Virus record (IMG/VR): IMGVR_UViG_3300032259_000009 | Coordinates: 1-37,460 of that record | Reading direction: 5' to 3' (one strand) | From: a virus | Taxonomy: Duplodnaviria > Caudoviricetes | Length of the DNA stretch: 37,460 bases | Program-made: the position numbers and the translations under genes | Shown: in pieces, positions 1 to 37,460 of the stretch | Layout: each line of letters begins with the position of its first letter | Position numbering within the stretch: position 1 is the stretch's first letter | The notes under the pieces: generated by a model | What the model saw: only the letters and a program-made list of their open reading frames with translations | Database searches by the model: none | Told to the model about the DNA's origin: nothing

Positions 1-92
1 GGACTTGGGCAGATTACCGGTTAAGCAAGATGATCCCGCCCCTACCGACCAAGCGGCACAATTTAGGGGCCAGCGCAGTCCAGGAATCTCCA
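1..92 (+). ncRNA. Copy 3 of the stem-UCCA RNA element (5' strand starts at 37454, across the junction)
   Basis: GGTTTTT(37454-37460)GGACT(1-5) pairs with AGTCCAGGAATC(77-88), followed by TCCA(89-92). Internal stem GCCCCTA(38-44)/TAGGGGC(64-70). Confidence 0.5.
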
Positions 93-97
93 CATAG
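1..97 (+). CDS. 3' part of a 54-aa ORF that begins at 37393 and crosses the end-to-start junction
   Basis: Reading on from 37393 (…ERF, TT+G = Leu), the frame stays open as DLGRLPVKQDDPAPTDQAAQFRGQRSPGIST-TAG(95-97). It shares the GQRSPGIS ending with ORF 36851-37072. Depends on circularity. Confidence 0.5.
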   Translation, partial: DLGRLPVKQDDPAPTDQAAQFRGQRSPGIST

Positions 98-109
98 GTG
101 AAGATATGA
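68..109 (+). repeat. Dispersed repeat GGCCAGCGCAGTCCAGGAATCTCCAYATAGGTGAAGATATGA
   Basis: 41/42 identical to 37043-37084. The core is also at 31853-31884. Confidence 0.95.
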
Positions 110-158
110 GTGACAATGAGAAAATGACATGTCAGGCCAATAGAGATGGTGAGTTAAT

Positions 159-187
159 GGCAGGGCGGCGTCCATGCCACCGCTGCC
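159..187. terminator. Imperfect GC-rich hairpin where early (+) and late (-) transcription converge
   Basis: GGCAGGGCGGCG-TCCA-TGCCACCGCTGCC just past the stop of the last lysis gene. U-tracts are weak. Confidence 0.4.
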
Positions 188-192
188 TTGAT

Positions 193-624
193 TTAATAAC
201 CGTACATCACTACAGCGTCATCAATCCAAGATAACACCGCATCGACCTTAACCGCTTTCTCAGGATCTAGGATACCGTCACCAACGCGCTTTGATATCTC
301 TAGTTTAACCACGTCAATCAACATGTTGACCATAATCACATCGCCACGATCAAGCACCAGGTTGTCGATTTTCGCGCGTACTGACTTTTCGATTTCTGCC
401 ACCGTTGTCGATTCATTGCCCTGCACCAGATCCCTGGCCGCGCTGATGATTTCGTGCATACGCTGGCCACGCAATGCTGGGTCCTTTGAATTATCCAACA
501 CCTTCAATGTTGCCAGTTGAACAGCAATCTTTGGGCCAGTATCGTTAGCGCCTATATTCAGGCCGGCGCAAGCGGTAACCATCACGAACACTGCAGAAAT
601 AAAAAGTAGTTTAATCAATTTCAT
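193..624 (-). CDS. Lipoprotein at the end of the lysis cassette (spanin-position gene)
   Basis: MKLIK + hydrophobic stretch + VTA|C lipobox, RBS GGAAGGTG, follows endolysin and holin. Confidence 0.7.
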   Translation of the reverse strand: MKLIKLLFISAVFVMVTACAGLNIGANDTGPKIAVQLATLKVLDNSKDPALRGQRMHEIISAARDLVQGNESTTVAEIEKSVRAKIDNLVLDRGDVIMVNMLIDVVKLEISKRVGDGILDPEKAVKVDAVLSWIDDAVVMYGY

Positions 625-650
625 TGCTCACCTTCCTAGTTAAAAAGTTT

Positions 651-857
651 TTACTCGATCATGTGTGTGGCTTTCAGTCTGCCGCGCCACCCCAGGAAAC
701 CGGATATTAATGTAACAACACCGATAATAGTACCCGTAACGGCATCAACCATTTCAGGTGCAATCTGGTAACCAACAACTGACAACAAACTGACAGCCGC
801 CGTCACAACACCAGAAACATAGCCTTGCGATTCCCATTTTGATTTTACTCTGTTCAC
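651..857 (-). CDS. Putative holin, 68 aa, 2 TM (GTG start)
   Basis: AGGAGG 6 nt before GTG at 857, two hydrophobic segments, basic C-terminus WRGRLKA, adjacent to endolysin. The longer 651-1004 call overlaps the endolysin. Confidence 0.7.
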   Translation of the reverse strand: MNRVKSKWESQGYVSGVVTAAVSLLSVVGYQIAPEMVDAVTGTIIGVVTLISGFLGWRGRLKATHMIE

Positions 858-876
858 TTCGTACCTCCTTTCGTTG

Positions 877-1302
877 TTATAAAAGCTGAAAATGCACCAG
901 ATCATCAAATGTCTGATCAGACAGATAATGATCCCGATCCCAATCACCACCCCAACGAATAGAGATGCCCATCTCTCTTGCTTTAGCATGGACAATACCC
1001 GCAAAGTAGTAAAACTGATTTAGATCCTTGATGTATGTATCGCTGCCAGGTACCGGCCATGGTATGCCTTTTATCTCGCCCAGGTACGGCCCAACATCAA
1101 CGGCGTTGCTCGGTGACACGTTATGCTTCCCAAATTTAACCTTGGATCGCTTGGCATAGTATAGATCGATCTGTACTGATGGCGGCCTGTACCCCTCGAT
1201 GACCGTGCAATCGTGGACCTTGATGACTTCCATAAATAAGGCCTGCAGCCATGGGTGACAGGTATCCAGTTGCGCCTGTGATTTTTTAGAAAATGAAGCC
1301 AC
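877..1302 (-). CDS. Endolysin, M15-family zinc peptidase (T5-type L-Ala-D-Glu peptidase)
   Basis: Motifs EGYR…Q, KH…SNAVD, IRWGGDWD…DLVHFQL. Confidence 0.9.
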   Translation of the reverse strand: MASFSKKSQAQLDTCHPWLQALFMEVIKVHDCTVIEGYRPPSVQIDLYYAKRSKVKFGKHNVSPSNAVDVGPYLGEIKGIPWPVPGSDTYIKDLNQFYYFAGIVHAKAREMGISIRWGGDWDRDHYLSDQTFDDLVHFQLL

Positions 1303-1304
1303 TA

Positions 1305-1550
1305 TTACCCGCTTTTTGGTTTTATAAAAGCATGGTAGACAGCGGTGGCAATACCGCCAAGTATTGAAATAATGCCCCAGCCAAAAACCTGCGTCTTAAT
1401 CTTTTCCCATCGCTCTTGTTTTCGCTGTTCGCGCGCGATCATCATTCCAACAAACTGATGGTGTTCGCTATGCAACTCGTTATCGATCCGAGATCTTGTT
1501 TCAAGTACATTATGCAACACTGACTCAATGTCATCTTTTGTTAAGCTCAC
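1305..1550 (-). CDS. Small protein with a C-terminal TM segment (holin/antiholin-like)
   Basis: Coiled N-terminus then VFGWGIISILGGIATAVYHAF; first gene of the lysis cassette. Confidence 0.65.
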   Translation of the reverse strand: MSLTKDDIESVLHNVLETRSRIDNELHSEHHQFVGMMIAREQRKQERWEKIKTQVFGWGIISILGGIATAVYHAFIKPKSG

Positions 1551-1605
1551 AGTGTTTCCCTTATCGTTATTTTATTATCACAGGCCTTGTGGTAAGGTCC
1601 AGCCG

Positions 1606-1851
1606 ATGGATTTCCATGCCTTCTTTGTTAATTTTGACAACTACCTGAGATGTCTTTTTGCCTTCATCGTGTATCTAACGCTGATCGCCATACCGGCGGC
1701 AAAACTAACCATACTCGTTGCCAGAGAAACAGGAAACAAGCTCAATGGATCTGATATTTGGTGGTTCGACCTAATCGGCGTACTACTTCGATTGTCAACG
1801 GCGACCGTGTTTATTGCGCTATCACTCATGCCGATCATTTTGTTTTTTTAA
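1606..1851 (+). CDS. 81-aa two-TM membrane protein antisense to the late operon (superinfection-exclusion candidate)
   Basis: ATG at 1606, two hydrophobic helices, possible extended -10 TGgTAAGGT ending at 1598, convergent with the 2190-aa gene. Confidence 0.5.
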   Translation: MDFHAFFVNFDNYLRCLFAFIVYLTLIAIPAAKLTILVARETGNKLNGSDIWWFDLIGVLLRLSTATVFIALSLMPIILFF

Positions 1852-4800
1852 CCTCGGCATTGAGATTATCGAAAGCCTCTGAAAATACCTTGTTTTTCAT
1901 TATCTGCAAGCGGTCACGCTCGTTGGCTTTTTCTAGTGGCGATAAATCAGGATTGCGATATATCTGAACCATGGCGTTGTTAATTGCCCGAACCTTCTTG
2001 TTTATATTGCTGGTTGCCTTTTCGAGCGAGTACAACGGATCGGTGGCGTGCATTTCTGCCAGCGGTGCGTTCTGCCTTAACATCATTTCTTTACCGGTCC
2101 TAACAACCATGTGCGCATCGTGCGCCAAATCATAGAAAGCTTTTTGTTCTATGGTATTTTTCAGCGGGTGCTTGACCATGAACTTACGGGCTACCGGCCA
2201 TTCCTCCAAGCGCCACTTGGGCAGCTGGTCACCGTACAGGATTTCATCCGATATCATCAGGCCGTACATGCCCCACGTATTGAAATACCCACGGATTAAG
2301 GCCTCTGCGCGCCTCGGTGAAAATTGCAGCTCTTTAGGTAGGCCGGCCGTTTTCTCTGCCAGTCGCTGCAATGTCACGCTGGTATATGGCGACGACTGCG
2401 CATAAGGCATAAGGTCTTTTTGGCGGTCCGGAATAATCTGTCTACGTGTAAACCGGTTCTCATTCAGGGCATAGACTTCATATAGTGGCTCAAAAAATTG
2501 CGATGCCCAGTCCAGGCTAAACATGTTTACGAAAATTTCCTGCAGGTGCTTAGCGTATTTGGCACCATCCTTGTAACCCTTTTCAACCGAATCAAGATAC
2601 GCTCCGACGCTACGCTCCGCAGCCGATGATAGCGCGCCTATTTCCCATATCTTCGGAAAGTGTAGGTGTGTGTACTTTGACTCGCAACCGCCATCTTGAC
2701 CGGTAGGCACGAATACATGCCAATATGTATCTTTCTGCCAGTCCTCAAGGGATTCATAGCATGGATTTCCACGGTTGACGGCATACAGCCAGGCCGATAA
2801 AACGGCTAAAGCTCCTGACTTGGCCATGATGGCATGCCGGTTGGTATCGCGCGTGAAACCTCGATACACGCGGTCCAGGCTGTTAGCGCCGGCTTTCAAA
2901 AACATCACCGTATTGTATAGCCTGTTCATGGATATATCGTCACCGCGCATGGAAAAGTCGGTGGATATCTCCCGTGCCAGATATGCCGCTTCGCGCACCG
3001 GTCGGCCGCGCATTGTTGCTCGACGGAACTCACCCAGGCGCGTACTCATTTCAGCCGCATCGGCCAACAGCTCGAGGCCCAGCAGGACCCGCTGCGGCGT
3101 GTGCATCACCAGCCGCCAGTTGATATGCCGCGATTCGTAAAAATGCTTGATATGATCTTCAAAGGCTACCGGATCCAGCAGGTACGACGACATGCCGCCA
3201 CCGTTGGCGATAAACGCCCGATAATTAGCATTACGCGACAAGCGCGACCACATACCCAATGCGGAATCTATGCCAGGCTTAAATCCATTTTGCGAAAATA
3301 TAAACGAGTGCATCGCATCCCGCCACATATTTGCAGTTGCGAAATCCAGCGTTAGCGTGACGGTGCTTTGACCAATCCGGCGAACGGCATTAGCGAAGCG
3401 CCAGAATTTGCCATGGTCGAATTTCCGGTTAAGCGACACATAGGCGCGATACAACAGCGGATCCGCGACCTCATAGTATTCTGTCTTGCCATCGCGCTTG
3501 ACGGCTATCACATTATCGCCTTTCGGTGTCTGGCCATGGATCCAAAAACCCACCATATCACTGAGATTCAGCTTGACTTCTTCGAGCATGGCATCAATGG
3601 TCGGATCGCCCTGGCCCATTTTTGCGGCGCGATTGTACTGCGCAGGATCCAATCCGAGGCCCTCCAGAAACGCATTGATTACCTGGTCCTTGTCGATCTG
3701 CACCTTGGCGTTATCGGTCGGGATCCTCTCGATGAACTTGCCGGCGTTCTCGCGCATAGCGTAATCGACGATCTTCAGCCGGGCGCGATTCTTTACACCC
3801 TCACTTATGATCCGCGTGGCATTGGCCGTCATGTTTTCCACAATATCATTGAGATTAGCCGTGCCTCCACGTAAGGCCTTGAACGGCTGTATATTTCCTT
3901 CGATACCCTTTTGTCTCTTGGTGCTGCCCTTCTGACCTACACGATAAAACGGGATATACAGATCGCGCTTAAACTTCGCACGCTGCTTCCGCGTTAGGAT
4001 TTGCGTTTGTTCTGCAAAATCAAGTATTGCGTTATTCCATTTTAGCCAGTCCTGAAACGCTGCCTCGAAGTGCGGCTTGCCTTTCCCGAGCTCTAACCCG
4101 GCATTGATCATATCCGGCTTAATTAGATTCTCTCGGCCCTGCTTCATCAGCTCGCTAGCTGACCGTGCGGTAACGTAGAGCTTCCAATCGTCCAACTCAT
4201 GTGACACCGGTTTTAGCACATCACGCAGCCCCCACGATTTGAACTTGGGGTTATCAACGGCCTTACCTTTTGAGTTGATCAAAAACGATGGCTCACCGTT
4301 ACGGTCGATGTAGTTCCATTCACCTTCACCAAGGATCCTGGGCGGTCCGTATTTCATGCTACCTTCAACAGCCGATGCTATGGCGCGCGACAGCCTGGCT
4401 TCCTGGTACGGACCCAGCGCAATAGCATCATCCTCACCAGTGACAGCCGTTTCGTACTTGAGCAAACCGTGTAAATCATCCAGAAAGGCCTGCCGGAATC
4501 GGTCATAAACGGTGTCCATGGTGTCTGTGTAAATCTTGGCTGTATCATCGCCACCATATATTGAACGTAACCGATCACGACTACTTTGCGCGTACCATGC
4601 TGACATACCCTGTTGCGCTTTCAGTATGGCCTTGCCATAGGGCGAATTGGGTATAAACTCAGTTTCCCAATACTTTGTAAATTCCGGCGCAACTTCCTGG
4701 GCATATTCCGGTGTAGTCATCCAGTGCCTGACAAATTCGGCAAATCCCTCGTGCAACTTCTTTGCATCATATGACACGCCTCTAAGCTCACGCGCGAAAG

Positions 4801-7800
4801 TCTCCCAGTTTTTATGTTTGCCACGGATCCACGGTTGACTCGATTTACTGCCACCGCGACCCTTGACGCGCCAGGTTGTATCATCAATATAGTGGGCCAG
4901 CTCATGCGCCGTTGTTTCAAGATCATTCATGTGCCGTATCCGGGTAGCGCGGCGCTTCGGCCCAAAGTAACCCATTGTACGTTCCATACCACGGCCCTTG
5001 ACGCGGCCCTGGTACAGCGTGGTGTTCAGTGCTTTCAGGAATGGCCGGATGATCTGCTCACGGCGTATCGGCTTTTTGCGATCAATGACTGACTCGTCAT
5101 ATTCCGAGTCAATAAATCCAGCGTATGTTTCGCCAGGACCTTTCTCTTTCGGGCGCTCACTCCGGAACTTGCTGCCGGTGGTAACCGAGCCACCACTTTC
5201 CATAATGCTTACTGGTTCGTTATTGCTATCAAAATAAAAAGCATCCAACACCTTGACGTTGGCTGCTGATAGCATATTACCCATGTTAAGCCTGGCTTCA
5301 TTTTCTCCGGTATCGTCTGTCTCTGTTTTGATGATAGCCGCAGCAGCGTTAGATTCGTGTACTGCGTTCAATACTTTTCGCAGACCGGCACCCTCGTTGT
5401 TCCTCAAGTAATTCATTTCCTCTTTGGAAACAGGTAAAAAACCAATAACACGGTGCCTGTTGTCTAACAATAAAACCCCAACCCCTTTATAGTCTCGAAT
5501 TATATCTTTTGCCTTATCCGGTGACGTTACTTCTCTGTTCGCTTTTACACGCTTACGCATAACGCGTTCAGTCACAGGTACGGTTTTCCCTCTAGGCCTT
5601 GCTGTAATCGTAAGTTTGGTTACTTTTCCATCTTCGTCCCGGGGTAAAAAACTTGCCTCTCTACCGATACCAAGGACTACGTGGCCCTTAAACTCAATAC
5701 CTGAGCCATCCAGTAAATCGCGTAGTTTCGCCGTCAAATTTGTGTCTGCGCTACTTGGCGTCGATTCTCCTGACGGGTGATTGTGTGCATAATAGACGCT
5801 CTTGGCGTCAGGAATAGATAAAACAGCCCCTGACATAGTACCGGGATCCACGGTAGCGCCATCCTTTACACCCAATGCCCCACGTAAAACGGTAATCGGT
5901 TTATTGTTTGCGTCCAGCACAAGCGCCAGGAAATTCTCTTGTGGGTGTCGTCGATATGATGCTACTGCGTGCGCGGCATCCTCAGCTGTATTTACTGTGT
6001 CCACACCAATATTGATTTTTCCTGTTTCTTCCAACTTGACCTTTACATTAAAATCGTTTTTGGCGTCCTCGATATTTTTAGGCTTCCCAGCTGCTGGCTC
6101 TTTCGGTGCTGATTCAGAATCGGCTATAGACTCGGATACTTTCTCACCATCGATCTTGTCGATCATGATATTGAAGCGTTTTTCCAGCTCGTCCTGCGAT
6201 ATATGCAGTTTTTTGTCCATTGCCTCCTTTGTGCGCTCGGGCCCGGCTTCATCTATGGCATTGCGCGCATTCATGATCGCCACTTTCACGGATCCCGCCG
6301 GCTTACCTACGCCAAAGCCTGTGTCTTTATGAATTGCCCTGTACTTACCGGCACTGTTCTTTCCGACAAAAAACAGGTGACCATTAATTTCTACCTCGTG
6401 TGTATCCGTGTAAAGCTGGGCACCATTGTTGGCGTCCTGGCCAAAAGCAATATTTCCAGTCAGCTTTCCCATTTCGTAGGCGTTACGGTATTCACCTGCA
6501 GCCAAGAACTCATGTGCGGAATAACCTTTTTTTTGAAAATTTCCGCCGGATGGTGCAATGGGTTTATTTTTCGGCTCGTTGAAGCCTGGGCTTGCCGATA
6601 CCTTCCGCCTGAACGCTGTAAGATTAGCCTTAGTATTCAATACCTTGAATTTTCCATCACCAGGTACATCAAACACGACATGGCCAATCTCGTCATAGTA
6701 TGAATGTGGTTTTTTGGCCTCAACTTCGCGGTCCGGTGCTTTCTTGATGGCAGAATCGATATCTTTCATGATCCCGGCCCGAGCTTTTTTTAGGTCCAGT
6801 GGCGTGTTTGCGGCGCTCTCAATAACGGCATCTGTGATCACTGCAGGTGTGGCTGGCTCTGACTGGTCGCCCTCAATGTGCGTGGCGGTTTGTGGTGGGT
6901 TCGATACGTCTGCAGAATCTACTGGCGTGGCTAACTGTCCAGTGTGTTCACGATAGGCTGTATAGCCATCATCGTAGGCTCCCCACTGGCTTTCGGGTAA
7001 GTAACTGCCATCATCTGCCTTTCCGGCTGCTGCATCATCCCAGCCAGCATTGAATCCAGGAGCATCGACCAACGATCTGTTTTCGCCTCGGTACTCGATC
7101 AGCTTGGCCTTGCGTGCGGCGGCATCTTTAGCCGGCCTGTTGGTTTTCGGGGCCTGCACTGGTACCGCCTTATTAGGCACTAATTGGTCACCAGATGGTG
7201 CGTTATCCGGCCGGATTGGCTCATTGCTGACGCTCTCGGCGGCTTTCTCGGCCGGGGATGCCATCACCTGCGCATGGCTCGGGTTAAGGGCTTCACGCGC
7301 CTTCTCCTGCGCTGATTGGGTAGGGTATGCGGCATCGACGTTGCGCTGCATTTCGCGGCCGACCCCGCGAAGGCCTCTGTTATTAAGATGGTCTATGTAA
7401 CTGGATATACCGGCCTGTGGCCCGCCTGCCAGCACGGTCGATGCCGATGTCAGTGCGATGGTGTCTATAACGTCCTCGGCCGTCACGTCATCCCTCATGC
7501 CGTGAAACCACTCACTGAGTATCTGCCCAACCTCGGATATGTTTTCGCCTGGCAGCTCCGCAGCCATGAAGTTGACAAGGCGCTTAAAAGGCCCGGTGCC
7601 AGTGTTAAACAGCACCTTGGCCGGAATGTACTCGGTACCTGACTCAAGCAGGCCGGACACAGCCGCATGTCGCAAAGCCTTGTCATTCGGCAATCCGGAT
7701 TCTTTAGCGTCAGCATAGGCCTGTCCGGCTGTAATGATACCGAACGAGGCGATAAGCGGGTGCGGGGATCTGGTCAAGGCACCGACAACAACGCCGGGCG

Positions 7801-8407
7801 TCATCTGCCCAAGCGAAACGCCGGCACTACTAACGGCCTGCTGCCAGAATGTTTGTCCTGTAGGGGTAATATTTTTGATACGCCTTTCGGCCTCAGATGC
7901 CATCTGCTGGCCTTTCTCTGCCTGGGCTATAGCCTGTGCTGTCTGCTGGCTTTTCTGCCGCCTCATGGCCTCTGACTTGGGTTCATAGCCTGGCGGAAAC
8001 GGTATACCAAAGGGCACGCGGCCAAGGTCACCCTGGGCCTCCATTAACCCGCCGGCACCGCGCTTCATACCCTTCGCGGTCAGCTCGGGTATTGCCTTAA
8101 GTGTTTCCATCCACTTTTCAGCGTCAAACGGCGGTTGCACCTGTTTCAAGCCGTGATCATATAGCGCAGCATTGACAGGATCGTTTACCGGGCCCGTTTC
8201 CAAGCTCATTTCGTTGCCTGGTTGGCCAGGGATATTCAGCGGCTCCTGACGCAGCTCCAAGCCTACATCTTTGGCAAAGGTCTGAAATTCGATATCAGCA
8301 CCCGTTTCGGCCTTGTATTGCTCATGCAATGCCTGGGTTATCTCGTAATCAGAATATTTGACCAGTCCGGGCTCTTTCTTCTTGGCCTGTTCCAGATAGT
8401 TTGCCAT
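1835..8407 (-). CDS. Large ejection/internal virion polyvalent protein (LPD38-like C-terminus, JAB/RadC domains, HExxH metallopeptidase-like motif)
   Basis: 2190 aa, last of three genes in the ejection-protein position. HNHPSGESTPSSAD JAB motif near 5745-5786 and HELAH near 4892-4906. C-terminal AREISTDFSMRG…WQKDTYWH…PKIWEIG pattern resembles LPD38. Confidence 0.8.
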   Translation of the reverse strand: MANYLEQAKKKEPGLVKYSDYEITQALHEQYKAETGADIEFQTFAKDVGLELRQEPLNIPGQPGNEMSLETGPVNDPVNAALYDHGLKQVQPPFDAEKWMETLKAIPELTAKGMKRGAGGLMEAQGDLGRVPFGIPFPPGYEPKSEAMRRQKSQQTAQAIAQAEKGQQMASEAERRIKNITPTGQTFWQQAVSSAGVSLGQMTPGVVVGALTRSPHPLIASFGIITAGQAYADAKESGLPNDKALRHAAVSGLLESGTEYIPAKVLFNTGTGPFKRLVNFMAAELPGENISEVGQILSEWFHGMRDDVTAEDVIDTIALTSASTVLAGGPQAGISSYIDHLNNRGLRGVGREMQRNVDAAYPTQSAQEKAREALNPSHAQVMASPAEKAAESVSNEPIRPDNAPSGDQLVPNKAVPVQAPKTNRPAKDAAARKAKLIEYRGENRSLVDAPGFNAGWDDAAAGKADDGSYLPESQWGAYDDGYTAYREHTGQLATPVDSADVSNPPQTATHIEGDQSEPATPAVITDAVIESAANTPLDLKKARAGIMKDIDSAIKKAPDREVEAKKPHSYYDEIGHVVFDVPGDGKFKVLNTKANLTAFRRKVSASPGFNEPKNKPIAPSGGNFQKKGYSAHEFLAAGEYRNAYEMGKLTGNIAFGQDANNGAQLYTDTHEVEINGHLFFVGKNSAGKYRAIHKDTGFGVGKPAGSVKVAIMNARNAIDEAGPERTKEAMDKKLHISQDELEKRFNIMIDKIDGEKVSESIADSESAPKEPAAGKPKNIEDAKNDFNVKVKLEETGKINIGVDTVNTAEDAAHAVASYRRHPQENFLALVLDANNKPITVLRGALGVKDGATVDPGTMSGAVLSIPDAKSVYYAHNHPSGESTPSSADTNLTAKLRDLLDGSGIEFKGHVVLGIGREASFLPRDEDGKVTKLTITARPRGKTVPVTERVMRKRVKANREVTSPDKAKDIIRDYKGVGVLLLDNRHRVIGFLPVSKEEMNYLRNNEGAGLRKVLNAVHESNAAAAIIKTETDDTGENEARLNMGNMLSAANVKVLDAFYFDSNNEPVSIMESGGSVTTGSKFRSERPKEKGPGETYAGFIDSEYDESVIDRKKPIRREQIIRPFLKALNTTLYQGRVKGRGMERTMGYFGPKRRATRIRHMNDLETTAHELAHYIDDTTWRVKGRGGSKSSQPWIRGKHKNWETFARELRGVSYDAKKLHEGFAEFVRHWMTTPEYAQEVAPEFTKYWETEFIPNSPYGKAILKAQQGMSAWYAQSSRDRLRSIYGGDDTAKIYTDTMDTVYDRFRQAFLDDLHGLLKYETAVTGEDDAIALGPYQEARLSRAIASAVEGSMKYGPPRILGEGEWNYIDRNGEPSFLINSKGKAVDNPKFKSWGLRDVLKPVSHELDDWKLYVTARSASELMKQGRENLIKPDMINAGLELGKGKPHFEAAFQDWLKWNNAILDFAEQTQILTRKQRAKFKRDLYIPFYRVGQKGSTKRQKGIEGNIQPFKALRGGTANLNDIVENMTANATRIISEGVKNRARLKIVDYAMRENAGKFIERIPTDNAKVQIDKDQVINAFLEGLGLDPAQYNRAAKMGQGDPTIDAMLEEVKLNLSDMVGFWIHGQTPKGDNVIAVKRDGKTEYYEVADPLLYRAYVSLNRKFDHGKFWRFANAVRRIGQSTVTLTLDFATANMWRDAMHSFIFSQNGFKPGIDSALGMWSRLSRNANYRAFIANGGGMSSYLLDPVAFEDHIKHFYESRHINWRLVMHTPQRVLLGLELLADAAEMSTRLGEFRRATMRGRPVREAAYLAREISTDFSMRGDDISMNRLYNTVMFLKAGANSLDRVYRGFTRDTNRHAIMAKSGALAVLSAWLYAVNRGNPCYESLEDWQKDTYWHVFVPTGQDGGCESKYTHLHFPKIWEIGALSSAAERSVGAYLDSVEKGYKDGAKYAKHLQEIFVNMFSLDWASQFFEPLYEVYALNENRFTRRQIIPDRQKDLMPYAQSSPYTSVTLQRLAEKTAGLPKELQFSPRRAEALIRGYFNTWGMYGLMISDEILYGDQLPKWRLEEWPVARKFMVKHPLKNTIEQKAFYDLAHDAHMVVRTGKEMMLRQNAPLAEMHATDPLYSLEKATSNINKKVRAINNAMVQIYRNPDLSPLEKANERDRLQIMKNKVFSEAFDNLNAEVKKTK

Positions 8408-9255
8408 TAGCGTGGCCCGTATTTATTTTCTAGCCAATCCAGCGTAGTTGGTGGCTTCTGCGCCCCCTGCGCTGGTGCATCCGGTAGATCAATTTGATAC
8501 TTTTCAAGCGCCTCATAAGCAGCATCATTAGCCATTTTGTAATTTTCCCGGTACTTATCCTTCCATATTTTCTTGGCCTCACGCTGTACGGCGGTGGCCA
8601 GGGCGGCTAACTTGGTATCTTTGAGCACAAAAAGCTCATCCTGGGGGTTCCAAATACCTTCACCACCAAAAGCGCCGGCAATGGTTGTGCCTATACTCTT
8701 CACCACTTGCCGGTATTCTGCTGGCTTGATATCAGTTGATCCGCCGCCAGGGACTGTACCGGTAACCTTTCCGTCAACCACGATCGCCTCACCGGGTTTG
8801 GCCGTTGTGACAGTTGGTTTTGCTGGCTTATCAACAGAAATGCCGACTGCTGCGCTAACCTGCTTAAACAGTGCGGCTACCATCGGCCCAAATTGTGCGT
8901 TATCCATAGCCAACAGCCGCTGCAGATCCTCTCGATCCTTTGGCTCCACGGCAAGCGGGGTAAGCTCAGTCTGCAGGAAGGCCTTGGCCTGCTCAGGCGT
9001 TTTCTGCTGAATCGCCGCCGCCAGGACCGGGTAATAGGCCGCCGCCTTTTGTTTCTTGCCCCGATCAGTGCTGTAATCTTCCAGCTTGGTCTGACCACCC
9101 ACCAGGTTGAGCTGGTTGATCTTATCGCTGGTCTGCGCCCCTGCAATGTTCTGCATTGTGGCCTGCTGGTTAAGGGCGTTGGTTTTGCCAGCCTGGTACC
9201 GATCGACAAAATCGATAGGCCGTCCACCTGCTGCAATCAGTTGATTTATAGCCAT
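8407..9255 (-). CDS. Putative ejection (DNA transfer) protein
   Basis: 282 aa, Ala/Gln-rich, lies between the pilot-like gene and the large ejection gene with a stop/start overlap. Confidence 0.6.
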   Translation of the reverse strand: MAINQLIAAGGRPIDFVDRYQAGKTNALNQQATMQNIAGAQTSDKINQLNLVGGQTKLEDYSTDRGKKQKAAAYYPVLAAAIQQKTPEQAKAFLQTELTPLAVEPKDREDLQRLLAMDNAQFGPMVAALFKQVSAAVGISVDKPAKPTVTTAKPGEAIVVDGKVTGTVPGGGSTDIKPAEYRQVVKSIGTTIAGAFGGEGIWNPQDELFVLKDTKLAALATAVQREAKKIWKDKYRENYKMANDAAYEALEKYQIDLPDAPAQGAQKPPTTLDWLENKYGPR

Positions 9256-9266
9256 TTATCTGCTCC

Positions 9267-10541
9267 TTAAAATCCGAATAACTTGGCCTGTTCGACCTCT
9301 CCCGGCGTGAGCTTGGCCCAATCGGAAGTGCTCAATCCTTCTGCGCCAGCACCACCCGCACCGTAAGCACCAACACCTGCTGCAATCTGCCCAACAGTCT
9401 GACGAATTGCATTGGCACTACCTAACTGGCCGGCCGCCTTTGCTTCGCCGATATTCAGGATATTGCCTGTTTCGCCCTGCGTTTTGGCCAGCAAGGCATT
9501 GTTGAGTGTATTGGTCGTGTTAATACCCAGGTTGGCTAGTTGGGCCTGACGATCCAGATTGCCCTGCTGCGCCTTGTAAATGTCCACAGCCTGCTGATAG
9601 TCAATACCATACTGCTGCATAACCGCCTGTACGTCTTGCGCGTAGGCACGCTGCTGGCGCTCGTACTGCTGCTGCTCATTGGTCTGGTCAATACCGTATT
9701 TAGTAAGACCTCGATTATAGGCGTTCAGATCGTTCTGAGCGGCTACATTGTACTGATCCATGCCGCGACCATATTGCACAGCCTCATTGGCATTGGTCAG
9801 CTGGTTCTGTTGTACCGTGCGGCCATACTGGTCGGCTTCTTCTCCGCGACTGATATTGTAATCAGTCAGGTTGCGGCCCTGATTCACTTCCGAGGTCGTC
9901 AGCGCGCGATTAAAGGCATTACCAAATTCCTGTGACGCAAGGTCCTGGGAGTAGGTCAACAGATCATTGACCCGGTTACCACTGATACGCTTGCCAGCCG
10001 CACCCGCCTTTCTGTTGATTGTATCGGCGGCCTGATCCATTCGGAATTTAACACCCGGATCATTAGCAAGATCAGCGCCAGAGAATGAAAACTGATCAGA
10101 TCCGCCATAAGTGGGCATCCTACCCTGATAATCAAGGTTTTGTGGCCCTTGTCCTGGATCCAGTGATAGTGGTTGCGTTTGATGATTAAATGTATTCAGA
10201 TCGTTGTTGTAACCTGGTGCACCCGGGACGCTGGGAGATGCTGGGAGGTTTGGCAGGTTTTGCTGGTTAACGCCTGAAACATACTGGTTAAGCGCATTGG
10301 TTCCAATCTGCTGATAGGGATCATACAGGTTCTGCACCTGCGGATAATAATTCGACCAGCCTTGTTTCGCTTCCTCTGCGGCGGCGACCTGTGTTCTAGC
10401 CGCGTCACGTTCAGCACCACCAAGGAATGGTTCGTTAATGCCCTTTTGCCAAACTTCGCTTGCACCACTTCTAACCGAATCATCAAAACTTTTTAGTGCA
10501 TTAGGTGTATCTATACCTGTCAGCTTTTTGAACCATCCCAT
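9267..10541 (-). CDS. Ejection/DNA pilot protein
   Basis: AARTQVAAA…NLYDPY…DPGVKFRMDQA…SG…YSQDLASQEF motifs typical of podophage pilot proteins; Gly/Ala-rich C-terminus. Confidence 0.75.
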   Translation of the reverse strand: MGWFKKLTGIDTPNALKSFDDSVRSGASEVWQKGINEPFLGGAERDAARTQVAAAEEAKQGWSNYYPQVQNLYDPYQQIGTNALNQYVSGVNQQNLPNLPASPSVPGAPGYNNDLNTFNHQTQPLSLDPGQGPQNLDYQGRMPTYGGSDQFSFSGADLANDPGVKFRMDQAADTINRKAGAAGKRISGNRVNDLLTYSQDLASQEFGNAFNRALTTSEVNQGRNLTDYNISRGEEADQYGRTVQQNQLTNANEAVQYGRGMDQYNVAAQNDLNAYNRGLTKYGIDQTNEQQQYERQQRAYAQDVQAVMQQYGIDYQQAVDIYKAQQGNLDRQAQLANLGINTTNTLNNALLAKTQGETGNILNIGEAKAAGQLGSANAIRQTVGQIAAGVGAYGAGGAGAEGLSTSDWAKLTPGEVEQAKLFGF

Positions 10542-10553
10542 GACGTACCCCCT

Positions 10554-12488
10554 TTAATTGGCTGCTCTGTAATGGAAGTTAAAGTATAGTCTGCTTCCGG
10601 CTATTATATTGTCGGCTGCGGCGACTCCAGTTCCAGTAGTGTCTCTCTCATAGACGCTTATTGTTGTCCCGCCGTTACCAACAAGGCCGTATAAGCCAAG
10701 CGTTGCCGCGTTTATGCCATAGTATTCAACAGAAAACCCGGCGAGGTTTGCGCCCTCGCTGGTAGACGCTGCTGTATAAGGTAAGCCGTTAACAAAGAGT
10801 ACACCGGTCGGTGAACTAACAGAAGAAACCCTAAGTTCCCCCTCAACAAACACTCTATTTCCGATCTTCGTGTGAGAAAGGGTGTCGTATGAAGTATCTA
10901 TTGTTATGGTTCCACTATTGGCACTAAGCGTTACCGCAGTCGTTCCTTCTTCATAATCATCAAAAGTGTTGGCGTTAGCTGATGCGTTTTGTGTTGCCGG
11001 GAAAGCAATCTGTCCACCGTTGGCGCTAATCGTTCCAGAAGCAGATAACGTGGTGAAGGCCCCAGCCGCCGCTGTTGATCCGCCAATAGCTGTGCCATCA
11101 ATCGCACCACCGTTGATATCGGTTGTTGGGATGGTGACTGTACCGCTTCCAAAGTCCCAAGATCCGTCATTGTTTCCTACTAGGGTAGTTGTCCAAGAAA
11201 TAGCGGTATCTGCAGTTCCTGACGCGGCTATACCGAAAATATGTGATCCGGCATACTGTTGATAAATTGAGGCTTCGGCAGTTGAAATATATTTATTCGC
11301 ACCATCATTGTAAGCATTCTGCGTCATCATAATAGCTTTGCCTGACCCGGCTGTTGTATCTCCCCAGATAGCACCATTTCCACCAAGCTGGGCAGCTGTT
11401 AGCGTGCTTGCCCACGCTTCAGGTACTACATTAAAACCGTAGTTACCATCTGACGATATTTTTAACCCCTCAGTGGCAGATGTCGCGCTCCCGGGCGCTA
11501 TATTCAGACCGCCACTTGTCGCGGTCTGATCTCGAATTGTGTAGTCAACTGTATTGTTAACGGAAAATTCAACCGAACCACTTTGGCTAGTTGGCGCGTC
11601 GATCTTCATATAAACATTGCCAGCGCCGTAAACTTCAAATTCCCGTGTAGGTGCTTTACCAATACCTACCTGTCCACCACTGTCGATTGTCACTGCGGTA
11701 CTGGCCGCATTATCATCAATACCAAGCGATGTGAAGGCACCTGTAGCATCCAGCGTTGTGGCCGTAACGGCTGCGGGCGTTGCCCCGCCAATCGCTGCGC
11801 CATCGATCGTGCCACCATTAATGTCAACAGTCGTGACGGTTCCAAGATTCGACCATGTTCCGCTGCTTGATCCGCCTGCCAGTGTTGACGCACCTGTAGC
11901 CGAAAGCGTAGTAAACGCACCTGCAGCCGGTGTGCTGCTGCCAATAGCTGTGCCATCAATCGCGCTGTTACCAATAGTCGTGCCATCAATCGTGCCACCG
12001 TTGATATCAATAGCGCTATAAATTTTCCCGGCTGTTACGTTCCAGCTTGTGCCGGCAGCATTAACTTTGAACGTGGCCGATTCATATTGCCCCAGGCTAT
12101 ATGATGTACCGCCGTTGATCGTGTCGGTTCCGGTACGCGCTACCGTCAGTGCCGTGGCAGCAAGGTTGATCAGCGTAACCTGGTAATCGCCGGTATCGGT
12201 CGCGGCAATGATCGTCGCCGCGTCAGGCAATGTCGCGGTAAGGCTTGACCCATTAAACTCAACAGTATCGCGGTTATCAGGTTCGGTTAGCGTGTAGTCG
12301 GCCGTCTTGGCCAGCGTGCCTATAAAAAAATTCGTTTCAAGTTCGGCATGCGTTAACGCGGCACCTTTGCCGGTTCGAGTAGTAATAGTTGTAGCATCTG
12401 CGACATTGGCAAACATGGCGATAGCTGTGATGAACGCTGACATGTATAGAGTCAATCCAAACTTAGCCAATCGTGTAAATTTGTACAT
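10554..12488 (-). CDS. Tail fibre, 644 aa, with a signal-peptide-like N-terminus
   Basis: AGAGGA 8 nt before ATG 12488. Anchor motif TRTGKGAALTHAELETNF, three DINGGxIDG…IG…AA repeats, C-terminal DDYEEGT…YDT…TKIGNRV…GLPY fibre-tip pattern. Confidence 0.85.
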   Translation of the reverse strand: MYKFTRLAKFGLTLYMSAFITAIAMFANVADATTITTRTGKGAALTHAELETNFFIGTLAKTADYTLTEPDNRDTVEFNGSSLTATLPDAATIIAATDTGDYQVTLINLAATALTVARTGTDTINGGTSYSLGQYESATFKVNAAGTSWNVTAGKIYSAIDINGGTIDGTTIGNSAIDGTAIGSSTPAAGAFTTLSATGASTLAGGSSSGTWSNLGTVTTVDINGGTIDGAAIGGATPAAVTATTLDATGAFTSLGIDDNAASTAVTIDSGGQVGIGKAPTREFEVYGAGNVYMKIDAPTSQSGSVEFSVNNTVDYTIRDQTATSGGLNIAPGSATSATEGLKISSDGNYGFNVVPEAWASTLTAAQLGGNGAIWGDTTAGSGKAIMMTQNAYNDGANKYISTAEASIYQQYAGSHIFGIAASGTADTAISWTTTLVGNNDGSWDFGSGTVTIPTTDINGGAIDGTAIGGSTAAAGAFTTLSASGTISANGGQIAFPATQNASANANTFDDYEEGTTAVTLSANSGTITIDTSYDTLSHTKIGNRVFVEGELRVSSVSSPTGVLFVNGLPYTAASTSEGANLAGFSVEYYGINAATLGLYGLVGNGGTTISVYERDTTGTGVAAADNIIAGSRLYFNFHYRAAN

Positions 12489-12510
12489 AGATCTAATCCT
12501 CTGTTTATAA

Positions 12511-12819
12511 TTAAACAACAATGCTTCTATTGGTAACTCGACGCCAATTTGTGCCATCACTAAACGCCAGGCAGGGCCCATCCGGAATATCAGACACAAA
12601 CGAATCATCGTTGGTGTCATCGATCACATATACCAATGATGAATATGTCGCGTTATCGCACCACTCGGAAGCCGCCGGAAGATCGGCTGTTATATAAGCT
12701 GGGATCTCTAACGGCCCTGGTTTTGTGTAATCCCACAATAAAGAAAACCACCGCCGCCAGATATGCCAACTTTTTTCATCAAGTAGCGCTTGTGGTGGTG
12801 GTGGAACCCGTGTTGCCAC
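12511..12819 (-). CDS. Small virion/tail protein
   Basis: Between hub and fibre; WRRWF near the N-terminus and C-terminal AFSDGTNWRRV. Confidence 0.65.
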   Translation of the reverse strand: MATRVPPPPQALLDEKSWHIWRRWFSLLWDYTKPGPLEIPAYITADLPAASEWCDNATYSSLVYVIDDTNDDSFVSDIPDGPCLAFSDGTNWRRVTNRSIVV

Positions 12820-12821
12820 AG

Positions 12822-14345
12822 TTATATCCCGATTAAATATTCAAGAGCTTCAAGCCTTACAAGCTCTGTTGACGTTGTAGACAGCTCAAAATTGCACCGC
12901 TTGAATCTGCCTAAACCGTGCAAAAAACGTGGCTTTGATAAATCCAGTGATCTTCCGGAATCAAAGTTATCTGACTTATTCTTGGATCGCTTAATCGTGA
13001 GTGTCTGGCTTGCCGCTGTGCTGTTACATACAACCCCGAGCTGTGCAAGGTACTTGTTTCTGTTTGTGCCGAAATCCTGCTGTCCTGTTCTGATACGCAT
13101 CTCGAACGCTGCGCCTTCAGGATTGGCTCCCGTGATAAAACCATCATCAACAAAGCCGTCTGCCACAAATACATCACTGGCCAAAAGGGAATCATTCGGA
13201 ACCAGATCATCTGTCATCACCACCACATCGCCGTTGTACATCATTCCCTGTCCGCGCCTGGCTGTGGTGCTGGTACGCTTTGACCAGCCGATTAGGGGGT
13301 ATTCGTTCAGCCCGCCAATAGTTGTTTCAATCGTGCCCCATATACCGGTAATGTCATCATAAACCAGTGATTTAACTGGCGTCAGTACGCTGGTTTCTTC
13401 ATAAAAGGTGATCACATAGAAGATGTGGCCGGCTGAATGATACCCGGACCCCAAAACAACATAGAGATCCGTATTCAGTGCGCTTGAAAGGAATGAGTCA
13501 AGAGATTCGCTTGATATCTTTTTGAGAGCGAAGTTTTCAAGTAACCAAACACCAACGCCGCCTGAACTATTAACGCCGACAAAGAATATCCGATCACCAT
13601 CAACCCAGGCCGAACCACCGTTATAGATGCCGACATTATAAAAAACGTCCTGCCTCCGGGTTAAAGGTGACGCGTTAGAGGCATTATTATCATCGTAGAA
13701 AAACGCCTCAATTGTGGCGGCACCAAACCCGATAATATGATCATGGTGCTTTGCAATGAAAGCGCCTCGATCCGGATCACGTTCGGCGGCTACATAACCC
13801 AGCGCCTGCCAGGTTGTCAGATCCTCGTAAGCTGTGTTGTATATTAATCCATCAACACCCATGACAAAGCCAACACCATTGAGTACGGCGCACCCTGGAA
13901 CAATGCTTACCGCTGGTGTGTCTTTTGGTGGGAAATTGGGATCTGTAATCTGTGTTAATGTATCTGAGCTGTTGACGGTCCAGGCCTGATCGTTTTCTGC
14001 GTCAACAATCAATAGCAGATTGTCAAGCTCGTAGATATAAACCGGCCTTATACCTGCTGTTATCGTGCCAACAACTGTTGAATAATTGCCCTTGTAAACC
14101 GTATCACCAGCCACAAGGTAGGTAAAACCGGTAAATGACCAGTAATAAACGCCGCGACCCTGAACAGCACCAATAGTTGCGCTGGCATCAATCGATACGT
14201 CTATGGTTGGCCTCTGTGTGACCAGATACTTGTCACCGTCTTTGATGACCATGGCATTATGTAGGCCGCGCTCATGCTCTGTAATCTCAGCACCAGAAAA
14301 GGCCGTTATTTGAAGATCAACGGCCAGTGATATGCGGCCTTCCAT
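12822..14345 (-). CDS. Tail hub/nozzle, P22 gp10-like (packaged DNA stabilization protein)
   Basis: 507 aa, beta-rich, AERDPD motif, follows the adaptor gene. Confidence 0.7.
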   Translation of the reverse strand: MEGRISLAVDLQITAFSGAEITEHERGLHNAMVIKDGDKYLVTQRPTIDVSIDASATIGAVQGRGVYYWSFTGFTYLVAGDTVYKGNYSTVVGTITAGIRPVYIYELDNLLLIVDAENDQAWTVNSSDTLTQITDPNFPPKDTPAVSIVPGCAVLNGVGFVMGVDGLIYNTAYEDLTTWQALGYVAAERDPDRGAFIAKHHDHIIGFGAATIEAFFYDDNNASNASPLTRRQDVFYNVGIYNGGSAWVDGDRIFFVGVNSSGGVGVWLLENFALKKISSESLDSFLSSALNTDLYVVLGSGYHSAGHIFYVITFYEETSVLTPVKSLVYDDITGIWGTIETTIGGLNEYPLIGWSKRTSTTARRGQGMMYNGDVVVMTDDLVPNDSLLASDVFVADGFVDDGFITGANPEGAAFEMRIRTGQQDFGTNRNKYLAQLGVVCNSTAASQTLTIKRSKNKSDNFDSGRSLDLSKPRFLHGLGRFKRCNFELSTTSTELVRLEALEYLIGI

Positions 14346-14722
14346 CAGAAATACTCCGACTTGACTGGCGTGTGGACATAGCGGTTAGATGACAACCGGC
14401 GCAACATCGTTATCGCTGATATATTGTCTTGAATATCCGGACCCCAGGCCATACGCTGCAATCGGCTGTTGTGCGGTTCAGGCACATCGAAATCATCACA
14501 TAATGCAGCCGCAAGCAGTGTGGTCACCGGCAGCACGGCCTGGTCTGGTATCTCGTCTTCGGCTCCCCAGGTTGAAACCTGTAATTCCGTCAACAAAGCC
14601 AGTAGGTTGGCCATAATGGCCTCAGCCGCTGCTTGCTGGTCGGCATTTTCATAAGTATCGCCGTGCTCTAATACGTGGCACTTAACCAGCGCGCTAATGA
14701 TCACATCTGCTTGCGTTGCCAT
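14345..14722 (-). CDS. Head-to-tail adaptor, P22 gp4-like
   Basis: MATQADVIISAL… helical protein ending in EYF, directly before the hub gene. Confidence 0.7.
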   Translation of the reverse strand: MATQADVIISALVKCHVLEHGDTYENADQQAAAEAIMANLLALLTELQVSTWGAEDEIPDQAVLPVTTLLAAALCDDFDVPEPHNSRLQRMAWGPDIQDNISAITMLRRLSSNRYVHTPVKSEYF

Positions 14723-14728
14723 ATCGAT

Positions 14729-15040
14729 TTACTCGGTTACTTCAACAAAATCACTGTGGCCGGCGAGCTTATCCACAACCGTCACAGGTATTTCCGTGAA
14801 ATTGGAGCTGTTCTGGCCGTGGCCGAACTTCTTCCAGGTATAGGCGATTGTTTCACATGGAACAGTGACAGGCTCCCCTCGCTTAAATTTAATGCCATAA
14901 AAGTCGATAGACTCATGATCGCCAACGTACTCAAAGGTGCGGCCATCGACAGCACTTACCTCAGCTTCACCGTTTTCAACCTGACCGTTCAATGCGTTCA
15001 CAGGATCCTGCTGTTGCGGCTTCTGATTGCCTTTACTCAT
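14729..15040 (-). CDS. Hypothetical protein (head region)
   Basis: RBS AGGAG; motif FEYVGD…FYGIKF…KLAGHSDF. Confidence 0.7.
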   Translation of the reverse strand: MSKGNQKPQQQDPVNALNGQVENGEAEVSAVDGRTFEYVGDHESIDFYGIKFKRGEPVTVPCETIAYTWKKFGHGQNSSNFTEIPVTVVDKLAGHSDFVEVTE

Positions 15041-15070
15041 GACTGTTAATCTCCTGATAGTTTAGATAAT

Positions 15071-15101
15071 AAAAAAAGCGGGCAAATACGGCCCGCCTTT
15101 T
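15071..15101. terminator. Intrinsic terminator, probably bidirectional
   Basis: A7-GCGGGC-aaatacg-GCCCGC-cTTTT. Confidence 0.8.
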
Positions 15102-15116
15102 CTATTCCTTATGGTT

Positions 15117-15590
15117 TTAAGCAGTTACCCGCTCATCGTTGTAAACACCGAGCATTATCAATGTCAGCACACCAGTACCACCTGCAGCTGCGGCTGCGGT
15201 AATGGTGCCAATGATATCGGTATCTGCGGTAAATTCAGTTGGTACAGCCGTAAACAGCGTCCCAGCTAAAGGCATCCAGATACCGGCAACCGGCTTAATT
15301 TCAGTTACAGCATCACCTGTGATCACACCGGAATTTAGGTACTTTTGTGCGGTACCAGAAATACCTATATCAATCTCAAGCGTTTCAGCACCAGTATCAA
15401 GATCTGCACCCTGCAGAAAACCGAATAATGGCGTAAAACCCTTTGGCGCTGTAAAGAAATTGATGGTGTCTGCTGCTGATAAAGCTGTTGCGATGTTAAT
15501 TGAACCAAATAACACCTTGAGATTGCCAGCCGGACCAGCACCAGGGCGAGGTTTACCACTCCCGTACTGCAGTGAATTGTTTGCAGCCAT
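15117..15590 (-). CDS. Capsid decoration/cement protein
   Basis: 157 aa, Gly/Ala/Thr-rich beta protein immediately after the major capsid gene; RBS AAGGAG. Confidence 0.65.
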   Translation of the reverse strand: MAANNSLQYGSGKPRPGAGPAGNLKVLFGSINIATALSAADTINFFTAPKGFTPLFGFLQGADLDTGAETLEIDIGISGTAQKYLNSGVITGDAVTEIKPVAGIWMPLAGTLFTAVPTEFTADTDIIGTITAAAAAGGTGVLTLIMLGVYNDERVTA

Positions 15591-15624
15591 CGTCTTGTCT
15601 CCTTAAAAATTATTACCTGAAATT

Positions 15625-15660
15625 ATAAAGCCCGGCCCCTGCTTAAAGGCCGGGCTTTAT
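15625..15660. terminator. 13-bp hairpin after the capsid gene
   Basis: ATAAAGCCCGGCC-N10-GGCCGGGCTTTAT, a perfect inverted repeat. Confidence 0.75.
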
Positions 15661-15691
15661 TGCTTACCTATCACCCACCAACTGCTATCGA

Positions 15692-16807
15692 TTAAGAATC
15701 AACGGCAGCCGCGACATAGACGGTCACCATGCCATTCTGGACATGCTGGCTGCTTGTTTCGCTCGGGTTATCATCGAAGAACGTCTTCTTGATGTCGTGT
15801 TTCAGCTCGACGGCTACGCCTGGCTGGAAACCGTAATCATAGAGCTTATCGACGATGATCTTAGGACGCTGACCCAAACCATAACCCAATGCCTGAGCAC
15901 CACAGAAAAAGCATGGTGCAACACGCGCTGATGACGCGCCGCCAGTCAACAGGTTAATGGTTGACAGTGTGCCATTCGTGTTTGTGACAAGTTCCCCGAT
16001 TTCAGGGATTTCACGAATGATAACACTGTCATAAACCAAATCACCTTCCTTGTAGATGGGATTTGATTTACCACGCTGCATTGCGCTTGCGTGCTCTGTT
16101 GCCATATCCGTCTTAAGATCACGGAAGGCGTAAGAGTCCACAAACATCACATACCACTCTTCATCTTCACCTATACGGATCGGGCGAATATGAGGATTAG
16201 CATTTTTGGCCATGCGCTTGGCAAGGCCTACAATGCCGCGGTCCAGGGTGTCGTTAGTGGTGTCAACTTTGGCAAGGTCAGCAGAATGATCACCTGACGA
16301 GTTGGCTAGTGCTGAACCAAACAAGATACGATCATCATTCTGTGCTGCCCACAAGTCGGCTTGCGCCTCAGTAACAGCCGCAATCTCACGATACGCTGTA
16401 CCATCGTGCATTGCTGCCATTGCCTTGATAACGTCATCGCGGGTTTTTTCCATTGACCAGTCAAGCAGCAATGGACGCGCTGCTCTCATTAGGTCAATAG
16501 CTGGTTTTTCAAGTTCTTCCTTGTCAAACTCAACCGCATGGCGTTTGTAAGACGGTGCCAACTCCTGGCCATAGTTGCCAATAGCCTCACCATTACCGCG
16601 CAAGGTTTTTGATCCGCTAGTGCCATCACCTTTGAGGCGTGTTACTAATGGGATCTCAATCTTTTTGCGGCCCTCTTTGATCACAATAACATTATTGTGA
16701 TCCATCCCGGTGTACCGGGTAAAACGCGAGCGCCGTACATATTCCCGATAATACTGTTTCAGGAATTTTGTTACGACTAGCTCGGTGGCTGTTCTAGTAT
16801 TAGCCAT
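15692..16807 (-). CDS. Major capsid protein (N4-gp56/DUF4043-like)
   Basis: 371 aa after the scaffold; LKGDG…LRGNGEAI, YVMFVD, NPIYKEG…YDSVIIRE, FFCGAQAL, DYGFQPG. Confidence 0.9.
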   Translation of the reverse strand: MANTRTATELVVTKFLKQYYREYVRRSRFTRYTGMDHNNVIVIKEGRKKIEIPLVTRLKGDGTSGSKTLRGNGEAIGNYGQELAPSYKRHAVEFDKEELEKPAIDLMRAARPLLLDWSMEKTRDDVIKAMAAMHDGTAYREIAAVTEAQADLWAAQNDDRILFGSALANSSGDHSADLAKVDTTNDTLDRGIVGLAKRMAKNANPHIRPIRIGEDEEWYVMFVDSYAFRDLKTDMATEHASAMQRGKSNPIYKEGDLVYDSVIIREIPEIGELVTNTNGTLSTINLLTGGASSARVAPCFFCGAQALGYGLGQRPKIIVDKLYDYGFQPGVAVELKHDIKKTFFDDNPSETSSQHVQNGMVTVYVAAAVDS

Positions 16808-16824
16808 GGTCTATCTCCTACGGG

Positions 16825-17772
16825 TTAGCGATGCCCGTACAAAGTTTCTAGCGAATCATCCGGCATAACGTCGGTATTTCCGCCAGCTGCACGGGCGCTT
16901 GTTAATGTACCCGGTAGTTTTGTGGCGATCTGTTCAACGTCTTTCTCGATAACAGCGCTATTCGACGCAGCCCTTTCCGCTTCAATTTCCGCCAGTATTT
17001 CCTGGCGTACCCTCTCGCGGTAAGCAACCGGATCACTTATATCTGCAACAGATTTATTCTGCTTACTGGTTTTGTAGATATATTCATAGGGATCTGGTTG
17101 TGCTTTTGCCTGATCTATAAGCATAGGATTTGCTTTAACCATATTGTCAAAGAAGTGAGCCTTAACATCGTCAAAGTCATCATGCTTTGACCTGGCTAAA
17201 TTCTCTGACAAATTCAGGAATTGATTACTGAACTGATCGGTTACCTGGCTAACAGCCTTGCCCACCGCCTGATTAATTACTGCGGCGGGATCCTGGTAAT
17301 AATCAATCTCATCTTCCTGTTGTTCTGCTACTGGTTGCTGCTGGTTCGCTTGCTGCTGCTGCATTAACGTCATCATCTGCTGCTGCAACAATCGATAGTT
17401 TTCCTCTGCCTGCTGACGCTTATCACGTTCAGCTTGCGCTGCTGCTAAAAGACCTTTTTCCTTTTCGCCCAAAACATCCGGCTTGTTGTCGCTGGTCTGA
17501 TCGTCCTGCCCTTGATCACTTGCCTGAATATCACCAGCCGGCGGCGCTTCATCGTCTTTTTCGCCCGTTTGTGCATCTGGTTTTTCTGCCCCTGCTTCGT
17601 CAGTCTCAGTGGAAGCGTTATCGGTTGCAGCTTTCGATGTGTCATCGTCATCTGTTGACGAATTATCGTCATCTGCTGCACTCGCTATCGCTCCGACTGT
17701 TCCTGGCTCATCAAGAGCTGATCCATAAACATCTGCAAGATCATCAATTTCATTATCATCAAAGTCAGCCAT
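16825..17772 (-). CDS. Scaffolding protein
   Basis: Acidic disordered N-terminus, AERDKRQ coiled coil, between portal and capsid; RBS GGAGG. Confidence 0.8.
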   Translation of the reverse strand: MADFDDNEIDDLADVYGSALDEPGTVGAIASAADDDNSSTDDDDTSKAATDNASTETDEAGAEKPDAQTGEKDDEAPPAGDIQASDQGQDDQTSDNKPDVLGEKEKGLLAAAQAERDKRQQAEENYRLLQQQMMTLMQQQQANQQQPVAEQQEDEIDYYQDPAAVINQAVGKAVSQVTDQFSNQFLNLSENLARSKHDDFDDVKAHFFDNMVKANPMLIDQAKAQPDPYEYIYKTSKQNKSVADISDPVAYRERVRQEILAEIEAERAASNSAVIEKDVEQIATKLPGTLTSARAAGGNTDVMPDDSLETLYGHR

Positions 17773-17787
17773 TTCTATCCTCCATTA

Positions 17788-17836
17788 ACGCCCGTTCTGC
17801 GGCGGCCAGTTTTTTACGCCCGAAACCCGGCGGCGG
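17788..17836 (-). promoter_or_regulatory. Twice-repeated GC motif in the scaffold 5' UTR
   Basis: mRNA sense CCGCCGC-N7-CGGGCGT and CCGCCGC-N4-CGGGCGT directly upstream of the RBS. Confidence 0.5.
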
Positions 17837-17858
17837 AACCTGTCAAGTGACAGGCAAT

Positions 17859-17881
17859 AAAAAACCCGCGTAATGCGGGTT
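17859..17881 (-). terminator. Intrinsic terminator after the portal gene
   Basis: Minus strand AACCCGC-ATTAC-GCGGGTT-TTTT. Confidence 0.8.
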
Positions 17882-17904
17882 CGGTAAATCTTTAATTTTG
17901 TTTA

Positions 17905-19806
17905 TCAGCGCTGTGGTTGGTGCTGTAACTGCGGCGGCGGCCTGTGTACCTCAACCATGGTTTTCAAGGCCTCTGCATGAGCCTTGTCGGCCTGTGCTGT
18001 GTTCTTATCGACTTCTGATAGCACCTTGTCAACTGACGCTTTAGCACCAGCAGCCTGTAGCTGTTCCATTTCCTGCTGCTGCTGCTGTTTTGCCCTCTTG
18101 GCTTCTTCGGTGCCCTCGATAGCCTCAATAAACTTGTCTTTGTTACGCAGTGACGACAGCTTAACAAGCTCACTAAATGGAACCTCGCCGCCTGACTTGT
18201 CGTACAGCTTGGCCAGTGTGTCAAATTGCTCTTGCTCAATGTTTGCAACATCTGGTATTTCTTCAAGTATTATATCTACATCGATTTGCGCCAGCTCATT
18301 CTCAACCTTAACAACCTGGTTCATGCGCGGATCATTGGCATACTGCGTCATCATCTGCTGCAACAGCTCCGGATTGTTTTGATATTTCTGCTGCAATACA
18401 TCTCGAGCTGTTACCTTCCTGTTTAGCGCTACCCATTTCAGGTTCTTTTCATCATCAGTAACGCGGATCCAGCGTTCTTCTGTCCAGAATTGGCGCACCC
18501 GATACCATACATGCCTGTATATTTCGCGTTTCCAATTTGTATGTGCGTTAAATATTGGCCCAAGCTCAACTTGTCCGGCCTGCTGCTTGATTTGGTCCTG
18601 GCGGCCCGATGTGCTGCCGCCATCTTTTCCCTGCAGGCTGGCATTGGATCCAATCATATCGATTTCGTTTTTTGCATCCTGCATCAAACTGAAATGCGCT
18701 TGTTCAAGATCACCAGTCGGTATGACGCCAAAATGCTTGCCAAACTCGCCGCGCTGCATCTTCACATGGCCATCAGGCAAAGCCAGTTGCCGCTTAGCCT
18801 CATTCTCATCAGCCACTGCGCCCTCGGTGCTGTATGTCTGTCGGCTATTGCCGAGGTGCAGGAACTTCGACCGGCGCTTGTTCAGCTCGTCCTGCTGGCT
18901 GATAACCTGGCGGACAGATCCGTAACGGTTACCATCACGATCAACAAAAACTGACTGAAAGATAAGCGCACAATCTGGCTCATCCATATCATTGAGATAA
19001 GGCGATTCTGCCGGACCATCAAGAAATCCGCTCTCAGTATAAAAGGCATAATGCCAAACGCCATTTTTCAGAAAGTAAATATAATTGAACCTTACACGCT
19101 GACGGCCATCATCAACGGCTGTCCATTGTGTGCGGGGTGTATCCATAAATGTTTCATCGTGGCTGTTCGACTCGAACGATGCCATGATAATGTCTTCTTT
19201 GTCCGGCCATCTGTCTATTGCATCCTCGACATCAAGCCAAACCGACACGCCTTTATATTTGGCGTCAGAGAAATCAGGCTTGCGGCTGTGTACATCGTAA
19301 AATATACGATCCCATTCAGCGGTTACTATCTCAACTTGCAGCTTTCCACCGCGCTTCTTAACCAACACTTCGGCGGCCTCGATGCCTTCAATATTAAGGT
19401 TTTTAAATCCATTCGACGCCTGGTCCTGAAAATCATTGTTATCGCAAACAAACCGGATCGCATCTGTAATCGATTCAGCGTCCTTTTCATGTACGGGTGT
19501 GCGTGGGTACGCCTTTGGGTCTGTGCGTGTCTGCTGTTCTAGCCCAATCAGATAATCAACCTTTGGCTTGATTCTGTTACTCGTAATAACCGGCTGACCT
19601 CTGCTTTCTACTATATCGACCTCATCCTGAGTCCATTGTTTGTTATCGTAGTAATCGCGGTCACGTTCAGCCTCCGCCCTGGATTCAATAGTCTGGTTGA
19701 TATAATCATCATAATAACGGATGACCATATCAAGGTCGGCGGAATTGGTAGCATCATTACCGCTCTGGTCATCATTATAATCTTGATCAATCATCGCGTT
19801 TTCCAT
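17905..19806 (-). CDS. Portal protein, P22-like (start may be 19794)
   Basis: DRDYYDNKQW…RGQPVITSNRIKPKVD…G, QDELNKRRSK, Gln-rich C-terminal barrel; follows TerL. Confidence 0.92.
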   Translation of the reverse strand: MENAMIDQDYNDDQSGNDATNSADLDMVIRYYDDYINQTIESRAEAERDRDYYDNKQWTQDEVDIVESRGQPVITSNRIKPKVDYLIGLEQQTRTDPKAYPRTPVHEKDAESITDAIRFVCDNNDFQDQASNGFKNLNIEGIEAAEVLVKKRGGKLQVEIVTAEWDRIFYDVHSRKPDFSDAKYKGVSVWLDVEDAIDRWPDKEDIIMASFESNSHDETFMDTPRTQWTAVDDGRQRVRFNYIYFLKNGVWHYAFYTESGFLDGPAESPYLNDMDEPDCALIFQSVFVDRDGNRYGSVRQVISQQDELNKRRSKFLHLGNSRQTYSTEGAVADENEAKRQLALPDGHVKMQRGEFGKHFGVIPTGDLEQAHFSLMQDAKNEIDMIGSNASLQGKDGGSTSGRQDQIKQQAGQVELGPIFNAHTNWKREIYRHVWYRVRQFWTEERWIRVTDDEKNLKWVALNRKVTARDVLQQKYQNNPELLQQMMTQYANDPRMNQVVKVENELAQIDVDIILEEIPDVANIEQEQFDTLAKLYDKSGGEVPFSELVKLSSLRNKDKFIEAIEGTEEAKRAKQQQQQEMEQLQAAGAKASVDKVLSEVDKNTAQADKAHAEALKTMVEVHRPPPQLQHQPQR

Positions 19807-21218
19807 GATTCAGGTGCTCTCTTTCTTCCCCAGGCGTCCAGGTCTTCATCTGGCTCTTGCTGTGGCAGTTTTCGTGTATAAGGCCTGGACATGCAAGCGT
19901 AGCGCCATTCATCGGCTGCGTGGTCTTCGCCATTTGTATCCAGATCCTCCGGCTTAATATCACTGTGCTGCTGCGTAGGTATCGTTCTGATCGACGCCTT
20001 GCAGGTGTTAAAACAGTAAATCATTGGTTTACCATTTTCTCCGATCATCCGTGACCTCATCTGATCCCAGCCACCAAGCTGGCCACCTCGATGTGCTACA
20101 CGTTTATTGTCAGCACGCACCCAGGCTATAGGCAGCATCCTTTCTGCTATGCTGGGCCCGCCATCCTCAGAAAATATCGACGGATCCGCAACACTGTAAT
20201 CAATGCGCTCATTTTCCCGCTCCAGGATCCCATCACTAACCTGCTCTGCCGTCATCTTTAAGCCGACATTGGCTGATTTTGCCCCGTACCATTCCCGATA
20301 TCTGACCATGGCCCCCTTGGGTATTACAAAGCCATCAGGGTGAATGAAATCCTCCGATGCCAAGGCCCACCATCCAACACTGAACGGCTTGGCTGAGCCC
20401 CAATCAAATGATCTGAACCTTAACCAGTGATCCGGTAGACTAACAGGCCTGATCACCATGCGCGGATCCCAGCAATCGAAATAAGCGCCTTCGACGGCGT
20501 TCCAGTCGCCGTTTAACCAGGCTTCTACCAGCGCTTTGGATCCAACCAGGTATAGACGATTAACATAATTCGGATCGTTGGCCATCAGTATCCGGTTATT
20601 CTTGAGCTGTGACGGTATAAATACATACCGGTGTTTAAACCCGTTCGGCAAATCTCTTGTTAACAACTGCATTCCGTTAGGGTTCGGATCGATATATCGT
20701 TCTTTGATCCATCCCTGGCCAGCACCACCCGGGTTGCCAGTCAACAATAACTGCGTGGGTATGCCTGATGCACTGCGCAAAACACCGTTTAGCCGGTCTA
20801 TTGGCCCTGGATCCGGATAAATACCGGCTTCCTCGACACAAGCATCAGTGACGTTCTGGCCCTGATACTTGTCTGCATCCTTGATCGACTCCAATGGCCT
20901 GAAACGTAACCTGCAACCAGTTGGATGCCTCCAGGTTCTTTTTTGGTCCTGCCATTTGCAGCCTAATTGCTCAAATATATCTTTGCTACGCTCGATCGCG
21001 TCATCGAGCATTGGCACTTCCTGGCGAAAGAAAACGCCATTAAAGTACTTTCCGTACATCTCCATTTTGATAGCATACTTGCCTAGTACACCGTCTGTCT
21101 TACCTCCACCCCTAGCGCCACCGTAGAAAATTTCAGGGAGTGGGCAATCAATCAGCGCTTTCTGCGGTCCCTTCTGCGGGCTCCAAATCGCCACAATATT
21201 CTTTTTCCCACTGTTCAT
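19791..21218 (-). CDS. terL: Terminase large subunit
   Basis: Walker A GGARGGGKT, Walker B CVEEA, TGNPGG, nuclease FDWG…ADPS…EDHAADEWRY. Confidence 0.95.
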   Translation of the reverse strand: MNSGKKNIVAIWSPQKGPQKALIDCPLPEIFYGGARGGGKTDGVLGKYAIKMEMYGKYFNGVFFRQEVPMLDDAIERSKDIFEQLGCKWQDQKRTWRHPTGCRLRFRPLESIKDADKYQGQNVTDACVEEAGIYPDPGPIDRLNGVLRSASGIPTQLLLTGNPGGAGQGWIKERYIDPNPNGMQLLTRDLPNGFKHRYVFIPSQLKNNRILMANDPNYVNRLYLVGSKALVEAWLNGDWNAVEGAYFDCWDPRMVIRPVSLPDHWLRFRSFDWGSAKPFSVGWWALASEDFIHPDGFVIPKGAMVRYREWYGAKSANVGLKMTAEQVSDGILERENERIDYSVADPSIFSEDGGPSIAERMLPIAWVRADNKRVAHRGGQLGGWDQMRSRMIGENGKPMIYCFNTCKASIRTIPTQQHSDIKPEDLDTNGEDHAADEWRYACMSRPYTRKLPQQEPDEDLDAWGRKRAPESWKTR

Positions 21219-21504
21219 CGCTCATTGGTTCCGCATTAATGACACGGCTGACAATCTCACCTTCGAAATTGGCTTCAACTGTCGCAAGATCTGGCATGAC
21301 TTTGCGAAGCAGACCAAGCGCGGCATTAACCTGGGCTGACGACATGGGCTTAAACTTGGCCTTGTTGCGTACCTTGCCCGTTTTTTCATTTACAATACCT
21401 TCCGGATCATTAAGAATGAAATCCTGTATTCTGTTAATAATCTGCGTGGCCTTGATCTTTTGGCGTGTACGCTCATCCCATAATAATTGTTTTCTTACAG
21501 CCAC
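21148..21504 (-). CDS. terS: Terminase small subunit (GTG start)
   Basis: GGAG 7 nt before GTG; KIKATQIINRIQD…MSSAQVNAALGLLRKVMPDL; overlaps the terL start by 71 nt. Confidence 0.75.
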   Translation of the reverse strand: MAVRKQLLWDERTRQKIKATQIINRIQDFILNDPEGIVNEKTGKVRNKAKFKPMSSAQVNAALGLLRKVMPDLATVEANFEGEIVSRVINAEPMSDEQWEKEYCGDLEPAEGTAESAD

Positions 21505-21508
21505 GTTA

Positions 21509-21817
21509 TTACTCCGCCGGCTTGTGTTTAACAATTTTCAGCAATACAGATACGGGTGAACATACGCCAGTATCAAGTGTTGGCACACATTTGATCAGGT
21601 ATTCACTTTTATCAGGCGCATCAGAATCAGCCGTAATGATGACAGTGCCTACATTGCTGGCCACCTCCTCACCACTGAATGATATATTGCTATCCACCGG
21701 ATCAGATGTATATGCAACAGAAACAAGCGAGGATCCAGCAGGTAGCCGGCGCGTCCAATCAATTCCAAAGGTATCAGATCCACCAGTGGCCAATGCCGGC
21801 CAGCGTTTAGCGGCCAT
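21509..21817 (-). CDS. Small beta-sandwich fibre adaptor-like protein
   Basis: DTFGIDW…LP…Y.IKC…T pattern; last gene of a coupled fibre-like module. Confidence 0.55.
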   Translation of the reverse strand: MAAKRWPALATGGSDTFGIDWTRRLPAGSSLVSVAYTSDPVDSNISFSGEEVASNVGTVIITADSDAPDKSEYLIKCVPTLDTGVCSPVSVLLKIVKHKPAE

Positions 21818-23190
21818 TATCGATCACCTGCCCTAATTATATTGTCCTGATTGCCAAGTCTGATCATATTGTTTTGCTTCCCAATAAACAAAGTATTGAA
21901 TTTCTTATTAAGTATTGATACCAAGTTCGGTTTGCTCAGTTCAATTATGTTATTTTGTCGTGTCATTATAATAATCCGCTGGTCTTTAATTAAGAAGATC
22001 AGATTCTTCTTGATGATAACAATTACTTTCCAAAGTCTATCCCACCAGGCTTGCCACCATGATTTCGGTACACCTTCAGATGACATAAGCATCGTGTCAT
22101 GCGTCAATAGCCCCATTGTGGCCAGGACATGGTGGTATTCCTTGTAAACCCCTGTAGGCGCATCGAAAATAAAATGCACCGTTGCTGCGCCAATCTGCGC
22201 CGTCAGCGTGATAGGATCGACGGTTACCAGGAGCAATTGCACATCTGGCTCAGGCACATGCACTGACAGTGTGATCGAATCGGCTGGGACCTGAATAGCT
22301 ACGCTGGAACTGTTAATTGCCGCCAACAACACAATCGGGTCAACATCGATAAATAAGTCTTTCAGTATTGTAGTGGCTGGAAGTGATGCGCTCATGCCGA
22401 TTGCAGCATCAACAGCCAAGATTGAATAAAATTTTTCAATTGGCCAGACCCAGGTTTGCATCATAATCGGGTCAACAGCGATAAATAAGTCTTTCAGTAT
22501 TACCGGCACCGGCAACACAGTAGTCATTATGATAGGGCTGACCGCTACTTCAATCGGCCCCACTGGCCCCGGTAATGCCGTTGCCATAATAATTGGATTC
22601 GCCATAACAGTTGGCAGTATGAACGAATCATATTGCGCCGTTAAGCTGGTTATTCTTATGCCGCTGCGCTTTATTTGAAAAAACGTATTGCTAGGCGCTG
22701 TGTACGTTGAATCGGTAGCCGATGCTGTAACGCCGTCGAGTGTTGCTGATATAGACGTTCCGAGCACTGAAAAAACAACAGGATAAAAAGCGCGTGTTAA
22801 TTCGATATTGACCGATGTCGCGATTAATGTACCGCCAGCGTACAGCTCGATTTGTGCTGATTCATTTGAGCCAGTGCCTTTAACAACCTTACACTTGTAC
22901 CCACGCGCACCGATCATCAGATAATTGCCAGTTACAAACTGACCATACTGGCTGGTAAAATCTGCATTTAATGTTAAAACAACATCAGGATCTTCAAGCA
23001 CATTGCTGACATAAGCAGTGCCAAGTGTTAATGCTGAAATATTCTGTACAAAACCACCGCCAGGATTTATGGTCAATACGCTATTGGTATCGCTCCATGT
23101 CTTTCCGTATTCGTCAATTTCTGATGCGTGGTCGCTGAGTAACCCACTGCCGGTAAATGAGTCATAGCGAAATATTGAGCCAGCGGCCAC
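21817..23190 (-). CDS. Fibre-module protein: lectin-like N-domain, about 22-aa PIxM repeats, 9-aa C-terminal repeats
   Basis: YDSFTG…L N-terminus; seven V-x-P-I-x-[ML]…P units; RQNNIIEL/KQNNMIRL/NQDNIIRA tail. Confidence 0.6.
   Translation of the reverse strand: MAAGSIFRYDSFTGSGLLSDHASEIDEYGKTWSDTNSVLTINPGGGFVQNISALTLGTAYVSNVLEDPDVVLTLNADFTSQYGQFVTGNYLMIGARGYKCKVVKGTGSNESAQIELYAGGTLIATSVNIELTRAFYPVVFSVLGTSISATLDGVTASATDSTYTAPSNTFFQIKRSGIRITSLTAQYDSFILPTVMANPIIMATALPGPVGPIEVAVSPIIMTTVLPVPVILKDLFIAVDPIMMQTWVWPIEKFYSILAVDAAIGMSASLPATTILKDLFIDVDPIVLLAAINSSSVAIQVPADSITLSVHVPEPDVQLLLVTVDPITLTAQIGAATVHFIFDAPTGVYKEYHHVLATMGLLTHDTMLMSSEGVPKSWWQAWWDRLWKVIVIIKKNLIFLIKDQRIIIMTRQNNIIELSKPNLVSILNKKFNTLFIGKQNNMIRLGNQDNIIRAGDR
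22333..22501. repeat. 37-bp intragenic direct repeat (22333-22369, 22465-22501)
   Basis: AATCGGGTCAACA[T/G]CGATAAATAAGTCTTTCAGTATT, 1 mismatch, 132-nt offset; encodes ILKDLFIxVDPI twice. Confidence 0.9.
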
Positions 23191-23193
23191 GGC

Positions 23194-24561
23194 TTACGGC
23201 TCAGTAGCTTCAACCCTGGTGACGCCTGGATTGCTATTGTCATACAATATCATTTCTGTACCCTGATCGTCATATCTCTGAGTTTCGGTCTGTGTGATCG
23301 GGTTGCCTTTCTGCCAGCCCATTAATTTAATCAACCGGCGCAACTCATATTCAGCAATCGGCAAAAGATTAACCTTGCCACGGATATTCAATATATAGGC
23401 TTCGTATAGGCTAATCATAAACTCTACGTGCTCGGCGGCAACGTCAGCATTTCTGATTTTAACTTCCACCTGCCTGTCATCACCCACTTCTGCTGATAGC
23501 CGATAATACGTCGACGTAAGTCCATCAGTATTCGGTGATTCAACAACGCCTGTGCTTGTCCAGTCTAGCAACACTGTTCGAGCGCCTGCGGTCATATCAT
23601 AAATGGCAACCTCAACAGTACTGTTGGATGTAAATCCTGTAACACCAATAGCAGGCGGTTTGCCCATTACGTCAACATCGCGCACCACAAACAGCATGGA
23701 TATTGGCTGGGCTTCAATAACCGATGGAATGTTTGCAAAAGATGCGGGAATAGCAACATCAAATATTAACGGGGCAGCAAACGCGACAGTTTCTGTGCCT
23801 GCTACCGATGCGGGTATAAGGCTGTTTATTATAATTGGATCAGGCGTTATTGTGACCGGCGGGCTATACCATGATGATGCTGGTATTGCTGTTGCCATTG
23901 TTATCGGGCTTGCAATTACGGTGGTCGGTGCTGCTAGTATTTCTGTAAGATTTTCAACATAGCACGCTATTGAACTAGGGGCTGTAGCACCTGTTCCAAC
24001 GACACTAGGCCCCCATATATATCTAAAATCTACTTTAGCACTAAGCGCAATAGATAGATTATATGTGGCGCTTGTTTCGCTGTCGCGATTAGCACTTGTG
24101 CTATAAACATCAACATAAACAGTACCATTAGTGCCTACAGACTCATCTCTAGTGACGCGAATATATTGAACATCATCTTTGACTACGGTGTACGCGGTAA
24201 CGTCACTTGCAGTTATTGATCCGCCTGGATAACATTCAAGCAATAATAGTCTATTGCCGTTGAGGGATGTTTGAAGCCAAACCTCTATACAGGAATCATA
24301 GTCGTTTGGATCATTCGTTGTATTAGTTACACTCCATATAAGTGCAGACTGGGTACTAGTAGATGTCCATTCTGTGGTTAATACAGCATCAAGGGTAAAC
24401 TCAAAGTCGCCGTTATAATATGCAGCGCCCTGATCTAACCATAACTGTGCATCATTTGTCCCATCGCACGCAGCGAGCGTTGCTCTAGCGCTTGTGGTAG
24501 AAAGCAATGTACCAGCGTCTGCTCCAGCGGCGGTGAATGTTGTGAAGTTTAATACACCCAC
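23194..24561 (-). CDS. Fibre-module protein: beta-rich N-domain plus four PIxx…IPA repeats
   Basis: Thr/Ser-rich; ASPITMATAIPAS / PDPIIINSLIPAS / AAPLIFDVAIPAS / AQPISML. Confidence 0.6.
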   Translation of the reverse strand: MGVLNFTTFTAAGADAGTLLSTTSARATLAACDGTNDAQLWLDQGAAYYNGDFEFTLDAVLTTEWTSTSTQSALIWSVTNTTNDPNDYDSCIEVWLQTSLNGNRLLLLECYPGGSITASDVTAYTVVKDDVQYIRVTRDESVGTNGTVYVDVYSTSANRDSETSATYNLSIALSAKVDFRYIWGPSVVGTGATAPSSIACYVENLTEILAAPTTVIASPITMATAIPASSWYSPPVTITPDPIIINSLIPASVAGTETVAFAAPLIFDVAIPASFANIPSVIEAQPISMLFVVRDVDVMGKPPAIGVTGFTSNSTVEVAIYDMTAGARTVLLDWTSTGVVESPNTDGLTSTYYRLSAEVGDDRQVEVKIRNADVAAEHVEFMISLYEAYILNIRGKVNLLPIAEYELRRLIKLMGWQKGNPITQTETQRYDDQGTEMILYDNSNPGVTRVEATEP

Positions 24562-25931
24562 TATGAGACACCTATGATTTTATTTCCTGACCCCGTATTT
24601 ACGCTCGGATACCCTGCGCCACTTCCAGCCGCAAAGGTACTCAACACATTATTATTGCCAGTAACATAATAATTGCCGCTGCTATGATAATGTCCAACAT
24701 TACTTATCGCACATTTATTAGCACCAATTAATTTAACTGCATACCCTGCAAAGAGGTTATCAAAATAAGCATCGTTCATGTACTGTTGGTCAGCGTGCGA
24801 TTCAAAGCCATGCTTGGATAAATAGCCGTGTATATGCCTGTATTGCATAAAATCACCACCCGCAATATAAATACAGGACTCTACATTAGCACCATGTACT
24901 GTGGAAATGGTTGAAGTAAGCCTATGTCCTCGGAAATCAATATTGTCTAAAAGGCCGCCACCATAAGGCGCGACGGTATCCATATAGAACCCATAGTTTC
25001 TAAAACCCTCAATAAACGTGTCTCGAATAGTTAATGACCATGCGATTCTGTGGGTAACGCCGCGCCAGAATCTTGATAGGTTCATATTTAAAATATTTAC
25101 ACTCGATACAATCCCACTGCTCCCGTAAGTTTCGTATGCCTCGCCTGTAGTTACGCCACCGACCGCTATACCTGAATAACCTGCCATCTCAATGGTACTG
25201 TGAGGCTCCAATACAAAACCATTCAGTGTGCAATTGTTTGACCCGGCAAACATCATGTCATCGTCATCGAATCTTTGATAAATTATAGCTACTGGTGTTT
25301 GCGTGAAATACGGACCGCTTAAATGCGGGTATTCATTTAATGATATATACAAATCGCACCCAAACATCCCAGGGCCAAACACCTGAGTTCCTAGTTTGGT
25401 AAACTCTAGCTTGCTGGTTACTATGGATTTTAAACCACTCGGCAAGTATGACTTAGAAAGGTTCCCTTCATTTAAATAATTCTGTATCGCAACAGTGTCA
25501 TCATGATAGACAGTCGTTCCGGCACTTTTTGTAGTAACGATGGTGTCATTAAGATCAATCCTTCCTCCACCGGAAACACTGTATACACTTGTAATCAGAT
25601 CAGCTCCCGCTGTCCCTGCACCCACAATAGCTATTCCGTGTCCGGCGCTATAGTGTGTGTTGTCTACAACATAAATGTAATTATTGCCAGACACAACCGG
25701 TGAAGCCAGTACAGTTTCCGTATCAACTCCAGCAGCACTATAATCATCAATTACGCTAGACCATTCGCCGGCCATAACAAATGGAGGACTGCCGCCATTG
25801 TTTGGTACCCACTCATTACCTGTGTTGGACGAATTGCGAGCCAACAAATAACTGGCAACTGGTGACGGAACATCAGTTAAGTCTACAAGTCTCTGGAATA
25901 CTGCACTAATAAACCTGCCGAATGTAGACAT
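24561..25931 (-). CDS. Tailspike/depolymerase-like right-handed beta-helix protein
   Basis: N-terminal LVDLTDV anchor, DDTVAIQ cap motif of pectate-lyase-like beta-helices, Asn/Gly-rich rungs; visibly more AT-rich than the core genes. Confidence 0.7.
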   Translation of the reverse strand: MSTFGRFISAVFQRLVDLTDVPSPVASYLLARNSSNTGNEWVPNNGGSPPFVMAGEWSSVIDDYSAAGVDTETVLASPVVSGNNYIYVVDNTHYSAGHGIAIVGAGTAGADLITSVYSVSGGGRIDLNDTIVTTKSAGTTVYHDDTVAIQNYLNEGNLSKSYLPSGLKSIVTSKLEFTKLGTQVFGPGMFGCDLYISLNEYPHLSGPYFTQTPVAIIYQRFDDDDMMFAGSNNCTLNGFVLEPHSTIEMAGYSGIAVGGVTTGEAYETYGSSGIVSSVNILNMNLSRFWRGVTHRIAWSLTIRDTFIEGFRNYGFYMDTVAPYGGGLLDNIDFRGHRLTSTISTVHGANVESCIYIAGGDFMQYRHIHGYLSKHGFESHADQQYMNDAYFDNLFAGYAVKLIGANKCAISNVGHYHSSGNYYVTGNNNVLSTFAAGSGAGYPSVNTGSGNKIIGVS

Positions 25932-26359
25932 TACCCGATGTACGCAATACCGTCTGCGTGGAACTGAATCACGAAATCAGTACCGGCGCTGGACTTGTCG
26001 CTGGCAAAGTCAATAAAACCGATAATAGTGGATGTTGACCCTGTACCAGTGGACTCATAAACACACGCGTAACGCACAGATGAAATTGTACTTGATGCCC
26101 AGGTAACATCGGTAGCATCAAAAACGCCGCGATCATTGGTTGTATCAATCGTTGCCGATTTACCAGCAAGTGTAGCGCCGCCGGTTGTATAGCCGCCGGT
26201 TGCTGGCGCTTCGTTGGTCAAGTCAGAATAAAACTTGTGTGTATCTGCATCTGGCGTAAGGGTTGAGGTGTGCAACGAAACCTTGATTGTTGCAGTCAGT
26301 ACATCGACGCCGCCTGTGAACGCTTCAAGTTTGATTTGATTGCTTGCAAGATTAGCCAT
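25931..26359 (-). CDS. 142-aa Thr/Gly-rich structural protein (fibre/filament subunit-like)
   Basis: IKVSLHT…NE…GGYTTGGATL…FDATDVTW…RYACVY…IGFIDF, a pattern common in phage minor-structural modules. Confidence 0.7.
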   Translation of the reverse strand: MANLASNQIKLEAFTGGVDVLTATIKVSLHTSTLTPDADTHKFYSDLTNEAPATGGYTTGGATLAGKSATIDTTNDRGVFDATDVTWASSTISSVRYACVYESTGTGSTSTIIGFIDFASDKSSAGTDFVIQFHADGIAYIG

Positions 26360-26906
26360 GATTCACCTCCGTACCCTGTGTGCCGGTTTTAACGTGAATC
26401 GGACGAACACGCACCATTGTTGCATCAGGATCAGGGGTGAATGCAACCTGGCTGGCTTGTATAAACTTACGTTTACAGATTGGGCACTTTTCCGGCGGAT
26501 CATTTTCGACAAACCGGATGCTGGTCGGCACAAACGTATCGTCCACCTTGTCGGCCTGATCGGGTAACAATACCAGTTCGCGCACTTTCTCTAATTTGCG
26601 CGTTTCTTGATTTTTCACATTGATTGTTACATGACCGCAACAGGACATCTTATGCTGTTTGACTACAACTTGCGGGCAACAGGCCAGTGCCTCATCAATC
26701 GCCTTGAGTACCGCCGGACGGGCTGATCGTATAGGCGCATCAGGTGATTCAGGGCTAAATTCTTCGGCGGCTTCCATCTCGCGCATACGTTGCAGCACAT
26801 GAAAGCCGTGAGGCGCATCTGGCTTACTCGGATCGGCGGCTCGCTCAATAGCTTCAATGACACGATCTTCATTGCCTGCCAATAATCGTTTAATTTCCTG
26901 GGTCAT
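26352..26906 (-). CDS. First late gene, 184-aa Cys-containing hypothetical protein
   Basis: GGAGG before ATG 26906, directly after tR'; CC, SCCGH and CPIC motifs. Confidence 0.65.
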   Translation of the reverse strand: MTQEIKRLLAGNEDRVIEAIERAADPSKPDAPHGFHVLQRMREMEAAEEFSPESPDAPIRSARPAVLKAIDEALACCPQVVVKQHKMSCCGHVTINVKNQETRKLEKVRELVLLPDQADKVDDTFVPTSIRFVENDPPEKCPICKRKFIQASQVAFTPDPDATMVRVRPIHVKTGTQGTEVNHG

Positions 26907-26930
26907 GTAAAACCTCCAATAACTAAGCAC

Positions 26931-26955
26931 AAAAAAACCCGCTCGGGGCGGGTTT
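26931..26955 (-). terminator. tR'-like intrinsic terminator
   Basis: Minus strand AAACCCGC-CCCGA-GCGGGTTTTTTT, about 40 nt after the late promoter. Confidence 0.85.
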
Positions 26956-26994
26956 ATTACGTTTTGGGTGATTTCTCTCACCCTACTGAGAAAC

Positions 26995-27024
26995 AGCATA
27001 AAACTGGCTAGCCACTTTTGTCAA
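26995..27024 (-). promoter_or_regulatory. pR'-like late promoter
   Basis: TTGACA(27024-27019)-N18-TATGCT(27000-26995) immediately after the stop of the Q-like gene. Confidence 0.75.
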
Positions 27025-27029
27025 CTATT

Positions 27030-27539
27030 TCACGGCATTGCCTCATTTGCGTATAGGTAAGCATCCAGCCAGTGGTGCAGGTTATCGACCATAGCCTTGA
27101 ACCTGGCCGGCGATACATTCAGATCCTTGGCGCAATAAGTTGTAGGTAATTCAAGCACATACTTTTCCCAAGCCACCACAATCAATACCGGATTACTTAT
27201 CACCCGCAGCCCATTATTGATCATCTCCGAGTTTTTATCGTTACTGGTCTTGATATTAATAACACCAGGTTTGGTGCTCTTCGCGGTCATTGTTGGCAGC
27301 GGGGCAAGCAGGCCGCCACATTTCCCGTTGTCTTTTGGTGTGGTACACGATTGTAAATATTTGTACCTCGCCCCACAGTCCAGGCAGTGGTAAGTGATTT
27401 TTCCGATTGTGGTAGGCATCTTTTCCCGCATCAGCCTGTATTCAACTGAATGATCGGGAAAGCCCAAGGCGGCGGAGTGAACAGACACTCTTTTCCACTC
27501 ACCCCACTGCCTGAGCATTTTGTCGATGTGCTTAATCAA
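27030..27539 (-). CDS. Late antiterminator Q-like protein with a four-Cys insert
   Basis: IDKMLRQWGEW…LGFP N-terminus, C-terminal HTH-like KY…AKDLNVS; sits just before pR'/tR'. Confidence 0.7.
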   Translation of the reverse strand: MIKHIDKMLRQWGEWKRVSVHSAALGFPDHSVEYRLMREKMPTTIGKITYHCLDCGARYKYLQSCTTPKDNGKCGGLLAPLPTMTAKSTKPGVINIKTSNDKNSEMINNGLRVISNPVLIVVAWEKYVLELPTTYCAKDLNVSPARFKAMVDNLHHWLDAYLYANEAMP

Positions 27540-27554
27540 GGTATTGCGGTGATA

Positions 27555-27836
27555 TTATTCCGCAGTGTGGTGCTTAGCAGCTTGTTCCTTCTGGTACGGC
27601 ATCCAGCAACAGCTACCGCGAGGACAATCTTTATCGTCACCTTGCCATAGCGGAACAGATGTTTTCGGCATCGTGTTTCCGTTATGGTCGTGGACGGCCA
27701 AATTAACCATTCCTTCATTCCACACATAAGCGATGGTTGCCGCGCAAAACGCCTCGGTGTCGTTAATTGATACCAATGTATCACTGACGTGTGGCCAGTA
27801 CCATACAACACGCCCGATTGTTGGTTTGATATTCAT
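27555..27836 (-). CDS. Phage hypothetical protein (IKPTIGRVV type)
   Basis: RBS AGAGGA; PTIGRVV…AATIAYVW…VNLAV…WMPYQ. Confidence 0.75.
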   Translation of the reverse strand: MNIKPTIGRVVWYWPHVSDTLVSINDTEAFCAATIAYVWNEGMVNLAVHDHNGNTMPKTSVPLWQGDDKDCPRGSCCWMPYQKEQAAKHHTAE

Positions 27837-27904
27837 GTTTTTTCCTCTTTCGATTTTGGTGCCTCCCTTTTTTTGAGGTGGGAGTCTTACCTCAAACCCG
27901 TTTT

Positions 27905-28258
27905 TTACTCGGTAAACATATCGTCCTGTATTGGCTGGCCAAGTGCTGTGCGTGAGAACGCATAGGATTCATCAAGGCCTGATTTAACTTCTTCGGACAT
28001 AGAAATGTACTCGCGGGCAAACTTAAACGCATGACGGTTAACGCCTCCGGCTTCGAGCTGTGAAATAATTTCTTCACGCTGCGCCTTAAATTTCTTGTTG
28101 GCCTCGGTGTATTTTCCCTTAAGCTCATCAGCATTGTTGTCGATAACATCAAGATCCTGGGAGGCCTTGCGTATCATGTCGCTCACCTTGGTGGTCAGAT
28201 GAAACTCAACAACAGTGCTGTTGTCGTTATCATCAATGTTTTGTGCTTGCTGGTTCAT
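27905..28258 (-). CDS. GapR/DUF2312-like DNA-binding protein
   Basis: Coiled coil then LEAGGVNRHAFK…Y…ALG…QDDMF, resembling GapR-family phage proteins; RBS AGGAG. Confidence 0.5.
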   Translation of the reverse strand: MNQQAQNIDDNDNSTVVEFHLTTKVSDMIRKASQDLDVIDNNADELKGKYTEANKKFKAQREEIISQLEAGGVNRHAFKFAREYISMSEEVKSGLDESYAFSRTALGQPIQDDMFTE

Positions 28259-28301
28259 GGTTCTTCTCCTGTGTGGTTAAAAGTGGTTATACCAGGCGCT
28301 A

Positions 28302-28580
28302 TTAATTTTGCATCAGCATCCAATCATCAGCCAAGAGATCGGTCTGCGATGCAAGCCATGGTACTATCTGACCATCTGCAGTACGCATATCAATGTGCGC
28401 GTGGTAATTAATCTCCGTGCCTTCTGGGTAAATACCCAATAATGGCGCGCGATTGACAGTAAACCTGGATCCTGGCACCAGAAATACAAACATACCTTTT
28501 CCGTTCCAGCCGCTGCGGCATACCTTGTCTCCTTGTTTGATAAATTCCAAGGCCTCGCTAAATGTATATCTCTCTTCCAT
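28302..28580 (-). CDS. DUF2829 / Tad2-like anti-defence sponge protein
   Basis: FSEALEFIKQGDKVCRSGWNGKGMFV…HIDMRTADG…VPWLASQTDLLADDW matches the DUF2829 signature. Confidence 0.8.
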   Translation of the reverse strand: MEERYTFSEALEFIKQGDKVCRSGWNGKGMFVFLVPGSRFTVNRAPLLGIYPEGTEINYHAHIDMRTADGQIVPWLASQTDLLADDWMLMQN

Positions 28581-28607
28581 ATAATTACCTCTCTCGTTGG
28601 TGGGTGG

Positions 28608-28940
28608 TTAAATAAAGCTATCGATATCTTCTACGGGAATTATTTCGACAACCGTCCTTTCATCTTTGCTCTTTCGGCTTTCAAAAGTGACGCTCTGGAT
28701 TTGTTGGGTCGAATCATCTGCCAATATTCCAGCTTTGACAATTCCGTCAAAGACTGCTTTGGCGCTAACACCGTCCGGGTCGTGTCTGAGTCTGCGGTAG
28801 CTGATAACTCTGATATTGACTGGTGTATCCAGTGTCTTAATGCCATGCGCTGGAAGTGTTGCATGGCCAGTATCCGGTTCCATGTCGGTAGTGGATAGGG
28901 TAACTGTATTACTATCATTTTTTTCATTGCGCTGCTTCAA
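28608..28940 (-). CDS. RusA-like Holliday junction resolvase, catalytic portion (start uncertain)
   Basis: PVNIRV…RRLRHDPDG…K…DGIVKAGILADD; the N-terminal 35 aa are not RusA-like. Confidence 0.7.
   Translation of the reverse strand: MKQRNEKNDSNTVTLSTTDMEPDTGHATLPAHGIKTLDTPVNIRVISYRRLRHDPDGVSAKAVFDGIVKAGILADDSTQQIQSVTFESRKSKDERTVVEIIPVEDIDSFI
28640..28927 (-). CDS. Overlapping-frame ORF with a RusA-like N-terminal motif
   Basis: ATGA-coupled to the upstream stop; IVIQLPYPLPTWNR…H…R…W resembles the RusA beta1-alpha1 region. Confidence 0.55.
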   Translation of the reverse strand: MKKMIVIQLPYPLPTWNRILAMQHFQRMALRHWIHQSISELSATADSDTTRTVLAPKQSLTELSKLEYWQMIRPNKSRASLLKAERAKMKGRLSK

Positions 28941-29145
28941 TGTAATTTTCCTTAAAGAACTTTTCAGCCACCAACCATTTGTCAGATGGGTTTTTTGGGT
29001 TTATAGCAATCATATCTCCATGCTTAGGTGACCCGTTCTTTTTATCTTCATCAGAAACAGAAACGCCACGCATATCAAATTCCGGGAACCACGGAAACAT
29101 TAGTTGCTGCTCTTTTTTAACGTATTTCTTTATTTTAATACCCAT
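28924..29145 (-). CDS. Small phage protein (GSPKxGDMIAxNP type)
   Basis: VSVSDED…GSPKHGDMIAINPKN…DKWLVAEKFFKENY. Confidence 0.75.
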   Translation of the reverse strand: MGIKIKKYVKKEQQLMFPWFPEFDMRGVSVSDEDKKNGSPKHGDMIAINPKNPSDKWLVAEKFFKENYIEAAQ

Positions 29146-29154
29146 ACTTACCCT

Positions 29155-29340
29155 TTATGTTTGGATGTTATCAACAACTAACCTGTAAATGCCTCGATGG
29201 TAGCAATCAGGGAACGTCACACGTTCACGGCAGCCCGACTTTCCATTGTTTTTACAGATATCACATTGTTTCTTGAATATTTCATCGCGCTGAACCTTAT
29301 CCAGCGTTGGGTCGGTATCGCCGTAGTATTTATTCCCCAT
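29155..29340 (-). CDS. 61-aa four-Cys hypothetical protein
   Basis: CDIC…C…C, in operon context. Confidence 0.55.
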   Translation of the reverse strand: MGNKYYGDTDPTLDKVQRDEIFKKQCDICKNNGKSGCRERVTFPDCYHRGIYRLVVDNIQT

Positions 29341-29395
29341 TTGATTACCATATATTTTTGTTTTTTATGGATAAAAGATAACTAACTTGTTGTTG

Positions 29396-29731
29396 TTATT
29401 TTGCCTCACATGCTCGCATACCAGGTCTTTTTTCCTGCTCAGGATTTGATGGTGACATGGAATTAATAGCTACAAGCCGTGTTTTCGCACTATCAACCAA
29501 TGCCTGCTTGTTTTTCAGGTCCTTCGCGGCATTAGTTGAAAGGTATTCCCACGCCTCAATCCAGGTGCCGAAGTAATTACACCAGTTTGAATGTAGTGGT
29601 TCGATTACAGCCCGTGGAGAATAACCATCATTGTAGAGTGCGGCCACTGTTTGGCTATCATTGTCGATAACTTTTACTTCCTCAATTTCAGTGGCATAGG
29701 CCCCGCCGCCGGTTCTAAACATGGTTTTCAT
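29396..29731 (-). CDS. Hypothetical protein
   Basis: RBS AGAGG, operon context. Confidence 0.65.
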   Translation of the reverse strand: MKTMFRTGGGAYATEIEEVKVIDNDSQTVAALYNDGYSPRAVIEPLHSNWCNYFGTWIEAWEYLSTNAAKDLKNKQALVDSAKTRLVAINSMSPSNPEQEKRPGMRACEAK

Positions 29732-29752
29732 GATTCAGCCTCTTGATTTTAG

Positions 29753-30307
29753 TCACGCTACTACCTTCCCGTTGCTTGTTTTTATATTTCCCATTCTCTC
29801 CAGGCATTGCTTACGGTACTCTGCGATACCCATATACCGCATGCGCAGGGTTTCATTCACCACGTCCATGAAGTAATCAAAATCATCCCCCCGCCAGAAT
29901 ATTTTGTCTTCGCGGGCGGCTACGATGGTTTTCTGCTGCTCGTAGCTAAACGTCAGGTATATCGCCAGGCAGTTTTTAACTCGGGTTTCATAAACCCAGA
30001 TCCAGCGGTGGTGTGTTTCATTGCCTCGACCCTGTACCGTGGCCTTGTGCGGCGCTTCATGCGGCTTGTGTGGTTCCAGCAGTTTAAGAAACCAGTCGGC
30101 GGCATCAGCATGTTTCAACCGGTCCGGTACCTTGCCCTGTGGCCATCGGGTAATGAAGTCGATCAGCGCAGCTTTCAGGTCGTTAATGGTCGGCATGCTG
30201 TGATCGGTACTTTTACCCTTCTGCCATCCGCACCCGCAGTTATTTGGATCTTTCAACGGCACTCGACAAGTAGGGCAATCGCCATACGTTTGATTTTGAT
30301 TGGTCAC
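29753..30307 (-). CDS. 184-aa protein in the helicase-loader position, N-terminal Zn ribbon (GTG start)
   Basis: GTGA overlap with the initiator stop; CPTC…CGC. Confidence 0.6.
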   Translation of the reverse strand: MTNQNQTYGDCPTCRVPLKDPNNCGCGWQKGKSTDHSMPTINDLKAALIDFITRWPQGKVPDRLKHADAADWFLKLLEPHKPHEAPHKATVQGRGNETHHRWIWVYETRVKNCLAIYLTFSYEQQKTIVAAREDKIFWRGDDFDYFMDVVNETLRMRYMGIAEYRKQCLERMGNIKTSNGKVVA

Positions 30308-31023
30308 GAACCAATTCTTCCTGGTAATTGCCCGATGTACTGTTCGCACTTTTCTTTTCCGAACAGTGTGGATGGTCTGAGGTATTGCTCCTGGTCCGTG
30401 CCTTTCCATTGCCGGCATTTGAATCCGATCATGGCGTGCAGGGTATCGCGCGGTATTCCAGATTTCAGACGTTGCTTGATCAGGTTCAGGTTGGTATCGA
30501 CGAAACGGAAATTTTTACCTGTCATGCCATTCAGGGCTTTGAGCAACAAAACGGCGTCATCACGGTATTGCTGGTTTTGATTTTTCTTGCCATTAACCGG
30601 CGCATCGTCGGGCTTGTCCGACAAGGGGTTTTTCCCTTCCCTTCCCTTCCCTTCCCTTCCATTCCCTTCCGGGGGTGAGGTCTCGACGAGTGCTCGACGA
30701 TCAGGTTGTGGATATTTATAGGTTGGCTTGTCTATTTTCTGGTGGTTCCAGCCTGTTACCTGCCAGTAATCTACATTTTTAGCTGTGTATTCAATAACTA
30801 AGCCGTGATCTATTAATTCGTCGATCATTCGTCGAATATCCGACGAGCTGTAGTCGTCAGCAGGGTAAATTTCCATTTTCAAACGCTTGCAGCTTGCGGG
30901 ATGAATCCCGGCATCGTCGCAAAAATTCCACAACCCAATGAACAGTAGCCGAGTTTCTATGGAACACTCAACAACTTGCTCGCTGGTCCAAAATTCTGGT
31001 TTTGTGGTGCGGATTCTAGCCAT
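30304..31023 (-). CDS. Replication initiator / replisome organizer
   Basis: MARIRTTKPEFW…RLLFIGLWNFCDDAG…W.HQKI N-domain, GKGREG linker, C-terminal YLRPSTLF domain. Confidence 0.88.
   Translation of the reverse strand: MARIRTTKPEFWTSEQVVECSIETRLLFIGLWNFCDDAGIHPASCKRLKMEIYPADDYSSSDIRRMIDELIDHGLVIEYTAKNVDYWQVTGWNHQKIDKPTYKYPQPDRRALVETSPPEGNGREGKGREGKNPLSDKPDDAPVNGKKNQNQQYRDDAVLLLKALNGMTGKNFRFVDTNLNLIKQRLKSGIPRDTLHAMIGFKCRQWKGTDQEQYLRPSTLFGKEKCEQYIGQLPGRIGS
30632..30670. repeat. (TTCCC)n pentamer tandem repeat
   Basis: About 8 units, one variant; encodes the GNGREGKGREGK linker. Confidence 0.9.
30682..30846. repeat. Candidate origin iterons (TCGACGA core) within the initiator gene
   Basis: CTCGACGA at 30682 and 30693; inverted ATTCGTCGA at 30816 and 30827; each pair has an 11-bp period. 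Confidence 0.5.
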
Positions 31024-31288
31024 CAAGTTGCCTGTAATAGCCTCGATCAATCAGGTACTGTTGTAGATACGGTTGACAGGCACCAGCGTTTGGCGTGATA
31101 GGCTGCCGAGCACGGGTTATTGCCTCGAGATCCGCGATATGCTGATGGTTATGGTCATAATAGTGTTTTGCCACAACCGCCAGCATTAATGAGGTTGCCA
31201 GCAGTACCACCACCAGCAAACCGGAATAAGAAACGCGGCCAAGGGGGGCGGCCGCGAAAGTGGTAAAGGTGGTTGGTATAGTTTTCAT
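31016..31288 (-). CDS. 90-aa single-TM protein
   Basis: ATG 31288 with GGTG RBS; TM LLVVVLLATSLMLAVVA. Confidence 0.55.
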   Translation of the reverse strand: MKTIPTTFTTFAAAPLGRVSYSGLLVVVLLATSLMLAVVAKHYYDHNHQHIADLEAITRARQPITPNAGACQPYLQQYLIDRGYYRQLDG

Positions 31289-31340
31289 TTTATTTTCACC
31301 ACCTGGTGGAGAAATCCTCCAGTACAGCAAAGAACCGCCC

Positions 31341-31616
31341 CTATGACTTAAAGTCATCTGGCACACTCCAAAGTACATCAGGGCGCAATTCCTGGCGGGT
31401 TACCGCACCCTTAACAATATGCTCTATGGCCGGCGCAAACTCAGCCGGGGTACGTTTATCGCGGTTAATCCAATTCCAGATATGTGCCTGTTTTACGGTT
31501 TTCGTGGAGTCATTGATCAACTCATTAAGCTGCCTGGCAAGGCTTGTTTGTCCTTTTGCCAGATCCACAGCTCTTATCAGGGCGATCTGTTCTTGTGTCA
31601 GCTTAGGTGTACTCAT
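31341..31616 (-). CDS. cro: Cro/YdaS-like HTH regulator, 91 aa, probably leaderless
   Basis: GQTSLAR…KQAHIWNW…P…IE…GAVTRQELRPD; the ATG is 7 nt after the -10 box and has no RBS. Confidence 0.85.
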   Translation of the reverse strand: MSTPKLTQEQIALIRAVDLAKGQTSLARQLNELINDSTKTVKQAHIWNWINRDKRTPAEFAPAIEHIVKGAVTRQELRPDVLWSVPDDFKS

Positions 31617-31623
31617 GAGCGGG

Positions 31624-31652
31624 AATATACAACCGCAGTTGTGAGGTGTCAA
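31624..31652 (-). promoter_or_regulatory. PR-like sigma70 promoter
   Basis: TTGACA(31652-31647)-N17-TATATT(31629-31624). Confidence 0.88.
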
Positions 31653-31753
31653 TAACTCATGTTGTTTGACAGAAACAAAGGGCCAGCTAAAGGTTGGTGC
31701 TTTTTTGCCGATCACTAAAACGATGGTTGTTGACAGTCCACAACTCTGGTTGT
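31629..31753. promoter_or_regulatory. Four 14-bp operators, ACAAC-N4-GTTGT
   Basis: ACAACCGCAGTTGT 31629-42, ATAACTCATGTTGT 31652-65, AAAACGATGGTTGT 31717-30, ACAACTCTGGTTGT 31740-53. Each pair is 23 bp apart and overlaps a promoter. Confidence 0.85.
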
Positions 31754-31758
31754 ATATT
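31730..31758 (+). promoter_or_regulatory. PL-like sigma70 promoter
   Basis: TTGACA(31730-35)-N17-TATATT(31753-58); predicted TSS about 31765. Confidence 0.88.
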
Positions 31759-31766
31759 TCAAATAT

Positions 31767-31877
31767 GATTCTTGGGCTGTTACTGCGTAGCTCCGGGGCT
31801 TTTCGGTTAGTTGAGTGCAGCTAAGCCTAGAAGTGACGACCTAGCACTGACCGGCCAGCGCAGTCCAGGAATCTCCA
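31767..31877 (+). ncRNA. Copy 1 of the stem-UCCA element: 111-nt structured leader RNA
   Basis: GATTCTTGGGCTG(31767-79) pairs with CAGTCCAGGAATC(31861-73) with 2 G-U pairs, then TCCA. Inner stems CGGTTAGT/ACTGACCG and CTAG/CTAG. Starts at the predicted TSS. Confidence 0.65.
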
Positions 31878-31927
31878 TATAGGTTAGAGAATAAACAAGA
31901 CAATGATTAAACAACGGGAGAACGATT

Positions 31928-32083
31928 GTGAAGCAGGAAAAAATAATTAACATGGCTGAACGCAGACACCAAAAGATGCTCAATCAACCAAACGATCGCG
32001 GCATGGAGATGCTTGCTTACGCGATAGTCGTCTTGTTTGTCGGGATACTGCTGTTTGTTGTTCTTGCGTTTGACTTGCAATAA
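31928..32083 (+). CDS. 51-aa C-terminal TM protein, first early gene (GTG start)
   Basis: GGGAG RBS; TM LAYAIVVLFVGILLFVVLAF. Below the ORF-track cutoff. Confidence 0.65.
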   Translation: MKQEKIINMAERRHQKMLNQPNDRGMEMLAYAIVVLFVGILLFVVLAFDLQ

Positions 32084-32096
32084 CAGGGGAAATGAA

Positions 32097-32567
32097 ATGG
32101 ATACAAAAAGTAAACGCAAAATGATAGCGCAAGCAAAAGAATTTATTGCAGAGCTTGAAGCCAGCATCGATGCCGATGTTAAAGGTGAGGTTAAGCCGTG
32201 GGAGCCGCCTCCTGGGGAGTGGTGGATAGGTGGTAGTGGTGAAGTTCACAGGTTGTCGTCTACTGAGGAATCCCGGCTATTCGGCACTGAGCGCCACAAA
32301 AAGGCTCTTGCACTGAGAGCTGTGAAGAAAATGAGGCGCTTCAACGTACTTCTGGCGTACATAGATAAGTACGCCCCGGACTATGAGCCGGATTGGAGTA
32401 ACGAGAACGAGCCGAAGTTTTGCCCACGATATAACCATCAAACAGGTAAATGGGTGAGAAGTGTGGGCTATCGGTTTGAAGGAGTAAACCCCTATGGGCC
32501 ATTCGATGTAATCGACGGGCTTATAGAGAAGCTGAATCGCGGTGAGGTGGTGCTGTGGCACGATTAA
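32097..32567 (+). CDS. Phage hypothetical protein, 156 aa
   Basis: AGGGG RBS; MDTK start; YEPDWSNENEPKF motif. Confidence 0.7.
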   Translation: MDTKSKRKMIAQAKEFIAELEASIDADVKGEVKPWEPPPGEWWIGGSGEVHRLSSTEESRLFGTERHKKALALRAVKKMRRFNVLLAYIDKYAPDYEPDWSNENEPKFCPRYNHQTGKWVRSVGYRFEGVNPYGPFDVIDGLIEKLNRGEVVLWHD

Positions 32568-32815
32568 TCGCTATCAGCATATCTGTCCTATTGTCCGGCT
32601 GTCAGATATTTGCGGGCGTTGCGGTGCACCCGGAAAACTACGATGCCCCGGATGTTCGGTTGTCGCGCGGGGTTGGGTTTGTTATGGCCACGCAAAAATT
32701 ACCTGGAACGGATAACCTGTATCTGATCGGTCAGCACGATAGTGGGTTGAACACTAAGGAGCGTTCACCTCTGGGTGGGCTGAACAAGCTCGGCGTAATG
32801 GTGGAGATAAAGTAA
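32555..32815 (+). CDS. Lipoprotein, beta-strand-rich
   Basis: GAGGTG RBS; LLSG|C lipobox. Confidence 0.7.
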   Translation: MARLIAISISVLLSGCQIFAGVAVHPENYDAPDVRLSRGVGFVMATQKLPGTDNLYLIGQHDSGLNTKERSPLGGLNKLGVMVEIK

Positions 32816-32850
32816 TTATGACACTAAACGAAGACTAGGAGAACTAAGTT

Positions 32851-33051
32851 ATGAAGACACTTAATAAAACTGTGTTGCTTTTGGCTGCTTGTAGCGCCTT
32901 GTTATTCGCCGGGTGTAGTGATAACGCTGAACTATATGCAAATAACAAAAAGGCTTTTCAGGCTTGTCTTGATTCTGGTGGTGTGCCGATACAGTCGTGG
33001 TTCAATGAAAAGATAATAGGCGATTGCATCTATAAACCTGATGGCAACTAA
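32851..33051 (+). CDS. Small lipoprotein
   Basis: AGGAG RBS; LFAG|C lipobox; two further Cys. Confidence 0.7.
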   Translation: MKTLNKTVLLLAACSALLFAGCSDNAELYANNKKAFQACLDSGGVPIQSWFNEKIIGDCIYKPDGN

Positions 33052-33063
33052 TGGGGTGAGGAT

Positions 33064-33315
33064 ATGAAGAACAAACTAGCGCTGATGTACGGAATAAACC
33101 AGTCTTATAAAAAGCCTGAACCTGAGCGGAAAGTTAACCATCACCCGCCCGTCAAAACAGGCATGACGTATGAAAAAGCTTGTGAGCTCAGGCGAAAAAT
33201 AAGGGCTGGCAAGGACGGTACAGGCCCGGCTTATAATCGCAGTGACGCGGCACGGGAATACGGGCTGTCTTTAACAGCCGTGAGCGATATTCTAACAATG
33301 AAAGAGTTGACTTAA
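33064..33315 (+). CDS. Small protein with a C-terminal HTH-like motif
   Basis: GAGGA RBS; NRSDAAREYGLSLTAVSDIL. Confidence 0.65.
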   Translation: MKNKLALMYGINQSYKKPEPERKVNHHPPVKTGMTYEKACELRRKIRAGKDGTGPAYNRSDAAREYGLSLTAVSDILTMKELT

Positions 33316-33316
33316 G

Positions 33317-33481
33317 ATGAAACTATACATACAGGTAGGTGTCAGCAATCTGACAGAAGAAAGAGGCTTGGCCGTTACCTCCACAAACAGGGAGGCGTTA
33401 GAAAAGACGATCCCACCGGGATACAAAATCATCGAGGTTGATGTGCCAGAGATGGTGGGAGCAGGGCATGAAAGTCAGTGA
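33317..33481 (+). CDS. 54-aa hypothetical protein
   Basis: Fills the gap between neighbours (MKLYIQVG…HESQ). Confidence 0.45.
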   Translation: MKLYIQVGVSNLTEERGLAVTSTNREALEKTIPPGYKIIEVDVPEMVGAGHESQ

Positions 33482-33650
33482 ACTGAAAGGGGAGAAGCTG
33501 GATTATTGGGTGGGGATACGTGTCATGAAAGACTACATCAAACCCTATCAGCGCACCGGGGAAAACCCGTTGAGATATTTTGCCAGAAGGTTCAAGCCGA
33601 TGGCCACCTGGTCACGGCTACCGATTTTCATTGTTAAGCAGGCGGATTAA
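33468..33650 (+). CDS. 60-aa ORF with a NinX/DUF2591-like N-terminus, probably truncated
   Basis: MKVSELKGEKLDYWVG resembles the NinX-family start; GGAG RBS. Confidence 0.5.
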   Translation: MKVSELKGEKLDYWVGIRVMKDYIKPYQRTGENPLRYFARRFKPMATWSRLPIFIVKQAD

Positions 33651-33737
33651 TAAAACGGGGGAAAATCAACATGAAAAATATCATATTTGCAACCTTGAAA
33701 CAGGCGTGCCAATACCGCCAGATGAGCCGATTTTTAT

Positions 33738-33902
33738 ATGATCATTGAACATCTTAAATTGATTGAATTACCACGCCACGAATTTATGCGGGTGAAACAA
33801 CTGCAAAGTCGAGGCGACCACCGGAACGCAAACAACCTTATGCGCTATTACAAGGCCCGCGATGAGTTTTTGCGTCCAACCATTTTGAACAATACCAACT
33901 AA
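33738..33902 (+). CDS. 54-aa hypothetical protein
   Basis: Open frame MIIEHLKL…NNTN whose stop overlaps the next RBS. Confidence 0.4.
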   Translation: MIIEHLKLIELPRHEFMRVKQLQSRGDHRNANNLMRYYKARDEFLRPTILNNTN

Positions 33903-33913
33903 GGAGCAGTATC

Positions 33914-34909
33914 ATGAACCAGAAAAATCAGCTTAACCCATTCAGGACCGGAACAGAGCAGGCCGGCACCCTGGTCGAAATAGAGCAAAGCCGCGCCATT
34001 CAGGAAGTGCAGGCCGCAATGGTCATCGCCAAAAAATTCCCGCGCGATGAAGCAGTGGCAATGGACAGGATCTTAAAAACATGCACGCGTACAGCACTGG
34101 CAGATAAAGCAATGTACGCCTTTCCAAGAGGCAAGGAACTCGTCACCGGCCCGAGCATCCGGCTGGCTGAGGCTATTGCCCAGAATTGGGGCAATATCCA
34201 GTTTGGGATCCGCGAGCTTGAACAAGTAGAGGGTAATTCTACAGTTGAGGCCTTTGCCTGGGATCTGGAAACCAATACGCGACAAGCAAAGGTATTCCAG
34301 GTCGCGCATATCAGGTCAACCAGAAACGGAAATAAAAAGCTGACTGATCCGCGTGATATCTACGAAATGACGGCAAACCAAGGTGCCAGGCGTTTGCGTT
34401 CTTGTATCCTTGGCGTTATCCCTGGTGATGTTATTGATGTAGCTGTGCGGCAGTGTGAGATCACTCTGGCATCTAATAGCGGAACAACCGAGGAAGCCAT
34501 GAAAAAGGTGATTGAGCATTTTGCCAAGGTTTGTGTTACGCCTGAAATGATCGAAAAACGGCTTGGGCATAATATCGCAGCAACAACCCAAACTGAGATT
34601 GTTAATCTCAGGAAGATATATCGGTCATTGCGCGACAACATGGCCAAGGTCGAAGACTTTTTCGGGCCTGGAGCCGGTAAGCCAGAAGTAGATATACCTG
34701 TCGGCAAATCAGAAACAGCCGTTTCAGACAGCACACAAGAGGCGTCACCAACCTATGCTGAGATAGCTAAATATCTGAACGATGCCAGTACCGCCAATGA
34801 AGCTGATGAAGCCGCCACCTTTATCGGTGAAATCAAGGATGAAAAACAGCGCCAGGAACTGATTGACCTATACGATAAGTGCCGATCGGAGATTGATAAC
34901 AATGAGTAA
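33914..34909 (+). CDS. Putative single-strand annealing (recombination) protein
   Basis: AAGGAG RBS; EVQAAMVIAKKFPRDE…GPSIRLAEAIAQNWGN…AWDLETN; directly before an exonuclease gene. Confidence 0.65.
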   Translation: MNQKNQLNPFRTGTEQAGTLVEIEQSRAIQEVQAAMVIAKKFPRDEAVAMDRILKTCTRTALADKAMYAFPRGKELVTGPSIRLAEAIAQNWGNIQFGIRELEQVEGNSTVEAFAWDLETNTRQAKVFQVAHIRSTRNGNKKLTDPRDIYEMTANQGARRLRSCILGVIPGDVIDVAVRQCEITLASNSGTTEEAMKKVIEHFAKVCVTPEMIEKRLGHNIAATTQTEIVNLRKIYRSLRDNMAKVEDFFGPGAGKPEVDIPVGKSETAVSDSTQEASPTYAEIAKYLNDASTANEADEAATFIGEIKDEKQRQELIDLYDKCRSEIDNNE

Positions 34910-34939
34910 ATATGTCTACATCCAATACGGTGGTGATTA

Positions 34940-35527
34940 ATGGCAAGGCTTGTCTTTACCGAGGATCCGCACGAATACCACCTGGACGGCGTGCGGATCC
35001 CAAGCGTTACTGAAATTATCGGCATGCTGACTGATTTTAGCTTTGTGCCAAAGGATGTTTTGGAACGAGCCAGCACGTTTGGCCGGGCGGTTCACAAAGC
35101 TATTGAGTTGTATGAAAACGACGATCTCGACGAGTCGATGTTATCACTGCCACTGGTGCCCTATCTTGACCAGTACAAGCGTTTTGTATCAGAGACAGGG
35201 TTTACTGCCACACACACCGAGGAACGGGTTTATTCAGAACGCTACAGGTATGCCGGCACACTGGATCTTGCCGGTATGTTGAACCATCAGGACGCAATTA
35301 TCGATACTAAAACCGTGTCGGTATTGCACCCAGCTGTCGGGCTGCAGACCGCAGCCTATGATCATGCTTTCTGCGAAATGCACGGCTTAAAAAAAAGAAA
35401 GCGGCGTTTTGCCCTGCAGCTTTCAGACACTCGATACAGGCTGGTTGAATATAAAGACCAGCACGATTTCACTTACTTTGCAGCGGCTTTGTCGCTTCAC
35501 ACCTGGAGAAAAAACAATGGACAATGA
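34940..35527 (+). CDS. PD-(D/E)XK (RecB/Cas4-like) exonuclease
   Basis: IPSVT…G..VH…E…YAGTLD…IIDTKT…QTAAY. Confidence 0.85.
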   Translation: MARLVFTEDPHEYHLDGVRIPSVTEIIGMLTDFSFVPKDVLERASTFGRAVHKAIELYENDDLDESMLSLPLVPYLDQYKRFVSETGFTATHTEERVYSERYRYAGTLDLAGMLNHQDAIIDTKTVSVLHPAVGLQTAAYDHAFCEMHGLKKRKRRFALQLSDTRYRLVEYKDQHDFTYFAAALSLHTWRKNNGQ

Positions 35528-36257
35528 AACATTGATCCCCGCCGAAGTACAGGAACAGGCCGAGCAGGCCCAGGTCACACTGACGAACGCGCAGACCTTC
35601 AAAATTACTAATCATGATGATTACCGGGTTGCTGCCGCGCAGCTGGTAATGATTAAAGGCCGTTTTAATAAAGTTGAGGCAAGCCGCGTAAAACTGAAAG
35701 CGCCGGCACTGGAAACCTGCCGCCAGATCGATGCCTTTTTCAGGGAACCGCTAAAATTCCTGCGTGCCGCCGAAACAGCCATCAAAGGCGAAATGTCGCG
35801 CTTTTCAGATGAACAGGATCGCATTGCCCGCGAGGAACAGCGCAAGCGCGAAGAAGCCGAGCGCCAGCGCCAGGCAGAAATTGACCGCAAGCGGCGCGAG
35901 GATGAAGAGGCCGCAATGGCACTGGCCGAAGAAGCCGAGGCCAAGGGTGACCATGAAGCTGCGGCCGAAATTATCGAAGAAGTCTCAAACCCGCCACCAC
36001 CGGAACCAGCCCCGGCACCGGCACCAATCAGACAGGCACCGAAAGCCGATGGTATCCAGATGCGCGACAACTGGAAAGCCGAAGTTACCAACCTTGAGGC
36101 TTTAGTCAGGGCTGTTGCCACCGGCCAGGCACCCATCGCCACGCTGCAGGCTAATGACAAGGTGCTCGGGCAGACGGCACGGGCATTAAAGGGTACCGTC
36201 GAGTACCCGGGGGTTAGGTTCTATAACGACAAGACCATTGTTGCGTCATCACGATAA
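35517..36257 (+). CDS. Coiled-coil protein, Gam-like position in the recombination module
   Basis: GGAG RBS, ATG 35517; IDAFF.EP…AE..IK, charged coil, Pro linker, W.AEV…PGVRFY C-terminus. Confidence 0.7.
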   Translation: MDNETLIPAEVQEQAEQAQVTLTNAQTFKITNHDDYRVAAAQLVMIKGRFNKVEASRVKLKAPALETCRQIDAFFREPLKFLRAAETAIKGEMSRFSDEQDRIAREEQRKREEAERQRQAEIDRKRREDEEAAMALAEEAEAKGDHEAAAEIIEEVSNPPPPEPAPAPAPIRQAPKADGIQMRDNWKAEVTNLEALVRAVATGQAPIATLQANDKVLGQTARALKGTVEYPGVRFYNDKTIVASSR

Positions 36258-36316
36258 CCAATCATAAGTGCAGGATTGGCAGCAATTGAAGGTGGTACTG
36301 ACTGGAGGGTGAGGAA

Positions 36317-36478
36317 ATGTTTTATCTAGCACTAATGATTGCATTCATATATCTGGGACTTAGCGTTTTGTCGTATATAGAGAAAGACAATGGCTGGGTG
36401 AGGCCTTATTTTTCTTATCTTTTTCTTGCTAACTTATGGATGATCTGCGCCTGGTTTATTTATAACAGTGACGGTTAA
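36317..36478 (+). CDS. 53-aa two-TM membrane protein
   Basis: Very hydrophobic; GGAGG/GAGG RBS; the stop lies inside the 36-bp repeat. Confidence 0.6.
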   Translation: MFYLALMIAFIYLGLSVLSYIEKDNGWVRPYFSYLFLANLWMICAWFIYNSDG

Positions 36479-36857
36479 GCGTAAGGGGAAGCGGAAATGA
36501 ATAAGGAAGCGATTAAGTTGTGCGGTTGAGAATGAGGAGGAGCGACGAATGAGCAACCCGAACGAACGCCTTGTTATGTGTAAAGGTAAAAATTGCAACT
36601 CAGTTAATGGGCGAATGCACTCCAGAGAATGCAGGAGTGAGCACGATGCAGCAGTCTATTACGGCGCAGGCAATAGAAACCACTATGAGAGGTATCTAGG
36701 TTACAAGGGTAAACGATTACCAGAAAAGCATACACGAGACCAGTATTTTGCATGGTTGGAAGGGCGTAACGCCAGAGAAGACAGCTAACAGATAGATATA
36801 CAGAGTTATGATTCTTGGGCTGTGACGGTTAAGCGTAAGGGGAAGCGGAAATGAATA
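36468..36857 (+). repeat. 36-bp exact direct repeat (36468-36503, 36822-36857)
   Basis: GTGACGGTTAAGCGTAAGGGGAAGCGGAAATGAATA contains a TAA, an RBS and an ATG. Confidence 0.95.
36549..36788 (+). CDS. 79-aa Cys/His-containing hypothetical protein
   Basis: GAGGAGG RBS; C-x4-C…H-x3-C-x3-H. Confidence 0.7.
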   Translation: MSNPNERLVMCKGKNCNSVNGRMHSRECRSEHDAAVYYGAGNRNHYERYLGYKGKRLPEKHTRDQYFAWLEGRNAREDS

Positions 36858-37067
36858 TTGACGGACGAGGGGCAACAGTGGTGGGGGCGGATATCGTCCT
36901 GGGAAAGCATAGTCGCATCTGGAACATGCGGCTTGTGAACTGCGACATTGATGACTTGGACGCTACATACCCGTGGGCGAATAACTGCCAGTTTGAGGGG
37001 TGTAGGATGCGCAGCCAATGGGAGGCAGAACAAAAACTGACCGGCCAGCGCAGTCCAGGAATCTCCA
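36810..37067 (+). ncRNA. Copy 2 of the stem-UCCA element, enclosing an ORF
   Basis: GATTCTTGGGCTGTG(36810-24)/CGCAGTCCAGGAATC(37049-63) forms 15 bp, plus CGGTTA/TGACCG, then TCCA. Confidence 0.55.
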
Positions 37068-37072
37068 TATAG
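36851..37072 (+). CDS. 73-aa hypothetical protein inside the RNA element
   Basis: RBS and ATG come from the 36-bp repeat; the C-terminus and stop come from the stem-UCCA repeat. Confidence 0.5.
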   Translation: MNIDGRGATVVGADIVLGKHSRIWNMRLVNCDIDDLDATYPWANNCQFEGCRMRSQWEAEQKLTGQRSPGISI

Positions 37073-37370
37073 GTGAAGATATGAAAACAGAAAAAAGGGG
37101 TAGATAAATGGATGTAATTATTAATGGTATAAAATATATGCCTGAACGAAAGGTAACAAAAAAGAAAAGACCTTTTTCCGTTCTGCTGAGGGAAACCAGA
37201 AAGCTAAGTGGCGAGACTTTAGAAAAGGCGGCAAAAAGTTTAGGAGTTACGAAAAGTTACATATGGGAACTGGAGAAAGGCGGGGCAGCTCCAGGACTAG
37301 GGGTAGTGCAAAAAGCAATTAAGCACTATGGTATTACGTTTGATGAGATTGAAGACATATAGGTGAAGAT
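37066..37370 (+). repeat. 15-bp direct repeat CATATAGGTGAAGAT (37066-80, 37356-70) flanking the HTH gene
   Basis: Exact match; each copy supplies a TAG stop and an AGGTGA RBS. Confidence 0.85.
37108..37362 (+). CDS. XRE-family HTH protein
   Basis: LRETRK…TLEKAAKSLGVTKSYIWELEKG…P…HYGIT. Confidence 0.9.
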   Translation: MDVIINGIKYMPERKVTKKKRPFSVLLRETRKLSGETLEKAAKSLGVTKSYIWELEKGGAAPGLGVVQKAIKHYGITFDEIEDI

Positions 37371-37392
37371 GGCATGGAATTAAGGAGGCGAG

Positions 37393-37460
37393 ATGAAGAT
37401 TAAGAAAACTTTTACTATTGAAACAAGTGAAGAAGTTATGGATACATTTGAGCGGTTTTT
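37393..37460 (+). CDS. 5' part of the ORF that continues at position 1
   Basis: TAAGGAGG RBS; MKIKKTFTIETSEEVMDTFERF runs off the window end. Confidence 0.65.
   Translation, partial: MKIKKTFTIETSEEVMDTFERF

Follow-up and report, generated by a model that had tools for sequence, protein, structure and literature searches.

Bacterial RNase P favours a U at position −1 and a G at position +1 of its substrates, pairs with the 3′ RCCA and uses the T-loop to measure a 12-bp stem, and pairing of a leader with the RCCA acts as an anti-determinant that blocks cleavage (PMC10731613). Hairpins devoid of a T-loop, namely the 4.5S, M3, CI and C4 RNAs, are cut as well (PMC5499578), and the 5′ end of C4 is matured by RNase P (PMC5320573, PMC5499578). 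T4 species 1 RNA and other CCA-ended phage RNAs lack a known function (PMC9697503). Allo-tRNAs of the 8/4 and 9/3 types and the 8/5 tRNA-Sec have a lengthened acceptor stem and are reported from phages and near toxin-antitoxin genes (PMC5389517). YrlA Y RNAs, which also occur in phages, mimic tRNA with a T-arm and paired ends, and some of them are cut by RNase P and gain a CCA (PMC4201824). Cutting of phage leaders by RNase III is known (PMC5371410), and phages carry attC sites (PMC9892861).

The window analysed here is a whole virus record of 37,460 bases. PHROGs assigned to its 51 proteins a podophage-type gene set (portal, capsid, head closure, ejection protein and endolysin) together with a lambdoid replication gene and a cro-like repressor; among the same 51 proteins there was neither an integrase nor a CI-type gene between the divergent promoters. 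On the minus strand, positions 1835-8407 encode a 2190-aa protein with RadC-like JAB and LPD38 domains, a large polyvalent protein that is likely ejected with the DNA, and positions 21817-25931 hold three tandem ORFs of 455-457 aa, the last of which alone has a (weak) PHROGs match. The stretch is contained, whole or in part, in three sediment DNA runs.

An initial annotation of this DNA had proposed a repeated RNA element with a tRNA-acceptor-like stem, a 3′ UCCA and interchangeable interiors. We found no description of it in the open papers (supplements of large ncRNA surveys could hold one). Rfam gave nothing at gathering score in the window, and matches at relaxed E-values in 31600-32000, 36400-37460 and five loci were at chance level, in agreement with the initial remark that the element was not recognised as a described family.

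A repeated frame at the head of an early operon

Copy 1 of the element lies at an early promoter and comprises the following features.

31730..31758, plus strand: sigma-70-type promoter TTGACA-17-TATATT of the early recombination-gene operon; G31767 lies 9 nt past it
31767..31877, plus strand: whole element of copy 1, with a 14-bp stem extendable across a mismatch and a bulge and the outer UCCA at 31874-31877
31767..31780, plus strand: 5′ arm of copy 1, from complementarity and fold
within 31767..31877, plus strand: interior of copy 1, 79 nt, non-coding, with hairpins and no T-arm by folding
31856..31877, plus strand: 3′ module of copy 1, an 18-nt arm with the inner UCCA (31864-31867), plus the outer UCCA
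31878..31884, plus strand: invariant YATAGGT after the CCA, the start of the next ribosome-binding region

The 13-nt 3′ core of the frame, CAGTCCAGGAATC, occurs exactly three times in the window, at positions 76, 31861 and 37051, and the complementary 5′ arm twice, at 31767 and 36810. The 3′ repeats form a family 42 nt in length with 83-100% identity. The terminal stem closes 79 nt with 14 bp in copy 1 and 224 nt with 15 bp in copy 2, with terminal pair probabilities of 0.88-1.0. The RNase P-type ends that had been claimed for this repeated RNA-level frame (U at −1, G at +1 and NCCA) are present. The claimed stem of 12 bp was not borne out: with 14 and 15 bp in copies 1 and 2, and 18 bp in the relatives described below, the stem does not have the 12-bp ruler length.

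The promoter ahead of copy 1 agrees with the earlier placement of this copy at a predicted early transcription start. A start site set by this promoter would, we infer, put a leader of 1-3 nt before copy 1; ahead of the internal copies there is no promoter of similar quality. From 31730, the plus-strand operon carries small ORFs and exonuclease-type and recombination-type genes, and lambda PL likewise combines small ORFs with exonuclease-type genes. Positions 31624-31758 hold two identical divergent TTGACA-17-TATATT promoters within 33-bp inverted repeats, with the cro-like gene between them. Behind copy 1, the small-ORF region at 31900-33500 is highly variable among the reads, many of which end loosely there, and two sediment runs skip 252 bases at 32811-33064.

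Stems of at least 12 bp followed by NCCA were found at 210 sites in 2.2 Mb of fetched loci, compared with 157-317 sites for seven control tails. A stem with NCCA is by itself ordinary; what stands out is that one identical frame recurs while the interiors it encloses are unrelated. In a blind scan for stem plus NCCA three element copies came out at the top, and C4 RNAs called by Rfam were among the next matches.

Relatives in sediment metagenomes

A metagenome scan returned 74 matches: the window's own three, four in relatives (L099, L120, L131 and L146) and 67 chance matches with at best 7-11 of 13 pairs. In L099, L120 and L131 the element is complete, an uninterrupted 18-bp stem closing 190, 192 and 108 nt; L146 begins only within the interior. 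By their record names, all relatives share a single series of sediment records with the window, and they are therefore not independent habitats.

Over the five complete copies the 18-pair stem is kept in 97.8% of 90 cells. Fourteen of the 18 pairs are invariant, three carry one-sided changes that keep pairing, and one shows a mismatch, the only departure. Double compensatory changes were seen in 0/18 pairs (the shuffle control was uninformative), and the covariation argument of the initial annotation, in which one of three 5′ arms also rests on a putative join, is not supported. Copies 1 and 2 have their G-U pairs in common, as one shared state and not as independent changes. One unpaired orphan arm in L131 carries a pair-breaking change. 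In all five copies folding is better on the transcribed strand than on its complement. Compared with shuffles, the interiors show no gain in stability (z 0.1 to 1.2); for the whole of copy 1, z is −1.4. The near-identity of the frame is what recent recombination alone would give.

A diverged homologue was found in none of IMG/VR, GTDB, INPHARED and plasmids. In IMG/VR the 3′ arm had no match (the window's own and very near records are possibly outside the searched set), the upstream junction had five, all unrelated, and the 5′ arm had 119, none with the full partner arm and UCCA. GTDB gave one match, inside a gene; INPHARED gave nothing meaningful and plasmids none. The element was present in 0/5 related virus records, and protein-guided locus searches led to distant phages only, apart from one record with a 100% capsid match that does not contain the element.

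Copy 2 encloses a cassette gene

Copy 2 and the repeats around it lie near the right end of the window.

36810..37067, plus strand: copy 2, a 15-bp stem closing 224 nt, with the outer UCCA at 37064-37067
36851..37072, plus strand: cassette gene (73 aa) enclosed by copy 2 and fused with the 3′ arm, the stop lying just 3′ of the outer CCA
36468..36503, plus strand: 36-bp cassette-head repeat (RBS and ATG), identical to 36822-36857
36786..36810, plus strand: shared upstream junction TAAC-15 nt-GTTATG, overlapped by the stop of the upstream gene; the same in L099, L120 and L131
37356..37372, plus strand: orphan 3′ flank CATATAGGTGAAGATGG without a stem, behind an HTH gene; also in L099 and L131

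The interior of copy 2 thus consists of the cassette head, that is, the RBS repeat, and the 73-aa gene. Two candidate homologues were compared with it as proteins: P0002 ends in KLTGA, before the arm, while P0001 (93%) shares the fusion. Because of this difference, copy 2 would most simply be the product of a crossover at a 10-nt stretch that it has in common with copy 1. We take the TAAC...GTTATG junction to be attC-core-like, and positions 36545-36590 of the window and ~2130-2170 of L131, ahead of small cassette genes that start GTTATG, look to us like right attC halves.

The 5′ arm of copy 3 depends on the joining of contig ends

1..92, plus strand: copy 3, the 3′ part of an L131-type element, with interior 1-70, arm 71-88 and outer UCCA 89-92
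37454..37460, plus strand: end of a truncated cassette gene starting at 37393; 5′ arm of copy 3 only if joined to base 1

The 5′ arm of copy 3, GGTTTTTGGACT, exists solely if base 1 is placed directly after base 37460, and the window ends share no terminal repeat that would support this. Of the three elements claimed, copies 1 and 2 stand, with 14-15-bp stems plus UCCA, as does the 3′ half of copy 3; the proposed 5′ arm of copy 3 hinges on the contig-end join. The sequence of copy 3 is identical to L131 at 110/110 bases. In L131 both contig-end flanks are found in the same order, ~570 bases apart, the left-end gene runs on (FERFLALLHH...), and the same interior has a normal 5′ arm 118 nt upstream of the 13-nt core. 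When the three sediment runs were compared with L131, the 37460/1 joint was not seen in any of them, a result that contigs cannot turn into proof of absence, and the intact L131 element was covered in two (X1 and X2). A real stem-preserving deletion may nevertheless have made the join, because random joins so rarely yield a 12-bp stem (53 of 222,851). For the element itself the join gives no evidence.

The frame resembles the ends of a tRNA

In L099 and L120 a T-stem and T-loop lie exactly at the tRNA position (joint occurrence in 0/5000 shuffles each, with a T-loop score that uses canonical positions and was set up after the sequences were seen). The T-arm of L099 has a probability of 0.88; that of L120 contains one mismatch and an extra base and is absent from the minimum-energy fold. 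L131 has a 7-bp stacked helix at the T-arm position (p 0.08), and neither a T-arm (p 0.85 and 0.95) nor a D-arm-like hairpin is present in copies 1 and 2 of the window. In the three relatives, the 5′ arm is followed by UG and then by a 3-bp D-arm-like hairpin (p 0.03-0.05), which in L120 presumably resembles that of tRNA-Leu. Because two relatives end in a T-arm at the tRNA position, the frame is likely tRNA-derived, as judged from sequence and predicted folds, and the arms found at the right positions in relatives strengthen the tRNA-like reading of the initial annotation.

Thirty-five viral loci contain the exact T-arm hairpin of L099 (17 bases); 21 of these, from 3/9 sequence families, have a CCA 8 nt further on, at the spacing of canonical tRNAs, which lends the L099 hairpin outside support. 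Two of the CCA-bearing families lie between tRNAs called by Rfam (20 of the 35 loci scanned). In the element, CCAs lie 9 and 19 nt past the T-stem position: an inner 8-bp acceptor with its UCCA is placed under a 10-nt paired leader, and an outer UCCA follows. The discriminator is U, not the purine of RCCA, and the outer pairs G-C, A-U and U-A with U73 lack G3-U70.

No tRNA was called by default ARAGORN (0 genes in the window and relatives) or by the Rfam tRNA model. The acceptor branch of the outer frame is 18/5, with interiors of 79-224 nt across the window and relatives, the inner 8/5 frame is masked, and there is no 12-13-bp branch with an anticodon arm. With a relaxed ARAGORN threshold (70%), L099 and L120 were parsed as tmRNA-like, with tRNA-like ends around a body that holds a short ORF; its tag was not identified. 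At ~58-108 of the element, L099 and L120 both have a purine-rich stretch and a 14-15-codon ORF at nearly equal position, which could be chance.

Other tRNA-like RNAs were encountered along the way. A mini tRNA-like RNA of ~70 nt, with a short bulged acceptor, two small hairpins, a UGAAAUC T-loop and UCCA, is found in 18 viral loci (L395, L397, L400, L403, L406-L411, L413-L415, L419, L420, L422, L423 and L425, at ~450-530, oriented). A TTGACA-17-TATAAT promoter stands upstream of it in the two loci read, and it is called neither by relaxed ARAGORN (L395, L400) nor by Rfam (loci scanned). Within tRNA clusters, L392/L404 (450-528) and L402 carry tRNA-like RNAs of ~80 and ~110 nt in which the T-loop again reads UGAAAUC and a CCA is present; Rfam leaves these RNAs uncalled while calling their neighbours.

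Probable exchange of interiors within a near-invariant frame

Interiors are unrelated in 10/10 pairs, allowing for ten tests (the best pair was reached by 10/500 shuffles). The interchangeability that had been proposed is supported, with the addition that the interior of copy 2 proves to be a 73-aa ORF. In the reads of the three sediment runs the flanks stay the same while the interiors differ. Joints 36824-37043 and 36824-37048 place other interiors between copy-2-type flanks, and one contig has the copy-1 arm behind the copy-2 upstream junction; the short sides of these joints and of the contig are 21-30 bases at 85% likeness, and we therefore use them as supporting observations only. In L146 an L131-type interior is joined to the 3′ flank of copy 1, and in L120 and L131 orphan 5′ arms without a 3′ arm of their own head gene cassettes. 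All in all, this arrangement of sequences suggests that the repeated ends probably act as recombination handles for swapping interiors. A two-sequence RNAalifold of the L099 and L120 interiors was set aside, since these interiors are not detectably homologous.

Comparison with described RNAs

Among the closest RNAs in outline are P1/P7 C4 and P4 CI (RF01695), with which the element shares a 17-18-bp terminal stem, a UAU|G start, a CCA-like end and a position in an early operon. C4, however, has two fixed inner hairpins and a′/b′ loops with targets, whereas the element has unrelated interiors, differing folds and tRNA arms. The RF01695 model scored 71-81 bits on the positive controls L026, L035 and L004 and did not match the element. 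Pairs of isrK and C4 antisense RNA lie at 1526-1714 of L026, 1630-1818 of L035 and 1129-1308 of L004, in phages related via the recombination protein.

T4 species 1 RNA (rnaC) resembles the element in that its ends pair, a T-arm adjoins the 3′ strand and the body is expanded. It differs in having a canonical T-arm, a short acceptor, a place in a tRNA cluster and late expression, and it has no 10-bp extension, second CCA or swapping. ARAGORN found no tRNA genes in the window or relatives, so the element is not in a tRNA cluster. The terminal acceptor identity set of tmRNA consists of G3-U70 and A73. In the relaxed ARAGORN parse L099 and L120 are alike to tmRNA, but the element measures ~230 nt, its tag is unrecognised, its third pair is U-A and its discriminator U, there is no G3-U70 at the outer end, and neither default ARAGORN nor Rfam calls a tmRNA. 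Allo-tRNAs and tRNA-Sec combine a 12-13-bp branch with an anticodon arm; the element has an 18/5 branch and other sequence in place of an anticodon arm. The YrlA RNAs are set apart by the missing Rfam match and by the tRNA module of the element, which is not permuted, and no match to Ro60 was found with Pfam (11 proteins) or PHROGs (51 proteins). Finally, the RNase III stem of the lambda N leader, like the element, is a long stem that closes a large loop just before the first PL ribosome site; it needs a boxA/nut context, is single-copy and has no NCCA, whereas the element is boxA-less and has NCCA. Two things about the element are new: its double CCA is nested, and whole interiors are probably exchanged.

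Proposed processing and alternative explanations

We assign a probability of about 0.5 to the reading that a tRNA-derived frame is cut by RNase P at U|G and trimmed at the 3′ side to CCA, giving stable tRNA-mimic RNAs whose ends double as shuffling handles. The inner 8 bp with the inner UCCA would be the old acceptor end. The 10-nt leader would pair over it and block the inner RNase P site, so that the free outer site (U at −1, G at +1 and UCCA) would be used instead, as a plain hairpin substrate in the manner of 4.5S, C4 and CI RNA. If the host RNase P cut at U|G and the 3′ side were trimmed back to the outer CCA, RNAs of 111-258 nt would be released. The product would be uncharged, because the outer pairs lack G3-U70, the identity pair for alanine, and the arm exceeds by 10 bp what the ribosome accommodates. 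Since such RNAs would be both uncharged and too long for the ribosome, they would most likely serve to decoy host enzymes that recognise tRNA ends. As a by-product, the cut would in cis leave a flush 5′ end, protected by the stem, upstream of the next ribosome site. Copy 1 keeps the stem and CCA alone. Copy 2 would be a recombinant with a protein gene, and trimming would turn it into an mRNA that lacks a stop codon. Copy 3 represents part of an L131-type RNA.

The main alternative, which we regard as unlikely, is that the element is an RNase III processing stem like that of the lambda N leader, a long helix around some 100-200 nt in which a cut in mid-helix frees the next ribosome site or the inner 8-bp tRNA-like RNA. 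Together with the T-stem the helix amounts to 23 bp, with the inner site near its middle; copy 1 stands at the head of a PL-like operon, and AGGT lies directly 3′ of the element, with an ATG nearby in most copies. Among 24 boxA-like sites in 161 fetched loci, five have a long stem before a ribosome site, a layout shared with the lambda N leader, and the stem in one of them (L186) starts GATTC and ends GAATCTCA, like the element. However, NCCA follows the stem in 0/5 of these boxA-linked leaders, no boxA was found in the early region of the window or in the four relatives, and RNase III would leave the invariant outer UCCA and the T-arms unexplained. L007 (~1226-1370, plus strand) and L186 (~4866-4990, minus strand) each hold a boxA, a 14-19-bp long-range stem and the first ribosome site, with no Rfam match.

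Quite unlikely, in our view, is that the arms are remnant ends of a decayed tRNA-like gene that serve mainly as homologous recombination handles for early cassettes, the window copies having no RNA function. This would agree with the orphan arms, the 36-bp head, the 3′ flank and the TAAC junction that bound cassette genes, with the gene fusion at the shared 10-nt stretch in copy 2, with the lack of double covariation and near-identity of the frame, and with the exonuclease and recombination-type proteins encoded in the operon. Handles need identity, though, not complementarity, and the three one-sided changes all keep pairing; moreover, three relatives keep an apparently non-coding interior of 108-192 nt between perfect arms.

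Comparably doubtful is a more elaborate version in which the double-CCA frame would act as a tRNA scaffold, processed by RNase P and perhaps by RNase III at the inner acceptor. It would carry swappable counter-defence RNA cargos, the stop-less mRNA of copy 2 included, and its 3′ arm would be an external guide sequence directing RNase P to the orphan 5′ arms.

We consider it very unlikely that the stem stays uncut and acts in cis at or near the 5′ end, shielding the downstream message from decay or insulating cassettes, whatever the interior. Copy 1 does begin 1-3 nt after the predicted start site, and an interior can even be a gene. The internal copies, however, have no comparable promoter, so a cut would be needed there, and an uncut stem does not explain the CCA and the T-arm.

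A C4/CI-type antisense immunity RNA in place of a repressor is highly improbable. The stem of 17-18 bp and the UAU|G start are shared with the C4 matches in L026, L035 and L004, and the scan of 51 proteins found no integrase, nor any CI-type repressor in the interval between the divergent promoters. Against this, no C4 match appeared at any threshold tried, and complementary early-operon words were not in excess when perfect 8-11-mers were scored (for 8-mers of copy 1, 3 found vs 6.3 expected); an upstream target is impossible for copy 1.

A DNA-level element, in the form of a small mobile unit with terminal inverted repeats or of a single-strand hairpin like attC, is scarcely credible: cassette genes do stop at the TAAC...GTTATG junction adjoining the arm, but the arms differ by wobble-type changes, a target duplication was not seen, the stem lacks an inverse-core/core layout, the core-like words lie off the stem in the 25-nt junction before the arm, no integrase was found among the 51 proteins, and DNA folding is unremarkable (z −1.2).

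Processing by RNase P into tRNA-mimic RNAs is thus the reading that we favour. Within a single phage population, one fixed frame surrounds at least four unrelated interiors, non-coding or coding. A fixed frame with varied bodies separates the role of the ends from the role of the body and offers a ready test series. If the favoured reading is true, it would add a nested double-CCA substrate to the biology of RNase P, and these phages would shuffle RNA cargo as they shuffle gene cassettes.
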